Shown here one piece after another: positions 1 to 64,000 of a DNA stretch of 64,000 bases; within the stretch, counting starts at the first letter, position 1; every line of letters starts with the position of its first letter. Where the stretch lies: positions 12,134 through 76,133 of the forward strand of contig MGVA01000018.1 in assembly GCA_001800245.1 (NCBI GenBank). The letters run 5' to 3'. The notes below the pieces were generated by a model. It ran no database searches and had not been told where the DNA came from. It saw only the letters and a list, made by a program, of their open reading frames with translations. The stretch is from Elusimicrobia bacterium RIFOXYA12_FULL_51_18. Its GTDB lineage: Bacteria > Elusimicrobiota > Elusimicrobia > Elusimicrobiales > UBA9959. A program made the translations under genes and the position numbers.

Positions 1-40
1 AAACCTGGCGCGCATTGCGCTTGGTTTTCGACCCGCTGCT

Positions 41-62
41 GCGGGGAATCCCGCATTTTTTT
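41..62 (+). terminator. Rho-independent terminator-like hairpin for a gene left of the window
   Basis: The stem is GCGGG-gaat-CCCGC. A run of 7 T follows after one unpaired base. Confidence 0.45.
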
Positions 63-144
63 GTTCACCTGATTTTCCAATGGAAACCAAGTTTAACTGC
101 AGGATTCGGGCTAAGGATGGCGGACTATAGAAAACAGCTTGGGC

Positions 145-1542
145 TTAGGCGGATCTGCCGCCCGCCGGTTTCAGCTTGGCGGTGAAATGCGCCAGGACTT
201 TCGGGGCTTCCACCACTTCAAGCCCCTTTATCGTTTTCTTTTTTTTCGCCAGCGCGCCCAACACCTCTATCACGTAGTCTATGTGGCTCTGCGTATAGAC
301 GCGCCGCGGCATGGCCAGGCGCACCAGTTCCATGGGCGCCGCCAGGAAATTATTTTTAGCGTCCCTGCGTCCGAACATCAGCGTGCCTATCTCTACGCCG
401 CGTATGCCGCCTTCCAGGTAAAGCGCGCAGGCCAGCGATTGCGCCGGAAAACGCTGCGGCTTCAGGTGCGGAAGGAATTTTCTGGCGTTAACATATACGC
501 CGTGCCCTCCGGGCGGATTTATGATCGGTACGCCGCGCTTCAGCAGTCCTTCGCCCAGATACTGCGCGGAGCGGATGCGGTATTGCAGATAATTTTCATC
601 GAGCACTTCACGCAGTCCTATGGCTATGGCTTCCAGATCCCGGCCGGCCAATCCGCCGTAGGTGTTGAAGCCCTCGGTCAGGATCAGCATCTGGCGGGCC
701 TTGGCCGACCAATCGCGGTTGTTCATAGCGAGGAACCCGCCGATATTGACCAGCGCGTCTTTTTTTGAACTCATCCAGGCGCCGTCCGCCAGTTCGAACA
801 TCTCCTGGGCTATCTCGCGTACCGGGCACTGCGCGTATCCCTTCTCGCGCAACTTTATAAAATACGCGTTTTCGGCGAAGCGGGCGCAGTCGAGGAAGAG
901 CGGGATGCCGTGTTTGCGGCACAGGTTTTGCGCGGCCTTGAGGTTTTCCATGGAGACCGGCTGGCCGCCCAGGGAATTATTGGTCACTGTCATTACGCAA
1001 AGGGGGATGTTTTTCGCTCCCTTTTCGTTTATAAACTTCTCCATGGCGGTTATGTCGGCGTTGCCTTTGAAAGGGGCTGGCTTGTCGAAGTCCAGCGCTT
1101 CTTTTACTGGGAAATCCACAGCCTGCGCTCCCGAAAATTCAACGTTGGCCCGGGTTGTATCGAAGTGAGAGTTTGAGATTATATATTTCCCCCTGCCTCC
1201 TATCACTCCAAAAAGTATTTTTTCCGCGGCGCGCCCTTGGTGAACGGGAATTATCTCCGCGAAACCGGTAAGGCCCTTTACCTCGCGTTCGAAAGTGTAG
1301 TAACTGCGGGCCCCGGCGTAGGATTCATCTCCGATCATGATGCCGCCCCACTGCGCCGCGCTCATCGCTCCCGTTCCGCTGTCGGTCAAAAGGTCTATCA
1401 GGACTTTTTCGGCTCTGATATTAAAAAGGTTATAGTGCGCCGCGTTCAGGATCTTGAGGCGCTCTTCCCGGGTGGTAAAGCCCAATGGCTCCACGCTCTT
1501 TATTTTAAAGGGTTCGATGATCGTTTTCCATTTCCAATCCAT
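145..1542 (-). CDS. tnaA: Tryptophanase / tyrosine phenol-lyase family beta-eliminating lyase (PLP-dependent)
   Basis: 465-aa ORF that aligns by eye over its full length with TnaA/TPL. Shared motifs are DLLTDSGTGAMS, ARFAENAYFIK, the PLP-lysine motif SSKKDALVNIGG, FPAQSLA and HFTAKLKP near the C-terminus. RBS GAGGAG lies 7 nt before the ATG. Confidence 0.9.
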   Translation of the reverse strand: MDWKWKTIIEPFKIKSVEPLGFTTREERLKILNAAHYNLFNIRAEKVLIDLLTDSGTGAMSAAQWGGIMIGDESYAGARSYYTFEREVKGLTGFAEIIPVHQGRAAEKILFGVIGGRGKYIISNSHFDTTRANVEFSGAQAVDFPVKEALDFDKPAPFKGNADITAMEKFINEKGAKNIPLCVMTVTNNSLGGQPVSMENLKAAQNLCRKHGIPLFLDCARFAENAYFIKLREKGYAQCPVREIAQEMFELADGAWMSSKKDALVNIGGFLAMNNRDWSAKARQMLILTEGFNTYGGLAGRDLEAIAIGLREVLDENYLQYRIRSAQYLGEGLLKRGVPIINPPGGHGVYVNARKFLPHLKPQRFPAQSLACALYLEGGIRGVEIGTLMFGRRDAKNNFLAAPMELVRLAMPRRVYTQSHIDYVIEVLGALAKKKKTIKGLEVVEAPKVLAHFTAKLKPAGGRSA

Positions 1543-1558
1543 GATAGGGCTCCTCTCT

Positions 1559-1822
1559 GTCGCACCCCGCGCTTAACACATGCGCGGGGCGGATTCCCGC
1601 CGGGCCTTTAGCGGAAAGCGGCCCGGTGCTCCCGGAGGGGGATTCCATCCCCCTTCCGCGTTTGCTTCCTTCGCCAAGGCTCAGTCGCCACACTGAACCC
1701 CCTGCTGTGGAAATCTTCCGAATACTAAGGAATCAAATCTTCTTAGCTCTGTCGCACCCCGCGCTTAACACATGCGCGGGGCGGATGACGCCGGGCTTTA
1801 TTAAGGTGGCGCCCGGTGCTCC
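1559..1822 (-). repeat. Hairpin-rich intergenic element, copy 1 (candidate structured RNA or REP-like element)
   Basis: The 36-nt module GTCGCACCCCGCGC-ttaacacat-GCGCGGGGCGGAT occurs at 1559-1594 and 1751-1786, with a partial third unit at 1787-1822. The core is near-identical to the reverse complement of 21907-22130. Confidence 0.8.
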
Positions 1823-1850
1823 ACGCGGTGTAATAAGCCGGCGACTTCGT

Positions 1851-2900
1851 CTATTTTACAAATATAGTCATCAATATGAAATAGGCCAGCATGAGGAAGG
1901 TCCCGTAAGGCAGAGCGGCTTTCGCCCATTCGCCGGACTTTATTTTCAGCTTGGAGGCGCTTATTATATTCGGGATGTTACCGGGGATCAGCATGCCTCC
2001 GGAGATCAGCAGCCCCATAAGTACGAACTTGACCTGCTTGTCGGTCATGATCGGGACAAGTTCGGCCGCAGCCAGTGTGGCGTTGTCCAGGATGGCGGAT
2101 ATCGAATTGATCCAGTAAAGGGCCCATAGCGGCATCCCCGGGATAAAACGCTCTGCCAGCGGGGTAAGCCCGGCGCCCAGAAAAATAAGCGCCATGACGA
2201 AAAGATAGACCTTGCAGCCCCGTAAAAGGATGCTTAGTCTTGTTTCCAGCGCATCCTCTACAAGTCCGTGGCCGGAGGAGGCGGTCGGTCCGGCTCCGCG
2301 CGAGCCGAGGAAAGACGTTAATATTACTCCCGGAATTACCCAAAGTCCGATCTGGTTAAGCAGATAGAAAAAATCGGCGCTATGGGGGGGGGCTTTCAGT
2401 TTCGCCACAACTATTGTGGAGAGAGGTTCGCCTATGGGTGTGAGAGCGGCTCCCAGGCCTATGGCGTAGCAAGCGTAAACCACGATCCTGATCTCGCAGT
2501 TCCTTTCAAGTTTGAGAATGCTTATAACTTCGGCAAGCATCAGGGCGGAGATGATAGCCGTCATCAGGCTTGAGCCCAGACCGAGAAATAGTATGATAAT
2601 GAAGAGTGACCAGCGTAGCCCAAGTGCTTTTATCAGGCGCTCCAGCCACCCTTTCAACTTAGGACGCACGGCCCTGAACGCGAAACCCAGGACCAGTACC
2701 GCCAGCGTTATTTTTATCGGCTCAAGGAAAGCTTCTTTTATCAGCGCCAGGTTCCATAAACCGGAAATTGTGACCGCGGACAGGCCCATTATGAAAAGGA
2801 AAGCTTCCAGCTCTTCTTCCACTTTTTTTACGGAAAAAGGAAGGATCAGAGTGGATGCCATGATCGCCGCCAAGCCGGCTATTGTCAGGTATTCGTCCAT
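1851..2900 (-). CDS. Polytopic membrane protein, DUF1646-like predicted cation transporter
   Basis: 349-aa ORF with many hydrophobic helices. The family assignment is from memory of DUF1646-type sequences and is unverified. Confidence 0.6.
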   Translation of the reverse strand: MDEYLTIAGLAAIMASTLILPFSVKKVEEELEAFLFIMGLSAVTISGLWNLALIKEAFLEPIKITLAVLVLGFAFRAVRPKLKGWLERLIKALGLRWSLFIIILFLGLGSSLMTAIISALMLAEVISILKLERNCEIRIVVYACYAIGLGAALTPIGEPLSTIVVAKLKAPPHSADFFYLLNQIGLWVIPGVILTSFLGSRGAGPTASSGHGLVEDALETRLSILLRGCKVYLFVMALIFLGAGLTPLAERFIPGMPLWALYWINSISAILDNATLAAAELVPIMTDKQVKFVLMGLLISGGMLIPGNIPNIISASKLKIKSGEWAKAALPYGTFLMLAYFILMTIFVK

Positions 2901-3065
2901 GAATGTTTTTTGCGGCGTCCCTTACCGGGGATTTAAGTCCGGGTGCGGTGAGCCGTGTTGAATTTCGCGATGCGTATTATCCTGCCGCTTAAGCGGTTTG
3001 TTTATGTCTTACGGGCCATGAGTCCCGTAACGGCGCCTGCGCGGGTATTGTGCTACAATATTACT

Positions 3066-3235
3066 GAATAATCCGCTGGAAAACCTTTTTCGGGGTTTTG
3101 GGCCGGTTTTTGTCTGTGGCTTTGCGTTGCTTAACTCTCGGTTCTCTTAAAGAATATGTGTTTTGCATCGCCTTGGTTCGGCTTCAAAATCCGCTCAAAA
3201 TACCTCGGAGCGGGGTTTCCCGGAGGACCGCTGAA
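3066..3235. repeat. MITE-like repeat, family B, degenerate copy B1
   Basis: It shares the core ...ggcttcaaaatccgctcaaaatacctc... and flanking modules with 4245-4413. The terminal inverted repeats are imperfect. Confidence 0.6.
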
Positions 3236-3271
3236 CATAGTAATTCTATAACTTTTAGGATGTAAAAGAAA

Positions 3272-4192
3272 ATGAATAGATTGACAGGGCCGGTGGGCCT
3301 CTTTCTCTGCGGCGGCGGCGCTTTAGGCAGCTGGCAGTCCGGGGTCCTGTCCAGGCTCGTCGCGGGCGGCCTGGAATTCGACGCCGTCGCTGGTTTCAGC
3401 GTCGGGTCGCTCAACGGCGCGGCCTATTGCTACAACAAGACCGGTGAACTGCGCGCCATCTGGTCCGGCCTTAAGCCGGAACGGATCCTCTCAGTGCGGC
3501 CGGGCTATCATAACATTCCGCTGGAATTATATCAGCACCACAAACCGGGTTTTTTTTCAAAGATAGGTTTTCTGTTCCAGAAGCACGCTTCGCGGATGTA
3601 TCTCTTCTCAAACAAGCCGGTCTATGACTTCCTGAATTCCTGGCTTTCAAAGACGGACGTTAATTTCAACCGTAAAATAAATTTTTATGTCATCAGCCAC
3701 GCGGTGGAGATGAAGCTCCCTTATATCGTCAAGTTCGACGGCGGCGCTCAGAGCCATAATCTCTCTTTTGTGGATTCGTTGGTCGCAAGTTGCGCCATCC
3801 CCACCATTTTCCCACCGGTGGAAGTCACCGAGCACGGCCGTACTTACCATCTGGTGGACGGCGGAGTTATAGGAATAGCGAATATAAACCTCAATATTTT
3901 TGAAGGCTGCAAAACCATTGTTATGATCGGCAATTCCAGGGAAGAGGATGTGAATTTCCCGTCGGTCGGGGCTTTCGGATATTTCGAGTCAAGAGCCAGG
4001 AGGATGCTTGCCGTGCACACGCAGAAGATCTATGAGTCGCGCATCTTTGTTAAATCCGAACCGATAGTGCATTATATCAAGCCGCCCGCGGACCTGAACC
4101 TTGGCATCCTGGAGTTTGACGGAGTAAAATGTTCGCGCGCGTTCGATGCCGGCGAACGGGAAGCCGAACGCTGGATGTCGCGGCTTGAATAA
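3272..4192 (+). CDS. Patatin-like phospholipase
   Basis: Oxyanion motif CGGGALG, nucleophile elbow GFSVGS (GxSxG) and the catalytic Asp motif VDGG are all present in a 306-aa ORF. Confidence 0.85.
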   Translation: MNRLTGPVGLFLCGGGALGSWQSGVLSRLVAGGLEFDAVAGFSVGSLNGAAYCYNKTGELRAIWSGLKPERILSVRPGYHNIPLELYQHHKPGFFSKIGFLFQKHASRMYLFSNKPVYDFLNSWLSKTDVNFNRKINFYVISHAVEMKLPYIVKFDGGAQSHNLSFVDSLVASCAIPTIFPPVEVTEHGRTYHLVDGGVIGIANINLNIFEGCKTIVMIGNSREEDVNFPSVGAFGYFESRARRMLAVHTQKIYESRIFVKSEPIVHYIKPPADLNLGILEFDGVKCSRAFDAGEREAERWMSRLE

Positions 4193-4244
4193 CTTATGTG
4201 AGGTTCAATAGCAACGTGTTGACGTGCAAGCGCAGGCAATTATT

Positions 4245-4413
4245 AGCAGTCTGCTGAAAAACCCTCTTTCGGGGTCTTTTGGCTGATTTTTGCCTGCGCC
4301 TTTGCGCTGCTCAACTCACAGTCCCTGGTCGAGAATGCTCGTTTCGCATCGCTTAGGCTCGGCTTCAAAATCCGCTCAAAATACCTCCGAGTAGGGTTTG
4401 TCAGCAGACTGTT
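4245..4413. mobile_element. MITE-like non-autonomous element, family B, copy B2
   Basis: The ~21-bp terminal inverted repeats are agcagtctgctgaaaaaccct and agggtttgtcagcagactgtt. The core is shared with 3066-3235 and 57682-57900. It contains no ORF. Confidence 0.7.
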
Positions 4414-4431
4414 AGCCGGTATAACGTTTTT

Positions 4432-5283
4432 ATGTTCGATTTAAACTTCCTGAATTTTTCCCTGCTGGCGTTTTTAGGATTTTTTATAGGCATCCTGGGG
4501 TCGGTTTTGGGGGTCGGGGGAGGTGTTTTTATAGTGCCGCTGCTTGTGCTGGCGCTTGGGGTTCCCATTCATCAGGCCATAGCGGTGTCGCTGGTTGCCA
4601 TCGTTGCCACCTCCAGCGCGGTGGCTTCGGTCAACGTGGAGCGCGGGCTGGCCAATATGCGTCTTGGAGTCGCACTGGAGGTTCCCACAGCCCTGGGGTC
4701 CATAATCGGCGCCCTCGCAGCCAGCCGGCTGTCGTCCAATCTTATTTACCTCCTTTTTTCGATAATGCTTGCGGCGGTTTCCATCAGTATGTTCCTGAAA
4801 GGCCGGCGCTCTCTGAGGCGCGCGGCCTCCGTACACTTCCAGGCCGCGGCCGGCGGGGCGGGCGGAGCCCTCGATTCCTCGTTTTTTGACCCGTCAACAG
4901 GTTCTTATACCTCTTACCGCGTCAAAAATATGGCTCCGGCCTCCTTCGTATCGTTTTTTGCCGGCGGGCTTTCAGGCCTGCTGGGCATTGGAGGGGGCGT
5001 GATACAGGTGCCGGTGATGAATTTGCTGTGCGGCGTGCCGTTTAAGGCCGCCGCCGCTACCAGCAATTTCCTGATAGGCGTTTCCGCCGCCGCAAGTGTT
5101 TTTATATATCTAAGAAAGGGGTACCTGATACCCGATCTGGCGGCCGTTATCGTAATAGGCGTGCTGTTTGGATCCTTCGCCGGGATACATATTCTTTATA
5201 AGGCCAGATCCGAGAAGATCCAGATAGCATTTTCGGCGTTTATGTTTGTGGTCGCGGTTAAAATGTTTATGACGGCGTTTTAA
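4432..5283 (+). CDS. TauE/SafE (TSUP, DUF81) family anion exporter membrane protein
   Basis: 283-aa ORF with a two-fold internal repeat of Gly-rich TM helices (GVGGGVFIVP and GIGGGVIQVP). Confidence 0.8.
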   Translation: MFDLNFLNFSLLAFLGFFIGILGSVLGVGGGVFIVPLLVLALGVPIHQAIAVSLVAIVATSSAVASVNVERGLANMRLGVALEVPTALGSIIGALAASRLSSNLIYLLFSIMLAAVSISMFLKGRRSLRRAASVHFQAAAGGAGGALDSSFFDPSTGSYTSYRVKNMAPASFVSFFAGGLSGLLGIGGGVIQVPVMNLLCGVPFKAAAATSNFLIGVSAAASVFIYLRKGYLIPDLAAVIVIGVLFGSFAGIHILYKARSEKIQIAFSAFMFVVAVKMFMTAF

Positions 5284-5355
5284 CCCGCCAATTGCAGTTG
5301 AAATTGTTATTTCCTGGAAGTTTGCGTGTATAGCTGACCATTGTGATTCTGAGTT

Positions 5356-5640
5356 ATGGTTAAAGATTTTTCCGAAAAGAAATTCGGCAAATTGATACAG
5401 AGAACGCTCCTGGCCGGAGTGTTCCTTAGCCTTTTCTTTTTCTTCCTGGGCTTTGTCTTCCGGCTTACAGGTTCCGCGGCGGCCGAAGGACTACTGCGGA
5501 CCGGAGTATTGTTGCTGGCGATCACTCCCTCGGCGCGCGTGACAATGCTGGTTTACGGCTACTGCCGGACAAAAGAATATCACCTTGCCCTAGCGGCTTT
5601 TACCGTCCTTAGCTTACTGTTGGTTTCCGCATTGATATAA
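5356..5640 (+). CDS. Small membrane protein, DUF1634-like
   Basis: 94 aa with three hydrophobic helices. It sits immediately downstream of the TauE gene, which is a common pairing. Confidence 0.55.
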   Translation: MVKDFSEKKFGKLIQRTLLAGVFLSLFFFFLGFVFRLTGSAAAEGLLRTGVLLLAITPSARVTMLVYGYCRTKEYHLALAAFTVLSLLLVSALI

Positions 5641-5820
5641 GGCCGGTTTTTTGCGGCGGAGATTATTTCCGGATTGGCGTTCGGAGCCGGGGCTGTTTTG
5701 AAGGCGTAATTCTGCGGATTGCTTGGGCTTTAGGATACCGGGGATATTTTTATACAATAAGTTCTCTGAATGAAACACGATATCAATTATGATCTCCGGG
5801 TTAAGAAAAGGAAGAGAAAT

Positions 5821-6831
5821 ATGAATAATAAACAAGAATTCACCGCTATCGTTCCGGTGGCGGGGGCGGGAACCCGGCTCAGGCCTCATACCCACACTTA
5901 CCCCAAGGTGCTGTTGACCGTGGGAGATAAACCCATCATCGGCCATATTCTGGACGACATCTCAAAGGCCGGGATAAAGAAAGTTTGCATGGTCATCGGC
6001 TACATGGGCGACAAGATTAAAACTTATGTCGCCGGAAAATATCCTAAGCTGGACGTGACTTTTGTTACGCAGGATGAGCCGCGGGGCCTCGGTCACGCTA
6101 TCTGGCTGACCCGTGAGCATGTCAAAGGCCCCGCGCTGGTCATGCTGGGCGATACCATTATCTCCGCGGACCTTAAGAAGTTTTTGGAGGCGCGCGAGGA
6201 TTCCATAGCGGTACATGAGGTCGCCGATCCTAGGCGTTTTGGCGTGGTGGAAACGAAAAAAGGCCGTATTGTAAATATGGTGGAAAAGCCCCGGAACCCG
6301 CCCTCCAATCTTGCCATAGTGGGGATCTACGCTTTCCGGGAAACCGGGCCTTTGTTCACGAGTCTGGACCGTCTGGTCCAGTCCGGTAAGACCACCGTTG
6401 GAGAGATCCAGCTGACCGACGCCCTGATGCTTATGCTGAAGAGCGGGCACAGATTCAGACCGGTCACGATAGACGGCTGGTATGACTGCGGAAAACCGGA
6501 GACTTTGCTGGAGACCAACCGCTATATTCTGAAAAAGAAAAATCCGGCGCCCCGCGCTCCGGGCTGCGTAGTGGTGGAACCGGTGTATATCTCTCCGCTC
6601 GCCAAAGTATCTAATTCGATAATCGGCCCGTACGCGTCCATCGGGGACGGCGCTTTGGTGGACTACTCCATAGTCTCGGATTCCATCATAAACGAGAACG
6701 CCGTGATCATGAATATGAACCTCAGTAAATCTCTTGTGGGCCCGAGTGCCACTATCATCGGCAGGCGGGAGCAGATCAATATAGGCGAAAGTTCGGAGAT
6801 CAGATTCGATAAAACGGCCTGTGATCTCTGA
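5821..6831 (+). CDS. Sugar-1-phosphate nucleotidyltransferase with a C-terminal left-handed beta-helix
   Basis: The N-terminal motif is VAGAGTRLRPHT (GxGTRLxPxT). Hexapeptide repeats occupy the C-terminal third. I chose the ATG at 5821 (RBS aggaag upstream); the ORF is open from 5770. Confidence 0.8.
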   Translation: MNNKQEFTAIVPVAGAGTRLRPHTHTYPKVLLTVGDKPIIGHILDDISKAGIKKVCMVIGYMGDKIKTYVAGKYPKLDVTFVTQDEPRGLGHAIWLTREHVKGPALVMLGDTIISADLKKFLEAREDSIAVHEVADPRRFGVVETKKGRIVNMVEKPRNPPSNLAIVGIYAFRETGPLFTSLDRLVQSGKTTVGEIQLTDALMLMLKSGHRFRPVTIDGWYDCGKPETLLETNRYILKKKNPAPRAPGCVVVEPVYISPLAKVSNSIIGPYASIGDGALVDYSIVSDSIINENAVIMNMNLSKSLVGPSATIIGRREQINIGESSEIRFDKTACDL

Positions 6832-6992
6832 CGGCGGCGAAGGTGGCGCCGCCGGGCTGGTCGGTTTTGGGCTGGTGGGCCGCAAGATAGTCCAATCGGG
6901 GCGTCGTCGGGTTTTCTGCACGCTCCGGGTCCGGGTTTTATGGGGAAGAAGACCGGGGTCTTCCGCCGGCTCCGCAATATCCGCCCTTGTGT

Positions 6993-8270
6993 TTATGATT
7001 TTATGAAGAATAGCGCGGGAAAGTAGGTTACCAAGGCCAGCACTCCCAGCAGGATAAACCAGAAATTCATGGTCGCCAGATAGAGTTCCGGCAGTTTTTT
7101 GTCGAACCTGGAACTGGAAAGGAAAAGATTCAGGCCCAGCGGCGGGGTCATGTAGCCGATCTCAAGGTTCAGAAGGAAGATGATGCCGAGATGGATGGGG
7201 TCGATGCCGTAGTTCATGGCCACCGGCACGATTATGGGCACAACTATTATAATAGCGGAGAAGATCTCCACCATGTTGATGACCAGCAGAAAAGCGTTCA
7301 GGATCACCAGAAAAAGCACTTTGCTGGATACGAACGAATGCAGTAAGGCGAAGATCCTGTCCGGTATCTGCGCGTCGATCAGGTAATTGGTGAAGCCCAG
7401 GGCGGTTCCCAGCACCACGAAGATCGCCCCGACCAGCATCATGCTTTTCACAGCGATTTTTGGTATATCCCGGAACAGATCTAATTCCCTGTAAATAAAC
7501 ACTTCCGTTATCAGCACGTAGAAGGCCATGATGGAGGCGGCTTCGCTGGCCGTGAAAAGCCCTTTATAAATGCCGCCTATCACTATGAAAGGAAGCGGGA
7601 GCTGCCAGGCTGTTTCTCTGACCGCGCTTTTTAATTCCGCCCAGGAGAAGGGCTGCTTTTTAATGCCGGCTTTTTTCGCCGTGACAAGCGCGTAAACCGA
7701 CAAGACCGCCAAAAGGAAGATTCCCGGCAGCAGCGCGGCTTTAAAAAGCGCGTCTATGCTTATTTTCGCGATGAGGCCGTAAAGTATTATAGGCAGGCTG
7801 GGGGGGAAGAGCAGGCCAAGGCTGCCGGTTGTGGTAAGCAGGCCCAGCGTGAATTTTTCCGGGTAGCCCTGCTTGGTCAGCATCGGGTAGAGGAGTCCGC
7901 CGAGAGCGATGATAGTCACTCCTGAGGCGCCCGTGAAAGCGGTGAAGATGGCGGTGGCCACCAGCGCGGCGATAGCCATGCCTCCAGGCAGAGAGCCGAA
8001 TAGCGCCGAGCCGAGCTTAAGCATTCGTTTCGGGGAATTGCTCTCCGCCAGCACATAGCCGGCGAAGGTGAAAAGGGGAATGGCGATCAGGGCGGGAAGG
8101 CTTGCCAGTCGAAGCATTTCCACGATGACCGCAGAGGAGTCTATGTCCGCCGCGCCGAAAAGATAAAGAGCCCCGGCGCCGATTAGCGAAAAGACCGGGG
8201 CGCCCAGGAAGGCCAGCGCGAAAATTAGGACGGCGATGAATATGCCCATAAATTGAAAGTAATCAAGCAA
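6993..8270 (-). CDS. dctM: TRAP transporter large permease
   Basis: 425-aa polytopic ORF in the operon order dctP-dctQ-dctM. Confidence 0.9.
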   Translation of the reverse strand: MLDYFQFMGIFIAVLIFALAFLGAPVFSLIGAGALYLFGAADIDSSAVIVEMLRLASLPALIAIPLFTFAGYVLAESNSPKRMLKLGSALFGSLPGGMAIAALVATAIFTAFTGASGVTIIALGGLLYPMLTKQGYPEKFTLGLLTTTGSLGLLFPPSLPIILYGLIAKISIDALFKAALLPGIFLLAVLSVYALVTAKKAGIKKQPFSWAELKSAVRETAWQLPLPFIVIGGIYKGLFTASEAASIMAFYVLITEVFIYRELDLFRDIPKIAVKSMMLVGAIFVVLGTALGFTNYLIDAQIPDRIFALLHSFVSSKVLFLVILNAFLLVINMVEIFSAIIIVVPIIVPVAMNYGIDPIHLGIIFLLNLEIGYMTPPLGLNLFLSSSRFDKKLPELYLATMNFWFILLGVLALVTYFPALFFIKS

Positions 8271-8307
8271 GCTGGCTAAGGTGAAAATTTTTCAAAAACG
8301 GGATCGC

Positions 8308-8823
8308 TTAATCAATATTAACTAAGCCACCGCCGCCTTGCGGTTTTTCCCGTCTGAAAATGTTAACAAACGTATGAAAAGCTATCAGCAGGAAGACCGC
8401 CGGGAGTATCATCCCGGCCCAGCCGCCTTTCACCGGGAAACCGCCGATATAAAAAGCCACCGAGCCGGAAGTGAACTCGTCACGGATGAATTTCCAGGCC
8501 GCGTTGAACAGCGTCCCCGCCACTATCACGGTGAAAACGTCGGTAAAAATATTCAGAGGTCTGTGCAGGCGTTCAGGCAGGAATTTTACAAGGGCGTCCA
8601 GAGCGAAGTGCTTGGCGTATCTGGAGGCCAGAACCGCGCCCGTGAGCCCGGTCCACAGCACCATGTGCCTTAGCGCGGGGTCCAGCCAGACTATGCCGGA
8701 ATGGAATACCAGACGGAGCAGCACCTGCATAAAGGAGAACATTACCATCAGGGCGATAAAAACCACCACCAGCGTCTTTTCCGCTCCGACGATAAGGTCT
8801 TCGGCCTTTAAAAGATATTTCAT
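8308..8823 (-). CDS. dctQ: TRAP transporter small permease
   Basis: 171 aa with four TM helices, located between dctP and dctM. Confidence 0.85.
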   Translation of the reverse strand: MKYLLKAEDLIVGAEKTLVVVFIALMVMFSFMQVLLRLVFHSGIVWLDPALRHMVLWTGLTGAVLASRYAKHFALDALVKFLPERLHRPLNIFTDVFTVIVAGTLFNAAWKFIRDEFTSGSVAFYIGGFPVKGGWAGMILPAVFLLIAFHTFVNIFRREKPQGGGGLVNID

Positions 8824-9854
8824 GTTTTCTTTTTTACCCGGAACTCTTTGAGGGCGGTCTCTATTTTTTCCAGAAGTTCTTTGGTATAAAGCTTTCCGAC
8901 CAGCGCGTGTCTTGCCTCTTCCCCCATGCGTTCAAAAACGGCTATCACTTCGGCGCCGGCGGGAGCGGTGAACGTTACCTTCTCTTTTTTGAGGGTAGCC
9001 AGCGACTTCTCATTGTCCTTACGGCTGGCGGAGGTAAGGGCCTTTAAATGCCTGTCTCCCAGCTCCAGCAGGATCTGCCGGTCCTCTTTGGAAATGGAAT
9101 CATAGGCCTTTTTTGAGATGACCACAGCGCCGGATGCGGTGGCTATAGGCAGAGCCAGTACGTATTTCATCTTGGTGTACCACTGCAGCGGGATCACGGT
9201 CGCCGGAGCGCTGTAGACCGCGTTTATCATGCCGGTCTGCAGGGAAGTCATCACATCCGTGATGGAAAGGGGTATCGGTTTTATCTTCATGGCGGAGAAA
9301 GTGGCTTCGGCTATAGGGTCGCCTTCCCAGATCCACATCTTCACTTTCTGCAGATCGTCCGGGTTCGTGACCGGAGTGTTGGCGAACATATATACGTTGC
9401 CCACCTCGGTCCAGCCGAGCAGGATATAGCCTCTTGACTCGAATATTTTCCGGAAATCAACATCCAGCATTTTGTAAATATGGTCCATTTCCGCGGTATT
9501 CTTGAACAGGAACGGCGTATCTAGAATGCGTGTTTCCGGGGCTATCTCGCCCAGGCCCACTCCGGTGAAGCCCGCCGCCTGCAGCTGGCCCAGGCGGATC
9601 TTTCTGGACACGTCTTTTTCATCCCCGGAGACGCCCCCGGCGTAGATCTTGAACTTCACGCGCCCCTGGGTCTTAGAGACAAGTTCGTCGTTGAACTGGC
9701 GCATAGTCTTCATCCAGGCGGTGCCTTCCGGCGCCAGGGTGGCGAACTTCACCACGGTCTGCGCGTTTGCCGTGGGGATGGAAACCAAAGAATAGAAAAT
9801 GGAAAATAGAAAATAAAAAACAGGGAATAAAACCGGATTTTTAGAACAGATCAT
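8820..9854 (-). CDS. dctP: TRAP transporter substrate-binding protein
   Basis: 344 aa with a signal peptide ending ANAQ. The architecture is DctP-like, and its stop overlaps the dctQ start. Confidence 0.85.
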   Translation of the reverse strand: MICSKNPVLFPVFYFLFSIFYSLVSIPTANAQTVVKFATLAPEGTAWMKTMRQFNDELVSKTQGRVKFKIYAGGVSGDEKDVSRKIRLGQLQAAGFTGVGLGEIAPETRILDTPFLFKNTAEMDHIYKMLDVDFRKIFESRGYILLGWTEVGNVYMFANTPVTNPDDLQKVKMWIWEGDPIAEATFSAMKIKPIPLSITDVMTSLQTGMINAVYSAPATVIPLQWYTKMKYVLALPIATASGAVVISKKAYDSISKEDRQILLELGDRHLKALTSASRKDNEKSLATLKKEKVTFTAPAGAEVIAVFERMGEEARHALVGKLYTKELLEKIETALKEFRVKKKT

Positions 9855-10701
9855 CTTTTTTCTCCAGTAATTTTTTCGCTTTGATCTTGGCCACCTCGTT
9901 CGGCAGGCGGGCAGTATCGTCCTTCAGTTCGGCGCCCAGTATGGCGTTCAGCGCTTTTTCAAAATAATCCTGGTCCTGCGCGGCCACGGCGTACATCTTG
10001 GCGCTCATGTAGGTGTTCAGCAGAAAGTCCGCTCCCGCGCCCTGGAGGGCTTTGTCGAAATTGAGCTTGGCTTTTTCCGGATTGCCGCCGAGTATTCTGG
10101 GCAATAGGGCGTTATAGGTGCCCAGCATGGCGTAGGAACCGTTGTAATAATAAGCCGGGGTGAGTTCGGCCACCCTTTCCGCGACCGGCATGATTTTGGG
10201 GAGTTCCGCCACGGCGTCCGGATTGTCGCGGTTAAGATTAACGTAGGCGGCGCGGCAGAAAGTATGCCAGAAAGCGGCCGGCGCGGAATTCTTATCCAGC
10301 GCCAGGGGCGATACCGAACCTTCCTTTACGGCCCCTTTAAGCGCAAGGGCCTTGAGGGCGTAGGCGGCTCCTTTTTCATACAGTGCGGAGGCGCGGGTTT
10401 CGCTTTCGTCCTCTATGAACATGAAACCGTAACCGCAAAAGCCCATGGCCGCGTCCAGAAGCAGGGTCTGGTTTCCGGGATCGCTTTCCAGGAGGACTTC
10501 CATGAGCTTAAGGTTCGCCGGCAGGGCTTCCCGCGCGAACTGCGGGTCTTTTTCCCTGTAGATTGCGGGCAGGCCCTTGTCTATTATGGAAGCCGTAGAC
10601 TTCGCCGCCAGCCTGTTAAGCGAACAGCCGGTCAGCGCCAGTGAGAGAATAGCGAATATGGAATAAAAAACGGAAAGCATGTTCCCGGCGGTTTGGTTCA
10701 T
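9841..10701 (-). CDS. TRAP-associated TPR lipoprotein (TatT component family)
   Basis: Lipobox LTGC followed by a helical TPR-like body, sitting directly upstream of and overlapping dctP. This matches the TPAT arrangement described in Treponema. Confidence 0.7.
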   Translation of the reverse strand: MNQTAGNMLSVFYSIFAILSLALTGCSLNRLAAKSTASIIDKGLPAIYREKDPQFAREALPANLKLMEVLLESDPGNQTLLLDAAMGFCGYGFMFIEDESETRASALYEKGAAYALKALALKGAVKEGSVSPLALDKNSAPAAFWHTFCRAAYVNLNRDNPDAVAELPKIMPVAERVAELTPAYYYNGSYAMLGTYNALLPRILGGNPEKAKLNFDKALQGAGADFLLNTYMSAKMYAVAAQDQDYFEKALNAILGAELKDDTARLPNEVAKIKAKKLLEKKDDLF

Positions 10702-12257
10702 TTTCTTTCCTCTTTGACCATAGCGGCGAATCTTGAAAGCAGCTCGCGGTGTTTTCTTAAAAAGTTCTCCGCCGGGGTGGGGAATTTATAAGTCCAGTTG
10801 GCGGTTCCAATAGTGCCTGGCAGGTTGATCCGGTCGCGGGAACCGAAGATGTCCTGTATGGGTAGGATTACAAGGCTTGAGGCGGCCCTCAGCAGTTTCC
10901 TGACGACGCTTTCCCTTGATCTTGAAAAGACGGGAGGCTTTTCTCCGCCTCCGGAGACCATTGCCCAAAAAAGTTTTTTCTCCATGTAATCCACTGTGTC
11001 CCACCAGTCGGCCATGGGTTCGTTATCGTGGGTGGAAGAGGTGGCCAGCGCCACACGCGGATAGTTTTCCGGCTCGGTGTAATTGCCGTCCTTCTTTTTT
11101 TCCCAGCGCATGACTTTGTAGCCGGGGATGTTGAGTTCGTTAAGGACCTCGTAAACGAAAGGGGGAATAACGCCCAAGTCCTCGGCCACCGGAAGCATGC
11201 GGCTGGCGCCGCTGATAGCTTCAAGAAAACGCCGGCCCCGTTCCCGCTGCTCTTTCGCGTCTTTAATGTCGAAATCCGGTTTCAGCGCGACATCGTGCGG
11301 GATGACCCAGGTTCTGAAAAATCCGACCAGGTGGTCGATGCGGAACAGGTCGTAGAAGTCTTCCGATTTTTTCACTTTGAGGCGCCACCATTCAAAATTG
11401 TTCTTTTCCGTTTCCTGCCATTGATAGGCCGGCAGTCCCCATCTTTGGCCGGTTTCGCTGAAAGCGTCGGGCGGGGCGCCGATCTCCCTGTGGATGTCGA
11501 ACTCGTTCTGGCGGGCCCAGACGTCGGCGCTTTCCTGGTTAACCATGAAAGGCAGGTCGCCCATGAGGAGTACGCCTTTCGCGGCGGCTTTGTCTTTTAC
11601 CGCGCGCCATTGGCGGTCTATGACCCACTGCAGGTACTTGAAGAACAGCACCTGGTTTTCATTGGCGGCTTCAAATTCCTTCAGGGCCGCGGGATCATGG
11701 CGCCTCAAAGGTTCTTCCCAGTGCGTCCAGGAAGCCCAGCTATGCGTGTCTTTTAGATGGCGAAAAAGCGCGTAATCGTTCAGCCAGCAGGCGTTCTTTT
11801 CGCCGAAGGCGAAAAAATCATCCGCCTGGTGCGTATCTTTAAGGATGTGGCGCTCATGGAAGCGGCAGTAAAGTTTCCAGAGGATGTCGAACTTCAATTG
11901 CTTGACGTCGTTATACTGCACCTTTTTTGAGGCGCGCAGGCGCCGCAGGCCGGCCTGGAATTTTTTAGACGCTATCTCCTCTTTCAGTTCCGGAAATTCT
12001 TCGAGTTCCGGGATATCATCTATGGCGATAAAGATCGGGTCTATGGCGAAAGCGCTCAGCGCGGTATAGGGGCAGGCCACCCCTGGCGGCGTCTCGTTGA
12101 CCGGCAGGAGCTGGATCAGGTCCAGGTTCAATTCGGCCAGGGCGTCTATCCATAGGCCCATGCCCGATATGTCGCCTATGCCCCAGTCCTTTTTTGAGCG
12201 CATGGAGAAGAGGGGGAAGAGCGTGCCGGTATGTTTCTTATCTAGTAAGGGGTGCAT
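10698..12257 (-). CDS. malQ: 4-alpha-glucanotransferase (amylomaltase, GH77)
   Basis: 519 aa. The N-terminus reads FPLFSMRSKKDWGIGD...LLPVNET, and the IDH and STHDN motif regions are present. Confidence 0.9.
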   Translation of the reverse strand: MHPLLDKKHTGTLFPLFSMRSKKDWGIGDISGMGLWIDALAELNLDLIQLLPVNETPPGVACPYTALSAFAIDPIFIAIDDIPELEEFPELKEEIASKKFQAGLRRLRASKKVQYNDVKQLKFDILWKLYCRFHERHILKDTHQADDFFAFGEKNACWLNDYALFRHLKDTHSWASWTHWEEPLRRHDPAALKEFEAANENQVLFFKYLQWVIDRQWRAVKDKAAAKGVLLMGDLPFMVNQESADVWARQNEFDIHREIGAPPDAFSETGQRWGLPAYQWQETEKNNFEWWRLKVKKSEDFYDLFRIDHLVGFFRTWVIPHDVALKPDFDIKDAKEQRERGRRFLEAISGASRMLPVAEDLGVIPPFVYEVLNELNIPGYKVMRWEKKKDGNYTEPENYPRVALATSSTHDNEPMADWWDTVDYMEKKLFWAMVSGGGEKPPVFSRSRESVVRKLLRAASSLVILPIQDIFGSRDRINLPGTIGTANWTYKFPTPAENFLRKHRELLSRFAAMVKEERK

Positions 12258-12636
12258 AGGCGCTTACCGCGACCGCTTCTATTTCAACCAGCGCCGCCTT
12301 GGGCAGAGCTTTTACTTCTATGGTGGCCCTGGCCGGCGGATTTTTGGCGAAGAAACGGGCGTAAACTTCGTTCATGTTCTGAAATTCTTTCAGGTCGGTC
12401 ATGAAGACCGTGGTTTTAACAACGCTGTCCGGGGTGAGGCCGCGCGATTTGAGAATGGCTTCGATATTTTTTAAGACGGCTTCCGTTTGTCCGGCGGCGT
12501 CGGTTCCCGTAATATTCCCGGTTGCCGGATCTACGGGCAGCTGGCCCGAGATGAAGATGAAGCCGCCGGCCTCAACAGCCTGGGAATAAGGGCCGATGGC
12601 CGCCGGGGCGCCGGGGGTTGAAATGATGCTCTTCAT
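12238..12636 (-). CDS. ridA: RidA/YjgF family reactive-intermediate deaminase
   Basis: 132 aa with the signature PAAIGPYSQAV...ISGQLP. Confidence 0.9.
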   Translation of the reverse strand: MKSIISTPGAPAAIGPYSQAVEAGGFIFISGQLPVDPATGNITGTDAAGQTEAVLKNIEAILKSRGLTPDSVVKTTVFMTDLKEFQNMNEVYARFFAKNPPARATIEVKALPKAALVEIEAVAVSAYAPLTR

Positions 12637-12640
12637 TTTT

Positions 12641-12838
12641 TTAATTTCCTTTTTGCGATGCTATAAATTTTTCAATGGAGCGGTCGTAAGTTCTTTCGGC
12701 TTCCTTGCTGAAAAGGCAGCCCGGCAATTCGCCGGCGGCGCGGTGATAAGCCACGCAGTCGCAACAGAGGCCTTTGCGAGGGCAGGGTTCGTAAGTGCAG
12801 GAGCAGGTTTTAGCGTTATCGGTTTTTTTGCAGTTCAT
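12641..12838 (-). CDS. Small Cys-rich protein (DUF6485-like)
   Basis: 65 aa with 9 Cys ([21 protein letters not shown]). It is the first gene of the minus-strand operon. Confidence 0.5.
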
Positions 12839-13001
12839 GAGCGCTCTTTAATGATTCTTCACATATGATATAAAATTTACTATTCCTCATAAAAGGGATG
12901 TTTTCTATTCTTCCTTTAAAAGCATCCGGCGCCGCGCGCGTGGAACCCGTCCCCGCCGCCGGGGCTTGCCGATACGCTGATAATATCGTTTAATTCTGAC
13001 C

Positions 13002-14393
13002 ATGGAAGCCGGAAAGAAAATACATTTTATCGGGATCGGCGGTTCCGGGATGAGCGCATTGTCGCAGATAGCGGCTATGGAAGGCCGCGCCGTGACGGGG
13101 TCGGACCGGGATTTTGATAACGGGAGGAATACGGCCTTTAAAACGGCGCTTGAGCGGCTGGGTATAAAGATTTTTCCCCAGGACGGCTCGGGTATAGAGC
13201 GGGACACGGCCGAAGTTGCGGTCTCCACCGCCATAGAGGATTCCAATCCGGAGATCTCAAAAGCGCGGTCGGTCTCCGCCAGGATCATCCACCGTTCCGA
13301 ACTTCTTTCTTCCTATGTCGACAGTTTTAAGACCATCGCCGTTGGCGGCACCAGCGGCAAGTCCACGGTGGTCGGCATGATCTTCACTATACTTGAAGAG
13401 GCGGGCTTCGGCCCCGGTGTCATCACCGGCGGCCCGCTGGTAACGCTTAAAGAGCGGGGTTTCATGGGCAATGCCTGGCTGGGCAAGGGGCCGTCCGAGG
13501 CGCGCGGCCAGGGCCATATTATGGTGATAGAAGCCGATGAATCCGACGGCACCATCGTTAAATATCGCCCCGCAATAGGCCTTATCCTTAACATCAGCAA
13601 GGACCATAAGGATGTTTCCGAGATAAAGAACATTTTTAAACAATTCGCTGGAAATGTTAAGAAATTATATGTCAACGCCGATGACCCCGAACTTGCCGAT
13701 TTTGGGCGCGGGGCGGAACTTTTCGGCCGCGCCGGCTTCGGTTTCAGGCTTGAGGATCTGAAAATGGCGATGTTCAGCTCTTCTTTCAGATTGAACGGGG
13801 TTGACTTCGAACTGCCCGCGCCCGGTTCTTATAATATCGAAAACGCTCTGGCCGCGGTGCGCGTCGCGTTGGATCTGGGTGTGAAGCTTGAGCTGTGCGC
13901 CGAAGGTCTTAAAAAGTTCAGAGGGATACAGAGGCGCTTTGAATTGATCGGTGAGGCCGGCGGTATTACCGTGCTGGACGATTACGCCCACAATCCGGCC
14001 AAGATCTCAGCGGTGCTCGGAGCTTTGCGCCGGTCTTCCGACAGGCGGTTGATAGTCGTTTATCAGCCCCATGGTTATTCTCCCACGCGCCATCTCAGGC
14101 GCGAACTGGTAGAGTCTTTCACCGGCGGTCTGGCCTCGGAAGACATCCTTATCATGCCCGAAATATATTACGCCGGCGGCACGGTGGCCAAAGACATCTC
14201 CTCCGAAGACCTGGTGAAAGAGATCGCGGCCAGGGGCCGGAAGGCTTTTTATTTCAAACAGCGTGTAGATATTATCCCCATGGCTTTAGAATTGGCCGCT
14301 CCGGGCGATATCTTTATTGTTATGGGCGCCAGGGACTGGACCCTTTCCGATTTTGCCAGGGAGCTTTTTGAAAAGATAAAAAGGAAGATCTGA
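13002..14393 (+). CDS. murC: MurC/Mpl-family Mur ligase (UDP-N-acetylmuramate--L-alanine ligase-like)
   Basis: Motifs IHFIGIGGSGMS, P-loop GGTSGKST, EADESDG, NISKDH, GIQRRFE and DDYAHNP are collinear with E. coli MurC. Confidence 0.8.
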   Translation: MEAGKKIHFIGIGGSGMSALSQIAAMEGRAVTGSDRDFDNGRNTAFKTALERLGIKIFPQDGSGIERDTAEVAVSTAIEDSNPEISKARSVSARIIHRSELLSSYVDSFKTIAVGGTSGKSTVVGMIFTILEEAGFGPGVITGGPLVTLKERGFMGNAWLGKGPSEARGQGHIMVIEADESDGTIVKYRPAIGLILNISKDHKDVSEIKNIFKQFAGNVKKLYVNADDPELADFGRGAELFGRAGFGFRLEDLKMAMFSSSFRLNGVDFELPAPGSYNIENALAAVRVALDLGVKLELCAEGLKKFRGIQRRFELIGEAGGITVLDDYAHNPAKISAVLGALRRSSDRRLIVVYQPHGYSPTRHLRRELVESFTGGLASEDILIMPEIYYAGGTVAKDISSEDLVKEIAARGRKAFYFKQRVDIIPMALELAAPGDIFIVMGARDWTLSDFARELFEKIKRKI

Positions 14394-14394
14394 C

Positions 14395-14673
14395 GTGGCT
14401 GAAATAAGGGTGATGGTCTATACTACCTTGAGGGCGCGGCTGGGTTTTTCCAGGATTGATTTGTCCGGGAAAACGGTGTCCGGGCTCCTTTCCAAACTTG
14501 CGGTTTCCGGAAAGGCCGATGTTTCCGGGCTGCTTTTTGAGCCCGGAGGAGCGGTCCGCAACCACTTTGTGCTCACCCTTAATTCCGAGATACTGGACAA
14601 TAAAAGCACGAATAAAATTAAAGTCAAGGCCGGCGACATCCTTCATGTCTTTCCTCCGATCTCGGGCGGTTGA
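14395..14673 (+). CDS. ThiS/MoaD-family ubiquitin-like small protein with a C-terminal Gly-Gly
   Basis: 92 aa ending ...HVFPPISGG. A GTG start lies 1 nt after the murC stop, and internal GTG/ATG alternatives lie 5-6 codons downstream. Confidence 0.65.
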   Translation: MAEIRVMVYTTLRARLGFSRIDLSGKTVSGLLSKLAVSGKADVSGLLFEPGGAVRNHFVLTLNSEILDNKSTNKIKVKAGDILHVFPPISGG

Positions 14674-14822
14674 CGGATTGTCCGCGATAAATTAAGAACT
14701 TGGCTTTAAAAAACATCCGTCCATAAAATTATACAAGCTGTCGCTGATTAGTTGTTCAGCCGGTGGGCGGGTTCGATGAACCGGATTATTCCAATAACCC
14801 GGTGTGATCAGGAGAAAAATAT

Positions 14823-16031
14823 ATGAAACCAGTGGAACTTTCGAAGAACGTGTTTTTTCAGCAGGTCAATCATTTTAACAGGAGACTTTTCGACTCTCTT
14901 ATACCGCTTCCGGAGGGCACCAGCTATAATTCGTATCTGGTGAAAGGGCGGGATAAGACCGCGCTCCTTGACACCGCCGATCCGGAGAAACGGGAAACGT
15001 TTTTCGACTTCCTGAAAGATGTGAAGTCCCTGGATTATGTCGTAGCCCATCATGCCGAGCAGGATCATTCCGGCTCCATCCCTTTTGTGCTGGAAAAGTA
15101 TCCCCTGGCCAAAGTTGTGGCCAATCCCAAGTGCAAGGAATTGCTGATGAGCCACCTGCAAATCCCCGCCGAAAAGTTCATCGAGGTGAAGGATTACGAC
15201 GTCCTGGACCTGGGCGGCAAAACTTTGCAGTTTATCTATACGCCGTGGGTGCATTGGCCGGAAACCATGGTGACCTATCTAAAGGAGGACAGGATCCTGT
15301 TCTCCTGTGATTTCTTCGGTTCGCACCTGGCCACGGGCGCGGTGTTTTCCGAAGAGAATATCGTGCATGACCCCATGAAGCGTTATTATGCCGAGATCAT
15401 GATGCCCTTCAGGACCAATATCAAAAGCAATCTGGAGAAACTTAAAGGGTTGGACCTGGCTATGATAGCCCCCAGCCACGGGCCGGTGCATAAAAATGTC
15501 GCTTTTGTGAAGGGCCTCTATCAGGACTGGGCGGTCGGAGACACAAAGAATAATGTGCTGGTGGCATATGTGTCTATGCACGGAAGCACCGCCATGCTGG
15601 TCAACCGGCTGGTCAGCCGCCTTCAGGAGCTGGGTGTAGCCGTTGAAAAACTGAATCTTGAACAATTGGACGAAGGTCGTGTGGCTATGGCTCTGGTGGA
15701 CGCTTCCACTATTGTGATAGGCACACCCACGGTACTCGCGGGGCCACATCCCAAGGCTGTCTATGGGGCGTATCTCGCAAACGCGCTCAGGCCCAAGGCT
15801 AAGTTCGTATCAGTCGTGGGCTCTTACGGCTGGGGCGGCAAAGCGGTTGAAATTATAGCCGGCATGATCCCTAATATTAAGGCTGAAGTTTTGAAGCCTG
15901 TAATGATCAAGGGCCGGCCCACCGAAGCGGATCTTGCGCAGATAGACGAACTGGCGGCTCTTATAGCCGAAAAGCATAAGTCGCCGGCGCCGCTTCGTCC
16001 TGAAAATCAGGCCGCCATGGGCGCCGCATAG
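14823..16031 (+). CDS. fprA: Flavodiiron protein (metallo-beta-lactamase-like plus flavodoxin domains)
   Basis: Di-iron motif HHAEQDHSG, a C-terminal flavodoxin-like domain, 402 aa. Confidence 0.88.
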   Translation: MKPVELSKNVFFQQVNHFNRRLFDSLIPLPEGTSYNSYLVKGRDKTALLDTADPEKRETFFDFLKDVKSLDYVVAHHAEQDHSGSIPFVLEKYPLAKVVANPKCKELLMSHLQIPAEKFIEVKDYDVLDLGGKTLQFIYTPWVHWPETMVTYLKEDRILFSCDFFGSHLATGAVFSEENIVHDPMKRYYAEIMMPFRTNIKSNLEKLKGLDLAMIAPSHGPVHKNVAFVKGLYQDWAVGDTKNNVLVAYVSMHGSTAMLVNRLVSRLQELGVAVEKLNLEQLDEGRVAMALVDASTIVIGTPTVLAGPHPKAVYGAYLANALRPKAKFVSVVGSYGWGGKAVEIIAGMIPNIKAEVLKPVMIKGRPTEADLAQIDELAALIAEKHKSPAPLRPENQAAMGAA

Positions 16032-16035
16032 CGGT

Positions 16036-16064
16036 TTTCCGCGGTCGGCGCGCGGCCGCGGAAA
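16036..16064 (+). terminator. Terminator-like GC hairpin after fprA
   Basis: The stem is ttccgcgg(t)c ... g(g)ccgcggaa. There is no clear T-run. Confidence 0.35.
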
Positions 16065-16078
16065 TATTGTTCGCGCCC

Positions 16079-16107
16079 TTGAATTTGCCGGTTTTGTCTG
16101 CTAGACT
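16079..16107 (+). promoter_or_regulatory. Candidate sigma70-type promoter of cluster gene 1
   Basis: TTGAAT, a 17-nt spacer, then TAGACT. Confidence 0.3.
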
Positions 16108-16193
16108 TTATTTATGGATGCCGCTTTATTTCCCGGTCCTTCTAAAGAGGGCGCGGGGGATAAGGAAGATTGTCTTTTATACATGGGGAATTT

Positions 16194-17477
16194 ATGAGCG
16201 AAAATTCAAACAGTAATAACAGAAGGAAAACACTTGTCACACTCATAGCCGCGTTTCTTCTGATCGGGGGCGGGATTTTTGTTTTTTTTGTTTTCCAGGG
16301 CCTGGGCGATTTAACAAACGATAACAAGAGCGGTTTTAGTTACGGCTTTGCCACGAGAAACGTTTTTATTCCTCTTTCCAATTATTTCAATCTGGGCGAT
16401 AATGATGTCGCGCTGGCCAGGAGAACGGGCGAGAAATTAAAGTCGCCGGAGGACGTGCTGTCTGAAGATCCTTCGGGTGATGTCTCAGATTGGATGGCCA
16501 ATGGGGATGCCGGGAATGAAAGCGAAGGAACCGCGAGTGCTTCTTCCCAGTCTTCCGAAAAGACTTCCATCCCCGCAATTAACGGCGCTCTGAGCGGCAT
16601 GGATGGGGGCGGGGGTGGAGAGAGCCAGTCCTCATTAGGGATTTCGGAACTACCCGACAGGACCGACCGTGACAATGTTAAGATAACCGGGGCGCAAAGT
16701 GGAAGGGGTGGCCTCCAGGGCCGGGGCGTCCCGCAGGGGCGTAGCGGCACGTTTAACTCTCTTAGTACCGCAAGGGCCTCGCTGAGTAAGGGCTTGAAGT
16801 CCGGTTCCGCCATGACCGCCAAGGCAAGTTGGGACCAGGGTTTTGGTGCCGGTGGGGCGGGCGCCGCTAAAAAAGGGGGCGAACTTGCTTATGGCAAGGC
16901 CGGTCTGGTTGGTCTGGACCATATCAAGAGCGGCGATATTTCCGATTTGAAGCTTACCAACGACCCTAAATCGCTTAAAGTAGCCGCCCCCGGCGCGCCC
17001 GTAAGGGACGAAGAATCCGAAGCTAAGGATAAGAAGAATAAGAAGGCGAAGTATGCGGAGAAAGCGATGGGCGCGCTGGTAAAGAAGTTCAACTCCTTGA
17101 ATGAGGATAAAGGTGGGAATGGGGCTGAGGCTGAGGCGCCAAACGCGAACAAGCCGCCCGAGGAGGTTGTTGCTGCGGCCACAACCGAGTCACCCGAAGG
17201 AAGTTATTGTCCCAAAGGCTGCGATGGCGGCACAAACGGCACGTATACCGATACAAAGCTGAGTTATCAGAAAGCGGATGATGGGAAATGGCAGGTTACT
17301 TATGAGGGGACACAGTCGGGGCCGAATTGCAATCCTTCCTGTAAATACAGGGATGAGACAGTGGCTAACCCCGGCGGTAAGCCGCCGGTTCAGCTCGTGA
17401 AATCTTTTATCCAGGATCCAAAGACCGGTAAGTGGGAATGCGCGGTGCCGGGAAGTGTTACTCCCTGCCCAAAATAG
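16194..17477 (+). CDS. Cluster protein 1: N-terminal TM anchor, long G/S/A-rich disordered region, Cys-rich C-terminal module
   Basis: Basic N-terminus NNRRK followed by the TM helix LVTLIAAFLLIGGGIFVFFVF. The last ~95 aa carry 6 Cys. The ORF is open from a TTG at 16170. I recognise no family. Confidence 0.7.
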   Translation: MSENSNSNNRRKTLVTLIAAFLLIGGGIFVFFVFQGLGDLTNDNKSGFSYGFATRNVFIPLSNYFNLGDNDVALARRTGEKLKSPEDVLSEDPSGDVSDWMANGDAGNESEGTASASSQSSEKTSIPAINGALSGMDGGGGGESQSSLGISELPDRTDRDNVKITGAQSGRGGLQGRGVPQGRSGTFNSLSTARASLSKGLKSGSAMTAKASWDQGFGAGGAGAAKKGGELAYGKAGLVGLDHIKSGDISDLKLTNDPKSLKVAAPGAPVRDEESEAKDKKNKKAKYAEKAMGALVKKFNSLNEDKGGNGAEAEAPNANKPPEEVVAAATTESPEGSYCPKGCDGGTNGTYTDTKLSYQKADDGKWQVTYEGTQSGPNCNPSCKYRDETVANPGGKPPVQLVKSFIQDPKTGKWECAVPGSVTPCPK

Positions 17478-17527
17478 CAATAATGGTCGGAGTCTGCGGG
17501 GTCATTTTAGCGTGATTGGCATGGCCC

Positions 17528-17556
17528 TTGACAAGTCAAGGAATTTCTGCTACAAC
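17528..17556 (+). promoter_or_regulatory. Candidate sigma70-type promoter of cluster gene 2
   Basis: TTGACA, a 17-nt spacer, then TACAAC. Confidence 0.3.
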
Positions 17557-17646
17557 ATTATTGTGGTATTCGGCTTCGCCCTGAACTTTTTATAAGATCG
17601 TGTCAGGGGAAGTTTAATGTTCTTTTGCGACTAAGGTGGAACGATT

Positions 17647-18678
17647 ATGATGAAGACGGCCATGATAAAGATGATGGGAAAAAAGACAAAGCCTACGCAG
17701 TATGTAGTCGGCGGCGTGGTGGCCGTCATAATTCTTGGCGCCTGGATATCCATTCCTCTGATGAGCAGCTCCTCGCTGGATTCCCCGGCTGGTTCCGGCA
17801 ATATGTTCAAAACAAAGACCGCGGACGTTAGTTCTCTGGGTAATGATATCCCGTCGGAGGGCGGCGCTCCCGGTTATTCTCTGAGCGGCGAGATGCTGTC
17901 TAATCCCGCCACCTCCGGCGAGAATATCGCCGCCTCCCTTTTTCAGTCCGGTCCGGATGAGGCCGGGTCGGATGAGTCCGGTTTGGATAGCGTGGAGGTT
18001 CCCCCTGATTCCGCTTCAGCCGACGTTGCGGCCCCTCCCTCATATGATTCCGGTTCCGACGCCTCGTACGGGGACTCGGAGTCTTCCGCCGGGGGGGGGA
18101 AACTTAGCGCCATGGCGTCTCTTTCGGGCGGCAATGCCAATTCCGTAACTACCGGCGGGAAGTATGAAAAACCTTTCGGTACCGGCTCCGATAAGGCGGA
18201 TCTGGTCCCTATTTCGGAACAGAGTTTGAAAAATAAAAACATGTCTGCGGCCGAGAAGCGCAAAGCCATGGTGGCTATGCTGCAGAATGCGGATAAGAAG
18301 AGCTCCCGTGCGGCCAGGGCGGCTAATTTCGACGCGGCAGGCAGCGGCGCCAGTTCCGCTTTTGAAAAGATCGCCGGCGGGGCCGGTAATTCGAATCTGG
18401 ACTCCGGAGTGGAGCGCGGAGCGGTCAATTCAGGGCTTGCGCTTGGCGCTGCCGCGCAGAACCTTAAAGCCAACGACCCTTCGCTTAATAAGAATGCCTC
18501 CACGATCCCAGAACCTAAGGCGGCCGCCAAAGACGACTCGGAAGAGGCCGATAAAGCCATGAAGAAAATGTTGCTGGAGATGCTTATGAGCAACGTACTT
18601 GGGCCTATGTTCAGTTCGATGGCCTCCGGTCTGTTCGGCGGTGCGCCTAAGGTGCCGGAAGTGGCCCCGACAAAGTAA
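17647..18678 (+). CDS. Cluster protein 2: N-terminal TM anchor plus S/G/A/D-rich low-complexity region
   Basis: Basic N-terminus, TM helix YVVGGVVAVIILGAWISIPLM and RBS aaggtgga upstream. I recognise no family. Confidence 0.7.
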   Translation: MMKTAMIKMMGKKTKPTQYVVGGVVAVIILGAWISIPLMSSSSLDSPAGSGNMFKTKTADVSSLGNDIPSEGGAPGYSLSGEMLSNPATSGENIAASLFQSGPDEAGSDESGLDSVEVPPDSASADVAAPPSYDSGSDASYGDSESSAGGGKLSAMASLSGGNANSVTTGGKYEKPFGTGSDKADLVPISEQSLKNKNMSAAEKRKAMVAMLQNADKKSSRAARAANFDAAGSGASSAFEKIAGGAGNSNLDSGVERGAVNSGLALGAAAQNLKANDPSLNKNASTIPEPKAAAKDDSEEADKAMKKMLLEMLMSNVLGPMFSSMASGLFGGAPKVPEVAPTK

Positions 18679-18717
18679 TTATTGCCGTTGATGTGATAAT
18701 AAATTTTTGGAGGTGTT

Positions 18718-20322
18718 ATGAGCGAATTTAAAAAAGAAGAAAAGAAAGGCGGTTTCCTGTCAGCCCTTTCAAACCTTTTTGGCGGAGGGTCCTCTGCCGC
18801 CGGCGGGGCCTCCGGTCTTGGCGGGGCCGGTTCCGGCTTTGCCGGGCTTTTTGCGACCAAAGCCGGCATTCTGGGTATGGTGCTTGGCGGCGCAACTATC
18901 GCCGCCGGGGTTGGAGTGGTCTATAATTTTATAGGGCCGGCTTCCACTCCTGTTTATAACCCCCAGCTTTTCCAGGAAACCTATTACGAGGAACAGGCCA
19001 ACAATGCGGGACTGGAGCGCGCCAGGAGTAAAGAGGAGTCGGCGGCTTCAGCTTCCTCAACGCTGGACCTCTTTCGGGAGCAGGCCCAAAAGGAAGGTAT
19101 CGGAGGTTCCGGAGAAGGCGGCGCCGCGGATGGAAATAAGAGTGCCGCGTCCGATGAGCCTGTAGCCGCCGGCGGTAATTCCCCTGCGGCCGCCGAAGGC
19201 AATTCTCCCGCATCAGGCGCCGCGTCCGATTCCGCGCCTAACGCTCCGGCGGGTGCCGCCAAGCTTCAGGCTTCCGCTGGTTTCGGCGACTTTAAAAGCG
19301 GCGGCGGGAGCAATTCAAACTCCCCCAGGCTTTCAGCCGGCGGAGGACTGTCCGGCGGTATCAATGGGCAGTTTGCACCCGTATATAGACCTCCGGTCGG
19401 TAAAAGCCAGGGCGCATCCGGCGCTATGAAAGGGTCCACGGCCACCACTATGAGAAAATCGTCTAAATATGCCGTTAAGACGAAGGGATTGGGCTCTTTA
19501 GCGCAGGCGAAGGGCGCTAATAAAACGGGTGCCAACGCGGTCAAGTCATCCATGGGTGGCGCCCGCACCCTCACTTCCGAAAACTTTGACACCGGGCAGA
19601 CCGGGGGGTCTGGTGAGCTCGGCGCAGGCAACGGCGGCGAGGGGCTGGGGGTCGGGTTGGGCGGCGCCGGTATTTCAAATGCGGATGGGCTGAAGGGCAG
19701 TAATCCTAATGTTAATGACAGTAAATTCACGCCGCCTGAAGTTGAACCGCCCCAAAATGTTTCGCCTTGGACAAAGTACACAGATATGGCCCTGTATGGG
19801 ATGATCGCGGCCACATTGCTGATCACCATTGCCGGTATGCTCACTAAAAGAGCTAAAGCTATGGCCGCCACCGGTAATGTTGGAGCCGCCGCAATGTTCA
19901 TGTATGCCAAGATCGCAGCTTACGCGGCTATGGCCGCCGCGGCAGTGGTCACATTTGCCGGCATAATGCTGATGAAGGGCGATCCAAACGGTGATCCGCC
20001 GTGGGCGGGCCAGAAGTGGACCGGAATGCTATATATGGCCGGCGGCGCCATGCTTATGTATAAAGCCTATCAGGCAATGAGCGGGGCGCATGCAGAGAAG
20101 TTAGAAGTCAAGACAGTGGAGGATGCAGTGCTAAAGGATAATCCCAATGGCTCACTTGATAAACTTTTTAATATGGATAAAATGAAACTGGAGACTCCAT
20201 ATGATAACCTGAATGATAAACCGAAGGGTAAATCGAAGGAAAAGTTCACTTTGGGTAGTGAACCTAAACCTGAGAAGGGATTCACTTTAGGCGAGAGTAA
20301 ACCGCCTGGATTTAGCTTATAA
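18718..20322 (+). CDS. Cluster protein 3: G-rich N-terminus plus TM, disordered middle, Met-rich polytopic C-terminal domain (paralog of protein 4)
   Basis: RBS GGAGG. The N-terminus reads MSEFKKEEKKGGFL...ATKAGILGMVLGG. The motif VSPW precedes three Met/Ala-rich TM helices. Confidence 0.75.
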   Translation: MSEFKKEEKKGGFLSALSNLFGGGSSAAGGASGLGGAGSGFAGLFATKAGILGMVLGGATIAAGVGVVYNFIGPASTPVYNPQLFQETYYEEQANNAGLERARSKEESAASASSTLDLFREQAQKEGIGGSGEGGAADGNKSAASDEPVAAGGNSPAAAEGNSPASGAASDSAPNAPAGAAKLQASAGFGDFKSGGGSNSNSPRLSAGGGLSGGINGQFAPVYRPPVGKSQGASGAMKGSTATTMRKSSKYAVKTKGLGSLAQAKGANKTGANAVKSSMGGARTLTSENFDTGQTGGSGELGAGNGGEGLGVGLGGAGISNADGLKGSNPNVNDSKFTPPEVEPPQNVSPWTKYTDMALYGMIAATLLITIAGMLTKRAKAMAATGNVGAAAMFMYAKIAAYAAMAAAAVVTFAGIMLMKGDPNGDPPWAGQKWTGMLYMAGGAMLMYKAYQAMSGAHAEKLEVKTVEDAVLKDNPNGSLDKLFNMDKMKLETPYDNLNDKPKGKSKEKFTLGSEPKPEKGFTLGESKPPGFSL

Positions 20323-20450
20323 ATGTTTCGTTAAAGAATCTTATGTGGAGATGTATATCATTCGATTTATCTGGTGGGCGGTAAGGTGTGGAAGCGAAAG
20401 ATTGTCTTTGGGATAGGCGCATGTTTTGAGAGTCGTGTATGGGAGGTTAT

Positions 20451-21899
20451 ATGAGTGATTTACCGGAAATAAACTTTAAAGCTAAAGATAAGAAGAAAGG
20501 TTTTCTTCCATGGCTCCGTTCCCGCCTGGGGTTTGGCGGGCGCAGCGCTATGGGTGGCGCCGGTGAAGCCGCGCCGGGAGCCGCTAACTTCGGGCGTGCC
20601 GCTTTCGGCGGCGCTAAACTCGGCGCCGCCTCTTCCGCCGGTGTAGGCGGTTTGCTGGCGAGTAAGGCCGGTATTCTGGCGGCGCTGGTCGTTTCCGCCG
20701 CCTTGGGTACGGCCCTTTACATGAAAAACCAGCCCGAGCCGGGCGTAAGTACGGCGGCTTTCAGTTCAAATAAGGTCCCGGACGAGTATGTCCCGGCTGC
20801 TCTGCGGCAGAAGCAGGATCCGGGCTCCTCGCTTGAGATGTTCAAGGAAACCAATAAAGGGGCTGTAGGCATGGAAGAGGCCGCCCCCAAGGAAGAGGCG
20901 AAGGACTCATCAACGGATCAGCCTGCCGCGGACCAGGAGAAAGCGACGGCGGAGGCCAACACTGCCGAGCCTGCGCCTGAAAATATGGCGAAAGAGATGG
21001 TAGGGAAGCTTGCCGGGGGTAATTTCGGCGGCGGACTTTCAACTACCATGGGCGGCAGCAGCAAATTCAGCGGCATGGGCGGTATCGGAAATAAGTTCAA
21101 TTCCGGCGCTATCGGGGCCAATTCCCCCGGTTTAAGCAATTTAGGCTCCGGTTTTCAGAGCAGCTCCAAATTCGACCAGAGAAAGAAACTGCTGGCCATG
21201 AGGGGTTCTTCCAGGCCGTTGTTTTCGAAAGCCAAGGGGGCCAAGGGTTCCTTCGGCAAAGGTTCTTATGCCCAGGCCAAGGGTTTAAAGGGTATGCAGA
21301 AGTTATACAGCGGGAAGGAAATTGATCCTATGGCCCATACTCAGAATCAGGCATGGACAGGTTCCACCGGCGACGGGAATGCCGCCGGCGGCGCCGGTGT
21401 GGGCGATGGTGACGGCGGGGCCGGCATAGTAACTTCGCCTTCGATGGATAATACCGCCGGCGGAGGCGGAAGCGGCGGGAATACTTCCGATCCGGTCATC
21501 ACAAATCCACCCAGCCCGACCGATGTAAGTCCCTGGAAAGGATTGCCGGAAAAGGCGATGATGTATATAATGCTGGCGGCCATGTTATCGGTTCTTGGCG
21601 CCTATCTTATAAATATGGCTAAGAATCCAACAATGACTTGGCTTGAGCCAGTTGGTAAAGCTATATGTATGGTCGCCATGGGAGTAGCCGCCATGGCCGT
21701 TATGATCGGAGTAAAAATACTTGGTATGGGCCAGTCCATGCTGGGTGCGATCTATACCATAGGCGGCGGTGTTGCCATTATGGGGGCCTTGAAAGCGATG
21801 AGAGCTGAACCGAAAGACGCGATATCTACCAAGGTGCTCTGGATGGCCGGCATTGCCGGTATATTAGCTATGCTTGGAAGCATGATGGGCGGCAAATAA
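20451..21899 (+). CDS. Cluster protein 4: paralog of protein 3
   Basis: RBS GGGAGG lies 4 nt before the ATG at 20451; the ORF is open from 20439. The N-terminus reads MSDLPEINFKAKDKKKGFL...ASKAGILAALVVS. The motif VSPW precedes four Met-rich TM helices. Confidence 0.75.
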   Translation: MSDLPEINFKAKDKKKGFLPWLRSRLGFGGRSAMGGAGEAAPGAANFGRAAFGGAKLGAASSAGVGGLLASKAGILAALVVSAALGTALYMKNQPEPGVSTAAFSSNKVPDEYVPAALRQKQDPGSSLEMFKETNKGAVGMEEAAPKEEAKDSSTDQPAADQEKATAEANTAEPAPENMAKEMVGKLAGGNFGGGLSTTMGGSSKFSGMGGIGNKFNSGAIGANSPGLSNLGSGFQSSSKFDQRKKLLAMRGSSRPLFSKAKGAKGSFGKGSYAQAKGLKGMQKLYSGKEIDPMAHTQNQAWTGSTGDGNAAGGAGVGDGDGGAGIVTSPSMDNTAGGGGSGGNTSDPVITNPPSPTDVSPWKGLPEKAMMYIMLAAMLSVLGAYLINMAKNPTMTWLEPVGKAICMVAMGVAAMAVMIGVKILGMGQSMLGAIYTIGGGVAIMGALKAMRAEPKDAISTKVLWMAGIAGILAMLGSMMGGK

Positions 21900-21906
21900 A
21901 GCGGTC

Positions 21907-22130
21907 ATCCGCCCCGCGCATGTGTTTAGCGCGGGGTGCGACAGGATTGGGATCTGACTCCTTAGTATTCGGGAGATTTCTACAGCAGGGGGTTCAGTGC
22001 GGCGACTGAGCCTTAGCGAAGGAAGCAAACGCGGAAGGGGGACGGAGTCCCCCTCCGGGAGCACCGGACCGATTACCTTAAGAGGTCCGGCGTCGTCCGC
22101 CCCGCGCATGTGTTTAGCGCGGGGTGCGAC
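21907..22130 (+). repeat. Hairpin-rich intergenic element, copy 2 (candidate structured RNA or REP-like element)
   Basis: The 36-nt module ATCCGCCCCGCGC-atgtgttta-GCGCGGGGTGCGAC occurs at 21907-21942 and 22095-22130 and brackets a ~150-nt core containing further hairpins. The element fills the whole gap between cluster genes 4 and 5. Confidence 0.8.
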
Positions 22131-22146
22131 AAAGGCGGGAGGTTGT

Positions 22147-23826
22147 ATGGGAAATAAATTTATAGAACAACACAAGCGAAAGTCCCTGCTTGCCTCGCTC
22201 CTGTTTATGTTCGCGGGCCGGGCCAAATATGTTGTCATAGTTCTGCTTGTTGCGGTTGCCTCCCTGCCTTTTGTGGTTTCAGCCGAAATGGCCGCGAGGT
22301 TTTTTGAGATGCCGCCGGTGGCGGCCGCGCTCCGGATGGTGGGCCTGGGCAGTGTAGTCTCCTCCCTCAACCCAACATATTCCCGCGAATTCGTAAAAGC
22401 GGCCATAGACAAGGCCGCGGCGGATAATAGCGCGCAAGCCTCTTACTGGAGCAGACTTATGGGGGCGGTCCTTCCGTTTGGGACAAGATCCGGCGGAGAC
22501 TCTTCGCTGGCTATGGTAAAGGGCGGAGCGGAAATATTTAAGGGAGGGGCCAGCCGTCCCGGCAAGGTGAAAAGTGCGGTCAGCGTGGAGGATCAGGCCC
22601 GCGGAGAGGGAGCCGATACGGTGGACCTGGATGGCATATTAAACAATCCGGCCGGCGCCGATGGCCGCGGACTTTACGGTGACTTAATGGGAGATAGTTT
22701 GGCGGGCAGGTATTCTTCCGGGGAGAGTGCCGGACCATATGCCGATAAAAACCTGGTCTCCCAGCCCGGAGGTTCGGTCAGCCGCGTGGAAAGTTTATAT
22801 TCCAGCTCTTTTATCAAGGCGAACGACAGAGTTCCGGTGCCCGCCAAGCCCCAGAAGCTCAAAACAAAAATGATGGGCCGCGCTTCCGGATTTTCCTGGA
22901 AAAATGTCGGATATAAGACGAGAAACGCCAAAATGGATGTCAGGCTTAACAGCAAACGACCGATGTTCCAGCTGGCTGAAACTTTCGGCATGACCAGTTC
23001 CGCTTCCCGTGACAAGAATACGGCCCCTGAGTACCAGGCCGCATATACCGGTACCACCTACGACGGCAACGCGGTGAATCTTAATGTGATCCAGACCGAC
23101 GATACCCCGCCGTCTGTTCCCGACACCGGTTTCGCCGGCGACTCGATAAACGGCGCCGCCGACATTCAGCAACGGGCGGAGGACTGCGCGAAGTCGCAGT
23201 CCGTTCAGGGCGCTAAAATGTCCAGCGACGGCGCGGAGATCGACAGGATAACTTTACAGTGGCGAACTCCGCCCAATTGTTACGATGATATCGGTCCGTG
23301 GAATGAAAGCGTGGCCCAGCGGTCAAGATTATGCCGTGATTTTAATAAAAACCAGACTATTCTTGCGGGCGCATGCCAGACCAGCAATACTCCTATGGAC
23401 TGCGGTATATATGAACGGGGTACGAATGCCAACGGCATGATCATAAGCAAATGTAAAAAGCCGAAAGGGAAAGGCAATTTGTTAGCGATGCTGATAGCTA
23501 TTGTCGTGCTTGTGATTCTTGTTCTTACTGGTATCCTCACCCCCTTGATAGCATTTATCGCGGCCATACTTGCGTATATAGCATCTTCCATGCTTGGCGG
23601 TGGCGGAGGTGGTGGAGACAGTGATTCTAAGTATCAGGACAAAACCATGACGGATGGTGATGCCGCGCATGGCGGTGATGCGGGTGGCGATGGTAAAGAT
23701 AGTGATGACAAGGACAAAGACGACGATAAAGACGATGAGGACAAAGGCGACAAGGAAAATGACAAAAACAGTGATGATAACGGCGATGAGGATAGTAACA
23801 ATAACGATAAATTCAAGAAAAAATAG
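22147..23826 (+). CDS. Cluster protein 5: N-terminal TM anchor, disordered region, 6-Cys module, two C-terminal TM helices, poly-Gly and a D/K-rich acidic tail
   Basis: RBS GGGAGG lies before the ATG at 22147. The ORF-track start at 21997 runs through the repeat element and is unlikely. The tail reads GGGGGGGDSDSKYQDK...DDKDKDDDKDDEDKGDKENDK. Confidence 0.7.
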   Translation: MGNKFIEQHKRKSLLASLLFMFAGRAKYVVIVLLVAVASLPFVVSAEMAARFFEMPPVAAALRMVGLGSVVSSLNPTYSREFVKAAIDKAAADNSAQASYWSRLMGAVLPFGTRSGGDSSLAMVKGGAEIFKGGASRPGKVKSAVSVEDQARGEGADTVDLDGILNNPAGADGRGLYGDLMGDSLAGRYSSGESAGPYADKNLVSQPGGSVSRVESLYSSSFIKANDRVPVPAKPQKLKTKMMGRASGFSWKNVGYKTRNAKMDVRLNSKRPMFQLAETFGMTSSASRDKNTAPEYQAAYTGTTYDGNAVNLNVIQTDDTPPSVPDTGFAGDSINGAADIQQRAEDCAKSQSVQGAKMSSDGAEIDRITLQWRTPPNCYDDIGPWNESVAQRSRLCRDFNKNQTILAGACQTSNTPMDCGIYERGTNANGMIISKCKKPKGKGNLLAMLIAIVVLVILVLTGILTPLIAFIAAILAYIASSMLGGGGGGGDSDSKYQDKTMTDGDAAHGGDAGGDGKDSDDKDKDDDKDDEDKGDKENDKNSDDNGDEDSNNNDKFKKK

Positions 23827-23855
23827 GTCGAAAGGCCTATGAAAGACAGGGTCTA

Positions 23856-23896
23856 TTGACACTTGGTTTGACAGGGGATATTAAGTAGAGTATATT
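23856..23896 (+). promoter_or_regulatory. Two overlapping near-consensus sigma70-type promoters upstream of cluster gene 6
   Basis: TTGACA (23856-61), a 17-nt spacer, TATTAA (23879-84). Also TTGACA (23868-73), a 17-nt spacer, TATATT (23891-96). Confidence 0.5.
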
Positions 23897-23935
23897 GTGT
23901 ATCAGGGCGTCTTTTACAGATTTTCAGGAGGTTCT

Positions 23936-26518
23936 ATGAGCAATAACAACGAGGAAGAAAAGCGCGAAGGAACTCCCCCGATTTTGGGCAAGCCGGGAGC
24001 TTCTTTCAAAAAGATTTCCACTTTCGGGAGGTCGCCCGCTTTCTCCAGGGCGGCCGGGAGCCTTATGGATAGGATTAAAAATCTTTCCAAAAAAGACCTG
24101 GCTTTTGTAGCTGTCGGCCTGGGTGTTCTAGTTACGGCGCCTGTGGCCGAGTATATGATGTCTAAACCCGCGGGCGCAGATCTGCTTACGGGAGGTTTCG
24201 GTTCGCGCGCGGAGGCCGGCGGTTCTCTCTACGAACCTGGCATCAACTCTCTAAGCCAGGGTTCTCCGGACGGCACTGGCGAAGTGGTCACGCCTTTAAG
24301 CTCAAGGGACCCCGCGTCCCTGATCATGGGGTCACAGCCTTCCCAGCCTCCGGAAATGCCTCCCCAGCAGCCGGCGCCAAAGACGGACTTCCGGGATTCC
24401 ATGAAGGAATCCGCCCGCAACGCTTTTTCCGAGGCTTCCAAATCCGCCGGCGTTCCCACTGTTATTCCCAGGATGCAGAGTTCGCTCAGAGGCATGGGTT
24501 CTTTTTTTAGCGGCGGTGAAGGCACCAGGACCACCGGCTCTTTAGGCGGTGATAAAATACTCAGTAGCGCCAAAAACGCATCCGGTAAGGCCAATCCGCG
24601 TTCCATGGTGGGCCCCGTGGGAGGCGCCGGGTATAAAGGAGCGTCTTCCAGCCCTAACAGCGCCAGTAAAGGATCTTTAGATAAACTGCGCGCGCAGGCC
24701 AGTAAAGCGGCGAGCAATTTTGATGGCGACAGTTCCATCCGTTCCCTTGATAAAGCCGCGGCTGATTCCGTGGATATCGGGAAAAGTCTCGGCGGCATGA
24801 GCGGGCGTGACGGCGAAAAATACGCGAACCCCACAGGTTCCAACATCAGCGACAAGAGAAGCTTGGGCGGGGAGACTTTGGAGCAGGCCGCTGCCAAGTT
24901 CAGGCAGCAGAAACAGCAGGAATGGGACGAGTATTTAAAGCACGGTATATTAAAAGAGATCACCACGGCCATGGTTAGCGGTTTCACCGGTTCGCTCGGT
25001 AAGTTTATCGGCGGAGTGGCGGACGATCTTACCGGCCAGACCCCGGGCCCCGCTCCCGCCAGTTACTGTTGGTCGCCCAAGGTGAAGCCTAATTCCACCG
25101 ATACGAACGATTGTCTTAAAGGCGTTTTGAAAACGCCCCTCTTCAAAGATAAGGACGGGAAGATAACTTGGAACCCCAATTTTAGTTGCATATGCGGTAT
25201 AGGCGGGGCTCCTGATATCGGTCCGGATGCGGCAGCGGCAGAAGCCGAAGAAATCGTTAACGGAGCCGAAGCCTCCCACGTTTCCATGGCGCTGCCAGAC
25301 ACGGTTCCGGACGGTTATGTGGAAACAATAAAGAATTATGACCAGGCTCTTACCGATATGGCGTTTAACGCCAGGAATGGAGAGAAGGCGTCGGACCCCA
25401 AAATACTTTTGAAATATGTAAAAGCGTTGGGTGACAGCCTGTACAAGTGCTCAAGCCTTGCACAGGTGGTGTATAAAGATGTCAACGTCAAGACCCCGGC
25501 GCTTGTTAATGCGGAAAAGGTTTCCTACCATACCGCCATACTTACGGCGGAAACGAAATTAGCCGGGGTTAGAAATAAATATGACGCTTTCATAGGTAAA
25601 GTGGCTTCGGAAATAGGCAAGTATGAAAGCGGCGCCAAAACGGCCCAGGTGGGGGACGCCGAAGTTGTTCAGGCGGGTAACGGGGTTACTCCGGTGGCGG
25701 TCCTTAAAGCGGTAAAGGCTGAGGCGGAGGACTATCAGAACGGTTCAATAGTCGTGGCTGAGAATAAACTGAAGTTCCATAAGCAAGCCGAGATATTCTA
25801 TGCCGAGCAGTCGGTTTTAATAACCGATAAAGCCGGTAATATGGTTAACGAGGTATCCAAAACTAACGGCAAAGTGGCGGAACTTGTTAAGTTGGAGGGG
25901 ATAACCCCGGATACGGCGGTGCTTCCGGATAATGCGGCTAAAATTAAGGAAACTTTCGCCAGACTTACGGGGCTGAAAGACTCTATCCCTACGGCGCCGC
26001 CCGCCGCTAATTCAGCGCAAGTTGTTCCGGCGGCGCCTAAAGCTCCGGCAACCGGCGAGTCCGATCCGTACATATCCGCGGCCATCAACTGGCGCGGCGC
26101 TGATCCTGATAAGTTGTTGAATAATAATATGGTGGATGACAGCGGTGTTAAAAAAACGGAAAGCGAGTATTGGGCGCCCCTCAGTCCGTTCAAACGTCTT
26201 GAGTCCAGAAAAATAGACGGAGGGTTAAGCCCCGCCGGCGAGATCGGTTCTGATTACGTCACCCTCTCCATACGCGGCGTGCAGGCTCTGCCGTACGACA
26301 TAAAGAGCGCCAATGGCTTGACCGCGGAGATAATGGAGGGAATGGATCAGTTGGATTCCAAAATCGCGGGGTGGAAAACACAGCTCAATGATATCGGCGT
26401 TTCCTTGGATCCGGCGGGCGTAAAACCCTCCGATGCCGCGCAGGTCTCCGGCGGCGGGCAGATCGCCGCCGGACAGGTTGCCGGCGGGCAGATCGCCGCC
26501 GGACCAAAGCCGGAATAG
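23936..26518 (+). CDS. Cluster protein 6: N-terminal TM anchor, S/G/P-rich disordered region, small Cys module, large helical C-terminal domain
   Basis: RBS GGAGG lies 5 nt before the ATG at 23936; the ORF is open from a GTG at 23897. The TM helix is LAFVAVGLGVLVTAPVAEYMM. The product is about 860 aa. I recognise no family. Confidence 0.75.
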   Translation: MSNNNEEEKREGTPPILGKPGASFKKISTFGRSPAFSRAAGSLMDRIKNLSKKDLAFVAVGLGVLVTAPVAEYMMSKPAGADLLTGGFGSRAEAGGSLYEPGINSLSQGSPDGTGEVVTPLSSRDPASLIMGSQPSQPPEMPPQQPAPKTDFRDSMKESARNAFSEASKSAGVPTVIPRMQSSLRGMGSFFSGGEGTRTTGSLGGDKILSSAKNASGKANPRSMVGPVGGAGYKGASSSPNSASKGSLDKLRAQASKAASNFDGDSSIRSLDKAAADSVDIGKSLGGMSGRDGEKYANPTGSNISDKRSLGGETLEQAAAKFRQQKQQEWDEYLKHGILKEITTAMVSGFTGSLGKFIGGVADDLTGQTPGPAPASYCWSPKVKPNSTDTNDCLKGVLKTPLFKDKDGKITWNPNFSCICGIGGAPDIGPDAAAAEAEEIVNGAEASHVSMALPDTVPDGYVETIKNYDQALTDMAFNARNGEKASDPKILLKYVKALGDSLYKCSSLAQVVYKDVNVKTPALVNAEKVSYHTAILTAETKLAGVRNKYDAFIGKVASEIGKYESGAKTAQVGDAEVVQAGNGVTPVAVLKAVKAEAEDYQNGSIVVAENKLKFHKQAEIFYAEQSVLITDKAGNMVNEVSKTNGKVAELVKLEGITPDTAVLPDNAAKIKETFARLTGLKDSIPTAPPAANSAQVVPAAPKAPATGESDPYISAAINWRGADPDKLLNNNMVDDSGVKKTESEYWAPLSPFKRLESRKIDGGLSPAGEIGSDYVTLSIRGVQALPYDIKSANGLTAEIMEGMDQLDSKIAGWKTQLNDIGVSLDPAGVKPSDAAQVSGGGQIAAGQVAGGQIAAGPKPE

Positions 26519-26547
26519 TCAGCGCGAGTCTTTTATTTACGGATCCG

Positions 26548-26582
26548 GCCCCGCGGAGTTAAATCCGCGGGGCTTGTTTTTT
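26548..26582 (+). terminator. Rho-independent terminator closing the cluster
   Basis: The stem is GCCCCGCGGA-gttaaa-TCCGCGGGGC, followed by ttgtttttt. Confidence 0.8.
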
Positions 26583-26691
26583 ATTTATCCCATGCCCACT
26601 AAAATCATATAATATCTTAAACAATGGCTGCGCACCTGCCGGCCATTACGATGTTTTTTATAATAATAGTATCCGGAGGAAATAAGAACAA

Positions 26692-27741
26692 ATGTCCAAA
26701 CCCAACAAATCCGATTATCTTAAAGAAACCGTAAAACATTTTGAGATCACCAGGCATAATGTGACGGCCATGGTGGACGCCATGGACGACATGGCTTTCT
26801 CCGCCAGGGACCTTGCGCGCGCCGCCCGGATATACAATATGATGCTGGCCGATAAAAAATGTTCGGTAATACTTACCATGGCCGGCTCTCTTTTTTCGGC
26901 CGGACTCAAAAAAATAGTGGTGGACATGATACGCAACAACATGGTGGACGCCATAGTTTCCACCGGCGCTATCATAGTGGACCAGGACTTCTTCGAGGGT
27001 CTCGGTTTCAAGCACTATAAGGGAACGCCTTACGGGATAGACGACAATATTCTGCGCGATCTGCACATAGACCGCATCTACGACACTTTTATAGACGAAG
27101 ATGAGCTCCGGGTCTGCGATGATACCACCAAAAAAATAGCCGACTCGCTGGAGCCCAGGCCGTACTCCTCCCGCGAATTCATAGAAGAAATGGGGAGATA
27201 TCTTGCAAAGCACGGCAAAAACAAGGATTCAGTGGTGCTTGCCGCCTACGAGAAGCGCGTGCCCATTTTTGTGCCCGCTTTCTCCGACTGTTCAGCCGGC
27301 TTCGGCATGCTGGAGCACCAGTGGAATAATCCGGATAAACATATGTCCATGGATTCGGCCAAAGATTTCCTGGAACTGACCAAGGTTAAAATAGAGGCCA
27401 GGGACACCGGCATCTTTATGATAGGCGGCGGCGTGCCCAAGAATTTCACCCAGGATACCGTGGTTGCGGCCGACATCCTGGGCAAAGAATGTCCCATGCA
27501 CAAATATGCGGTACAAGTGACCGTGGCGGATGTGCGTGACGGCGCGCTTTCCAGTTCCACGCTTAAGGAAGCCAGCTCCTGGGGCAAGGTCGAGACCACA
27601 CACGAGCAGATGGTTTACTCCGAAGCCACGCTGGCCATGCCGCTCATTGCCGGCTATGGCTATCACAAAGGCGCCTGGAAGAGCCGGAAAGCGAAATGCT
27701 ATTCCGACTTTCTTAATAAGGAACTGGTAAAAGCGTGTTAG
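26692..27741 (+). CDS. Deoxyhypusine synthase-like family protein
   Basis: 349 aa with DHS-family features over the full length (SARDLARAARIYNMM, STGAIIVDQD, GGGVPKNF). Confidence 0.75.
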   Translation: MSKPNKSDYLKETVKHFEITRHNVTAMVDAMDDMAFSARDLARAARIYNMMLADKKCSVILTMAGSLFSAGLKKIVVDMIRNNMVDAIVSTGAIIVDQDFFEGLGFKHYKGTPYGIDDNILRDLHIDRIYDTFIDEDELRVCDDTTKKIADSLEPRPYSSREFIEEMGRYLAKHGKNKDSVVLAAYEKRVPIFVPAFSDCSAGFGMLEHQWNNPDKHMSMDSAKDFLELTKVKIEARDTGIFMIGGGVPKNFTQDTVVAADILGKECPMHKYAVQVTVADVRDGALSSSTLKEASSWGKVETTHEQMVYSEATLAMPLIAGYGYHKGAWKSRKAKCYSDFLNKELVKAC

Positions 27742-27832
27742 AGCGCGTATTCTAAGGCTTGCCGGAGTTCTTAGGGCGCTGGCTGGCGTTTTTGACCGGC
27801 ATGTGTTGATGCAAAATATATAGGGGGAGGAA

Positions 27833-28684
27833 ATGAAAATGAAAAGCATATTATTCTGCGGCTTGTTTATGGCGGCTGTGAATGCCTCGGCTTATTTTGA
27901 CGGCGGGGCCAATATGACCACCGGGCCTGACGCTTATCGCGGGACCAGGCTGAACCTGGTCATAGGCTCAGGGAATGTCGCGGTTGAGCCTTCCATAGCC
28001 GCTTATACTTCCGACCTCCTGGATCATACTTACCGCACCTATGGACTGCGCGGAGCCTGGGAAGCGGACAAGTACACCGTGGCCGGCGAAGTCGGGGCCA
28101 CCCCTGAAGTCAACGACTATTCCAATAAGTTCGCCGGCGGCGATATAACTTTCTCGCTCACTCCGGGGGAGGGCGGCAAGGCCCGCCTGGCGGGGCCGGG
28201 TTCCCGCAACGTAACCCGCGGCGGCACAGGCGTGACCCGCATCGATGTGGGCGCAGGCCTGCGGCAGACCATGCACGAGTATACCGGCGCCGTCCGCATT
28301 AAAACGGATCAGACTCAGTACTCTCTTTTCGCCGGCGCGAAGGTCCTTATGATAAACCTTTCGGCTTCCTACACCGGTTATAACTATGGGACCCGTAAAA
28401 TAGTGCCGCTCATCAACCCTATCCCCGGGCATAATTTCGTTTACGGAGCCGCTCCGAAGTCCAGCGTTAACACTCGCCTGGACCTTCCCGGAATGCCCAT
28501 GCTCACTCCTTTCGTGGCTTATACCGGCACCAAGTACATGGATAGCGTGCAGGACAGCTCCGCCTACCTGTTCGGGACCTATGTAGACCTGAGCATGGTG
28601 GCGGCGAATGTCAGCTACCAGATATTCGACAGAGGCTCGGCGAGCGTCAGTTTCATCTCGGTAGGCGCCGGCATCAGGTTCTGA
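27833..28684 (+). CDS. Outer-membrane beta-barrel protein
   Basis: Signal peptide MKMKSILFCGLFMAAVNASA, alternating beta-strand pattern, C-terminal ...GAGIRF. Confidence 0.65.
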   Translation: MKMKSILFCGLFMAAVNASAYFDGGANMTTGPDAYRGTRLNLVIGSGNVAVEPSIAAYTSDLLDHTYRTYGLRGAWEADKYTVAGEVGATPEVNDYSNKFAGGDITFSLTPGEGGKARLAGPGSRNVTRGGTGVTRIDVGAGLRQTMHEYTGAVRIKTDQTQYSLFAGAKVLMINLSASYTGYNYGTRKIVPLINPIPGHNFVYGAAPKSSVNTRLDLPGMPMLTPFVAYTGTKYMDSVQDSSAYLFGTYVDLSMVAANVSYQIFDRGSASVSFISVGAGIRF

Positions 28685-28763
28685 CGGTTCTGGTCCGCCC
28701 AGCGGCGTTAGGAATTTACGGAGGCTCTTTTAACGGTATAACCGCCTGGCGTCCCTATAATCT

Positions 28764-30569
28764 ATGTCTTACGAAAATCTCGCAATCAAGTACCGCCCCA
28801 GGAACCTTGAAGAGGTTATGGGGCAGGCCGCTATAAAGACCACGCTTGCCAATTCCGTAAAACTGGGACGTTTGGCGCACGCCTATGTCTTTTACGGGCC
28901 ACGCGGATGCGGCAAGACCACTATCGCCAGGATCCTCGCCAAGACCCTTAACTGCCTGGACGCCAGGAACGGCAAGCCCTGCGATAAATGCGCCTCCTGT
29001 TCCGAGATCGCCGAGTCAAAGTCCATGGACGTTTTAGAGATAGACGCCGCCAGCCACACCGATGTGGACAACGTGCGCAACGTTATCATAGATAATGTCG
29101 GCCTGGCCCCTTCCCGCGATAAATACAAGATCTACATATTGGACGAAGTCCACATGCTGTCCAAGCAATCCTTTAACGCTCTTTTAAAGACCATAGAGGA
29201 GCCGCCGGCCCATGTGGTTTTTATCATGGCCACCACCGATCAGACCAAGGTGCCGGTTACCATACTTTCACGTTCCCAATGCTTCCGTTTCCGGCCCATC
29301 CCGGAGGACCTGATAATCGAAAGGCTCCGGGACGTTGTTACGAAGGAGAACCTCAAAGTTTCTGATGAGGCGCTGACGGTGATAGCCGCCTCGGCCGGCG
29401 GCGCCATGCGCGACGCTCTGACCCTGCTGGACCGCGCGGCTTCTTTCGGCAAAGGTTCCGTGGAACTGGGTGTTCTTAACGAACTGCTCGGCCACGCCAG
29501 CCCCGACCTTATAAAGGAAGTGGCGCTGGCTTTGATCAAAAGGGACGCGGCCGCCCTTTACTCCGGATTTGAGAAAATCGCGCGGGAAGGTTACGATCCA
29601 GTTACGATACTCCGCGACCTGCGCAATACGTTGTCCGAGACCTTCCTGCATCTCCAGGGCTTCTCAAAGGTTCCCACCGCCCTGGCCCTATCGGCCATGG
29701 ACTGTCCTCCCATTACGCTGGCCAGACTTTCCAGGAAGCTGAACGTTGTGATAGACGAAGTGAAGTTTTCCGATTCCCCGGCTTTGGCCTCGGAGATAGC
29801 TCTTTTTACTTTAGTGGAAACCCCGCGGGACCTGGACGCACTGGTAAAAAGACTGGAGGCGCTTGAAGGCCGGCTTTCTTCAGGCATCCCCAATACCGGC
29901 GCGGGCGCCGTAACCAAAGCCGCGCCGGGCGGTGGCGCCGGTTCTCAGACTACCGCGCCAGGAGCTTATCAACCGGAGGCCGGCGGCGAGGCGGACGGGC
30001 AAAAAAAAAATGAAAAACTGCCTTCTTCAGCGCTCTGGAAACGGCTTCTAGGCGTCATTTCCGTAAATAAACCAATCCTTTACAATATACTGCTCTCCGT
30101 TCGGGTGGTCTTTGACCAGGAAAATACCTGGAAGCTTTCTTCCGCCAGTAAATTTGAAGCCGATATCATAGAAAAAGCCCGCAAGGAGCTTGAGGGTAAC
30201 CTTGAGCGCCTGGCCGGCCGCGCGATCGGGCTAACAGTGGGGCATAACGAGGACGCGAAGGCCGCCCCCGTGCAGGAAGAGGATACGGAGCAAGTTCTGG
30301 AATCAGCCGAAGTATTGGAAGCCGAAGATACGGAAGCCGATGCCGGAATTGCGCCGGAGGCTGATTTACCGGCGGCGCCCCATCCCCCGGCCAACACCGT
30401 AGAAGGTGGAAAACCGTTGCAACAATCTCCGCTTGCGTCTCAACCGGCCGTGGAGATGAGATGGGAAGACATGGGCGCGCGGACGCCCGAAGAAGAACCG
30501 GAACTAAAACATCTTAACAAAGTTTTTCACGGCCGGATAACCAGGATACAGAAAATAAAAGGTCAATAG
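28764..30569 (+). CDS. dnaX: DNA polymerase III subunit gamma/tau
   Basis: Walker A GPRGCGKTT, zinc module CxxCxxC (CDKCASC), ILDEVHMLS and SRSQCFRF. Confidence 0.92.
   Translation: MSYENLAIKYRPRNLEEVMGQAAIKTTLANSVKLGRLAHAYVFYGPRGCGKTTIARILAKTLNCLDARNGKPCDKCASCSEIAESKSMDVLEIDAASHTDVDNVRNVIIDNVGLAPSRDKYKIYILDEVHMLSKQSFNALLKTIEEPPAHVVFIMATTDQTKVPVTILSRSQCFRFRPIPEDLIIERLRDVVTKENLKVSDEALTVIAASAGGAMRDALTLLDRAASFGKGSVELGVLNELLGHASPDLIKEVALALIKRDAAALYSGFEKIAREGYDPVTILRDLRNTLSETFLHLQGFSKVPTALALSAMDCPPITLARLSRKLNVVIDEVKFSDSPALASEIALFTLVETPRDLDALVKRLEALEGRLSSGIPNTGAGAVTKAAPGGGAGSQTTAPGAYQPEAGGEADGQKKNEKLPSSALWKRLLGVISVNKPILYNILLSVRVVFDQENTWKLSSASKFEADIIEKARKELEGNLERLAGRAIGLTVGHNEDAKAAPVQEEDTEQVLESAEVLEAEDTEADAGIAPEADLPAAPHPPANTVEGGKPLQQSPLASQPAVEMRWEDMGARTPEEEPELKHLNKVFHGRITRIQKIKGQ
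30001..30013 (+). other. A10 homopolymer followed directly by TGA (in the -1 frame) inside dnaX: candidate slippage or recoding site
   Basis: The zero frame reads caa aaa aaa aat gaa (QKKNE). The -1 frame reads aaa aaa tga. Confidence 0.4.
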
Positions 30570-30670
30570 CAGTTGGCAGACAGGGTGTGGAGTTCCTTAA
30601 ATCTCGCCCACCATCTCATAACCATTAACAACCAACAACTAACCGCCAATTACTAACAAGTCATCGCTTT

Positions 30671-31264
30671 ATGAAAGCTTTAGAGAAGATAATAACCCAT
30701 TTTAGACGCTTCCCGGGAGTGGGCCCCAAGCAGGCGGAACGCTTTGCCCTTTATGTAATAAAGACGCCGGGCAGCCAGATAGAAGAACTGGTGGAGGCTT
30801 TGAGGGCGGTTAAAAGTTCTGTGGCTTATTGCCGCGAGTGCTATAATTATGCGGAAGGAGACACTTGCAGCGTCTGCGAGGACCATTCCAGGGATCGTTC
30901 CGTAATCTGTGTCGTTTCGCAGCCGCAAGACGTGGCGGCCATAGAGAAGGCCAAGACCTTCAATGGCGTTTATCATGTTCTGCACGGCGTCATCTCCCCT
31001 ATGGATGGCGTTAATTCCACCGGTCTTAAGCTTAAAGAACTCATTGAGCGGATACACAAAGCGGACGGCGCCGTAGCCGAGCTGATAATCGCCACCAACC
31101 CCGATACCGAAGGGGAAACGACCGCCATTTACCTTACCAGGCTTTTAAAAGATCATGTTACGGGTATTACGCGTATCGCCTACGGCGTGCCGTTAGGTGG
31201 GGATATAGATTATATGGATGAAGTAACTCTCGGTTATGCCCTCAAGGGGAGAACGAAGGTTTAG
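30671..31264 (+). CDS. recR: Recombination protein RecR
   Basis: 197 aa with a HhH region (FPGVGPKQAERF), a Cys4 zinc finger (CRECYN...CSVC) and a Toprim region. Confidence 0.92.
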   Translation: MKALEKIITHFRRFPGVGPKQAERFALYVIKTPGSQIEELVEALRAVKSSVAYCRECYNYAEGDTCSVCEDHSRDRSVICVVSQPQDVAAIEKAKTFNGVYHVLHGVISPMDGVNSTGLKLKELIERIHKADGAVAELIIATNPDTEGETTAIYLTRLLKDHVTGITRIAYGVPLGGDIDYMDEVTLGYALKGRTKV

Positions 31265-31282
31265 GGGATAAGGGTTTTAGGG

Positions 31283-33250
31283 GTGGGGGGTATGCGGTTT
31301 TCCTATTATAAACGGCATCTCTTTATTTTGCTGCTTTGCTGGGCCGCGCTTATAGCCGCGTTCAAGTCCGGCGGAGCGCGTGATATTTCCCGGGATCTGC
31401 CTCCCCTTCCGGCGTCAGGCGTACGTCTGGAAGGCCGCGTGGCCCAATATCCGGTGCATAGCGGGAATTTATGGCGTTTCGCGCTTAAAGTTTCCTCCAT
31501 TGACGGGGTTGCCGCGAATACTCCGGTAATGGTTTATGCGGGCGATATGGGAGGCGCCTCTTACGGAGATAAAACGGTTTTCACGGCGGAGTTGTCCGAA
31601 CCGTTCAATTACGCTATTCCCGGGAATCTTGACTGGCGGAATTATCTTGCCGAGCGCGGAATAAGAGCCGAAGCCAGGGGGGGCCGTCTTGAAATAATAA
31701 AAAAAGCTCCGTTTCCCGTCGGACTTGCGGCATCGTTCCGTACCAGGGCGCTTGAAGTCTTTGAGCGCAATTTTACGGTCGATCAGGCCTCGGTCCTCGG
31801 CGGTATAGTTCTGGGTGAGAAAAAAAGCGTTTCAGAGGAACTCAAGGCCGCGTTTCAGGACTCAGGCGCCAGGCACCTTCTGGTGGCTTCCGGTTCGAAT
31901 GTGGGTTTTGTGACTTTTGTCGTCTATTTCCTGTGCTCAAAGCTCAGAATCGGAAAAAAATATTCCGGTCTGCTGGCAATCGTGTGTTCGGGTTTTTATG
32001 TGCTTGTGGCGGGGCTTGAAGCTCCTCTGATCCGGGGATATGTGATGTTCTCGGCCGCGCTGGCGGGCTATCTGCTAGATAGGGATTCCGGAGTCTTCCA
32101 GGGGCTTATAATAGCATGCCTCGCCATACTTTCGGTAGAGCCTTCCGCGCTCTTCGATGCCGGTTTCCAGATGTCCTTCATGGCTTCGTACGGCATCACG
32201 GTGGGCATGACGCTCTGGGATAATCTGATACGGCTTAAAGGTCCGGCGCTCTCCCTTGTCCGTATTTTGCTGGTAAGCTTTTTTGCCCAGGCCGGTCTGT
32301 ATCCGCTGATGGCGCTCTACTTTCATAAAGTTTCCCTGATTTCCATATTATCCAATGTGATTCTTGTGCCGGCTTCCGGAGTTATTATGGGGCTGGGCTT
32401 CGCGACGCTGCTGATTTCCTGGCCGGCGCGGCTGTTCTTGATCATGAAAACGGTTACCGGCTTCGGTCTCGCGGTATTCATCCGGCTGATAAAGTGGTTC
32501 GCCGCTTTTAAGTATGCTTCGGTTCCGGTAAGTCCTCCTTCCGCGCTGATGCTCGCGGCATTTTTCTTTTTTGTTTTCGTCCTGTTGCACGCTCCGCTGC
32601 TGGGTTTCAGGCGGCGCCGCCTGTACGTTCTGGCGGCGGTCCCGCTGTTTATTCTGTCCGCCGCCGGCTTTCTGCCGGAGAAAAACCTGGTGTCCGCGTT
32701 TTCAGATTCCGATACCCGTTCCGTGCTGATCCGGCACGCAAGCTCCGGCCTTTTCCTTGTTAATCCCGGCATCAGCGGGCGTAAACTTGCGAATTCGGTC
32801 CTGCATTACGGTTTTAGGGAATTGGAGGCGGTATTTATTTCCACTCCGGCACGGCGGGACTGGAGCGGGCTGGAAGAGCTGGCCCGGCTTATTAAGATAA
32901 AAAAAGTCGTATTACCTTACGGCGTTCGGCCGCCGGAGCTTGAGGCGGCTCTCGTCAGGATTTCCGCAGCCGGGGTCCCGGTCGAGCACGTCTGGCCGCG
33001 GGATGAGCTCCTCTTCGGGCAACTGGAAGTGCGTCCGGACTGGGCGGTTTCCAGGGATCTGCGATTTAAGACGGTCGGGTATACCGGGCGGGGCCCGTGG
33101 GAAGGCTTGGACTGGCGGCTGAAAGCCCACGGCTTTGAAGTTGCGGTGCTGGGCGGCGGTTCCCGCGTGGCGGTGAAAGGTCCTCCCGGCTCAGTGGCGG
33201 AGCGTCTTATTGAAAACCGCCCCGGCGCCGCGGTGGAAATGGAAATATAA
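31283..33250 (+). CDS. comEC: ComEC/Rec2 family DNA internalisation channel protein
   Basis: 655 aa: an N-terminal OB/DUF4131-like region, a polytopic competence domain and a degenerate C-terminal MBL-like region. The start is uncertain (alternative ATG at 31292). Confidence 0.8.
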   Translation: MGGMRFSYYKRHLFILLLCWAALIAAFKSGGARDISRDLPPLPASGVRLEGRVAQYPVHSGNLWRFALKVSSIDGVAANTPVMVYAGDMGGASYGDKTVFTAELSEPFNYAIPGNLDWRNYLAERGIRAEARGGRLEIIKKAPFPVGLAASFRTRALEVFERNFTVDQASVLGGIVLGEKKSVSEELKAAFQDSGARHLLVASGSNVGFVTFVVYFLCSKLRIGKKYSGLLAIVCSGFYVLVAGLEAPLIRGYVMFSAALAGYLLDRDSGVFQGLIIACLAILSVEPSALFDAGFQMSFMASYGITVGMTLWDNLIRLKGPALSLVRILLVSFFAQAGLYPLMALYFHKVSLISILSNVILVPASGVIMGLGFATLLISWPARLFLIMKTVTGFGLAVFIRLIKWFAAFKYASVPVSPPSALMLAAFFFFVFVLLHAPLLGFRRRRLYVLAAVPLFILSAAGFLPEKNLVSAFSDSDTRSVLIRHASSGLFLVNPGISGRKLANSVLHYGFRELEAVFISTPARRDWSGLEELARLIKIKKVVLPYGVRPPELEAALVRISAAGVPVEHVWPRDELLFGQLEVRPDWAVSRDLRFKTVGYTGRGPWEGLDWRLKAHGFEVAVLGGGSRVAVKGPPGSVAERLIENRPGAAVEMEI

Positions 33251-33342
33251 GGGCTCGCTCCAAAATCGGCTCAGTCATATAGGCCTATTATTTCGTTGCG
33301 AGTCCTAAGTCTTAGATTTTTGTATTATATTTAGGCCCTATT

Positions 33343-34185
33343 ATGAAACGTATTAAAAGCGTGGTCCTGTTTTACAATTCTAAAAGGAAGAGAGCCATAA
33401 CTTTTGCCGTCGGAATCGAACGGATCCTTAAAAACCGGGGGGTCCGGTTCTCAAAGGTCTGCGTAAATTCACCGGTCTGCAAATTTGAAAAGGCCGACGC
33501 CGCTATTACCGTCGGAGGCGACGGCACGGTGCTATACGCGGCCCGCCATGTCATAAAGTACGGCATTCCCGTCCTGGGCATTAATGCCGGGGGGCTCGGA
33601 TTTCTCAGCGGTATAGAGCGTTCGGGTTTTAAAAAATATCTGGACGCTTTCCTGAACAACGATTTTAATAAAGTACGCCGGCAGCTGTTGTCGGTGGAAG
33701 TCTTTCGCCGCGGCAAAAAGGTTTTCGGTCCGTATCCGGCGCTTAACGATTGCGTCATCCGAAGCGCCGAAGCCCGCGCTTTCAGCCTGCGCGCCTTTTT
33801 CGGCAGCCAGTTTTTAAGCGAATATTTCGGAGACGGGCTGATCATTTCCACGCCTACCGGTTCCACGGCGTATAACCTGGCGGCCCTGGGGCCTATCGTT
33901 CTGCCTCAGCTTGAAGTCTTTCTCCTGTCCCCGGTCTGCCCGCACACCTTGACCCACCGTCCAATAGTGCTCTCTTCGCTTGAGGATATTACGATAGTTA
34001 TAGGCAACCGTCCGGGCCATGATCACTGCGTCTCATTGTCTCTTGACGGCCAGGAGAATTCCGTTCTTGAAACCGGCGACAGGATCGTTATCCGTAAATA
34101 CCCCAAAAATTTCGAGATGCTGGTGCCGCGGGATTTTTCATATTTCGATATTTTGCGCAAAAAATTGAGATGGGGAAAAAGATAA
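33343..34185 (+). CDS. nadK: NAD kinase
   Basis: GGDGT motif (VGGDGTVL), NAGGLGFL and TPTGSTAYNLA. Confidence 0.9.
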   Translation: MKRIKSVVLFYNSKRKRAITFAVGIERILKNRGVRFSKVCVNSPVCKFEKADAAITVGGDGTVLYAARHVIKYGIPVLGINAGGLGFLSGIERSGFKKYLDAFLNNDFNKVRRQLLSVEVFRRGKKVFGPYPALNDCVIRSAEARAFSLRAFFGSQFLSEYFGDGLIISTPTGSTAYNLAALGPIVLPQLEVFLLSPVCPHTLTHRPIVLSSLEDITIVIGNRPGHDHCVSLSLDGQENSVLETGDRIVIRKYPKNFEMLVPRDFSYFDILRKKLRWGKR

Positions 34186-34245
34186 CCATTTATTATTTCC
34201 GGCGGGACCCCGAACTCGCAGCCGCCGGCATTCAACTCAATTAGC

Positions 34246-35910
34246 ATGTTAAAAAAACTTGAGATCAAGGATTTCGCTATCATAGACCGGCTGGTTCTGG
34301 AGTTCGGGCCGGGACTTAACGTCTTCACCGGAGAGACCGGCGCCGGAAAATCCATAATAGTCGAAGCCATAGGCTTCCTGCTGGGCGAACGCGCCAGTTC
34401 TGAACTGGTCAGGACCGGCGCGGCCCAGGCGGAAGTCTCCGGAGTTTTTAACTCCGGCACGCTGCCGAAAAAGCTTTTGGCGGCCTACGGAATAAATAGC
34501 GCGGAATTTTCCGTGCGCAGGCAGCTGGACGCTGGCGGCAAGACCAGGGGATTTTTAGAAGGCCGCCCCGTGACGGCGGCTTTTTTGTCCGGGCTGGGAG
34601 ACGCGCTGGTGGATTTTCACGGCCAGAACGAACATCAGAGCCTGATGAAGGCGGAAGTTCAACTGGAGCTGCTGGATCGTTATGCGAGGCTTGAAAAAGA
34701 AGCCGCGGCTTACGGGGCGGTCTTTGAAGAGCGCCGCCGTCTGTTGGAGCGTCTGAACGCCGTTTCCCTTTCCGAAGAGGAGCGCGCCCGCCTTATCGAC
34801 CTTTACCGCTTCCAGCTCAAAGAAATAGAGTCGGCGGAGCTGAAGGAAGGGGAGGAAGGCGAGCTTCAGGTTCTGTATCCCCGCCTGAAGAACGCCAACA
34901 GGCTTTTTACGCTTTCAAGCCGCGCATACGAACTTCTTTCCGGAGGCGAGGCGCCGGCTTTGGCCGGGCTTGAGAAGGCATTAAAGGATCTGGAAGCTCT
35001 CGCGGAAACGGATGAAACCGCCGCGCCGCTTAAGGAGAACCTCGCCCAGGCCGTCCTCGCTTTAAAAGATATAGAGGAAAGTCTTTACAAATATTCAAAG
35101 AATCTGGATACTGATCCCGCCGGTCTGGACGCGGTTCTTTCAAGATTGGATAAAATATCAGTTTTGAAGAAAAAGTACGGCCCGGAGCTTGCGGACGTTC
35201 TGAAGAAAGAAGCCGGATTGCGTGAAAAGATAGACGGGCTTGAGAACGCCTCTTTCGACAAGAAGGAGTTGGCGTCCGAACTTGAAAAAGCCGGGAGCCG
35301 GCTGACGGAGCTGGGCGAAGCGCTGCACGCCAAGCGCGCCGCCGCGGCTAAAAAATTATCCGCCGCCGTGGTTTCCGAGATCTCCGGCCTGGGGTTTAAG
35401 GAGATCAGATTTTCCGCCGCGCTCGAAACCGAGGAAGGGCGCTTTACCGCCTCCGGCATGGATACCGTTGAATTCATGTTCTCGGCCAACCCGGGATATC
35501 CGTTGAAGCCGCTGAAACTGACCGCTTCCGGCGGCGAGATGTCCCGCGTGATGCTGGGGCTTAAGACCGTGCTGGCCGCAAACGATAACATCCCGGTGCT
35601 GGTCTTCGACGAATTGGACACAGGCGTCGGCAGCACTGTGGCGCGCCTGCTGGGAGAGAAGCTTTCCGCTCTTGCCGGCGCAAAACAGCTCTTCTGTATT
35701 ACCCATATGCCCCAGATAGCGGCTTTCGCCGGCGCGCACTATTATGTGGAAAAGAACGTCAGGCGCGGTATCTCTGCGATAACGGTCTCGAAGCTGGATC
35801 CTGAAGCCGGAGTGCTTGAGATAGCGCGTATGCTCGGCGGCAAAACCAAGTCAACGGAACTGGGGCTGAAACATGCCCGTGAACTGATAAAAGAAAGCCG
35901 GGGCTTCTGA
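34246..35910 (+). CDS. recN: DNA repair protein RecN
   Basis: Walker A GETGAGKS, a long coiled coil, the signature SGGEMSRVML and Walker B LVFDELD. Confidence 0.92.
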   Translation: MLKKLEIKDFAIIDRLVLEFGPGLNVFTGETGAGKSIIVEAIGFLLGERASSELVRTGAAQAEVSGVFNSGTLPKKLLAAYGINSAEFSVRRQLDAGGKTRGFLEGRPVTAAFLSGLGDALVDFHGQNEHQSLMKAEVQLELLDRYARLEKEAAAYGAVFEERRRLLERLNAVSLSEEERARLIDLYRFQLKEIESAELKEGEEGELQVLYPRLKNANRLFTLSSRAYELLSGGEAPALAGLEKALKDLEALAETDETAAPLKENLAQAVLALKDIEESLYKYSKNLDTDPAGLDAVLSRLDKISVLKKKYGPELADVLKKEAGLREKIDGLENASFDKKELASELEKAGSRLTELGEALHAKRAAAAKKLSAAVVSEISGLGFKEIRFSAALETEEGRFTASGMDTVEFMFSANPGYPLKPLKLTASGGEMSRVMLGLKTVLAANDNIPVLVFDELDTGVGSTVARLLGEKLSALAGAKQLFCITHMPQIAAFAGAHYYVEKNVRRGISAITVSKLDPEAGVLEIARMLGGKTKSTELGLKHARELIKESRGF

Positions 35911-36740
35911 TGGCGGAAATACGGCTTTTTGACGCGCACAACCACCTGCAGAACTATCCCGGCGAAACAGACCCCCAAAAAGTTCTTGAAAAGGATTGCT
36001 CCGCCGGAGTAAAGCTGACGCTTTGCAACGGCACCAATCCGGGCGACTGGAAAAAGGTCCTGGACCTGGCGGGACGCAAAGGCGTTTTTCCGTTCTTCGG
36101 CCTTCATCCCTGGTTTATCAGCAAAGCTGAATCCGGCTGGCTTGAACTTCTTGGCGATTTTCTTCTCCGCGCGCCTTCCGGAGTGGGAGAGATAGGTCTT
36201 GATAGAACCGTTAACACGGATTTAAATGAACAGGAGAAAATTTTCCGCGCGCAGCTTCAACTCGCCAAAAGGCTTAAAAGACCGGTTTCAATACATTGCG
36301 TGAAGGCCTGGGACAGGCTGGCGGGTATTCTCAAGGAAGAAGCGCCGCCGGCCTTTATGCTGCATGCCTACGGAGGGGCGCCCGAAATGGTGAAAAAACT
36401 GGCGGAGTTGGGCGCTTATTTTTCTTTCAATGCCGGGCTGATGGATTCGAAACGTGAAAAACTGCGCCAGGCCTTAATGACCGTGCCGCTGAATAGACTG
36501 CTGTTCGAAACCGAATCTTCCGATCCGGATTCAGAAGCCCGGCGCTCCGGGTCCCAGGGTAGTGAAAACCCCGGTGTGGCGTTCCCCGCGGCAAATTCCA
36601 GGGAGGGGTATCCGCTTGTTGAAGTTATCCGAGCGGCGGCCGCCGCGCTTGCTCAAAGCCCGGAGGCGTTGGGCGAATTGACCTGGCGCAACGCTGAAAT
36701 TTTCATGGGTGAGTTATTCCCTGGTTATCTGAAATCATAA
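35910..36740 (+). CDS. tatD: TatD family metal-dependent hydrolase
   Basis: The N-terminus reads LFDAHNHL and contains GEIGLD. The start overlaps the recN stop. Confidence 0.8.
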   Translation: MAEIRLFDAHNHLQNYPGETDPQKVLEKDCSAGVKLTLCNGTNPGDWKKVLDLAGRKGVFPFFGLHPWFISKAESGWLELLGDFLLRAPSGVGEIGLDRTVNTDLNEQEKIFRAQLQLAKRLKRPVSIHCVKAWDRLAGILKEEAPPAFMLHAYGGAPEMVKKLAELGAYFSFNAGLMDSKREKLRQALMTVPLNRLLFETESSDPDSEARRSGSQGSENPGVAFPAANSREGYPLVEVIRAAAAALAQSPEALGELTWRNAEIFMGELFPGYLKS

Positions 36741-37139
36741 AACCGGATTTCAGCATCGAATGGAGGGGATAACTATTGCGGTTTACACATATACGCATCC
36801 CCGCTAAGGATCGCGACTATCTCGCCCCGGTAATTCTACTTGTGCGGCTGATTTTTCGGTCACGCGCGGTAATCCTTTCATCTGCGCCTGGTTTATGGTT
36901 GTGGAAACCGGAGGGGTGCAAATAAGGTCAATTAAGACCGTATTATTGATTATTAGTTTAACTTATATCATCATAAAAAGAAGTGGGTGGCAGATACAGC
37001 CGCCGCAATGATATCATTACTAGAGGCGATATAAATTGCGTAATTAGTGAACAGGCGCCGGGTGCCGCCTTATAAAACCTGACGGGAATCAGCTCCTGAC
37101 ATGCGTAAAGCAGGGTAATACAGAGAAGGAGACACTTCT

Positions 37140-37742
37140 ATGCCGCTAGAACAAAAGGTCAAATACGAGGGGGATTGCGATCCGGAATTCGCCAAATGGG
37201 TGGTTGGTGAGATCGGCGGAGAAAATCTCCGGCACTGCATACAGTGCGGGATCTGCAGCGCCGCCTGTCCGCTTTCCCTTTACATGGATTACACGCCCCG
37301 CAGGATCATCAATCTTGCCCGAGAGGGATTTAGAAAAGAAGTTTTAAGTTCTTTCACCATCTGGCTGTGCTCCAGCTGCTACGCCTGCAGGGTGGAATGT
37401 CCCAAGGAGATCCACATTACGGATATCATGTACCTTTTGAAGCGCCGTGCTATTGAAGAAGGCGTGTATCCGCGGAGTTTCCCTATCCCGGTTCTGGCGC
37501 GCGAGTTCGGCCGCATGATCTTTATGTTCGGCCGCGTCAACGAGACCCTGCTGGTCACCGACCTTTTTCTCCGCACTAACTGGTTCAAGTTCCTGGGCAT
37601 GATCGGCCTGGGGCTGAACCTTATGCGAACGGGCCGCATGTCGTTCCTGCCGGATACCATAAAGCGCCGCGGCGAACTGCGCAAGGTCCTGGAAGCGCTT
37701 GACGCTGAAGAGAAGAAAGAAAAGAAGGAGGCCTTGTCATGA
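37140..37742 (+). CDS. hdrC: Heterodisulfide reductase subunit C-like (2x[4Fe-4S])
   Basis: Motifs CIQCGICSAACP and CSSCYACRVECP. An ATGA overlap couples it to hdrB. Confidence 0.85.
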   Translation: MPLEQKVKYEGDCDPEFAKWVVGEIGGENLRHCIQCGICSAACPLSLYMDYTPRRIINLAREGFRKEVLSSFTIWLCSSCYACRVECPKEIHITDIMYLLKRRAIEEGVYPRSFPIPVLAREFGRMIFMFGRVNETLLVTDLFLRTNWFKFLGMIGLGLNLMRTGRMSFLPDTIKRRGELRKVLEALDAEEKKEKKEALS

Positions 37743-38599
37743 AATACCTTTATTTCCCCGGCTGTTCGCTCAAAGGGACCGGCAGGGCCTACGAGGAATC
37801 TTTCCTGGCCGTGTTCAAGGCCCTGGGCCTGGAAGTCCGCGAGCTGGAGGATTGGAACTGCTGCGGCGCCACCGCCTATATGTCGGTGGACGAAACCAAA
37901 TCCTACGCTTTGGCCGGCCGGAACCTGGCCATCGCGGAGCGCGAAGACCTGGATGTTATAGCCCCCTGCAGCGCCTGTTACCTAGTGCTTAATAAGACCC
38001 AGCATGGTCTTAAGGATAATCCGGAACTCCGCCGCAAGGTGGTCAACGCTCTGAAGTCCGCCGGCCTGGACTATAAGGGCAAGGTCAGGGTCCGCCATCC
38101 TCTGGACGTCCTGATCAACGACGTTGGCGTGGAAAAGCTGGCCAAGTTCATCAAAAACCCTCTGAAGGGCCTGAAGATAGCGCCCTACTACGGCTGCCAA
38201 GTGGTACGGCCCTACTCAACTTTTGACGACCAGTATAACCCGGTGACCATGGATAAGCTTATCGAGGCGGTCGGAGCGGAATGCGTGTCCTGGCCCCTGA
38301 AGACCCGCTGCTGCGGCGGCAGTCTTACCGGAACGCTGCCGGAAGTCGGGCTGAAATTGGCCTACATCCTCGTCAAGGAAGCCAAAAAACGCGGGGCGGC
38401 CGCCGTCGTGACGCTCTGCCCGCTCTGCCAGTTCAACCTGGACGGCTACCAGGACCAGATAGCCCGCAAGTTCGAGCGGGTCGATATTCCCACCCTTTAC
38501 TTTACGCAGATCCTTGGGCTTGCCATGGGCCTGCCCGAGTCGGAACTGGGAATAAAGCGCGGTATAATTTCCGCCCAAGCGGCGCTGGCGGGGAGATAA
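37739..38599 (+). CDS. hdrB: Heterodisulfide reductase subunit B-like (two CCG domains)
   Basis: Motifs NCCGATAY and RCCGGS are present. Confidence 0.85.
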   Translation: MKYLYFPGCSLKGTGRAYEESFLAVFKALGLEVRELEDWNCCGATAYMSVDETKSYALAGRNLAIAEREDLDVIAPCSACYLVLNKTQHGLKDNPELRRKVVNALKSAGLDYKGKVRVRHPLDVLINDVGVEKLAKFIKNPLKGLKIAPYYGCQVVRPYSTFDDQYNPVTMDKLIEAVGAECVSWPLKTRCCGGSLTGTLPEVGLKLAYILVKEAKKRGAAAVVTLCPLCQFNLDGYQDQIARKFERVDIPTLYFTQILGLAMGLPESELGIKRGIISAQAALAGR

Positions 38600-38602
38600 A
38601 CT

Positions 38603-40600
38603 ATGTCTGAAAATAAACCCAAACAGGAAAACCTGCCCCGCATCGGTTTCTACGTCTGCCACTGCGGGAGCAACATCTCGTCCATGGTGGACGTGGCTGC
38701 CGTGCAGAAATACGCGGCCGGATTGCCTGGTGTGGTAGTTTCGCGCGATTACAAATACATGTGTTCCGATCCCGGCCAGGAGATGATAGCCAAGGATATA
38801 AAAGAGCACAAGCTGGAGCGCCTGGTGGTGTCCGCCTGCTCGCCGAACCTGCACGAGGAGACTTTCCGCAAGGCCGCGGCCAGGGGCGGGCTTAACCCAT
38901 TCTATTTCCAGATGGTGAATATCCGCGAACATGTGGCCTGGGTGCATACCGACAAAAAGGCCGCTACCGAAAAGGCCATGCAGCTCGTCAGCGCGGCCAT
39001 AGCCCGCGTAGCCTTCCACCAGGCCCTGGACAAGAAGCGCGTACCGGTGGATCCCAATGTTATGGTTGTGGGCGGGGGTATAGCCGGCATCCACGCCGCA
39101 CTGACGCTCGCTAACGCCGGCAAGAAAGTCACTTTGGTCGAGCGCGAGGCCACCATCGGCGGCCACATGGCCCTGTTCGACAAGACCTTCCCCACGCTCG
39201 ACTGCGCGGCCTGCATCCTGACGCCTAAGATGTCAGCCGTCAAAGCCCACCCCAACATCACGCTCTGGACCTATTCCGAAGTTGAAAAGGTCGAGGGCTA
39301 TGTCGGCAACTACAAGGTTACGGTAAAGCGCAAACCCCGCTATGTCAAAGAGGACCTCTGCGTCGGCTGTATGGAGTGCATCGACGCCTGCGTTTTCAAG
39401 GAAGCCAAGTTCGCTGACAAGTTCAACCAGGGCCTGGGCAAGCGCAAGCCCGTTTACATAGACTTCCCGCAGGCCACGCCGAAAGTGGTACTTATAGACA
39501 AGGACACCTGCCTGCACTTTAAGACCGGTAAGTGTAAACAGTCCTGCGCCACCGCCTGCGACCGCAAGGCCTTCGATTTCAACCAGAAAGAGGAAACGAA
39601 GGAACTGCAGGTCGGCGCCATCGTGCTGGCCACGGGTTTCAAGGCGTTCGATCCCGCCCGCTCGCCGCAATACGGCTACGGCCGCTATCCGGGCGTCTAT
39701 ACGGCGCTGGAGATAGAGCGCCTGGTCAACGCCTCCGGCCCCACTTCGGGCGAGATCACACTGCGGGACGGCAAACATCCCAAGGCCGTAGGAATCATAC
39801 ACTGCGTGGGTTCGCGCGACGCGAAGACCAACAAGTGGTGCTCCCGCGTCTGCTGCATGTATTCACTTAAACTGGCCCATTTGATCAAGGAACACTCCGG
39901 CGCCGAAGTCTACAACTTCTACATCGATATGCGCGCCCCGGGCAAGGCCTACGAGGAATTCTACGACAAGCTGCTGGGCGAAGGCGTGCACTTCATCCGC
40001 GGCCGCGTTGACGAGGTTACGGACTGGGCCATGACGCCTGACGAGGAAGGCAAACTGGTTCTGCGGGTGGAAGACACCCTGGCCGGCTTCGTGCGGCGCA
40101 TCCCGGTGGACATGGTGGTGCTCTCCACGGGGCTCGAGCCGCAGGCCGATGCACAGGAGGTCCGCCGCCGCTTCAATATCGGCTGCGGCACCGAGGGCTT
40201 CTTCCAGGAGCGGCATCCCAAGCTCGCCCCGGTCAATACCTTTACCGACGGGATCTACATTGCCGGGGCCTGCCAGGCGCCGCGCGATATTCCGGACACG
40301 GTGGCGCAGGCCGGGGCCGCGGCGGCCGAGGCGCTGGCGCTTATCGACGCCGGGTTCGTTGAGCTGGAACCCAACACTTCGCACGTGATAGAGGACGAGT
40401 GCTGCGGCTGCAAATCCTGCGTGCCGCTCTGCCCTTATTCAGCCATCACCTTCGACGAGGTCAAGAAAAAGGCTGTCATCAACGAGGTGCTCTGCAAGGG
40501 CTGCGGTGTCTGCGCGGCGGCCTGCCCGTCTGGCTCGATAGTGCAGAACCTGTTCGACGACGACGAGATCTTCAGCGAGATCCGGGGGATACTGAAATGA
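38603..40600 (+). CDS. hdrA: Heterodisulfide reductase subunit A (FAD plus Fe-S, electron-bifurcating type)
   Basis: 665 aa with the FAD motif VVGGGIAGIHAAL, several Cys clusters and a C-terminal ferredoxin domain (CCGCKSCVPLCP...CKGCGVCAAACP). Confidence 0.9.
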   Translation: MSENKPKQENLPRIGFYVCHCGSNISSMVDVAAVQKYAAGLPGVVVSRDYKYMCSDPGQEMIAKDIKEHKLERLVVSACSPNLHEETFRKAAARGGLNPFYFQMVNIREHVAWVHTDKKAATEKAMQLVSAAIARVAFHQALDKKRVPVDPNVMVVGGGIAGIHAALTLANAGKKVTLVEREATIGGHMALFDKTFPTLDCAACILTPKMSAVKAHPNITLWTYSEVEKVEGYVGNYKVTVKRKPRYVKEDLCVGCMECIDACVFKEAKFADKFNQGLGKRKPVYIDFPQATPKVVLIDKDTCLHFKTGKCKQSCATACDRKAFDFNQKEETKELQVGAIVLATGFKAFDPARSPQYGYGRYPGVYTALEIERLVNASGPTSGEITLRDGKHPKAVGIIHCVGSRDAKTNKWCSRVCCMYSLKLAHLIKEHSGAEVYNFYIDMRAPGKAYEEFYDKLLGEGVHFIRGRVDEVTDWAMTPDEEGKLVLRVEDTLAGFVRRIPVDMVVLSTGLEPQADAQEVRRRFNIGCGTEGFFQERHPKLAPVNTFTDGIYIAGACQAPRDIPDTVAQAGAAAAEALALIDAGFVELEPNTSHVIEDECCGCKSCVPLCPYSAITFDEVKKKAVINEVLCKGCGVCAAACPSGSIVQNLFDDDEIFSEIRGILK

Positions 40601-41097
40601 ACGAACAATTCGAACCTAAAATAGTGGCGTTCTTCTGCAACTGGTGCACGTACACGGCCGCGGACCTAGCCGGCGTATCACGCCTGAAATACGCCCCGAA
40701 CGTGAGCGTGATACGGGTCATGTGTTCGGGCCGCGTGGACCCGCAGTTCGTGCTGGACGCTTTCGCGCGCGGTGCCGACGGCGTGCTGCTCGGGGGCTGC
40801 CACCCCGGCGACTGCCATTACGCGGAAGGCAACTATAAGACTTTGCGCCGCATGCGGATGCTGGAGCGGATGCTCAAGGGCATGGGCATCCATGACGGGC
40901 GTTTCCGCCTGGAATGGATCTCCGGCGCCGAGGGCGACAAGGTCAAGGCCGTGATAAACGATATGACGAAGAAGGTGCGCGCCCTGGGCCCGCTCGACCT
41001 GCCCGGCAAATTCAAGGAGTGGGATAAAGAGATGGAAGAACTCGAAGCCCATGTGAATAAGGATTCCAAAAAAGGGGAGACGACACATGCCCGATAA
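40597..41097 (+). CDS. mvhD: Methyl-viologen-reducing hydrogenase delta subunit (MvhD/FlpD)
   Basis: The N-terminus is MNEQFEPKIVAFFCNWCTY, with the later motif GGCHPGDCHY. The ATG overlaps the hdrA stop (ATGA). The ORF-track start at 40399 lies inside hdrA. Confidence 0.85.
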   Translation: MNEQFEPKIVAFFCNWCTYTAADLAGVSRLKYAPNVSVIRVMCSGRVDPQFVLDAFARGADGVLLGGCHPGDCHYAEGNYKTLRRMRMLERMLKGMGIHDGRFRLEWISGAEGDKVKAVINDMTKKVRALGPLDLPGKFKEWDKEMEELEAHVNKDSKKGETTHAR

Positions 41098-42052
41098 ACC
41101 CAAAGTAGCTTTCTACTGGTGCGCTTCCTGCGGCGGCTGTGAGGAAGCTGTTGTGGACCTGGCCGAGGACATCCTGAAGGTTGTGGAGGCCGTGGATATA
41201 GTACTCTGGCCCGTGGCCATGGATTTCAAGAAGGCGGACGTCGAAGCCCGGCCGGATAAGTCCATCGTGGCCGGCTTTATCAACGGCGCCATACGCACCT
41301 CCGAGCAGGAGGAGTGGGTGCGCATGCTGCGGCGCAAGTGCCAGGTAGTGGTTTCCTTCGGCGCCTGTGCCAACTCCGGCGGCATCCCGGCGCTGGCCAA
41401 TCAGTTCCAGAAAGAGAGCATTCTGAAATATGTTTACGAGGACTGCCCCGGCATGGATAACCCGGGCAAGACCCGGCCTCAACCCGAGAGCAAGGATGAG
41501 GGCCGCACTTTGACTCTGCCGGAGTTTCGCGGCATGGTCCGCTCGCTGGACCAGGTCATAGAAGTGGATTACTATCTGCCCGGCTGTCCGCCCACGCCCA
41601 AGATCATTATGGCCGCGGTGCAGGCGCTCCTGTCCGGCAAGCTCCCGCCCAAGGGGACGGTGCTCTCTCCGGATATCGCGCTGTGCGAGGAATGCAAACG
41701 CAAGGACTCCAAACCCGCCGATCTCGCTTTGACCGAGTTTAAGCGGCCGCACCAGATACAGATAGATCCGGAAAAGTGCCTGCTGGCGCAGGGCCTAGTC
41801 TGCATGGGCCCGGCCACGCGCGGCGGCTGCGAAGCCCTCTGTCCCGCCGGTAACATGGCCTGCACCGGCTGCTTCGGGCCCACTTCCCGCGTAAAGGACC
41901 AGGGGGCCAAGTTCGTCTCCTCGGTGTTCTCGAACATCGCCCCGAAAGAGGAAAAAGAGATAGACGCGGTCCTCGACGGCATCCCCGATCCTATCGGGAC
42001 TTTTTACCGTTACGGCCTTTCAAAGTGCCTGCTGCGGCGCAAATTACAGTAG
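41087..42052 (+). CDS. mvhG: [NiFe] hydrogenase small subunit (MvhG type)
   Basis: The proximal-cluster motif CASCGGC is present along with C-terminal Cys clusters. It overlaps mvhD by 11 nt. Confidence 0.85.
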   Translation: MPDKPKVAFYWCASCGGCEEAVVDLAEDILKVVEAVDIVLWPVAMDFKKADVEARPDKSIVAGFINGAIRTSEQEEWVRMLRRKCQVVVSFGACANSGGIPALANQFQKESILKYVYEDCPGMDNPGKTRPQPESKDEGRTLTLPEFRGMVRSLDQVIEVDYYLPGCPPTPKIIMAAVQALLSGKLPPKGTVLSPDIALCEECKRKDSKPADLALTEFKRPHQIQIDPEKCLLAQGLVCMGPATRGGCEALCPAGNMACTGCFGPTSRVKDQGAKFVSSVFSNIAPKEEKEIDAVLDGIPDPIGTFYRYGLSKCLLRRKLQ

Positions 42053-42067
42053 ACCAGGAGCCATATC

Positions 42068-43582
42068 ATGGACACTAACGCTCAGAAAGTTTGGAACCAG
42101 GCGCACCAGCAGGCCAACTCCGGCCGGCGCACCGTCACCATCGACCCTATCACCCGCCTGGAAGGCCACGGCAAGATAGAGATCTTCATGAACGACCAGG
42201 GTAACGTGGATCGTGCCTATCTACAGATCCCGGAACTCCGGGGTTTCGAGGTGTTCTGCCAGGGCCGTCCGGCCGAGGATATGCCGCAGCTCACTTCGCG
42301 CATCTGCGGCGTCTGCCCCACGGCGCATCACATGGCCGCGGCCAAGACTCTGGACGACCTGTACGGTGTGGAATGCCACCCGGTGGGCAGAAAAATACGG
42401 GAACTGGTCTATAACGCGTTCATGTTCGAGGATCACGCTTTGCACGTCTATGTCCTCGGAGGCCCCGACTTTATAGTGGGCCCGGATGCTCCGAAGGAGC
42501 AGCGCAATATCCTGGGCGTTATCGGCAAGGTGGGGCTGGACGTAGGTAAAAAAGTCATCTCTACGCGCAGACGCGTACGCGAGATCATAAACTACGTCGG
42601 CGGCAAGGTCATACACCCGGTGATGGGCCTGCCCGGCGGTGTGGCCAAGGGCATCGCTCCTTCGGAGATCGCCAAATTCCGAGAGGTGGCCAAGGACGCA
42701 CTGGAGTTCGCCAAGTTCACGCTGCAGGTCTTCCACGACATTGTCCTGAAGAATGACGCCTACGTGAAGATCATCACTTCGGACGCCTTCACCCATAAAA
42801 CCTACTATATGGGCATGGTGGATAAGAACAATAAAGTGAACTTCTACGACGGCGAACTGCGGGTGGTCACGCCCGAGGGTAAAGAATTCGCCAAATTCCC
42901 CGTACAGGATTATTTGGAGCATATAGCGGAACACGTGGAGCCCTGGAGCTATATAAAGTTCCCGTTCCTTAAAAAGGTCGGGTGGCATGGTTTTACGGAA
43001 GGCGGAGCCAGCGGTGTTTTCGCGGTGGCCCCCATGGCGCGGCTCAACGCGGCCGACGGCATGGCTACGCCGGAAGCGCAGAGGGCGTACGAGGAATATT
43101 TTAAGGTGCTGGGCGGCAAACCAGTGCACCATACGCTGGCCAACCACTGGGCGCGCGTGGTTGAAATGATACAGGCGGCCGAACGGATGGTGGAATTGAC
43201 CAATGACCCTGAGCTGACCGGCAAGGAATTCCGCACTGTCCCCGCCAAGACCCCGAAAGCGGGAGTAGGCGCGGTGGAAGCCCCGCGCGGCACGCTTATC
43301 CACCACTATGAGACCGACGAGAACGGTTTGATACTCCGGTCGAACCTTATAGTGGCGACTCTTAACAATTCCGCGCGCATCGCCATGAGCGTGGACAAGG
43401 CGGCCAAGGGCCTGATCAAGGACGGCAAGGTTAACGACGGTCTGCTGAACATGGTGGAAATGGCCTTCAGGGCCTACGACCCCTGCTTCGGCTGCGCCAC
43501 GCATACTTTGCCCGGCGAGATGCCCCTGGTCGTGACCCTGCGTGATATGAAGGGCGAAATCATCCGAGAGATAAGGCGCTAA
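42068..43582 (+). CDS. mvhA: [NiFe] hydrogenase large subunit (MvhA type, group 3c)
   Basis: The N-terminal Ni-binding motif is RICGVCP. The C-terminal motif is DPCFGCATH, followed by a ~25-aa extension that would be removed by a maturation protease. Confidence 0.9.
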   Translation: MDTNAQKVWNQAHQQANSGRRTVTIDPITRLEGHGKIEIFMNDQGNVDRAYLQIPELRGFEVFCQGRPAEDMPQLTSRICGVCPTAHHMAAAKTLDDLYGVECHPVGRKIRELVYNAFMFEDHALHVYVLGGPDFIVGPDAPKEQRNILGVIGKVGLDVGKKVISTRRRVREIINYVGGKVIHPVMGLPGGVAKGIAPSEIAKFREVAKDALEFAKFTLQVFHDIVLKNDAYVKIITSDAFTHKTYYMGMVDKNNKVNFYDGELRVVTPEGKEFAKFPVQDYLEHIAEHVEPWSYIKFPFLKKVGWHGFTEGGASGVFAVAPMARLNAADGMATPEAQRAYEEYFKVLGGKPVHHTLANHWARVVEMIQAAERMVELTNDPELTGKEFRTVPAKTPKAGVGAVEAPRGTLIHHYETDENGLILRSNLIVATLNNSARIAMSVDKAAKGLIKDGKVNDGLLNMVEMAFRAYDPCFGCATHTLPGEMPLVVTLRDMKGEIIREIRR

Positions 43583-43605
43583 GGGAAGCTAATTGCATGA
43601 GCTGA

Positions 43606-43640
43606 AGGCTGAAGGTATTTCCTTCAGCCTTTGCCTTTTC
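43606..43640 (+). terminator. Terminator hairpin after mvhA
   Basis: The stem is AGGCTGAAGG-tattt-CCTTCAGCCT, followed by ttgccttttc. Confidence 0.6.
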
Positions 43641-43670
43641 CGGGTAGGCGGGGTGGTGTTGGCTCGAACA

Positions 43671-43869
43671 GGCGGTGACGTGTTCCCTGTCCGTTCCGGG
43701 ACCGGGTTTTCCGGGGAAGAAGCCCGGTGTTTTACGCCGGCTGTGGAACGCGCCGGACCGACATAGCGGTCCGGCTTGACCGGTCCTCGCCGTCCCTAAT
43801 GACAGGGATTCGCTCCAGACACCGGGCTTAAAACCCTTGAATGGAACGGACAGGGAACCCGCCCCCGCC
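43671..43869. mobile_element. MITE-like element E
   Basis: The terminal inverted repeats are ...gttccctgtccgttcc (43682-43697) and ggaacggacagggaac (43843-43858), with weaker similarity extending ~10 nt outward. It contains no ORF. Confidence 0.6.
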
Positions 43870-43978
43870 CTTGTGTATCGGGTAAAAATAGTTGTATGTA
43901 ATCTTAAGTTATAGATTATTTTTCATTGATAAAGGTTTAAATAGTAATATTCATTCAATTTTAGGTTAAAGTAAATTT

Positions 43979-44398
43979 ATGATTAAGTATAACCATTCTA
44001 CAGATAATATAACCCCGGCAATGTTGCATGGATTTTTTGTGGATTGGCCCAATCCTCCCGCGCCCGAAACGCATCTAAAATTGCTCAAGAACAGCGATGC
44101 GGTTGTTTTGGCGATAGACACAAAAAAACGGATTGTTGTGGGATTTATTACTGCTATAAGCGACAAGATCTTATCCTGTTATATTCCTTTTTTGGAAGTT
44201 TTGCCGGAGTATCAGGGGAAAGGAATCGGGCAGGCTTTGGTCCGCAAGATGTTTCAGAAACTCAAAAAATCATATATGATAGATTTGCTATGCGACGCGG
44301 ATTTGCAGGGATTTTATAAACGGTTCGGAATGCAGTCTTCAACAGGCATGTTTTTTAGAAATTATAAAAACCAATCCGGCAAAAAGTCAATTTTTTGA
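43979..44398 (+). CDS. GNAT family N-acetyltransferase
   Basis: 139 aa with the acetyl-CoA motif region EYQGKGIGQALVRKM. It lies in a visibly AT-rich islet. Confidence 0.75.
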   Translation: MIKYNHSTDNITPAMLHGFFVDWPNPPAPETHLKLLKNSDAVVLAIDTKKRIVVGFITAISDKILSCYIPFLEVLPEYQGKGIGQALVRKMFQKLKKSYMIDLLCDADLQGFYKRFGMQSSTGMFFRNYKNQSGKKSIF

Positions 44399-44417
44399 TG
44401 GTCGGTCGAACGCCATT

Positions 44418-44903
44418 ATGAAAAAGTTAAATAGAACGTTGGTGCTGGCGCTGGGGAATGATATTTTGGGGGATGATGGTATCGGTTTCCACGCGGCTAG
44501 GCTCCTGCGTGAGGAATTCCCTGATGACGTGGAGGTGGTGGAAACCAGCGAGGCGGGGCTGGCTTTGCTTGATCATCTGGAACACTGCGAGCGGGCGCTG
44601 ATCCTGGACGCGGTGGCCACCGGCAAATGCGCGCCGGGCACGGTCCTTTGCTGGGACCGGGAAGATTTCCGCCGCTGCGTGTCCCCGTCGCAGCACGCCG
44701 CCGGGCTGCCGCATATATTGGAATTAGCCGAGCGGCTGGAAATGAGCTTCCCGCGCGAGCTGCGGGTGGTGTGCGTGGAAGTGGGGGACCCCACGGTGTT
44801 CCGGGAAACCCTCACTCCCGAAGCCCGCGAAGCCTTGCCGGCTTTTGTGGCTGAAGCCCGGCGCATTCTGGCGGAATGGGGATGCCGAAGAAATAAGAAG
44901 TGA
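44418..44903 (+). CDS. Hydrogenase maturation endopeptidase (HycI/HoxW/FrhD family)
   Basis: The N-terminus reads LVLALGNDILGDDGIGFHAA. The ORF is 161 aa. Confidence 0.85.
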   Translation: MKKLNRTLVLALGNDILGDDGIGFHAARLLREEFPDDVEVVETSEAGLALLDHLEHCERALILDAVATGKCAPGTVLCWDREDFRRCVSPSQHAAGLPHILELAERLEMSFPRELRVVCVEVGDPTVFRETLTPEAREALPAFVAEARRILAEWGCRRNKK

Positions 44904-44907
44904 ATTT

Positions 44908-45711
44908 ATGACAGAAGACAGATTGGCGCGGATAAGGCTGCTGTTGGGTGATGAGGGTGTAAACCGCCTCAAGAGTTCCTTTGTGACCGTGGTGGGGTTG
45001 GGCGCGGTGGGGAGTTACGCCGTGGAAGGGCTGGCCCGCGCCGGCGTGGGGCGGCTCCGCCTGGTGGATTTCGATATCGTAAAAGCCAGTAACATAAACC
45101 GTCAGCTTTACGCGCTGAGTTCCACGCTAGGCCGGCATAAAACCTCGGTCGCCGCCGGGCGGGTACTGGATATAAATCCGCATTGCCGCGTGGAACAGCT
45201 GAACCTGTTCGCCGACAGGGGAAGTTTTGACGCCATACTTGAAAGCGGCCCGGATATAGTTATAGATGCCATAGACTCGATGGGCCCCAAGACGAACCTT
45301 ATTACCGAGGTCTGTAACAGGAAGCTTCGGCTTATCTCCAGCATGGGCGCCGCCCTGCGTACCGATCCTGGCGCCATCCGTGTGGGGCCTTTGCGAGAGA
45401 CGCGCGGCTGCCCGCTGGCCGCCCGGCTGAAGTACTGGCTAAAGAAGCATAATTCGCCGCTGGATTTCACCTGCGTTTATTCCCTGGAGCCGGTGGACAA
45501 ACTTCGCAAGGCCCGGCAGTCCGATCCCGCGGAGCGGGATCATTTCGACCGCGCGGCGTCCCTTCCTGGGGATTTAGACACGGGGGGCGCCGCACAGCGG
45601 TTTTCCCTGCACCCGAGGGTCGCACTGGGAAGTTTGCCCACCATTACCGGCATCTTCGGCCTCACTATAGCCAATACGGCGATAAAGATGCTTCTGGCTA
45701 AGGTTAAGTAA
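44908..45711 (+). CDS. tcdA: tRNA threonylcarbamoyladenosine dehydratase (ThiF/E1-like fold)
   Basis: It is collinear by eye with E. coli TcdA (VVGLGAVGSYAVEGLARAGVG, NINRQ, IDAIDS). The ATG at 44908 lies just after the protease stop. Confidence 0.8.
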   Translation: MTEDRLARIRLLLGDEGVNRLKSSFVTVVGLGAVGSYAVEGLARAGVGRLRLVDFDIVKASNINRQLYALSSTLGRHKTSVAAGRVLDINPHCRVEQLNLFADRGSFDAILESGPDIVIDAIDSMGPKTNLITEVCNRKLRLISSMGAALRTDPGAIRVGPLRETRGCPLAARLKYWLKKHNSPLDFTCVYSLEPVDKLRKARQSDPAERDHFDRAASLPGDLDTGGAAQRFSLHPRVALGSLPTITGIFGLTIANTAIKMLLAKVK

Positions 45712-45893
45712 GGGCATATGGGTGCTGAACTGACTATTTCTCAATTTTTTGTTTTTGGGGCGGGGGGATTTGTTAAGATATAGGTGTTGCGCGCCCAAAA
45801 CTCATTTCGTTCAGCCGGCGGGTTTTGTTTAGAAGCGGGACTCCGGCTTTTTTAGGCAGGGATTTTAAATAATAACGGTAAAGAGAGGATGCA

Positions 45894-46121
45894 ATGAAAA
45901 GCTATAAGAACGTCAGTGGAAAATCCACGGTTGCGATGTATGAACTGGCCAAAGACTTTGTGACTATCCGGTTCGCGTCGCAGGAAGTTTATCGCTATTC
46001 CAACCAGAGCGCGGGCAGGGAAAATGTCGGCAAGATGAAGGTTCTTGCGCTGGCCGGCAAAGGTCTGGGCACTTTCATAGAAAACAATGTGAAGGATAAG
46101 TTCGCCAGAAAAGTCAGATAA
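45894..46121 (+). CDS. Small protein, possibly KTSC-domain-like
   Basis: 75 aa. The pattern VAMYEL...VTIRF...EVYRYSN resembles the KTSC domain. This is a weak assignment. Confidence 0.45.
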   Translation: MKSYKNVSGKSTVAMYELAKDFVTIRFASQEVYRYSNQSAGRENVGKMKVLALAGKGLGTFIENNVKDKFARKVR

Positions 46122-46139
46122 AAATCAGGATCAACCGCG

Positions 46140-46862
46140 ATGAAGGAGACCATCTTCATCTATTGCGACGGCGCCTGCTCGGGGAATCCCGGGCCGGGCG
46201 GCTGGGCCGTTGTTATTATCTATCCCGAAGGGCTAGTGCGCGAGATGGGCGGCGGGGAAAGGCTTACTACCAACAACCGTATGGAGATGGCGGGCGCTAT
46301 AGCGGCTCTAAGCGCCGTACAGGACCGGCCCGAGCCGGTAAAGCTCTTTACCGATTCCGCCCTTCTCATCAACGGCATAACCAAGTGGATCGGGGGTTGG
46401 CGGCGAAACGGCTGGATGACGGCGGCAGGCAAGCCCGTGGTCAACCGGGACCTCTGGGAGCGCCTGCTCTCGTTAACTCAGGCCCGTAAAAGGCGGCTCT
46501 CCTGGGGGCATGTGAAAGGCCACGCCGGCCATGAGATAAACGAACGCTGCGACGTGATAGCGGTGGCCTTCTCCAAGGCAACGAATACCAGGCTTTACGA
46601 CGGCCCCGCGGTGGGCTGCGGATATTCGCTGCTGGAGCCTGGTCCGGAGCACCTTAGAGAATCTTCCACTGGCGGAAAAACATCTTCTTCCAAACCAAAG
46701 AGCAAAGGCGGGTATTACCTTAGCTTAGTGGCGGGCCGCCTTGAGCGCCATCCAACCTGGGCCGGTTGCCGCCAGCGCGTGAACGGCGTTTCGGGGGCGC
46801 GGTTTAAGAAAGTGGCGTCCGCCGAAGAGGAGCGGGAAATCCTTAGACTTTGGGGAGCATAG
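46140..46862 (+). CDS. rnhA: Ribonuclease HI with a C-terminal hybrid-binding (viroplasmin/HBD-like) domain
   Basis: The RNase H motifs are YCDGACSGNPGPGGWA, TNNRMEM, TDS and HAGHEINERCD. The C-terminal ~50 aa read YYLSLVAGRLERHPTWAGCRQRVNGVSGARFKKVASAEEE. Confidence 0.85.
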   Translation: MKETIFIYCDGACSGNPGPGGWAVVIIYPEGLVREMGGGERLTTNNRMEMAGAIAALSAVQDRPEPVKLFTDSALLINGITKWIGGWRRNGWMTAAGKPVVNRDLWERLLSLTQARKRRLSWGHVKGHAGHEINERCDVIAVAFSKATNTRLYDGPAVGCGYSLLEPGPEHLRESSTGGKTSSSKPKSKGGYYLSLVAGRLERHPTWAGCRQRVNGVSGARFKKVASAEEEREILRLWGA

Positions 46863-46869
46863 TACCGGC

Positions 46870-47445
46870 ATGTACCTATTTTTAGACACCGAAACTACCG
46901 GCCTTCCTAAGAACTGGAAAGCGCCAATAACCGACCTGGCCAACTGGCCCAGGATGATACAGTTGGCATATTTACTTTCCGATGCCGATGGAAACAATAT
47001 CTCGGGAGGGAATTTTATCATCAAGCCGGAGGGCTTTACCATCCCCGAAGAGGCCGCGCGTATCCACGGCATTTCCACGGAGCGGGCAAATAAAGAAGGT
47101 TATGACCTGTTGCCCGTCCTGCGTGATTTTCATGCGGCAGTCGATCGGGCGGAGTATGTGATAGCGCACAATATGAGCTTTGACGAAAAGATAGTGGGAG
47201 CTGAATTCCTGCGAAACGGTATGACCGACCCCTTGCCCTCAAAAACGCGGATCTGCACCATGCACAGCTCAACTGATTATTGCGCCATTCCCGGTCCGTA
47301 CGGTTATAAGTGGCCGAAACTCCTGGAGCTTCACTCTAAATTGTTTCACGCGGGTTTTGAATCCGCGCACAACGCGGCCGCCGACGTTTCGGCCATGATA
47401 AAATGTTTCTGGGAATTGAAGCGGCTGGGTGTGATCAAGGGTTAA
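46870..47445 (+). CDS. DEDDh 3'-5' exonuclease (DnaQ/epsilon-like)
   Basis: ExoI is LDTETTG, ExoII is IAHNMSFD and ExoIII is HNAAADV. Confidence 0.85.
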   Translation: MYLFLDTETTGLPKNWKAPITDLANWPRMIQLAYLLSDADGNNISGGNFIIKPEGFTIPEEAARIHGISTERANKEGYDLLPVLRDFHAAVDRAEYVIAHNMSFDEKIVGAEFLRNGMTDPLPSKTRICTMHSSTDYCAIPGPYGYKWPKLLELHSKLFHAGFESAHNAAADVSAMIKCFWELKRLGVIKG

Positions 47446-47562
47446 AGATCGATAAGGTTATCATGGAGCATAGCACAGAGTCCATAGTAAAATTTGAAAA
47501 TGTAAAACTTGAAAAAACGCGTCCCGTAAAGGGCACGGCAACCATGATGGAGGTAGTTCATA

Positions 47563-49110
47563 ATGAATATTTCCTGTAGTTTTTTAATATCGTTCCTGAC
47601 TTTAGTATTTGCGGCGCTCCCGCTCCGCGCTCAGATGTCCGGAGTTGTCGCGGACCAGGGCGCGTCCCCGCGCGTCCAGCCTCAGTCTCCCGAACAACTG
47701 GAACTGAGCAAGCTGACAACCGAGAACCTGATTTCGGATCAAAAAACCAAAAAAAAGCTCCAACAGCTCAATAGCGAGAAAGAAGCGCTTGCGGCGCAAT
47801 ACGCATTGGATATGCAGAAACAGAAGTCAACGGTGGCCGCCCTTGAAGCGGAGTTTTCCCGTCTGAGCACCGAAAATAAGATCTCGGCCGAAAAACACCA
47901 GATTGACATCTCGGCGCTGCAGGACCAGCTTGAAAAAGCCACATTGGAGAATAAACTTGCCGAGGAAAAACGCAAAGCGGAGATAGCCGCCCTGGAAAGT
48001 GAATATCAGACGGTGACGGCGCAAAATAAGCTTGTGGCGGGAAAATCCGTGGCTCAGGTTTCCAAACAGAACGATGAATTGCAGAAGCTGAGTCTTGAGA
48101 ATAAACTTTCCGAAGAAAAGAACAAAAAAGATATGTCCCTGATCTCCCAGCGGCTGGATATGATGAAGGCGGAGAACGACCTGAAGAACGAGCGGCAACG
48201 AGAACTGACTATAGCCGACGCTAAAGAGAAGAACGCCATCGATCTGGAGATCAAGCGCCTGGACCTCGCTGAGCGCCGGCTGAAGCTGGAGAAAATGAGT
48301 ATCGACAGCAAAATGGACCAGCTCAAGAGCGATCTTGAAATGCGCGGCAGGAAAGAGGAGTGGAAAAAAGAAGCCAACAAAGAGCCTGTATACCTGGACA
48401 AGCCTTTCAGCAATAATAAACTTGTCATAAGCGACCGCCGCATTTCCCTTAACGGGCCTATATTCACCGGCGTGGCGGACTATGTGTGCGAACGTATACA
48501 TTACTATAACAATATTTCCAGCAGTCCGATATTTTTGGTGATAGACCGTTCTCCCGGCGGTTCCGTTATGGAGGGCTACCGCATACTCAAGGGTATGCAG
48601 GCCAGCCGCGCGCCGGTATATGTGGTGGTCAAATCATTTGCCGCAAGCATGGCCGCGGCTATTACAACGTTGGCGGACAAATCGTATGTCTATCCAAACG
48701 CCATCATACTGCATCATCAGATGTCCACTATGAACTGGGGCAATATGACCCAGCTCAAAGAGCAGCTTGAACTGGCCAGGGAATGGGAAAGACGTCTGGC
48801 CGTGCCAGTGGCCAAAAGGATGGGGATAACACTGGAGGAATTCCGTAAGAAGATGTATGAGAGGAATTCTGACGGGGATTGGAAAGAATTTGGCGACAAG
48901 GCCGTTGAATACCATTGGGCCACCAGCGTGGTGGATGAGATAGAGGAAACCGGTTTTACCAAGAATCCTGACGCAATGGATAATCGTGCCAAACCACGCA
49001 TCACTTCGGAAGAAAAGGTGGATGAAAAGGGACAGCGGTACGTCTCATTGCCGCGCCTGGAACCGTTTGATTTTTACTTTATCTATAATCCCGACAGATA
49101 TTACCGCTGA
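47563..49110 (+). CDS. Secreted coiled-coil protein with a C-terminal ClpP-like (S14) serine protease domain
   Basis: The signal peptide is MNISCSFLISFLTLVFAALPLRAQ. About 230 aa of heptad-rich repeats follow (ENKLAEEK, ENKLSEEK). The ClpP-like block is RSPGGSVMEG...SFAASMAAA...ILHHQM...SDGDW...AVEYHW. Confidence 0.75.
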   Translation: MNISCSFLISFLTLVFAALPLRAQMSGVVADQGASPRVQPQSPEQLELSKLTTENLISDQKTKKKLQQLNSEKEALAAQYALDMQKQKSTVAALEAEFSRLSTENKISAEKHQIDISALQDQLEKATLENKLAEEKRKAEIAALESEYQTVTAQNKLVAGKSVAQVSKQNDELQKLSLENKLSEEKNKKDMSLISQRLDMMKAENDLKNERQRELTIADAKEKNAIDLEIKRLDLAERRLKLEKMSIDSKMDQLKSDLEMRGRKEEWKKEANKEPVYLDKPFSNNKLVISDRRISLNGPIFTGVADYVCERIHYYNNISSSPIFLVIDRSPGGSVMEGYRILKGMQASRAPVYVVVKSFAASMAAAITTLADKSYVYPNAIILHHQMSTMNWGNMTQLKEQLELAREWERRLAVPVAKRMGITLEEFRKKMYERNSDGDWKEFGDKAVEYHWATSVVDEIEETGFTKNPDAMDNRAKPRITSEEKVDEKGQRYVSLPRLEPFDFYFIYNPDRYYR

Positions 49111-49162
49111 TTTGATTTTTTTCGGACGTGGGTAGGAGCGCGCCGGTCCATAAAGAGGGCGG

Positions 49163-49831
49163 TTACTGTTGTGCGGAGTTCTTGTAGATGAGCTTAACGC
49201 AGTCCAGGTAGGGGCGGCGTTTTTCCGGGGTAAAATCCTTGTAGTTCAGCTCCACGGCGCGTCCGGCGCCGAACATGGCGTGGTCTATGGGAAACAGCGC
49301 TTCGCAGCCGGGCGGCAGGAACTCTTTCTTTATTTCAATTCTAAGGCCGTAGCCGGCCAGCAAATTAAGGCAGTATACCCACTTTTGCGTGGCCGGGTTC
49401 AGGATCTTCAGCACAGGGCAGGGATTGCTGGAGGTATTTGGCTTCATCTCCCATGTTTTACCGGGTTGGTCGCCGGCTATGGCCAGGAGTTCGGCCCAGA
49501 AGACTTTAAAAGCGTCCGCCGATTTCGGATAACGGAGGGATATATGTCGTACAAACTTATCACACTCCGAGCGGATCAATTCCGGATCCGCTATTCTAGT
49601 CGTACTTGTTTTTTTGCTTTCTTCCTCTTTTTTGAGCTGGTCTATCATTAATTTGATCGGCTGCGCCTCGTCTTCCGATAGCGGCTCAAGATATTGGGCT
49701 TTGAAAGTCATTTTGCCGCCGGTTTTGGTATATACGGTTACATTGTCTCCGGCCACATTGACCACTACGCACAGGGTTTTGTTTATGGTGTTTCTGACCG
49801 CTGAAAACCGTTCAAATTTATTTTGTTCCAT
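49163..49831 (-). CDS. Hypothetical protein
   Basis: 222-aa ORF of ordinary composition. It is divergent from radC. I recognise no family. Confidence 0.55.
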   Translation of the reverse strand: MEQNKFERFSAVRNTINKTLCVVVNVAGDNVTVYTKTGGKMTFKAQYLEPLSEDEAQPIKLMIDQLKKEEESKKTSTTRIADPELIRSECDKFVRHISLRYPKSADAFKVFWAELLAIAGDQPGKTWEMKPNTSSNPCPVLKILNPATQKWVYCLNLLAGYGLRIEIKKEFLPPGCEALFPIDHAMFGAGRAVELNYKDFTPEKRRPYLDCVKLIYKNSAQQ

Positions 49832-50165
49832 ATCACGCGTCCTTTCAACGCTTTACATTTACCGCTGAATCCAATACCCGCGCGGATATTGCGTTTCTTT
49901 ACTCTACCCAAAAACCAACGCCCGTGCGGATGCCGCGGCAGTGTCTATGCCCAACAAGCGGCTCTTTGGATATTATACGAAAACTTGTCGTTCTTATAAC
50001 ACGACACTACGCTGTCGGGGTCGTTGTCTATAATATCCATAAATATACTATACGCCTTATGCTAAAGGGGGGAATGAGCGTTGTTGTATATCGGGAGCTT
50101 TTCGAAGCGGAGGGCGGCGCGGCGACTGAGCTTTTACAAAGGCACTAAATGCGGAAGGGGGGTAT

Positions 50166-50834
50166 ATGACACATGACATAATGGAAATGGAAAAGTTGGA
50201 GCGGCCCAGGGAAAAACTGATGCGCTACGGTCCCGACAAGCTCTCGGACACAGAACTGCTGGCCATATTGCTGCGTACTGGCACAAAAGAACGCGGGGTA
50301 TTGGATCTGGCGGGGGATATCCTGGGCGAGTTCCGGCGGGAAAATATCACCAACGCCGGTTTTGACGGCCTTAAGAAGCATCCGGGGCTGGGGCCGGCTA
50401 AAGCGTGCGAGATCGTGGCGGCTTTTGAATTGGGCCGGCGGTTCTTCACGGGTAAGAAGACCAATATTTATCTGAAGCCGAGCGATGTTTGGGACGAACT
50501 TAAGGACATAAGGGAAAATAAAAAAGAGCACTTTGTCACCTTTCATCTGGATACGCGCAACCAGGAGATAAAAAGGGATATAGTCTCCATCGGAACGCTT
50601 AACTATAATCTGGTCCACCCGCGCGAGGTGTTTGAACCGGCCATAAGGAACCTGGCTGCGGGCATAATCCTGGCGCATAATCATCCCTCAGGCTGCCTTG
50701 AACCTTCCGATGAGGACCTGAGTCTTAACAAGCGCCTGGTGCAGGCCGGCAAACTACTGGGTATTGAGGTGCTGGACCACGTGATAGTGACTAAGGCGGC
50801 ATTCTCCAGCTTTAAACAGAGGAACCTGATGTAA
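50166..50834 (+). CDS. radC: RadC-like JAB/MPN domain protein
   Basis: An N-terminal HhH region is followed by the JAMM motif AHNHPSG...PSDED. Confidence 0.88.
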   Translation: MTHDIMEMEKLERPREKLMRYGPDKLSDTELLAILLRTGTKERGVLDLAGDILGEFRRENITNAGFDGLKKHPGLGPAKACEIVAAFELGRRFFTGKKTNIYLKPSDVWDELKDIRENKKEHFVTFHLDTRNQEIKRDIVSIGTLNYNLVHPREVFEPAIRNLAAGIILAHNHPSGCLEPSDEDLSLNKRLVQAGKLLGIEVLDHVIVTKAAFSSFKQRNLM

Positions 50835-50872
50835 TGACGGTTCCTGTTCCGGGCGCCACAGTGCGGCTGGGC

Positions 50873-51199
50873 CTATTGAGCCTCACATAAATAATGTCCG
50901 CGCTGGCCGGGCCGATTTTGGGGCGAAATAAGGAACTCGGAGCGCAGCATAGCTGGGCTATGTAAGCGACGCGTGACGCAGTTGCAGCCCAAAAGTGCCC
51001 GGCCCTTTCCCATCAGGGAAAGGGAGGCTTGCCTTTGGCCGTTTGATACGCATAGCGTCTGTCACGGCACTACCATAGGCTTGAGCGACTGCTTCGTTGC
51101 TCCTCGCTCACAGACCAACGGTCTGCTCGTTCGTTGCTCCTCGCATTCATCTCAAATCCAAGCCTCCAACCCGGACATTATTTATGTGAGACTCAATAG
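50873..51199. mobile_element. MITE-like element D (327 bp)
   Basis: The 28-bp terminal inverted repeats are ctattgagcctcacataaataatgtccg and cggacattatttatgtgagactcaatag, with one mismatch. There is no credible ORF. Confidence 0.8.
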
Positions 51200-51244
51200 A
51201 CGCTTTTTAAAAGAGGAGACTGGCAAAATGGTAATATTATAAAT

Positions 51245-53242
51245 ATGAAAATAGCCCTAGGACTTGGCCTTGGGGAACCGGGGATGGCGGCTGAGGCCGC
51301 GGCAAAAGAAGCCCTTAAAACGGTGCCTAAGCCTGACTTGGCCGTAGCTTTTGCTTCAATACATCTTGATCAGGAGAAAGTGCACAAGGCCCTGTGCCGC
51401 AATTTGGCCCCGGCCATACTTACCGGGGGATCCAGTTACGCGGAAATAACCAACGCGGGCGTCTCTAAGAACAGCGTGGCCATTATGCTTCTCTCTCTTG
51501 AAGGCCTTAAAGCCTCGTTCAGCGTTTCAAAGGTCTTTGAGGATTGTCGCAAGACCGGTTTCGCCCTGGCCGGAGGCGTCCCGCCCTTTTCAAAAGACGC
51601 GGCGAGAAAACTTGCGCTGATTTTCGGCTCCATGACCACCGGCTATGAGCAGAATATGGTGGACGCGATAGGGGAAAAGCTGGGCCCTCTGCCTGTTTTC
51701 GGAGGGCTGACCTGCGGGGATTACGACCGGGGCATGAATCATCCTGATTTCTGGACCAATTATCAGTACTGCGGCGGCGAACTGAACAAGACCGGCGCGC
51801 TGTTGACGGCGCTTGAACTGCCGGAAGGGTGCGAGGTGTCTTTCGGCTACGGCCATGGCTGGGAGCCGCTGGGTTCGGAATTGACCGTGACCCGCGCCGA
51901 CGGTCCGGAAGTTTTAGAAGTTGACGGCGTTCCGGTAATAGAGTTCTACCGGCAGTTTCTGGGGCGCGAGGCGAAAGATAAATTCTTTGAATTGATGGTC
52001 CAGCGGTACGGGTTCTCCATAGTGGCGCCCTGCGCGGAGAGGAGCATTTTGAAACTGCCGGTCTCCTGCGATTTTAAAAAAGGTTCTATCCGATATTTTC
52101 CGGCGGAAGATATGTCGGGTAAAAAGGTGCGGCTGATCCAGGCCAGCCGGGTAAGCTTGATAGAAGGCGCGCGTACGGCCGCAAAAGAGTGTGCCGGAGC
52201 TGTTCCCGGCAGGAAGCCGGACCTGGTTTTCATGGTCAGCTGCTGTTCGCGCTCGCATATCCTGCACAGCCGGGAGAACGAAGAAGTGGACGCCGTTAGG
52301 TCCGTCTTCGGCGCGGATACTCCGGTTTTCGGTTTCTATTCCGGCGGCGAGATAGTTCCGTGGCTCAACAGTTATGGCGGCGTAACCAGCCCGGAAACCG
52401 GGCCGCACGGCTCGCGTTACCATGCCACCACGGTGGCGCTGATGGCTTTTTACGGCAAAGACCCGGTGAAGAAACCGGCGCTCAAGGTTCGCTGCGCCGC
52501 AAAAACAGATCCGGCTGAAGAACTTATCCGGACGAGGGCTATGCTGGAGCGAAGCGAAGAACTTCTGGACAACACCGAGAGCTTTCTGGCTAACCTAAGC
52601 CGGAAATCTTATAAAGACGGAGAACTGCTGCGCAGGCAGCACGAGATCATCCACGCCTATACGCCGCACGGCGTATGGAAAGAGGCCGGGGCCGTGGCTT
52701 TGTCCGGCGGACGGGAATTGAAGAACGCCGAATTCACCGGTGTTTTTATGTTCATGGATGTGAAGGGGTTTACGGCTTATTGTGAGGGCCATACTTCAGC
52801 CGAAGTCGTGAAAGCCCTGAACGGGATATTTACGCCGGCTACGGATCTGATTTATAAGAACGGCGGGGATGTGGATAAATTCATAGGCGATTGCATCTTC
52901 GCCTGCTTTAATTCCGCCAGGGACGCCTCGGCCGCGGCGCGGGCCATCCTGCTGCTTTTCAGGGAGCCTGGAGCCGGCAATACGTTCAGCGTCAGGATAG
53001 GGCTTAACGGGGGGCGTGCGGTGCGCGGCAACGTGGGAGCTCCCGGCCGCAGGGAGTATACCTTTATAGGCGACGCGGTTAACACCGCCCAGCGGCTGGA
53101 AGCCAATTGCGAGCCGGGAAAAGCGCTGATATCGGCGGATATATATAGGGAATCCGGCGATATGTTCCGTTCCGCGGAAGAAAAAGTGATAAAATTAAAG
53201 GGCAAGGCGGAACCCGCCCGAGCCTTTTTATGCGGGGCGTAG
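51245..53242 (+). CDS. FIST-domain sensor fused to a class III adenylate/guanylate cyclase
   Basis: The N-terminal ~400 aa are FIST_N/FIST_C-like. The cyclase motifs are FMFMDVKGFT, DKFIGDC and FIGDAVNTAQRLE. Confidence 0.8.
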   Translation: MKIALGLGLGEPGMAAEAAAKEALKTVPKPDLAVAFASIHLDQEKVHKALCRNLAPAILTGGSSYAEITNAGVSKNSVAIMLLSLEGLKASFSVSKVFEDCRKTGFALAGGVPPFSKDAARKLALIFGSMTTGYEQNMVDAIGEKLGPLPVFGGLTCGDYDRGMNHPDFWTNYQYCGGELNKTGALLTALELPEGCEVSFGYGHGWEPLGSELTVTRADGPEVLEVDGVPVIEFYRQFLGREAKDKFFELMVQRYGFSIVAPCAERSILKLPVSCDFKKGSIRYFPAEDMSGKKVRLIQASRVSLIEGARTAAKECAGAVPGRKPDLVFMVSCCSRSHILHSRENEEVDAVRSVFGADTPVFGFYSGGEIVPWLNSYGGVTSPETGPHGSRYHATTVALMAFYGKDPVKKPALKVRCAAKTDPAEELIRTRAMLERSEELLDNTESFLANLSRKSYKDGELLRRQHEIIHAYTPHGVWKEAGAVALSGGRELKNAEFTGVFMFMDVKGFTAYCEGHTSAEVVKALNGIFTPATDLIYKNGGDVDKFIGDCIFACFNSARDASAAARAILLLFREPGAGNTFSVRIGLNGGRAVRGNVGAPGRREYTFIGDAVNTAQRLEANCEPGKALISADIYRESGDMFRSAEEKVIKLKGKAEPARAFLCGA

Positions 53243-53266
53243 AGAATCTTGTTTCCGGGAGGAAAA

Positions 53267-53674
53267 ATGCTTTTTGACAAGATGAGCGCGGACATGGTGA
53301 AGGCCATGATAGAGTGCATCCCCGCCGAAGTCACGGTAATAGATGCCAACGACGAGGTTGTTGGCTGGAATAAGCACGAAACCAGGCTGTTCAGGCGGCC
53401 CATGGAAGCCATGGGCATGAATTTCAGGCAATGCCATCCGGAGAAGAGCCTTGCCATGGTGGAAAAGCTTATAGCCGAGATGAAAACCGGCGCGAGGGAT
53501 AAGGTACGCTTTTGGATAGACCTGGAGGTGAAAAAAGGAGAGCCCAAACACAAAATACTTATAGAATTTTACGCCCTGCGGGACGATAAAAAAAAATATA
53601 TCGGCTGCCTTGAATTTACCCAGGACGTTGAGGAGATAAGGCGTTTGGAAGGCCAGAAGCGCCTGATGGATTGA
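53267..53674 (+). CDS. Stand-alone PAS-like domain protein (of the type found in DUF438/hemerythrin proteins)
   Basis: RBS GGGAGG lies before the ATG at 53267. Motifs are VTVIDANDEVVGWN, FRQCHPEKS and FWIDL. Confidence 0.6.
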   Translation: MLFDKMSADMVKAMIECIPAEVTVIDANDEVVGWNKHETRLFRRPMEAMGMNFRQCHPEKSLAMVEKLIAEMKTGARDKVRFWIDLEVKKGEPKHKILIEFYALRDDKKKYIGCLEFTQDVEEIRRLEGQKRLMD

Positions 53675-53716
53675 TCAAAGTGGTTTTTGCGCTATTCTTG
53701 TTGTCGTAAGTTATAT

Positions 53717-53748
53717 AAAAACCGGGTCCCTCAGGGCCCGGTTTTTTT
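53717..53748. terminator. Bidirectional rho-independent terminator
   Basis: The hairpin is aaaaACCGGGtcc-ctca-ggGCCCGGTttttttt, lying between convergent genes. Confidence 0.75.
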
Positions 53749-53759
53749 GTGGGGATACG

Positions 53760-54401
53760 CTATTTTACCCTGTAAAGACCGGGCCAGATAGGCGTGAGAG
53801 AGCGTATGAACGCGTCGGTTATGCCGGCCATGGCGGAGGAAATGTCGAACCCCTCATAAGTCATGGATGCGGACCACATTATGGAACCGGTTTGCGCGTC
53901 CACCATTCGGGAGATCAGCGAGACATTGGCCGTGGTGCCCAGCAATTGGGAGTTGGGGATGCCCATGACCGAGCCTTCAGGGGTAATGTTGGTGTTGGAG
54001 ATCTGCGTTACGCTTGTGACCCGCGGGTTTTCGGAAGCGCTGACCAGATATGTGCTTGGCGGAGTGCTTTCAGCCACGGTTCCCAGGAACAGCGCGTCCA
54101 CCCCCAGCAGCTTGCCTAATTCTTTTGCCGTGGCGGGATCAAAAGCGCTTGAGGTTGAAAGCGAATGCTCCCTAATGACATCGTCAAGCCGCTGGCGTTC
54201 TATTACATCGGCCCCCTGAGCCACCAGGCTCTGGGTAAGCATATCGGCCGCCAAGTCTCCTTTGGGGCCGCTGAACGGCATCACCGCCACCCGCTTGACG
54301 GCGGAAAAATCGGCGCGCGGGTTCACGGCCACGCGCGGTGTAGCGCAGGCGGCTAAAAGGCCCAACAATGGGAGGACAAGAAGTATTTTTACGGTTCTCA
54401 T
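53760..54401 (-). CDS. Periplasmic lipoprotein, CsgG/FlgO/LpoB-like fold
   Basis: Lipobox LLAAC, plus VAVMPF...DMLTQSLV...VIERQRLDDV...LGVDALFLGTV. Confidence 0.55.
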   Translation of the reverse strand: MRTVKILLVLPLLGLLAACATPRVAVNPRADFSAVKRVAVMPFSGPKGDLAADMLTQSLVAQGADVIERQRLDDVIREHSLSTSSAFDPATAKELGKLLGVDALFLGTVAESTPPSTYLVSASENPRVTSVTQISNTNITPEGSVMGIPNSQLLGTTANVSLISRMVDAQTGSIMWSASMTYEGFDISSAMAGITDAFIRSLTPIWPGLYRVK

Positions 54402-54805
54402 TGGTTTGCGGATAAATGATGCAGGTGTTTGCGGGCGGTTTCGCGCAAATGCGGCTCAGCGGCGGTCTCAAGACAAGTTTTCCAGGCGGCTCGGGCTTTC
54501 TCTTTAAGGCCTTTCTTCTCATAGATAAGTCCGAGCATATAATGTGTAATCGCCTTAGTCGGGTCAAGGCGGGCGGCGTTTTCAAAGGCCTTCTGCGCTT
54601 CATCGGCCTTTTCAAGCCTGGTATAGGTAAAGCCGAGCTTTATGTAAAGTTCCACGTTGCCGGGCTGTTGTTTGACGGTTTCTTCAAGATCCGCCGCTGT
54701 CTTTTTTAGTTCTTCAACGCTTTGGTACCGGATGTCGCCGGGCCCGGTCTGCGCCATGGCAGGCGCGGCGGCCGCAAGAAGAGCGGCTAGCAAGGCATAT
54801 CGCAT
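54398..54805 (-). CDS. Secreted TPR-repeat protein
   Basis: I chose the start at 54805 (RBS GGAGGAG, signal peptide MRYALLAALLAAAAPAMAQ). The upstream part of the 54916 ORF lies in the repeat region. Confidence 0.65.
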   Translation of the reverse strand: MRYALLAALLAAAAPAMAQTGPGDIRYQSVEELKKTAADLEETVKQQPGNVELYIKLGFTYTRLEKADEAQKAFENAARLDPTKAITHYMLGLIYEKKGLKEKARAAWKTCLETAAEPHLRETARKHLHHLSANQ

Positions 54806-54872
54806 ATTGGTCTCCTCCCCTGATAATAAAAGCATATAAAATTTTGGAGTACGGCGGGGAATGTTCGTGGTT

Positions 54873-55120
54873 GAGGCACATAGGCCGTCTGATGGCCATA
54901 GGCCCTGATGCGGCACCTACGCAATGCCGTTTGACGGGCATCGCCCTTGTTACGGCACAGCCATAGGCTGGTATTGGCGGTACCCCCTCCTGGGGATTGA
55001 ACCACAGGTGGGCACCGCTACAGCGGTTCCCCCTACGTCTGAGGCACACAGGCCGTTTGATGGCCATAGGCCTTGTTACGGCACTGCCATAGGCTAGTGC
55101 TTTGTTACGGCACCTACGCA
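54873..55120. repeat. Mosaic block of short direct repeats sharing modules with MITE families B and D
   Basis: gaggcaca(t/c)aggccgt(c/t)tgatggccataggcc occurs twice. gttacggcac(a/t)gccataggct occurs twice. The module ccacaggtgg(g/a)caccgc...gcggtt(c)cccctac is shared with 57751-57784. Confidence 0.7.
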
Positions 55121-55157
55121 AGTATTGTAGAATATTTCCGGTGAATAGGAGGAACTG

Positions 55158-55538
55158 ATGAAATTCACTTTCGCGCATAATAATTTTAACGTTCTGGATC
55201 TGGATAAAAGCCTGAAGTTCTATAAGGAGGCTCTGGGGCTTGCCGAGACCCGCCGGATAAAAGCACAGGACGGCAGCTTTACGCTGGTGTTCCTTGGAGA
55301 CGGCGAGACGCCGCATAAATTGGAACTTACCTGGTTGAAAGGCCGCAAGGCAAAATATGGCCTGGGAGATAACGAGTTCCACCTGGCTTTTATAACCGAT
55401 GATTTTAAGGCGGCGCATGCGCTGCATAAAAAGATGGGCTGTGTCTGTTATGTAAATGAGGGCATGGGTATTTATTTTATAGAGGATCCGGACGGCTACT
55501 GGATAGAAATTCTGCCGCATCGGAAAGATAAAGTATGA
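55158..55538 (+). CDS. VOC family protein / glyoxalase I-like
   Basis: 126 aa. The N-terminus reads FAHNNFNVLDLDKSLKFYKEALGL, and the C-terminal region contains DPDGYWIEI. Confidence 0.8.
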   Translation: MKFTFAHNNFNVLDLDKSLKFYKEALGLAETRRIKAQDGSFTLVFLGDGETPHKLELTWLKGRKAKYGLGDNEFHLAFITDDFKAAHALHKKMGCVCYVNEGMGIYFIEDPDGYWIEILPHRKDKV

Positions 55539-55607
55539 GGGATGAGGCGAAAGGCACGGAAAAACAGAAGTTTTTTGCGTCTTGGTCTTTATCCCTAAGG
55601 AGAAACT

Positions 55608-56216
55608 ATGCTTAAGGTAACTGCTTTCAACGGTAGCGCCCGCAGGGACGGAAACACCGCCATCCTTTTAAACGCGGCATTGGCGGAACTTAAGGACGCG
55701 GGTTTTGAGACGGAACTGGTCCAACTGGCGGGCAAGCCTTTAAGGGGCTGCACGGCTTGCAATGGCTGTTTTAAGAACAAGGATAAAAAATGCGTTCTGC
55801 CTGACGACGGCTTGAACGGCTATATCGCCAAGATGGAAGACTCCGCCGGGATATTTATAGGTTCGCCGACGTATTTCGCGGATGTGAGCAGCGATACTAA
55901 GGCTCTGATAGAGCGGACGGGTTTTGTCAGCATGGCAAATGGCGGGCTTTTAAAACGTAAAGCCGGAGCCGCGGTGGTGGCGGTCAGGCGTGGCGGCGCG
56001 GTGCACGCTTTTGACACCATAAATCATTTTTTCACTATCAGTCAGATGATAATTCCAGGTTCTAATTACTGGAACGTAGGAGTAGGCCGCGCTATCGGAG
56101 AAGTGGAAAATGACAAAGAAGGCATGACGACCATGAAGGTGTTGGGCGGAAATATGGCCTGGCTGCTTTCAAAGATGCATGGTCTGCCGGATATTTGCTC
56201 TGATCTTAAGAAATGA
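55608..56216 (+). CDS. Iron-sulfur flavoprotein / NADPH-dependent FMN reductase family
   Basis: Motifs are NGSARRDGNT, the compact Cys motif CTACNGCFKNKDKKC, and GSPTYF. Confidence 0.8.
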   Translation: MLKVTAFNGSARRDGNTAILLNAALAELKDAGFETELVQLAGKPLRGCTACNGCFKNKDKKCVLPDDGLNGYIAKMEDSAGIFIGSPTYFADVSSDTKALIERTGFVSMANGGLLKRKAGAAVVAVRRGGAVHAFDTINHFFTISQMIIPGSNYWNVGVGRAIGEVENDKEGMTTMKVLGGNMAWLLSKMHGLPDICSDLKK

Positions 56217-56325
56217 TTCTCCCGTGGTTTCTTTTCTTTTATTTCCCTTCGCTTTTGTAATTAGCGCTGAACAGTTTTTCAGTCGTTGTTAGTATTTGTT
56301 GTTTAATTCCGAATAAAGAGCGGCT

Positions 56326-57537
56326 ATGGCTGAAAGATTCATTATACATGTCGATATGGATGCCTTCTTCGCCGCCGTGGAACAGCGCGATAATCCCGCC
56401 TTGCGCGGCAAGCCCGTTATCGTGGGCGCGGATCCTAAGAACGGCAAAGGGCGGGGCGTGGTGTCCACCTGCTCTTATGAAGCCCGCAAATTCGGAGTCA
56501 GGTCGGCTATGCCGATATCCGAGGCTTGGCGCAGGTGTCCCCAGGGCGTATTCGTGACGCCCGATTTCAGCGCATATTCGGCCGCCTCGGAGATAATACA
56601 TAAGATTTTCTACGATTTTACCCCTGACATAGAGCCGATCAGTATAGATGAAGCATTCCTGGATATTACAAACAGCTATAAACTTTTTGGTTCGCCGCTG
56701 GAGGTCTGCCGGCTGATAAAGACGCGCATCAAGGCGGAGACAGGGCTGACGGCGTCGGTAGGACTGGCTCCAACCAAAATGGCGGCTAAGATCGCGTCCG
56801 ACCTGAAAAAACCTGACGGCCTTGTCGAGGTGAGGGAAGGCGGGATACGGGAATTTTTATGCCCGTTGGACATCGGACGTATCTGGGGCCTGGGTCCCAG
56901 GACGGCCGATATCCTCAGGGAGCGGGGCATTCATACAATAGGCCGATTGGCGGAAACAAGCGCGGCCGAACTTCACAGGCTGTTAGGCAAGCACGGCCCT
57001 GAATTACGGGAACTGGCATTAGGCCATGATGAACGGGAAGTACTGGCGGAAGGCGAAGCTAAATCCGTGGGTAATGAATATACTTTTGAAACGGATACAT
57101 CGGACGAGCGGGAGATCTCTGAAGCGCTCCTGGCCTTATGCGACAAAGTCTCGTCCCGTCTCCGGATGGAGGGGGTCAAGGGGCGCACGATAACGCTTAA
57201 AATACGTCTGGAGGGATTCCTGACCTTTACACGCGCCGCGAGCATGGGTTTTGCCACGAATTATACCGATGTCATACATGACCGGATCCTGAAGCTTTAC
57301 GGGGAGTTCAATGTTTGCGCGGGCGCTGGTGCGCCTCAGGAGGGCAAACGCGGCGGAAGGAAAGTTCGTCTGCTGGGGGTAAAAGTTTCGGGTCTGATGC
57401 CGGCCGGAGTCAGTGAATCCCTTTTTGAAGAAGAAACGGATAAAAAACTTGAGGGGATGCACAAAGCGGTGGAAGCGATACGGGCAAAGTTCGGACGCGG
57501 GGCCATTTACAGGGCCGGTGGCAAAAAACAGGTCTGA
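56326..57537 (+). CDS. dinB: DNA polymerase IV (Y-family)
   Basis: The motifs IIHVDMDAFFAAVEQRDNP and SIDEAFLD are present. Confidence 0.92.
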   Translation: MAERFIIHVDMDAFFAAVEQRDNPALRGKPVIVGADPKNGKGRGVVSTCSYEARKFGVRSAMPISEAWRRCPQGVFVTPDFSAYSAASEIIHKIFYDFTPDIEPISIDEAFLDITNSYKLFGSPLEVCRLIKTRIKAETGLTASVGLAPTKMAAKIASDLKKPDGLVEVREGGIREFLCPLDIGRIWGLGPRTADILRERGIHTIGRLAETSAAELHRLLGKHGPELRELALGHDEREVLAEGEAKSVGNEYTFETDTSDEREISEALLALCDKVSSRLRMEGVKGRTITLKIRLEGFLTFTRAASMGFATNYTDVIHDRILKLYGEFNVCAGAGAPQEGKRGGRKVRLLGVKVSGLMPAGVSESLFEEETDKKLEGMHKAVEAIRAKFGRGAIYRAGGKKQV

Positions 57538-57681
57538 CTTGAAGTCGCGGCTGAAGCGTTTTTATCGGAAGAGCTGCGGGTAAACGGCGATTTTCGGGTC
57601 TTATGACGGCGGTAACCAGAGGGCTTGTAGATGAATGTTTATGCCGCCGGGGATGAAATATGAATCTTTTGCGAGGGGGTA

Positions 57682-57900
57682 GGAGCCTGTCCGACATAAG
57701 GAATTTTGGCTGCAATTGCCGTTTTTTGCGGGACCCTTTCCGGGATTTACCCACAGGTGGACACCGCATTGCGGTTTCCCCTACTGCGCCTTTGCGCCGC
57801 TCAACTTACAGTCTCCGTAGAGAATGCTCGTTTCGCGTCGCTTCGGCTCGGCCTCAAAACCGACAATTTCGCTTTAAAAAACTTATGTCGGACAGGCTCC
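57682..57900. mobile_element. MITE-like element, family B, copy B3 (219 bp)
   Basis: Perfect 19-bp terminal inverted repeats ggagcctgtccgacataag and cttatgtcggacaggctcc. The core gcgcctttgcgccgctcaacttacagtc...gagaatgctcgtttcgc is shared with 3066-3235 and 4245-4413. Confidence 0.85.
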
Positions 57901-57995
57901 TGGATTAACGGCTATTTTTGATAGAATTATATTATATGGTGTTTCATTGGGTCCGCGGTAAAACCGGCAGCGTGGAGGGTGGAGGATATTAAAGT

Positions 57996-58886
57996 ATGAA
58001 AATGATAAAAAGGGTTTCACTTTTTTTAGCCGTCAATCTGCTTATACTGATTACGCTGTCCATAACGCTGAATATCCTGGGAGTGAGGCCTTATCTCAGT
58101 GCGCGCGGCATGGACTATCAGGCTTTGATGGTTTTCTGCCTTGTCTGGGGCATGGGGGGGGCTTTTATCTCTCTTGGCCTTTCCCGTATCATGGCCAAGT
58201 GGATGATGGGTGTTAAAGTTATCGATCCCGGCGTCGGCGAACCGGAACTGGCCCGGCTGGTCCAGACCGTTCACAGCCTGGCCCGGGCCGCAAATCTCCC
58301 CAGAATGCCGGAGGTTGGGTATTATCCCAGTCCCGAGATCAACGCTTTTGCGACCGGTCCGACAAAAAGCCGGGCGCTTGTGGCGGTTTCCACCGGCCTG
58401 TTGGAAGCTTTGGACAGGGAACAGCTGGAAGGCGTGTTGGCGCACGAGATAGCTCACATCGCCAACGGAGATATGGTCACCATGACCTTATTGCAGGGTA
58501 TTATCAACGCTTTTGTGATGTTCCTGGCCCGTGTGATCTCTTTCTTTATCGCCAACCGCGGTCGCGACGATGAGAGTGCCGCTCCAAGCTTCCTGCTGAC
58601 CATGGTTCTTGAAATCGCGCTCAGCGCGCTGGGTATGGTGGTGGTGGCGGCTTTTTCCCGCTTCAGGGAGTTCCGGGCGGATGCGGGAGGCGCCGGACTC
58701 GCCGGCCGGGAGAAGATGATCTCAGCCCTTGAGGCGCTTAAACGGAGTCTCCCTTATGTTGACCTTACCGGCAAGCAAGCTGTGGCCGCTCTTAAGATAT
58801 CCGGCAGATCAGGAGGGGTGATGGCGCTGTTCGCCACCCATCCCGCGCTTGACGAGCGCATAGCCCGCCTCAGAGAGTCGCGTTAG
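57996..58886 (+). CDS. htpX: Zinc metalloprotease HtpX (M48)
   Basis: HEIAHIANGD (HExxH), four TM helices and a C-terminal THPALDERI. Confidence 0.9.
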   Translation: MKMIKRVSLFLAVNLLILITLSITLNILGVRPYLSARGMDYQALMVFCLVWGMGGAFISLGLSRIMAKWMMGVKVIDPGVGEPELARLVQTVHSLARAANLPRMPEVGYYPSPEINAFATGPTKSRALVAVSTGLLEALDREQLEGVLAHEIAHIANGDMVTMTLLQGIINAFVMFLARVISFFIANRGRDDESAAPSFLLTMVLEIALSALGMVVVAAFSRFREFRADAGGAGLAGREKMISALEALKRSLPYVDLTGKQAVAALKISGRSGGVMALFATHPALDERIARLRESR

Positions 58887-58925
58887 GAGCCTGTCCGATA
58901 TAAGCAATTTTGGCATGCAACCTCG
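58886..58925. repeat. Partial family-B repeat (left end only)
   Basis: ggagcctgtccgatataagcaattttggc matches the left terminus of 57682-57900. Similarity decays further downstream. Confidence 0.6.
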
Positions 58926-59119
58926 TCTATATTAGACCATGGTTGCGCTTCTAAATGGAATCCGCCGGCGTTTTTTGCAGGGCCAAATGGCCTAGAAACG
59001 CCTGGGTCTTTTTCCTTAAGGGGATGGGGGCTCTTGGGCTCATGTGGGTATCGGTGCGATATGCGATACTATAGGTGTGTAAACACCGAGTATGCCGGGT
59101 TAAAATAATGGAGGTATGC

Positions 59120-59980
59120 ATGAATAAGATTCTAATGACGCTAGTTATGATGGGAATGGCCGGCGGCGCGTATGCCGCTGACTTAAGCGATTTAGGAGTG
59201 ACGGCTTCCGACTTGAAAGCTCTGTCCGAGAAAAGTGGAATCGTACCCCCGACTATTACCAAAGGCTATGTCGCGGGCAATGATCCGTCGGCGGGCGTGC
59301 CGGTAAAGCCTGTTGAGTGGGTGTCTATTCCCGGCGGGAAATTTACGATGGGAACGGACGCGGACGGATTTGTAGACGCGAAACCGATCCATGAGGTAGC
59401 CATCAAGACTTTTCAAATGTCCAAAACGCTGGTGACCGTGGAGCAATATGCCGAATGTGTAAGCAAGGGTAAATGCACGGAACCCGCCAAGGGCGATTAT
59501 TGCAACTGGGGCGAGACGGGGCGGCAAAATCATCCGGTCAACTGCGTGAGTTGGGCTCAGGCGAATCAATATGCAGGATTCAAAGGCGGAAGGCTTGCCA
59601 GCGAGTCGGAATGGGAATATGCTGCCACCAGCGGCGGAAAGAATCAGAAGTACCCATGGGGCAATGCGGACGCCACCAGCGACCTGGCTGTGATGGATAA
59701 CTACGGCACAATGCCGGTTTGCTCTAAGCCCGCCGGCGACACTGCGCAGGGATTGTGCGATATGGCCGGGAACGTCTGGCAGTGGGTGCAGGATAAATAT
59801 CAGAACTCGTATAACGGCGCGCCCGCCGACGGCGGCGCGTTTGAAGCTGCGGGTTCCCTCCGGGTGATACGCGGCGGTTCCTTCTACAATGTTACCGCCA
59901 GAAATTTGCGGGCCGATTTCCGCAATCAAACCGGACCCGACTCCAGCAGCGACATCATCGGGTTCCGTATCGCGAAGTGA
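59120..59980 (+). CDS. Formylglycine-generating-enzyme (SUMF1) family C-type-lectin-fold protein, secreted
   Basis: RBS GGAGG lies before the ATG at 59120. The signal peptide is MNKILMTLVMMGMAGGAYA. Motifs are HPVNCVSW, ESEWEYAA, GNVWQWV and RGGSF. Confidence 0.85.
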   Translation: MNKILMTLVMMGMAGGAYAADLSDLGVTASDLKALSEKSGIVPPTITKGYVAGNDPSAGVPVKPVEWVSIPGGKFTMGTDADGFVDAKPIHEVAIKTFQMSKTLVTVEQYAECVSKGKCTEPAKGDYCNWGETGRQNHPVNCVSWAQANQYAGFKGGRLASESEWEYAATSGGKNQKYPWGNADATSDLAVMDNYGTMPVCSKPAGDTAQGLCDMAGNVWQWVQDKYQNSYNGAPADGGAFEAAGSLRVIRGGSFYNVTARNLRADFRNQTGPDSSSDIIGFRIAK

Positions 59981-60030
59981 AGCCGCGGGCGTCAGGATGT
60001 TTTGATTCTTGAGGTCTTATAGATATATCT

Positions 60031-60060
60031 CCGGGCACGGCAGTAAACGGCCGTGCCCGG
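60031..60060. terminator. Hairpin between convergent genes
   Basis: The stem is CCGGGCACGGC-agtaaacg-GCCGTGCCCGG, with only a weak T-run. Confidence 0.5.
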
Positions 60061-60075
60061 TTGCATTTAAAGCGG

Positions 60076-60582
60076 CTATTCCTGTTCTTCGGCTTCGGTT
60101 TGAAGGACAGTTATCATTATCTGTGCGCAGGCCGCGGCGTCCGAGAGCGCGTTGTGATGTTTAAGCGGAATGCTTAAATGGTGGCATACGTGGGAAAGTT
60201 TGGCGGGGGAGATCTTAAGGACTTTTCGGGCCAGTTTTACGGTGCATCGGAAGGGCTGTTTCGGGATGCTAACTCCTGCCTGGGTGCAGCAGGCGTGAAG
60301 CACGCCCTTGTCAAAGCTTGCGTTATGCGCGACGAAAAATTCCGCGCCTTTAAAAAATTCATCCATTTTGTTCCAGAGCTGTCCGAAGGTAGGGGCTTTT
60401 TTTACATCCGCCCAGGTCAGGCCGTGGATCTCGGTAAACACGAACGTCTGCCGCGGCGGCCTGATCAGGTGGTGTTCGCTGCGGACTATCTTGTTGTCCT
60501 CCACGCGTACCAGTCCCACGGAACAAGCTGAATCTCTGCCGTAATCGGCTGTTTCAAAATCTATGGCTACGAAAGCGGACAT
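60076..60582 (-). CDS. DEDDh 3'-5' exonuclease domain protein
   Basis: The three exonuclease motifs are VAIDFETAD, FVAHNASFD and HNALSDAAA. Confidence 0.85.
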   Translation of the reverse strand: MSAFVAIDFETADYGRDSACSVGLVRVEDNKIVRSEHHLIRPPRQTFVFTEIHGLTWADVKKAPTFGQLWNKMDEFFKGAEFFVAHNASFDKGVLHACCTQAGVSIPKQPFRCTVKLARKVLKISPAKLSHVCHHLSIPLKHHNALSDAAACAQIMITVLQTEAEEQE

Positions 60583-60797
60583 TATTGTTTTTCGTCCTCA
60601 TCTCTCATAAGTTGCGATACGATGATTATGATAGCAAAAATAAAATCCGGAAGCCGGGACGGAGGCTGGACAGGCTTTGCGCACTGGCCCCGCCATAATC
60701 TGATCATCTGAAAGTTGACATGGATGGCTTAAGCTATCCGCGTAATGATACTATTGATATTAGGGAAACTTGTGGAGACAAAACAGGTCTAAATCTT

Positions 60798-61433
60798 ATG
60801 TGCGTAAGATATTCGCAAACCTTTGAAACCGGTTCTCTTATAAAACGTTTCGGAGTGAAGCAGCCGAGCATGCCGGTGCGCCCCAGTTATAATATTTCGG
60901 CTGGACAGAGCGCTCCGGTGATAGCCGGCGGCGTTATCAAAATACTGAAGTGGGGCTTTATACCCGGCTGGGCCGGAAACGATATACATGAGGGGATCAT
61001 AAACGTACGCGCGGAAGGCATAACCTCAAGGCCCGCTTTTAAGACGGCTTTTTATAAAAGCCGATGTGTAGTGCCCGCAGACGGGTTCTATGAATGGGCG
61101 CACACAGCGGGTGAGAAAGTGCCATACAGGTTCGAACTCCGGGATAAAGAACTTTTTGCCATGGCCGGCGTTTATGACGAAACGACCGGTACTTACGCCA
61201 TAGTTACCTGCTTATCCAACGCTCTCATAAAGAGCGTTCAGCACCGGATGCCGGTGATACTGGACAAAGAGCGGGAAAAGCTCTGGCTGGATATGCGTTC
61301 CAGCAATACCGAAGAACTGTTGCCTATTCTGAGGGCTTACGATTCCGGGCTTATGCACGGCTACAAAGTTTCAGCTATGGTGAATTCCCCCGAAAACGAT
61401 TCCCCCGATTGTCTGAAGCCCCCGCAGCCGTAG
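60798..61433 (+). CDS. SOS-response-associated peptidase (SRAP/YedK family, abasic-site processing)
   Basis: I chose the start at 60798, giving MCVRYS with the catalytic Cys2. The ORF is open from 60720. The motif VPADGFYEW is present. Confidence 0.85.
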   Translation: MCVRYSQTFETGSLIKRFGVKQPSMPVRPSYNISAGQSAPVIAGGVIKILKWGFIPGWAGNDIHEGIINVRAEGITSRPAFKTAFYKSRCVVPADGFYEWAHTAGEKVPYRFELRDKELFAMAGVYDETTGTYAIVTCLSNALIKSVQHRMPVILDKEREKLWLDMRSSNTEELLPILRAYDSGLMHGYKVSAMVNSPENDSPDCLKPPQP

Positions 61434-61541
61434 GTGTCAGGCTCCTCCCTGCGCGCTGGAAAAAGAAATCAAAAGGTTTAAATTATTTCAAGAACGAAGC
61501 CTGATTTTATAGAATTACACTATTGACCTGAAGAATATTTA

Positions 61542-63122
61542 ATGAAAATAAAGACTCTGTTGGCTGCATCCCTTGTTTTTTTCAAGGCCGGGATACTTTC
61601 CGCCGCCGATTGCGCGCCGGCCCGGGTATTGTATGATAAAGGTGGTTTTGCGGAGGCCGAAAAGATTTTGTTGGCTATCCCCGGTACTCTGGACCTTCCA
61701 TGTCTCAAGCTGCTTGCTGAAAGCCAGCTGGCCCAGGGCCGGCTAAAAGAGGCGGCCGTATCTTTTGGCAAGGTGTCGAAATCGGCCAACCAGGATAAAG
61801 ACAGCCTGCGCAATCTGGCCAGACTGTACAGCTGGACCAACCGGTTCAGCGAATCAGTGGCCGCTTATGATGCGGTCATTTCGTTGGATCCGGCTGATTT
61901 CAGCTCGGCAGTGGAAAAAGCCAGGGTGCTGGGCTGGGATAAAAGATATATAGAAGCGTCTTTGGCTTACAAGACGGCTTTTGAAATCTCAAAACAGGCC
62001 TGGATAGAAGAGGAAAGGCTCGGTAAGGAGAACATGTGGAGCCGCAGGCCCGCCACCGGGCTCAGGCATCTGGAAAAAGCGGCGGAACTTAATGACGGAG
62101 ATACCGAAGTTCTTTTCGATTTGGCGCAGTTCTATTCCGGAAGCGGTGAATATGAGCGCGCCCGGTCGTATTACGACCGTCTGCTGAAAACAGCGCCATA
62201 TCATACGGCCGCTATCAGATCAGCGGGAAAGAACTCTGTTAATTTGGATAAGTTCAGACTTTTTACAGGAGCCGATCTCTGGGACGCGCACAGTTCCGAG
62301 AGAATGACCGATGTGCGGCGTCTTAACTATTTTGCCGCGCTCTCAAAACGTCTGGACCGGCGGTTCATGCTCACCGGCACGGGATCCGCCGGACGCTATT
62401 CTTTTAAAGGAGCCCCCTCGCTGGATGAGCGGGGGGGAGGGCTGGCGCTCGATTATAGCGGCGGTTTTGAATGCGGCGCCGGGGTGTCTTATGCGAAGAA
62501 AGCTTATGTTCAGAACGTAAGCTCTCGTGAGAGTTATAGCGTTTACGGGTGGAAAAAAGCGCTGGAGAATTTGAGTATCTCGGCCGCGGCCGGGAAAGAG
62601 AATCTGCTGAACAACTATGCCAATGTAAAAGAATCCAGGGATAATTCATACCGGAACCTGCGCGCCGATTGGGATGCGAACAGGTTTATGCTGGCTGGAG
62701 CGGATTGGCGCGGCGGTAAGATCAACGATGGAAATAAATTCGAGATGTACGGCGCCGACGCGCGCCTGATGTATTATGAGGAACCCGCGGCTTTTTATTC
62801 GATACTGCGATACGAAAAGCGGCGGTATAACCGCCATTCCGGTTATTATTTCGCCCCCAAAGATTATAATACTTATTCGTTTACCCAGGTCTTTAAAAAA
62901 AATATAGGCGAAGAAGGCCTGTATTACGGGGCCGCAGATACGTATTACGAATTTAAATGCGCCATCGCTTATGATGAAAGCGCCTACCTGTCGTTCCATC
63001 CCTCGCTGGTTTTATACAAGGACTTTTCAACCTGCCTGAACCTCAAAGCCGGCTGGTCCTTGACCGCCTCGCATTATTATCGGGATAATTATTATTTCCT
63101 GCATGCCGGTTGGATGTTTTGA
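61542..63122 (+). CDS. TPR domain fused to an outer-membrane beta-barrel (YaiO/PgaA-like)
   Basis: A signal peptide is followed by N-terminal TPR-like helices. The C-terminal half is aromatic-rich with alternating strands and ends ...HAGWMF. Confidence 0.6.
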   Translation: MKIKTLLAASLVFFKAGILSAADCAPARVLYDKGGFAEAEKILLAIPGTLDLPCLKLLAESQLAQGRLKEAAVSFGKVSKSANQDKDSLRNLARLYSWTNRFSESVAAYDAVISLDPADFSSAVEKARVLGWDKRYIEASLAYKTAFEISKQAWIEEERLGKENMWSRRPATGLRHLEKAAELNDGDTEVLFDLAQFYSGSGEYERARSYYDRLLKTAPYHTAAIRSAGKNSVNLDKFRLFTGADLWDAHSSERMTDVRRLNYFAALSKRLDRRFMLTGTGSAGRYSFKGAPSLDERGGGLALDYSGGFECGAGVSYAKKAYVQNVSSRESYSVYGWKKALENLSISAAAGKENLLNNYANVKESRDNSYRNLRADWDANRFMLAGADWRGGKINDGNKFEMYGADARLMYYEEPAAFYSILRYEKRRYNRHSGYYFAPKDYNTYSFTQVFKKNIGEEGLYYGAADTYYEFKCAIAYDESAYLSFHPSLVLYKDFSTCLNLKAGWSLTASHYYRDNYYFLHAGWMF

Positions 63123-63183
63123 CGTTCGCAAAAATAGCCGGCCGCGCGTAATTAACACCCCGCTTGGCAAACTGCCGGATGTG

Positions 63184-63218
63184 AAAAAAGGGCGCCCGTC
63201 TTGAACGGACGCCCTTTT
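63184..63218. terminator. Bidirectional terminator hairpin
   Basis: aaaaaAGGGCGcCCGT-cttga-ACGGaCGCCCTttt lies between convergent genes. Confidence 0.65.
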
Positions 63219-63235
63219 CGTTAGTGCCCGAAAGG

Positions 63236-63973
63236 TTACTCCAACGACGCGCTGGTTATGTAATCCAGTTTGGGGAAGTCTTTCTTGAAGTATGCGTTGC
63301 CCTGCATCTGGGCGCGGCCCTGTTCCGGGCCCATGCCGGACGGAGCGCCTTCTCCGTAGCCGGAATAAATGCTCTCCACTACTTCCATCCCTTTTGTTAC
63401 TTTGCCGAATGGCGCGAAGTTCATGGAATCCAAGCGGGAGTTATCTCCGTAGTTGATGAACAACTGTGTGGTCCGGGTGTCGGGTCCGGCCATTGCGTAG
63501 GTTATATAGCCTTTGAGATTGGACTGGGCCGGAACATCATCCGCTATGCCGGCTTCCCTCCATTTGGCGCTGACCGCGGGGTCGCCGTGGATGCCGAACT
63601 GGACCATAAAGCCGGATATTACGCGAAAGAAGGCCAGATCGGTGAAATATCCGATCTTGACCAGATTGTAGAACCGGTCGGCGCCCAGCGGGGCCCAGGC
63701 ACGGGTGACATCTACGGTGAAATCTCCTTTGGTGGTTTTGAAGTTCACTTTGAATGTTTCCGGAGATTTTTCATTAGCTTTTGAGGGGTTTAAAAGTGCC
63801 TGCATATCTTTTTTTGTCTCCTTAACGCCGCTGCCTCCGGCAGACTGTTGCGTAGTCGGAGTTGCGGCGGTTATTTCTTCGGTCGGAGCCGTTTCCTGCT
63901 TATTGTTTGAGCAGGCCACGGCGGTCAATATAACTGAAAAGGCTATAAGTCTGAGGATAGTTACGATCTTCAT
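63236..63973 (-). CDS. Cyclophilin-type peptidyl-prolyl cis-trans isomerase, lipoprotein
   Basis: Lipobox TAVAC, a low-complexity linker, and the cyclophilin motifs FFRVISGFMVQFG and FGKV. Confidence 0.88.
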   Translation of the reverse strand: MKIVTILRLIAFSVILTAVACSNNKQETAPTEEITAATPTTQQSAGGSGVKETKKDMQALLNPSKANEKSPETFKVNFKTTKGDFTVDVTRAWAPLGADRFYNLVKIGYFTDLAFFRVISGFMVQFGIHGDPAVSAKWREAGIADDVPAQSNLKGYITYAMAGPDTRTTQLFINYGDNSRLDSMNFAPFGKVTKGMEVVESIYSGYGEGAPSGMGPEQGRAQMQGNAYFKKDFPKLDYITSASLE

Positions 63974-64000
63974 AAGTATAAATTCTGCCTTTTTTGGTGA

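Follow-up and report, generated by a model that had tools for sequence, protein, structure and literature searches.

A syntenic cluster of six membrane-anchored proteins, probably forming an undescribed cell-envelope complex, in Elusimicrobiota

Introduction

TolA/TonB provide an architectural likeness to the six proteins described here, and the original prediction called their architecture TolA/TonB-like; that likeness stands for architecture only, as all testable family features are absent. Other described systems can be likened to them in possible role, namely PilN/PilO or GspL/GspM in secretion apparatus, FtsN, ZipA and RodZ in cell division or elongation, and FG-repeat nucleoporins in the manner of gel formation. 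In the Omnitrophota, giant-gene loci are reported to adjoin genes for secretion and genes with class III signal peptides (bioRxiv 10.1101/2023.11.21.568195).

Here we describe a block of six genes, P1 to P6, in a window of 64,000 nucleotides from the groundwater Elusimicrobia metagenome-assembled genome RIFOXYA12_FULL_51_18. To judge from sequence comparison and predicted structure, the six proteins probably build a cell-envelope complex of undescribed type.

Results

The prediction of six consecutive plus-strand genes, each with a good ribosome-binding site, was borne out by the open reading frames and by public gene calls on identical DNA, which differ solely in the start of P4 (Table 1), and a GGAGG-type site precedes all six genes. 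Both predicted block boundaries, a hairpin after fprA and a strong terminator, are present in the terminator scan, the former without a strong T-run and the latter as a hairpin at 26547-26574 (11 pairs, nine of them G-C) followed by a T-run. The structured repeat reported within the block is real (21909-22131) and belongs to a dispersed element, of which the window has another copy at 1558-1784. The block's neighbourhood is of housekeeping character, with murC/mpl upstream (as also in locus L007) and dnaX-recR downstream.

Table 1. Coordinates of the six genes and associated features, numbered from the first nucleotide of the window
Feature	Position	Strand	Evidence and remarks
G+C-rich hairpin, upstream block boundary after fprA	16036..16064	+	terminator scan, 12-pair stem
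P1, 427 aa	16194..17477	+	basic N-terminus, signal-anchor helix aa ~15-37
P2, 343 aa	17647..18678	+	basic N-terminus, signal-anchor helix aa ~18-38
P3, 534 aa	18718..20322	+	conserved cytoplasmic tail ~47 aa, first membrane helix aa ~48-72
P4, 482 aa (alternative start 20439)	20451..21899	+	cytoplasmic tail ~70 aa, first membrane helix aa ~72-92
P5, 559 aa	22147..23826	+	basic N-terminus, signal-anchor helix aa ~27-46
Sigma-70-like promoter match just 5' of P6	23868..23896	+	TTGACA-17-TATATT, 11/12 positions, consensus match only
P6, 860 aa	23936..26518	+	conserved cytoplasmic tail ~54 aa, membrane helix aa 55-75
Intrinsic-terminator-like hairpin and T-run, downstream block boundary	26547..26584	+	terminator scan
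OMP283, candidate outer-membrane partner	27833..28684	+	signal peptide; family end beta-signal-like ...GAG.KF

The proteins had been described as belonging to no recognisable family, and we found no significant match in Pfam, NCBIfam, PADLOC, PHROGs, PDB profile searches or Foldseek, the last queried with two AlphaFold models (P5 and P6). Profile searches gave no family or PDB match for P1 and no PDB match for P2, P3, P4 or P5; Foldseek returned nothing for P5 and, for P6, weak matches to elongated helical bundles (all E >=0.04). Domain searches of the six proteins detected no SPOR, LysM, POTRA or other division domains. The P6 profile retrieved 240 representatives at E <=1e-30, all organism-named ones being Elusimicrobiota, and P3 has at least 169 homologs, exclusively from Elusimicrobia, each annotated "hypothetical" and lacking Pfam domains.

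A single N-terminal hydrophobic helix is present in all six proteins, as predicted. The N-terminus before it, said to be short and basic throughout, is basic in P1, P2 and P5, whereas in P3, P4 and P6 the cytoplasmic tail is conserved and 45-70 residues long (MN.YN.KEKKGGFLS.LS.LF in P3). Across the families, charge on the N-terminal side of this helix is positive in P1, P2, P5 and P6 and neutral in P3 and P4, which supports the N-in orientation derived from the positive-inside rule for four of the six.

Gly, Ser and Ala account for 31-41% of P1-P6 against 21-30% in neighbouring genes, and a SEG-like measure classes only 13-34% of residues as low-complexity. The Gly/Ser/Ala-rich stretches are not generic, spacer-like linkers, and the weight that the original prediction gave to ordered distal modules is reversed: these stretches are the best-conserved part of every protein, with column identity peaking at 0.6-0.85 (the N-terminal tails are likewise high), and it is the distal modules that vary most (0.1-0.3). 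AlphaFold, supplied with alignments of 85-93 sequences, assigned pLDDT <50 to most of the conserved Gly/Ser/Ala-rich stretches and >90 to distal domains (P5, P6). Within these segments aromatic residues (0.60), Gly (0.57), Pro (0.54) and Lys/Arg (0.46) are conserved above Ser/Thr, Asn/Gln and Asp/Glu, the lowest at 0.31-0.37. Each paralog retains its own distinct conserved motifs, and the Gly/Ser/Asn-rich segments bear conserved Phe/Tyr/Trp and Lys (GFG, FFGSG, KFS.MGGFGNKF, GLFGG).

The conserved Gly-rich, basic module of P1 spans aa ~120-260 (motifs GGGGSKSS and LRSGSAMTAK.KWD.SFG) and its Cys-rich C-terminus is poorly conserved; the median identity of 37 P1 orthologs is 36%. P2 conserves a juxtamembrane peptide, a Gly/aromatic module (FFGSG, LKKNDPSL) and, at its C-terminal end, a hydrophobic or amphipathic helix. 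P3 has a conserved Gly/aromatic/basic module (aa ~180-345) and P4 a conserved F/G-rich one (KFS.MGGFGNKF...GF), and both possess the polytopic distal domains ascribed to them, at aa ~357-455 in P3 (nt 19786-20082; Met/Ala-rich) and aa ~369-480 in P4 (nt 21555-21890). The Cys-rich module and acidic tail of P5 are also as described: a confidently predicted helical hairpin (aa ~331-440, nt 23137-23466; pLDDT >90 restricted to aa ~335-440) holds six Cys, each at least 90% conserved, a long C-terminal hydrophobic helix (aa ~442-482) forms a second membrane segment, and the polyacidic tail is unconserved (column identity 0.02-0.2). In P6 the N-terminal half (aa 76-370, nt 24161-25045) combines high conservation, for example LYEPGIN.LSQGSPDGSGEVITPLSSRDPASLILG, with no predicted fold, and the distal part (aa ~375-830, nt 25058-26425), a 4-Cys beta module followed by a long 3-helix bundle, combines confident prediction with poor sequence conservation; the helical domain claimed here reaches pLDDT >90 over residues ~459-819. 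Even Cys counts, also claimed, are found in P1 and P5 (6 each) but not in P6, which has 5, four of them conserved.

Profile comparison revealed mutual paralogy of the six proteins, which the original prediction had missed. By this evidence P3 and P4 are certain paralogs (hhalign probability 100%, E 6e-42) and the case for P2 and P3 is strong (96.5-96.9%, E 1e-9 to 1.6e-10; the P3 HMM matches P2 at 9e-8). It is weak for P1 with the N-terminal half of P6 (81% and 67%, E about 1e-5) and for P4 with P5 (21%), whose motifs nonetheless align colinearly; hhalign scores between such compositionally biased families may be inflated.

Gene order was conserved in every related locus examined, P1-P2-P3-P4-P5-P6 being collinear in 62/62 and complete in 37, and it is unchanged in distant Elusimicrobiota. 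Median intergenic gaps in the related loci are 21 bp for P2-P3 and 27.5 bp for P3-P4, the longest within the cluster being the P5-P6 spacer (median 330 bp). Upstream neighbours differ among genomes; downstream there is usually a novel outer-membrane barrel gene, OMP283, together with dnaX-recR-comEC. OMP283 (median identity 57%; no match in Pfam or PDB) lies 3' of P6 in 46 loci, in 19 of those at <=200 bp, and in L006 it still adjoins P6-like genes at a locus where no P1-P5 homologs were detected. Its link to P6 may be inherited synteny, not function, since OMP283 is also syntenic with dnaX-recR-comEC and, in the present genome, a deoxyhypusine-synthase homolog and a strong terminator intervene.

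The claim that no ATPase or pilin is present holds for the window, which contains no pilin motif, ATPase, secretin, platform protein or giant gene, but not for homologous clusters of more distant Elusimicrobiota, which are headed by Flp/TadG/TadE-like pseudopilin genes and a dedicated FtsH paralog. TadE (PF07811) matches there have E-values of 0.0012 and 0.013 and show the motif GQATTEV, and the Tad-type Pfam matches fall under curated cut-offs; the membrane-bound FtsH paralog (AAA 1e-37, M41 1e-34, HEAGH present) has intact ATPase and protease motifs. TadE is followed by the FtsH paralog in 29/47 evaluable loci, and a G+S+A-rich membrane-anchored ORF follows the latter in 20/25 evaluable ones. 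This head module is absent from the window and from 60/60 loci that the P6 profile retrieved in a scan of GTDB genomes. Proteins with signal peptides, ~1100 aa and >=2500 aa in length, follow the cluster in L069, L073 and L074, as do ORFs of these sizes, compared by size only, in L072 and the P0372 locus; a LuxR-type response regulator lies upstream in L070 and L116. None of the canonical Tad components (TadA, TadB/C, RcpA) was seen in the loci inspected.

Discussion

The block stands as one co-directional unit of membrane-anchored proteins, and neither a confident profile match to a described system nor an absence of synteny was found. We tentatively favour its interpretation as an inner-membrane-anchored hetero-oligomer that faces the periplasm. 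Of the original proposals, a periplasm-facing scaffold is still the most economical reading because of the charge bias, Cys conservation in the P5 and P6 distal modules, the predicted rod of P6 and the barrel gene downstream in 46 loci; neither a span across the whole periplasm nor a generic linker role of the Gly/Ser/Ala-rich regions is supported. Several points were counted against this reading: the neutral charge of P3 and P4, the option that the conserved P6 Cys, CxC among them, could instead bind a cytoplasmic metal, the lack of the head module in the window, the possibly inherited OMP283 link and the perhaps inflated hhalign scores.

In a doubtful alternative, the P proteins would serve an active secretion or filament-assembly device of Tad-pseudopilin type as its inner-membrane platform or alignment sub-complex, in a role comparable to that of PilN/PilO or GspL/GspM. 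Such a device would export or anchor very large proteins, and an FtsH-type AAA+ protein with its gene elsewhere in the genome would supply the energy. The Flp-, TadG- and TadE-like genes and FtsH paralog directly 5' of the cluster in distant relatives, the large exported proteins often found after it there and the LuxR-type regulator are consistent with such a device, and the Omnitrophota loci offer an analogy only. Against it are a window without any of the expected machinery, the missing TadA, TadB/C and RcpA and the sub-threshold Tad matches; moreover, FtsH is a protease and, to our knowledge, has no role as a filament motor. It is unlikely, in turn, that the six are independent paralogous membrane proteins, such as adhesins, proteins of envelope stress or hydration, or proteins that bind peptidoglycan or lipopolysaccharide, each acting alone with no obligate complex. 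The tandem paralogy, the rapid divergence of distal domains, resembling that of surface-exposed proteins, the P6-like genes of L006 and the P6-like gene of L068 with only divergent P4/P5-like ORFs nearby would all suit independence, but the order stays strictly fixed, every paralog remains single-copy and the spacers remain very short across lineages with only 30-45% protein identity, a pattern typical of co-assembled subunits and not of redundant duplicates, and distinct motifs are maintained in every paralog.

We consider it improbable that the conserved Gly/Ser/Asn-rich segments remain disordered as an inner-membrane-anchored cohesive gel, a periplasmic matrix or selective meshwork akin to FG-repeat nucleoporins. 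Their low pLDDT despite deep alignments would fit, but is equally expected of segments that fold only in a hetero-complex; the prominence of aromatic, Gly, Pro and Lys/Arg positions does not discriminate, because ordinary folded proteins rank residue conservation alike; and each motif occurs once, at a specific position, instead of being repeated. We know of no bacterial precedent for an FG-type periplasmic meshwork. A lineage-specific part of the division or elongation machinery, with six bitopic proteins whose tails bind a cytoskeletal partner in the way of FtsN, ZipA or RodZ, appears very improbable: the housekeeping surroundings and conserved tails agree with it, but upstream neighbours differ between genomes, division domains are lacking, and in relatives the cluster is partnered by FtsH and by genes of pseudopilin-like type instead of genes for division.

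For the complex that we favour, we propose that the six genes derive by duplication from one ancestor and share a common plan. A conserved cytoplasmic tail, consisting of a basic cluster and a short amphipathic helix, would lead into a signal-anchor helix oriented N-in. Beyond this helix would lie a juxtamembrane peptide that is conserved, an acidic/Ala/Pro spacer that varies and then the conserved Gly/aromatic/basic module, closed by a motif resembling LK.NDPSL and by Pro-rich sequence. P2, P3, P4 and P5 would then re-enter the membrane, and P1 and P6 would end in a distal domain that evolves rapidly; in P6 this domain is predicted to form a long 3-helix rod and has a Cys module of disulfide type. 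The conserved modules, unfoldable alone, may be surfaces for co-assembly of the six or for partner binding at the periplasmic face of the inner membrane, and that they co-fold is our guess. The variable distal domains would point outward, possibly to the outer-membrane barrel encoded downstream, and in sister lineages the FtsH paralog may engage the cytoplasmic tails in subunit assembly, processing or turnover. Judged by its homologs, this multi-protein complex would be confined to the Elusimicrobiota.

Results

The six consecutive genes P1 to P6 encode six protein families with no place among the described families and folds covered by our searches, and the cluster they form is real, conserved and restricted to one phylum. 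By exact sequence match, the DNA is that of contig MGVG01000011.1 in the groundwater MAG GCA_001800375.1 (Elusimicrobia bacterium RIFOXYA12_FULL_51_18). Independent gene callers returned identical coordinates for the six plus-strand genes, in agreement with the starts of the original prediction, and a GGAGG-type ribosome-binding site precedes each of them. The block is bounded, again as first proposed, by a hairpin after fprA and by a strong terminator-like hairpin with a T-run at its distal end. It is flanked in the window by a mur ligase gene, thiS and fprA on one side and by a deoxyhypusine synthase gene, OMP283 (a candidate outer-membrane barrel gene), dnaX, recR and comEC on the other; ten other larger ORFs in the window encode metabolic, regulatory or repeat (TPR) proteins.

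Conserved synteny in relatives was recovered as anticipated, with the order P1-P2-P3-P4-P5-P6 collinear in all 62 loci with any match; 37 carry all six genes and the others are cut by contig ends. Median identity to the window proteins across related loci is 36-46%, median spacers are 21 bp between P2 and P3 and 27.5 bp between P3 and P4, and the window proteins match all six family HMMs at E-values of 1e-118 or better. Of the 60 loci obtained from a GTDB scan (one genome per species), all but six carry an Elusimicrobia or Elusimicrobiota label, the six being labelled just "bacterium". About 100-170 homolog clusters were found for each of P6, P3 and P5; the named homologs are hypothetical proteins, except for three P5 relatives whose names refer to generic membrane domains, and all organism names attached to them are Elusimicrobia or Elusimicrobiota. 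When 1.84 billion representatives were searched in full by HMMER, the P6 profile gave 753 matches, including a second tier of 780-1020-aa proteins, and all organism-named matches among the 240 at E 1e-30 or better are Elusimicrobiota. Over-prediction of the ORFs can be excluded because their length, order and sequence are conserved in more than 60 genomes, and a mobile or defence island can be excluded since the block is located in stable housekeeping synteny.

Searches with HMMER-type methods, against the PDB and with AlphaFold followed by Foldseek all ended without a significant match, upholding the earlier view that the six products have no recognisable family. Pfam and NCBIfam gave zero matches for P1-P6 at E-values up to 1, PADLOC and PHROGs gave nothing meaningful (best E about 0.02, non-specific), and PDB-sequence profile searches with alignments of all six families and OMP283 were empty or returned coiled-coil and composition noise. 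Pfam likewise found no domain in 20 diverse P6 homologs or in 10 distant P6 relatives, Rfam had no match to the block, and a full-text search of the literature found no description of the cluster. AlphaFold2 models of P5 and P6, built on alignments of 85 and 93 sequences, are confident at residues ~335-440 of P5, predicted as a helical hairpin carrying six conserved cysteines, and at residues ~375-830 of P6, predicted as a small four-cysteine beta module and, after it, a long bundle of three helices, 66-77 residues in length; the remainder is mostly below pLDDT 50, with a few isolated helices at 55-80. Foldseek comparison of both models with the PDB, and of P6 with BFVD, gave zero matches at E below 0.02, the best being generic elongated helical bundles. 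For the P6 distal domain these were the trypanosome haptoglobin-haemoglobin receptor and soluble AhlC of the tripartite alpha-pore-forming toxins (E 0.04-0.13, target-normalised TM-score 0.32-0.43), a likeness of generic shape in the predicted model and no evidence for homology.

The products had been described as low-complexity and rich in Gly, Ser and Ala. Their composition fits this description, G+S+A making up 31-41% of residues against 21-30% in neighbours, but a SEG-like measure classes just 13-34% of residues as low-complexity. Distal modules had been singled out as the ordered parts, and here per-column conservation (38-59 species) reverses the emphasis and shows that the Gly/Ser/Ala-rich parts are no spacers: it peaks at 0.6-0.85 in these parts, N-terminal tails and membrane helices, as in the P6 stretch LYEPGIN.LSQGSPDGSGEVITPLSSRDPASLILG, and is lowest (0.02-0.3) in modules of ordered appearance, namely the Cys-rich end of P1, the helical domain of P6, the acidic tail of P5 and the tail of P3. 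As the Gly/Ser/Ala-rich parts are conserved and modelled at low pLDDT, the constraint falls on sequence that AlphaFold cannot fold alone.

Hydropathy agrees with a single N-terminal hydrophobic helix in each of the six products and adds C-terminal helices in P3, P4 and P5. In the P1, P2, P5 and P6 families, the 15 residues flanking the first helix contain 2.3-4.2 Lys+Arg before it and 0.3-2.0 after it, and the P3 and P4 families are charge neutral beside it. Even cysteine counts had been noted for P1, P5 and P6; P1 and P5 have six each, but P6 has five. Cysteines conserved at 90% or more number six in P5 and four in P6. This charge bias and the conserved cysteines of P5 and P6 favour, short of proof, an N-in/C-out topology with disulfide-bonded distal modules. 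Cytoplasmic N-terminal tails of 27-70 aa are predicted for P3-P6, and P3, P4 and P6 have in common an N-terminal [FY]-N/K-..-EKK-.G motif with a short amphipathic helix after it.

Profile comparisons show P2, P3 and P4 to be paralogs by sequence: hhalign pairs P3 with P4 at 100% (E 6e-42) and P2 with P3 at 96.5-96.9% (E 1e-9 to 1.6e-10), and the P3 HMM matches P2 at 9e-8. Links between P1 and P6 and between P4 and P5 are probable. The first pair scores 67-81% (E about 1e-5) and stays colinear between the membrane helix and a common SAMTA/SAI.S motif; the second scores just 21%, yet its motifs occur in matching order (GF..G.GF/GFSWKNVGY, RPV/RPMFQ, Q.SY.G/EYQAAYTG.TYDGN and DVSPW/V..WN). These weaker hhalign scores are possibly inflated by compositional bias.

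The structured repeat reported between P4 and P5 is real and has a second copy in the window, two occurrences against 0 expected by chance. The intergenic element of ~225 bp carries at either end a 35-nt copy of CCGCCCCGCGCATGTGTTTAGCGCGGGGTGCGACA, the two in direct orientation and each itself a hairpin, and occupies a gap that in related loci has a median of about 100 bp. It has no match in Rfam and, from its sequence, resembles a dispersed insertion of the MITE/REP type. Immediately 5′ of P6 is a sigma-70-like promoter match close to consensus (11 of 12 positions), and the P5-P6 spacer is the longest within the cluster in related loci L007-L067 (median 330 bp, minimum 132); together these suggest that P6 may have its own promoter or regulatory leader. 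Between P4 and P5, four related genomes have an inserted gene for a protein of ~455 aa that carries the radical-SAM motif CxxxCxxC (GCPGQCTFC), is recognised by this motif alone and may be an accessory modifying enzyme. Separately, in the related locus L072, genes for an annotated B12-binding radical-SAM protein, an ACP and a ketosynthase lie upstream of the P6-like gene.

OMP283 is found 3′ of P6 in 46 loci, less than 200 bp away in 19 of these, and is followed in related loci by dnaX-recR-comEC. A signal-peptide-like N-terminus and a ...GAG.KF ending are conserved in 22 aligned sequences, the final Phe being invariant, and Pfam and PDB profile searches gave no match. OMP283 represents a candidate family of outer-membrane barrels, apparently undescribed, whose gene is linked to P6 and dnaX in these 46 loci. 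In this genome P6 and OMP283 are separated by an inserted gene for a bacterial deoxyhypusine-synthase homolog (PF01916, E 7e-95); that slot is occupied elsewhere by Sel1-repeat genes or nothing. Some lineages have two tandem P6-like genes. In two such loci (L006 and L067) one copy is shorter (480-557 aa), and the shorter L006 copy lacks the distal domain; the L006 pair adjoins OMP283 and dnaX, and a different contig from that metagenome (L070) carries the counterparts of P2-P6 (P2′-P6′) with the FtsH head module described below.

Loci of distant Elusimicrobiota retain the order P2′-P3′-P4′-P5′-P6′, and in two of them, L069 and L070, a TadG-like gene, a TadE-like gene and an FtsH paralog stand in place of P1. 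The TadE-like N-terminus reads RGQATTEVVLL (PF07811 at E 0.0012 and 0.013, PF13400 at E 0.044), a Flp-like 68-aa gene (…GQSTVEYLLV…) is at the front of the L070 cluster, and the Pfam matches of these head genes (PF07811, PF13400, PF04021) are weak. A relationship of P1 to the TadG- or TadE-like proteins that replace it was rejected (hhalign probability 0.1%). The FtsH-type protein has AAA (1e-37 to 7e-39) and Peptidase_M41 (3e-33 to 9e-36) domains, HEAGH, Walker motifs, two N-terminal helices and an almost nil periplasmic loop; since it scores 453-457 bits against TIGR01241, under the 600-bit equivalog cut-off, its sequence marks it as a divergent FtsH-family paralog. The identical type opens two further loci.

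Scanning metagenomes with the TadG-like protein gave 80 loci (L075-L154), in which TadE is almost always next to TadG; in 29 of the 47 loci that could be evaluated, the FtsH paralog comes after TadE. Of 25 evaluable loci, 20 have a membrane-anchored, G+S+A-rich product encoded by the next ORF behind the FtsH paralog, and in six loci the P1 or P2 HMM matches this ORF; seven loci have gene strings such as TadG-TadE-FtsHp-P1-P2-P3 or -P2-P3-P4-P5. As far as found, this trio, widespread in metagenomes, is an undescribed module. The classical Tad machinery (TadA, TadB/C, RcpA, TadV) was not seen beside it in the inspected loci, and membership of a classical Tad locus was rejected for L116, whose upstream genes encode two-component regulators and a DsbA-like protein; a LuxR-type response regulator is among the upstream genes of both L116 and L070. 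A gene for a PDZ and Peptidase_S41 (C-terminal processing) protease adjoins a P1-like gene in L071 and L116, and this protease may process P1-like proteins. The window and its 60 closest loci contain no part of this head module, and no hidden FtsH-, TadE- or Flp-like gene was found in them.

Five distant loci (L069, L072, L073, L074 and P0372) go on to ORFs of ~1100 aa and of 2500 aa or more, which start with Sec-type signal peptides in the three whose N-termini were read (L069, L073 and L074). The sole Pfam match of the largest ORFs of L073 and L074 is a weak ResIII (SF2 ATPase) hit, and precomputed annotation reports this hit for L072 too.

Features of the P1-P6 cluster and of related loci
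Feature	Locus	Position	Strand	Remark
P1	window	16194-17477	+	427 aa
P2	window	17647-18678	+	343 aa
P3	window	18718-20322	+	534 aa
P4	window	20451-21899	+	482 aa
P5	window	22147-23826	+	559 aa
P6	window	23936-26518	+	860 aa
Hairpin after fprA	window	16036-16064		
Terminator-like hairpin	window	26547-26574		T-run
Repeat element	window	21909-22131	+	between P4 and P5
Repeat element, second copy	window	1558-1784	-	
Sigma-70-like promoter match	window	23868-23896		
Deoxyhypusine-synthase homolog	window	26692-27741		
OMP283	window	27833-28684	+	283 aa, candidate barrel
TadG-like/TadE-like/FtsH-paralog trio	L069	693-4018		
TadG-like/TadE-like/FtsH-paralog trio	L070	628-4175		
TadG-like/TadE-like/FtsH-paralog trio	L075-L154			
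Large ORFs downstream of P6 relative	L069	12803-22442		largest 2500 to >3000 aa across loci
Large ORFs downstream of P6 relative	L072	12799-22679		
Large ORFs downstream of P6 relative	L073	12935-22640		
Large ORFs downstream of P6 relative	L074	8791-18676		
Radical-SAM-motif insert	L019	6523-7881		~455 aa
Radical-SAM-motif insert	L029	6519-7895		
Radical-SAM-motif insert	L042	6589-7953		
Radical-SAM-motif insert	L045	6222-7589		
PDZ/Peptidase_S41 gene	L071	894-2072		
PDZ/Peptidase_S41 gene	L116	13563-14684		
Tandem P6-like genes	L006	8400-13051		
Tandem P6-like genes	L067	9431-14626		
Tandem P6-like genes	L068	6981-12009		

Discussion

P1-P6 belong to none of the known families against which they were tested. 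The likeness to TolA and TonB seen in the original prediction is one of architecture and not of sequence, the defining domains and partner genes being absent. TolA, TonB and the P proteins share a predicted N-in signal-anchor helix, a long biased periplasmic region and a distal domain, whereas the P cluster has six paralogs in place of one protein, and it is the biased region that is conserved. Pfam, NCBIfam and PDB profile searches found no TolA C-terminal domain in P1-P6, which also lack the TonB C-terminal domain and Pro-rich rod (Pro content 4-6%); a tolQ-tolR-tolB-pal or TolQR association was not seen in the flanks or inspected parts of the window, and no ExbBD in those parts. Type IV secretion families VirB6/TrbL, VirB8 and VirB10 gave no match, and VirB4/VirD4 ATPases are absent from the window and related loci. 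By description, and for no other loci than those of the distant relatives, a loose parallel exists in the giant-gene loci of Omnitrophota, an ultra-small-cell lineage that a preprint groups with Elusimicrobiota; these giant-gene loci are reported to adjoin class III signal-peptide genes and to occur with GspD/E/F-type secretion genes (bioRxiv 10.1101/2023.11.21.568195). Both sets of loci have large signal-peptide proteins and an SF2/DEAD-type ATPase match, but GspD/E/F-type genes were not seen in the distant P-cluster loci.

We read P1-P6 as one hetero-oligomeric scaffold complex that would face the periplasm from the inner membrane, a tentative reading to which we give somewhat less than an even chance. 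Co-assembly is the best explanation for the fixed order, the tight spacing, the single-copy diverged paralogs and the conserved modules that do not fold alone. The six proteins would co-assemble on the periplasmic side, with the variable distal domains projecting outward, possibly towards OMP283. The head module of relatives suggests an ancestral or fuller system that would include pseudopilin-like subunits and in which an ATP-driven FtsH-type enzyme would act on the cytoplasmic tails. E. coli FtsH needs a cytoplasmic-tail handle of the kind predicted for P3-P6 to start pulling a membrane protein, and a dedicated FtsH paralog gene lies directly upstream of P genes, in relatives only.

Other readings fare less well. 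An active secretion or filament platform, which we consider unlikely but a serious contender, would recall the alignment proteins of type IV pilus and type II secretion systems: these too are paralogous N-in bitopic inner-membrane proteins in a fixed gene order, with conserved cytoplasmic tails (which there bind a cytoplasmic partner), and are associated with pilins or pseudopilins, an association seen for the P cluster only in relatives. P1-P6 have no Pfam or NCBIfam match to PilN, PilO, GspL, GspM or the pilin families, the AlphaFold models of P5 and P6 contain no ferredoxin-like periplasmic fold and Foldseek found no such match, and no PilM, PilQ or secretin genes lie near the cluster. Resemblance to Tad/Flp systems (TadE, TadF, TadG, Flp) is confined to Flp-type (G/QSTVEY) and TadE-type (RGQATTEVVLL) N-termini in sister Elusimicrobiota clusters, and a six-frame scan of the window and L006-L074 for the class III signal motif (basic leader, Gly -1, Glu +5, helix) found it only in L069 and L070. 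That the six genes are independent duplicates would agree with their paralogy but is improbable beside the order and spacing that speak for co-assembly. A gel-like periplasmic matrix built of the biased segments is more improbable again, and the conservation ranking of sticker and spacer residues did not discriminate for or against it; a role in division or elongation we regard as very improbable.

Beyond the scaffold itself, we suggest more speculatively, and with greater doubt, that the cluster is the core of an undescribed envelope machine found only in Elusimicrobiota. The strongly conserved Gly/aromatic-rich segments of the six paralogous inner-membrane subunits, which do not fold alone, would co-fold into a hetero-oligomeric structure of a new kind or form a cohesive periplasmic phase. 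In the fuller form, Tad-type pseudopilins, giant exported proteins and a dedicated FtsH-family unfoldase/protease would be coupled to the machine, with which these very small bacteria might attach to other cells or attack them.

The phylum Elusimicrobiota is widespread; very few of its members have been cultured, and its cell biology is almost unknown. Being single copy, collinear in every related locus recovered, represented by 240 P6 clusters and without a match in Pfam, NCBIfam, the PDB or the structure libraries used, the six-gene block is a strong candidate for a lineage-defining envelope structure. Its best-conserved parts are sequence usually dismissed as low-complexity linker, which makes it a test case for conserved "disordered" segments outside the cytoplasm, and the pseudopilin-like genes, private FtsH paralog and giant exported proteins of its relatives provide concrete, testable partners.

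Follow-up and report, generated by a model that had tools for sequence, protein, structure and literature searches.

A sense-oriented, insertion-polymorphic repeat with a conserved sense-strand fold between genes of Elusimicrobia

Two spacers in a 64-kb stretch of DNA from Elusimicrobia bacterium RIFOXYA12_FULL_51_18 (the whole stretch is called the window below) are filled by similar hairpin-rich sequences, and the question is what such an element is and what it might do between two genes. The initial annotation had left three possibilities, namely a structured RNA, a hairpin-dependent single-stranded-DNA mobile element or a REP-like element. We find that it belongs to an insertion-polymorphic, non-coding, sense-oriented repeat family. 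Since a sense-strand fold is under selection in a dispersed and polymorphic repeat, a co-transcribed structured RNA is the best reading; the element is REP-like in the broad sense and probably a structured RNA, and the single-stranded-DNA transposon is disfavoured. On balance we lean towards a new family of co-transcribed structured repeats that are inserted between genes and act in cis on the mRNA. The Elusimicrobia are almost entirely uncultured, and no non-coding RNA or repeat family described for them was found in Rfam or in the literature searched.

The coordinates and sequences first given for the element are right, and the stems GGTTCAGT/ACTGAGCC, GGGGGAC/GTCCCCC and CCGGACC/GGTCCGG are present. 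The 36-nt module at 21907-21942 does recur at 22095-22130 (1 mismatch in 40), and it is also found twice in the inverted copy (1555-1594 and 1747-1786, 100% identical). The delimitation has to be changed: instead of a single 224-nt unit with a module at each end, the element is a head-to-tail run of a 188-192-nt repeat, which amounts to about 1.2 units in copy 2 (c2) and 1.4 units in copy 1 (c1). The two copies are 87.7% identical over 228 nt, and both stop exactly 16 nt ahead of an ATG (22147; 1542), as had been claimed. The gene after c1 is tnaA-like (145-1542, minus strand). The truncated tail in front of c2 begins 1 nt past the TAA of gene 4 and was picked up by the covariance model R1 as a partial match at 21902-21941; such ragged left remnants recur in other copies. 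Compared by eye, the truncated unit in front of c1 and the 3' portion of the type II unit of locus L007 are set apart by a single substitution and a 1-nt indel. The two copies noticed at first are both real, but a third, partial one (c3) had gone unreported. This fragment lies in the 5' leader of radC (50166-50834; Pfam RadC) and is 74% identical over 78 nt (blastn; nhmmer E = 4e-7). Its P3 segment GGAAGGGGGG occupies the expected Shine-Dalgarno position, and the fragment looks like a decaying remnant. The radC RNA motif was considered as an account of c3 and was rejected, as Rfam gave no match. The features are collected in Table 1.

Table 1. Positions of the repeat copies in the window and of the structural elements of copy 2.
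Feature	Position	Strand	Remarks
Copy 1 (c1), full 192-nt unit P1-P5	1559..1750	-	covariance model R1, 219 bits
Unit preceding c1, 5'-truncated: hairpin A' + hairpin B	1751..1832	-	nhmmer model positions 109-192
Copy 2 (c2)	21907-22130	+	gene 4/gene 5 spacer
Tail of unit preceding c2, 5'-truncated: linker remnant agcggtc + left hairpin B ATCCGCCCCGCGC-atgtgttta-GCGCGGGGTGCGAC	21900..21942	+	
Linker opening the unit, purine/AU-rich, single-stranded, consensus AGAGAUAAGAAGAUUUGA	21943..21957	+	alignment; unpaired in MFE folds
P1 hairpin CTCCT-tagtattc-GGGAG	21958..21975	+	90.8% of cells paired; changes one-sided (wobble) only
P2 long hairpin TTTCT..GC..GGGGTTCAGT-gcggcg-ACTGAGCCTT..GC..GGAAG	21977..22025	+	
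P3 hairpin CGGAaGGGGGAC-gga-GTCCCCCTCCG	22032..22057	+	five pairs changed on both sides (helices 4 and 5)
Joiner GGAGCA, P3 to P4	22058..22063	+	invariant in 13/13 aligned units, type II cores included
P4 (hairpin A) CCGGACC-13 nt loop-GGTCCGG	22064..22090	+	100% paired; loop variable
P5 (right hairpin B), 12-bp stem, one G.U pair, one bulge	22096..22130	+	intact in every copy found
Shine-Dalgarno GGGAGG + ATG of gene 5	22137..22149	+	host sequence, outside repeat; gene 5 = 22147-23826
Copy 3 (c3), fragment: 3' arm of P1 to 5' arm of P3	50086-50163	+	radC 5' leader

The unit is about 190 nt long and forms five hairpins (P1-P5) on the sense strand, usually with a 5'-truncated piece of another unit in front of it; tandem units are seen in L007. 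The opening linker is the sole A/U-rich unpaired stretch of the unit. In L004 P1 is swapped for an unrelated hairpin, TCAAT-tga-ATTGA, at the same position. P2 contains the invariant GGTTCAG and CGAC, and its G.U pairs become G-C in L016. What the initial annotation took for a small GGAA/TTCC hairpin is better explained as two arms of different hairpins, the 3' arm of P1 and the 5' arm of P2. In L016 and L032 a structured extra domain of ~55 nt in the loop of P3 gives a long form of about 240 nt. The element ends precisely with P5 (..GGTGCGAC), whose stem in L032 is longer by two pairs through insertions in both arms (CCCCGATCGC/GCGATCGGGG). The loop of the left hairpin B may hold an optional GAAA-capped stem that covaries between L010 and L011. 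There are two core types with common ends, and type II does not keep the P2 pairing of type I. Across the copies no consistent partner was found for the P4 loop, neither the Shine-Dalgarno sequence nor the core.

Related Elusimicrobia MAGs and metagenomes hold the family at 11 independent loci. Exact-pattern scans gave true copies in two Elusimicrobia MAGs (L002, L004) and seven metagenome contigs, while 2/4 genome hits and 6/13 metagenome hits (L001, L003, L006, L008, L013-15, L017) were judged by eye and with blastn to be chance matches; look-ups of neighbouring proteins brought in L026, L030/31 and L032/33. A search of 5.8 billion proteins with a 70-aa open frame that spans a unit matched only two called ORFs. 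These two ORFs pointed to locus L030/31. The covariance model R1 found no further full copies in 207 kb of DNA, and its weak 16-bit match at 43666-43814 is a different hairpin-rich spacer. The window contains four true sites of the hairpin B pattern (chance expectation 0.01), all of them inside elements. As the initial annotation had presumed, the element belongs to no Rfam family: the whole window gave zero matches to Rfam 15 at gathering score, and at E<=10 the three copies and the long form of L032 gave only chance, sub-threshold matches (the best being Scr4115 with 23 bits against a gathering score of 58, then Pxr with 20 bits). An SRP-RNA-like GAAGGAAGCA, a hammerhead CUGANGA and a T-loop GGUUCAG were considered as resemblances; none is backed by Rfam. 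No match to the repeat was found among 72,556 plasmids and 50,697 phage records (blastn, distant mode) or in IMG/VR with the P4 pattern; a relaxed hairpin B pattern gave 10 matches in IMG/VR, all of them chance matches without the element, in GC-rich surroundings by eye. The family is undescribed, low-copy and dispersed and, as far as sampled, confined to a clade of groundwater Elusimicrobia.

The conservation of the fold was assessed in an alignment of 13 units. In this alignment 94.8% of the cells are paired, compared to 39-55% with the partners slid. Changes on both sides affect 7 pairs (20 cells), values matched by 3/500 and 0/500 shuffles in a set of 13 related units whose effective number is 1.21, and much of P1, P2 and P5 is invariant or changes on one side only. 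The compensatory differences between the window copies that had been reported (GAC/GTC versus GAT/ATC and CCGGACC/GGTCCGG versus CCGGGCC/GGCCCGG) are real, the further copies covary as well, and P4 shows A-U/G-C covariation in 4/13 units. The P4 loop had been called almost entirely different between the copies, which overstates a difference at 6 of 13 positions. The pattern is strand-specific: G.U pairs outnumber A.C pairs 73:15, and the sense strand is the more stable one in 13/13 units (mean 9.2 kcal/mol). For c2 the predicted fold has -122.4 kcal/mol (z = -4.3 against shuffles). The sense-strand fold is thus kept by selection, and the repeat therefore probably acts as part of the mRNA.

A coding element was rejected, in agreement with the initial annotation, since all three sense frames hit stops in at least one copy, the indels between copies are not multiples of three (one T is missing inside the core of L002 and L004) and there is no conserved small ORF. 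We note that spurious ORFs are called over the element, e.g. the 62-aa P0101 and the 75-aa P0100, and that an open frame extends from c2 into gene 5. An internal promoter was likewise rejected by scanning: no sigma-70-like site lies inside any scanned copy, no sense-strand promoter-like or terminator-like site was found in or around c2, and the sense-strand scan of c1 gave only two weak promoter-like sites (9/12), inside the coding sequences that flank the element. The letters after hairpin B read GCGACAGAG, and no intrinsic terminator was called on the sense strand. Canonical U-tract terminators are used elsewhere in the genome (e.g. ~43600-43640), and the antisense strand of the element has terminator-like hairpins. 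Judging from these sequence features, co-transcription with the host operon is plausible.

The copies lie in the gap that separates a stop codon from the next Shine-Dalgarno sequence, in 5' leaders and, in one case, ahead of a tRNA-Pro gene. Whether further copies always sit next to the ribosome-binding site in sense orientation had been posed as a check. The orientation holds, i.e. all 10 copies with a readable downstream gene are sense to it. The proximity is common but not universal: the 3' end lies 11-21 nt ahead of the start codon at 8/11 loci and 5 nt before tRNA-Pro at one, and the exceptions are L032 (215 nt upstream of the next gene) and the unreadable L002. The window also permits a comparison of filled and empty sites. 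The DUF1646/tnaA spacer, 308 nt long when filled in the window, measures 30 nt in L044 and 28 nt in L045, and the flanks (...cttatta| and |GGAGccc) show no target duplication. In L027-29, where the element is missing, 12 nt separate gene 4 from gene 5 (the empty site of L027 reads TAAgctGGAGaacgtATG). Conversely, L004 has the element in the DUF1634/NTP-transferase spacer, whereas that spacer of the window is empty, the enzyme being 80% identical. The ribosome-binding site and ATG are already present at the empty orthologous sites. Placement next to the Shine-Dalgarno sequence may only reflect insertion tolerance in tight operons, and the sense-only orientation may only reflect selection against the antisense terminator-like hairpins.

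On the favoured reading the repeat would be transcribed with the host operon and probably acts on mRNA processing or stability. It would be a cis-acting processing, stability or insulator module, in which an endonuclease might cut in the A/U-rich linker or in the core. The upstream cistron would then have its 3' end shielded by the left hairpin B. On the other side P4 and P5, stopping 6-8 nt short of the Shine-Dalgarno sequence, would guard the 5' end of the downstream cistron and screen it from upstream sequence. The repeat may have spread by 3'-anchored copying or recombination, followed by gene conversion between copies, rather than by cut-and-paste transposition. The repeat is a clean candidate non-coding RNA (undescribed, covarying, five hairpins, ~190-240 nt) that has filled and empty sites in close relatives and stands at operon junctions before the ribosome-binding site. 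An effect on mRNA processing or stability would make it a natural insulator of cistrons.

Other explanations have to be weighed against this one. The element could have a function of its own as an RNA, be it a small RNA acting in trans, an RNA that binds a protein or a new self-cleaving ribozyme, and be merely hosted in operons and leaders and excised from them, which we regard as unlikely while taking it seriously. Its multi-hairpin fold with the invariant unpaired GGTTCAG, CGAC and GGAGCA, the optional P3 domain common to L016 and L032 and the common ends of the two core types would suit such a role. So would the tandem arrangement and the lack of gene association, both of which are typical of small ribozymes. 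The L032 copy, which stands alone after terminator-like hairpins and before what by eye resembles a promoter, fits a stand-alone RNA better than an intercistronic module. However, most copies have no promoter of their own and no U-tract terminator follows; no ribozyme or small RNA family of Rfam 15 matches at E<=10. The decay seen in c3 and in the truncated left units, and the loss of the type I P2 pairing in type II cores, also speak against it.

The second alternative is a relic or non-autonomous derivative of a hairpin-dependent single-stranded-DNA transposon (an IS200/IS605-type PATE or REP/RAYT), in which the hairpin B pair would be the left and right ends and the fold would serve mobility. 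Most copies do have near-identical hairpins in direct orientation at both ends, the structure is strand-specific (the G.T wobble forms in single-stranded DNA, too), the insertion polymorphism without target duplication is typical of IS200/IS605, and tandem units such as those of L007 are possible if the right end recreates the target. Nevertheless, we consider it improbable because the orientation follows transcription and not GC skew and because the left flanks hold no conserved target. The GC skew is positive throughout the window and c1 lies on the minus and c2 on the plus strand, so that orientation follows transcription rather than replication, in a sample of only two copies. The left flanks are unrelated and have no target tetranucleotide in common. 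L002, L012 and L026 have a truncated left hairpin or none, and still the unit is conserved; P1-P4, which covary, are internal and not needed for end recognition; the optional stem carries a GAAA tetraloop cap. No solo hairpin B occurs in the ~200 kb searched. A match to a known IS end had been named as a result that would speak against the initial reading, and no TnpA, TnpB or RAYT gene and no IS end was found in the window, in flanks of up to 10 kb on each side or next to the other copies. For the long ORFs of the window this Pfam comparison was direct in ~45 cases and relied on precomputed hits for syntenic loci at 5.8-16 kb. A single recombinase lies near a copy, namely a large serine recombinase in L010, on the far side of tRNA-Gln. 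Terminal inverted repeats are absent, the ends being a direct repeat of hairpin B with a variably truncated left end. Lacking terminal inverted repeats, target duplication, a nearby transposase and a coding frame, the repeat is not a classical mobile element. An integron attC site was also considered and rejected by eye (GTTAAGC in the loop of hairpin B fits GTTRRRY, but in c2 it reads GTTTAGC, and there is no inverse core site). Nor is the arrangement a CRISPR array, as each locus has only two copies of hairpin B, the 150-nt "spacer" is conserved and no cas domains were found.

A third explanation, to which we give about as little credence, is functionless debris: a GC-rich hairpin segment copied by illegitimate recombination, homogenised by gene conversion and surviving where it does no harm. 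The low copy number with only the two called ORFs, the ragged 5' ends, the decayed c3 and the core swapping between orthologous copies are what one would expect of debris, and the placement is explicable by tolerance alone. Against it stand the stems kept by compensatory changes and paired indels, the concentration of substitutions in loops, and the rate of change. The orthologous copies of L030 and L016 are 91.8% identical, compared to 74-83% at the four-fold sites of the flanking genes and 84.6% in the adjacent non-repeat spacer. The 3' part of c2 is 93% identical to that of L026 (four-fold sites 81-82%), and the two have different central cores at one site. Orthologous copies diverge at about a third of the rate of four-fold sites, a slowness that could come in part from gene conversion. 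Finally, the family has been kept in lineages that share only 55-80% identity in the neighbouring proteins.

A bolder version of the structured-RNA reading, for which we would claim little, is a new class of mobile functional RNA, catalytic (self-cleaving) or protein-recruiting, that would cut polycistronic transcripts into separately stabilised units and spread by 3'-anchored RNA-templated or rolling-type copying. Such copying would explain why the 3' end is precise (GCGAC) and the partial units are ragged and 5'-truncated, why there are tandem arrays and why target duplications are absent; if the repeat were catalytic or RNA-copied, it would represent a bacterial mobile RNA of a new kind. 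The weakest explanation, a gene-specific cis-regulator of tnaA and gene 5 (riboswitch, attenuator or leader peptide), would fit the structured element directly 5' of the Shine-Dalgarno sequence in both window copies, but it is excluded for practical purposes because the downstream genes are unrelated (tryptophanase-like lyase, membrane protein, NTP-transferase, methyltransferase, LOG-like, GreA-like), one is a tRNA (tRNA-Pro) and orthologous sites are empty, among them those before the tnaA orthologues of L044 and L045 whose products are 91% and 93% identical to that of the window, and there is neither a conserved small ORF nor an Rfam match.

We now return to the favoured co-transcribed, cis-acting repeat and compare it with known systems, among which the nearest in kind are the Neisseria REP2, the Bacillus bcr1 and the REP/ERIC sequences. 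The PATEs of IS200/IS605 and the omega RNAs of TnpB/IscB are similar in their subterminal one-strand hairpins at both ends, the missing target duplication and a structured non-coding part of ~150-250 nt. The repeat differs from them in that there is no transposase or nuclease gene at 11/11 loci, its orientation is tied to transcription, its left end is ragged and Rfam gives no match at E<=10. Rfam includes the HEARO and IS605-orfB motifs. With MITEs the repeat shares its small size, the several copies and the presence or absence between relatives, but it has neither terminal inverted repeats nor a target-site duplication. MIRU elements are intercistronic, co-transcribed in polycistronic mRNA and tandem, with empty and filled orthologous sites; they measure 40-100 bp and have small ORFs that overlap the stop and start codons of their neighbours and tetranucleotide direct repeats (PMC3184786). 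The Elusimicrobia repeat resembles them in its intercistronic and tandem arrangement and in its empty and filled orthologous sites, but not in size, overlapping small ORFs or tetranucleotide repeats.

REP sequences occur in hundreds of copies, often solo or as inverted pairs, and are linked to RAYT transposases; ERIC occurs in both orientations. According to the studies cited in a review, REP/BIME (PU) and ERIC are intercistronic and transcribed and affect both the stability of mRNA and its segmental decay within operons (Higgins 1982, Stern 1988, De Gregorio 2005, as cited in PMC3184786). REPs are 21-65 bp long, and ERIC is classed as a ~127-bp MITE with terminal inverted repeats (PMC3184786). 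The likeness to REP lies in the GC-rich imperfect palindromes, the REP-sized hairpin B and the intercistronic transcribed positions; the differences are the 190-nt five-hairpin unit, the few copies and the missing solo hairpins.

The bcr1 repeat of the Bacillus cereus group (~155 bp) is dispersed and transcribed, its distribution varies between relatives and compensatory base-pair changes preserve its RNA structure; it is MITE-like and flanked by 5-bp direct repeats (PMC3184786). The Elusimicrobia repeat is likewise dispersed, patchy between relatives and kept in structure by compensation, but shows no target duplication. To our knowledge bcr1 has no strict sense or Shine-Dalgarno-proximal placement.

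[quoted passage not shown] The Elusimicrobia repeat is also sense, ORF-proximal, free of terminal inverted repeats and provided with internal stem-loops. In contrast to REP2, it uses the Shine-Dalgarno sequence and ATG of the host, has no promoter-like site in the scanned copies and is also found inside operons, before a tRNA and as partial tandem units. It comes from a different phylum, and no resemblance to REP2 was seen on the basis of the review's description. If the repeat does shape mRNA processing or stability, it would be a further case of repeats recruited into gene expression, beside REP, ERIC, REP2 and bcr1.

The element is a dispersed, insertion-polymorphic and non-coding repeat, and the sequence description of its two main copies in the initial annotation agrees with the window. 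Hairpin B, a 36-nt module (ATCCGCCCCGCGC-9 nt-GCGCGGGGTGCGAC), occurs at four true sites in 64 kb, as compared to a by-chance expectation of 0.01. Its spacing is 188 nt in the copy between gene 4 and gene 5 (c2) and 192 nt in the copy upstream of the tnaA-like gene (c1), which means that both are head-to-tail repeats of a ~190-nt unit. Each consists of one full unit and the 3' tail of a preceding one (40 nt in c2, ~80 nt in c1), and they are 87.7% identical over 228 nt. As had been noted, both stop 16 nt short of a start codon, i.e. ATG 22147 of gene 5, which encodes a 559-aa protein without annotation, and ATG 1542 of a gene for a beta-eliminating lyase (tnaA-like by Pfam). A partial copy (c3) in the radC leader shows 74% identity over 78 nt, and its third-hairpin GGAAGGGGGG occupies the exact place expected for the radC Shine-Dalgarno sequence.

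Features of the repeat and of other repeated or structured regions, in window coordinates
Feature	Position	Strand	Remark
Hairpin B in c1	1555-1594, 1747-1786	-	
Hairpin B in c2	21907-21942, 22095-22130	+	
P1 in c2	21958-21975		
P2 in c2	21977-22025		
P3 in c2	22032-22057		
P4 (hairpin A) in c2	22064-22090		
P5 (hairpin B) in c2	22096-22130		
Partial copy c3	50086-50163	+	radC leader
Read-through frame of c2	21997-23826		from GTG 21997
DUF1646 gene	1851-2900	-	
Divergent spacer	2901-3271		contains a copy of the second repeat family
Second repeat family	3114-3218, 4294-4399, 57784-57900		~105-130 nt
Exact 23-nt duplication	26452-26474/26482-26504		30 nt apart
873-aa gene	23897-26518		
Canonical terminator	~43600-43640		
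Hairpin-rich spacer	43630-43870		~230 nt
40-nt inverted repeat	43671-43710/43830-43869		within the hairpin-rich spacer
34-nt inverted repeat	50873-50906/51166-51199		91% complementary
Small ORF	50973-51242		
47-nt repeat	51038-51084, 54884-54972, 55052-55098		four copies
31-nt repeats	57680-57710, 57882-57901, 58884-58914		direct and inverted

Three orthologous comparisons of filled and empty sites show that the copies are insertions. The DUF1646/tnaA spacer is 308 nt in the window, 30 nt in L044 and 28 nt in L045, two relatives with TnaA identities to that of the window of 91% and 93%, respectively. Filled and empty sites align over the ~20 nt that follow the stop codon and again over the AGGAG-spacer-ATG; the element lies between these two stretches, and no target duplication flanks it. 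The gene 4/gene 5 gap is 12 nt in the GWA2_56_46 lineage (TAAgctGGAGaacgtATG), and the DUF1634/NTP-transferase spacer holds the element in another Elusimicrobia MAG (L004) and none in the window (enzyme 80% identical). Since the Shine-Dalgarno sequence is already present in the empty sites it belongs to the host, and the 12-30 nt junctions tolerate insertion only between the stop codon and this sequence, which by itself explains why the copies stop directly upstream of the RBS.

The right end is precise in every copy (...GGTGCGAC, then usually AGAG) and the left end is ragged. The latter comprises the whole of hairpins A and B in c1, hairpin B with a piece of linker in c2, L007, L011, L016 and L030, half of hairpin B in L026, a degenerate trace in L012 and nothing in L002, and L007 carries two full units in tandem. 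The precise 3' end, the ragged 5' ends and the tandem partial units suggest a 3'-anchored copying or recombination process. The cores are also mosaic. L026, the closest relative at the gene 4/gene 5 site (gene 5 product 89% identical), has the element as well, and in its 3' part, which includes a private GTCGTCC linker, it is 93% identical to c2. The middle of the L026 copy (~85 nt) differs and constitutes a type II core; the second unit of L007 and the truncated left unit of c1 have nearly the same sequence. Such a mosaic suggests that copies have recombined or undergone gene conversion with each other. A further structured domain of ~55 nt is present within the third-hairpin loop of L016 and L032. 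In L010 and L011 the left hairpin B has 42 nt inserted in its loop, forming a GAAA-capped stem that reads GTGC/GCAC in one copy and GCGC/GCGC in the other.

The copies lie at transcribed positions in the orientation of transcription. All ten copies with a readable downstream gene are on the strand of that gene, and in eight the upstream gene is co-directional as well. The neighbouring genes are mutually unrelated: a DUF1646 protein and beta-eliminating lyase, two membrane proteins, DUF1634 and NTP-transferase, a radical-SAM-like protein (so assigned by eye on the basis of a C-terminal motif) and methyltransferase, Dxs and a LOG-like protein, MotB and a lipoprotein, an oxidoreductase and a GreA-like factor, and radC. 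The expected sense orientation thus held in 10/10 cases, but proximity to an RBS did not in two: in L010 the element ends 5 nt upstream of the mature 5' end of tRNA-Pro, and the L032 copy is preceded by terminator-like hairpins in a spacer of 675 nt, with 215 nt between it and the next gene. After the latter copy a TTGACA-17-TATTAA was read by eye; the promoter scanner did not call it. GC skew is positive along the entire window while c1 and c2 are opposite in orientation, i.e. the orientation tracks transcription and not replication. We also note that in L007 (7039-7043, locus coordinates) the TAA of the radical-SAM-like gene lies inside the conserved GGCGGGTAATGCGCC linker, so that the last residues and stop codon of this gene come from the repeat.

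The structural model of the unit comprises five hairpins (P1 to P5), and pairing was counted on 13 aligned units. Standard pairs fill 94.8% of the cells, as compared to 39-55% when partners are slid by 1-3 columns. Two-sided changes occur in 7 pairs and 20 cells, values equalled by 3/500 and 0/500 shuffles, respectively. Double changes occur in P3 and P4 and within the inner P5 stem, and the changes in P1 and P2 are only from G.U to G-C or A-U. In L004 an unrelated hairpin substitutes for P1 at the same place, and in L032 two extra pairs are added to P5, in both arms. G.U pairs outnumber A.C pairs (73 vs 15), and the sense strand is the more stable in 13/13 units by a mean of 9.2 kcal/mol (-122.4 vs -100.1 kcal/mol in c2). 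Orthologous copies diverge more slowly than neutral sites: L030 and L016 are 91.8% identical in the element, 74-83% at four-fold sites of the flanking genes and 84.6% in the adjacent non-repeat spacer, and for the 3' part shared by c2 and L026 the four-fold sites give 81-82%. Gene conversion could contribute to this slow divergence. The sense-strand fold is under selection, with power limited by the close kinship of the 13 units (effective number 1.21).

We somewhat favour a co-transcribed structured repeat acting in cis. The scanned copies contain no promoter-like site, and terminator calls on the sense strand are absent in and around c1 and c2; canonical U-tract terminators are present elsewhere in the window. 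The element would be co-transcribed with its neighbours and, judging by its anatomy, may act on the mRNA as a processing, stability or insulator module. In this anatomy a stable hairpin is placed directly 3' of the upstream stop codon, followed by the sole A/U-rich single-stranded stretch (AGAGAUAAGAAGAUUUGA), and two stable hairpins finish 6-8 nt short of a free Shine-Dalgarno sequence. A role of this kind is reported for REP and ERIC in enterobacterial operons (PMC3184786). The specific scheme of cleavage and protection is less probable than cis action as such. The antisense strand forms terminator-like hairpins, and selection against these may help to keep the orientation sense-only.

A stand-alone functional RNA (sRNA, protein-binding RNA or ribozyme) is unlikely: the context of L032 would suit it, as would the optional domain and the invariance of unpaired bases, but most copies are without promoter or terminator and Rfam relatives are zero. 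A relic of an IS200/IS605-type ssDNA transposon or of a REP/RAYT system would account for the pair of hairpins at the ends and for the lack of a target duplication, yet it leaves the orientation by transcription, the dispensable left hairpin and the covarying internal hairpins unexplained, and we consider it rather improbable. The element lacks terminal inverted repeats, and neither the window nor the neighbourhood of any copy contains a gene for a transposase, reverse transcriptase, TnpB or IS110. A recombinase of any kind lies close to one copy only, that of L010 (2288-4267), where a large serine recombinase and a tRNA-Gln (-) lie directly upstream of the element and tRNA-Pro (+); this region probably marks the border of an integrated element. 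Neutral debris would fit a family of few copies with a decayed member (c3), but the covariation and slow divergence speak against it, and it is equally hard to favour. A gene-specific riboswitch or attenuator is contradicted by the empty orthologous sites and is extremely improbable. The original interpretation, a choice between structured RNA, ssDNA mobile element and REP-like element, is supported and narrowed. There is a small chance that the RNA is catalytic or RNA-copied, and its importance would then rise sharply.

A coding reading, which the initial annotation had argued against, was rejected: stops occur in all three sense frames in c1 or c2, indels between them are not multiples of 3, and in copies from other genomes the core is one T shorter or the 55-nt insert is present. 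The right hairpin B loop of c2 reads ATGTGTTTA and not ATGTGTTAA, which removes a stop and opens a frame through the element into gene 5, an annotation trap of 609 aa in place of 559. Spurious ORFs of 62 and 75 aa (P0101 and P0100) are called across other copies. The initial impression that the element belongs to no Rfam family also stood, since Rfam 15 gave no match at gathering score in the whole window, and at E<=10 only chance matches to c1, c2, c3 and one long-form copy.

The source MAG is from Rifle groundwater. Using two invariant core motifs as search patterns, true copies were found in 2 Elusimicrobia MAGs and 7 JGI metagenome contigs, the remaining matches being chance; with look-ups around homologues of neighbouring genes the family totals 11 independent loci. 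Mis-called ORFs across the element number only 2 among 5.8 billion proteins, and nothing similar was found in plasmid, phage and IMG/VR collections, so the family is rare and clade-restricted. A covariance model of the 13 units found zero additional full copies in 207 kb of collected DNA.

The window contains other repeats. A second family, unrelated to the element, has long invariant blocks (CTGCGCCTTTGCGC..GAGAATGCTCGTTTCGCATCGCTT.GGCTCGGCTTCAAAA), no Rfam match, and three copies, all sense and just upstream of genes for a patatin-like protein (3272), TauE (4432) and an M48 peptidase (57996); it may be a common leader or promoter module. Upstream of the DUF1646 gene no Rfam DUF1646 or nhaA-I Na+ riboswitch motif was matched. 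The hairpin-rich spacer follows a NiFe-hydrogenase large-subunit gene and its terminator, and contains a hairpin (CCGGACCG-acatag-CGGTCCGG) similar to hairpin A, with a weak covariance-model match (16 bits) to the spacer. Three of the four 47-nt repeats (GCCGTTTGATGGCCATAGGCCTTGTTACGGCACTGCCATAGGCTAGT) are clustered at ~54.9-55.1 kb near TPR and CsgG-like genes. The small ORF surrounded by the 34-nt inverted repeat has radC on one side and a FIST-domain adenylate/guanylate cyclase gene on the other, the 31-nt repeats (TAGGAGCCTGTCCGAYATAAG.AATTTTGGC) flank the M48 peptidase gene and suggest a small cassette-like unit, and the 23-nt duplication lies at the 3' end of the 873-aa gene.

The family is a genuine, undescribed RNA-structured repeat in an uncultured phylum, to be placed among small dispersed structured intergenic repeats. 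It is nearest in kind to the Neisseria REP2/Borrelia IR class, Bacillus bcr1 and REP/BIME-ERIC-MIRU, and is a member of none. REPs are abundant and often solo. They are also short (PMC3184786). The element has none of these properties. MITEs are defined by TIRs and target duplication, and the element has neither. REP2 supplies its own promoter, RBS and ATG (PMC3184786), which were tested on the element and are absent, as are the direct-repeat flanks of bcr1 and MIRU (PMC3184786). Nevertheless, it is intercistronic like REP/BIME, ERIC and MIRU; it resembles bcr1, which is transcribed, in its compensatory changes and non-conserved distribution; and like Neisseria REP2 and Borrelia IR it is without TIRs, forms RNA stem-loops and lies in sense orientation immediately upstream of ORFs (PMC3184786).
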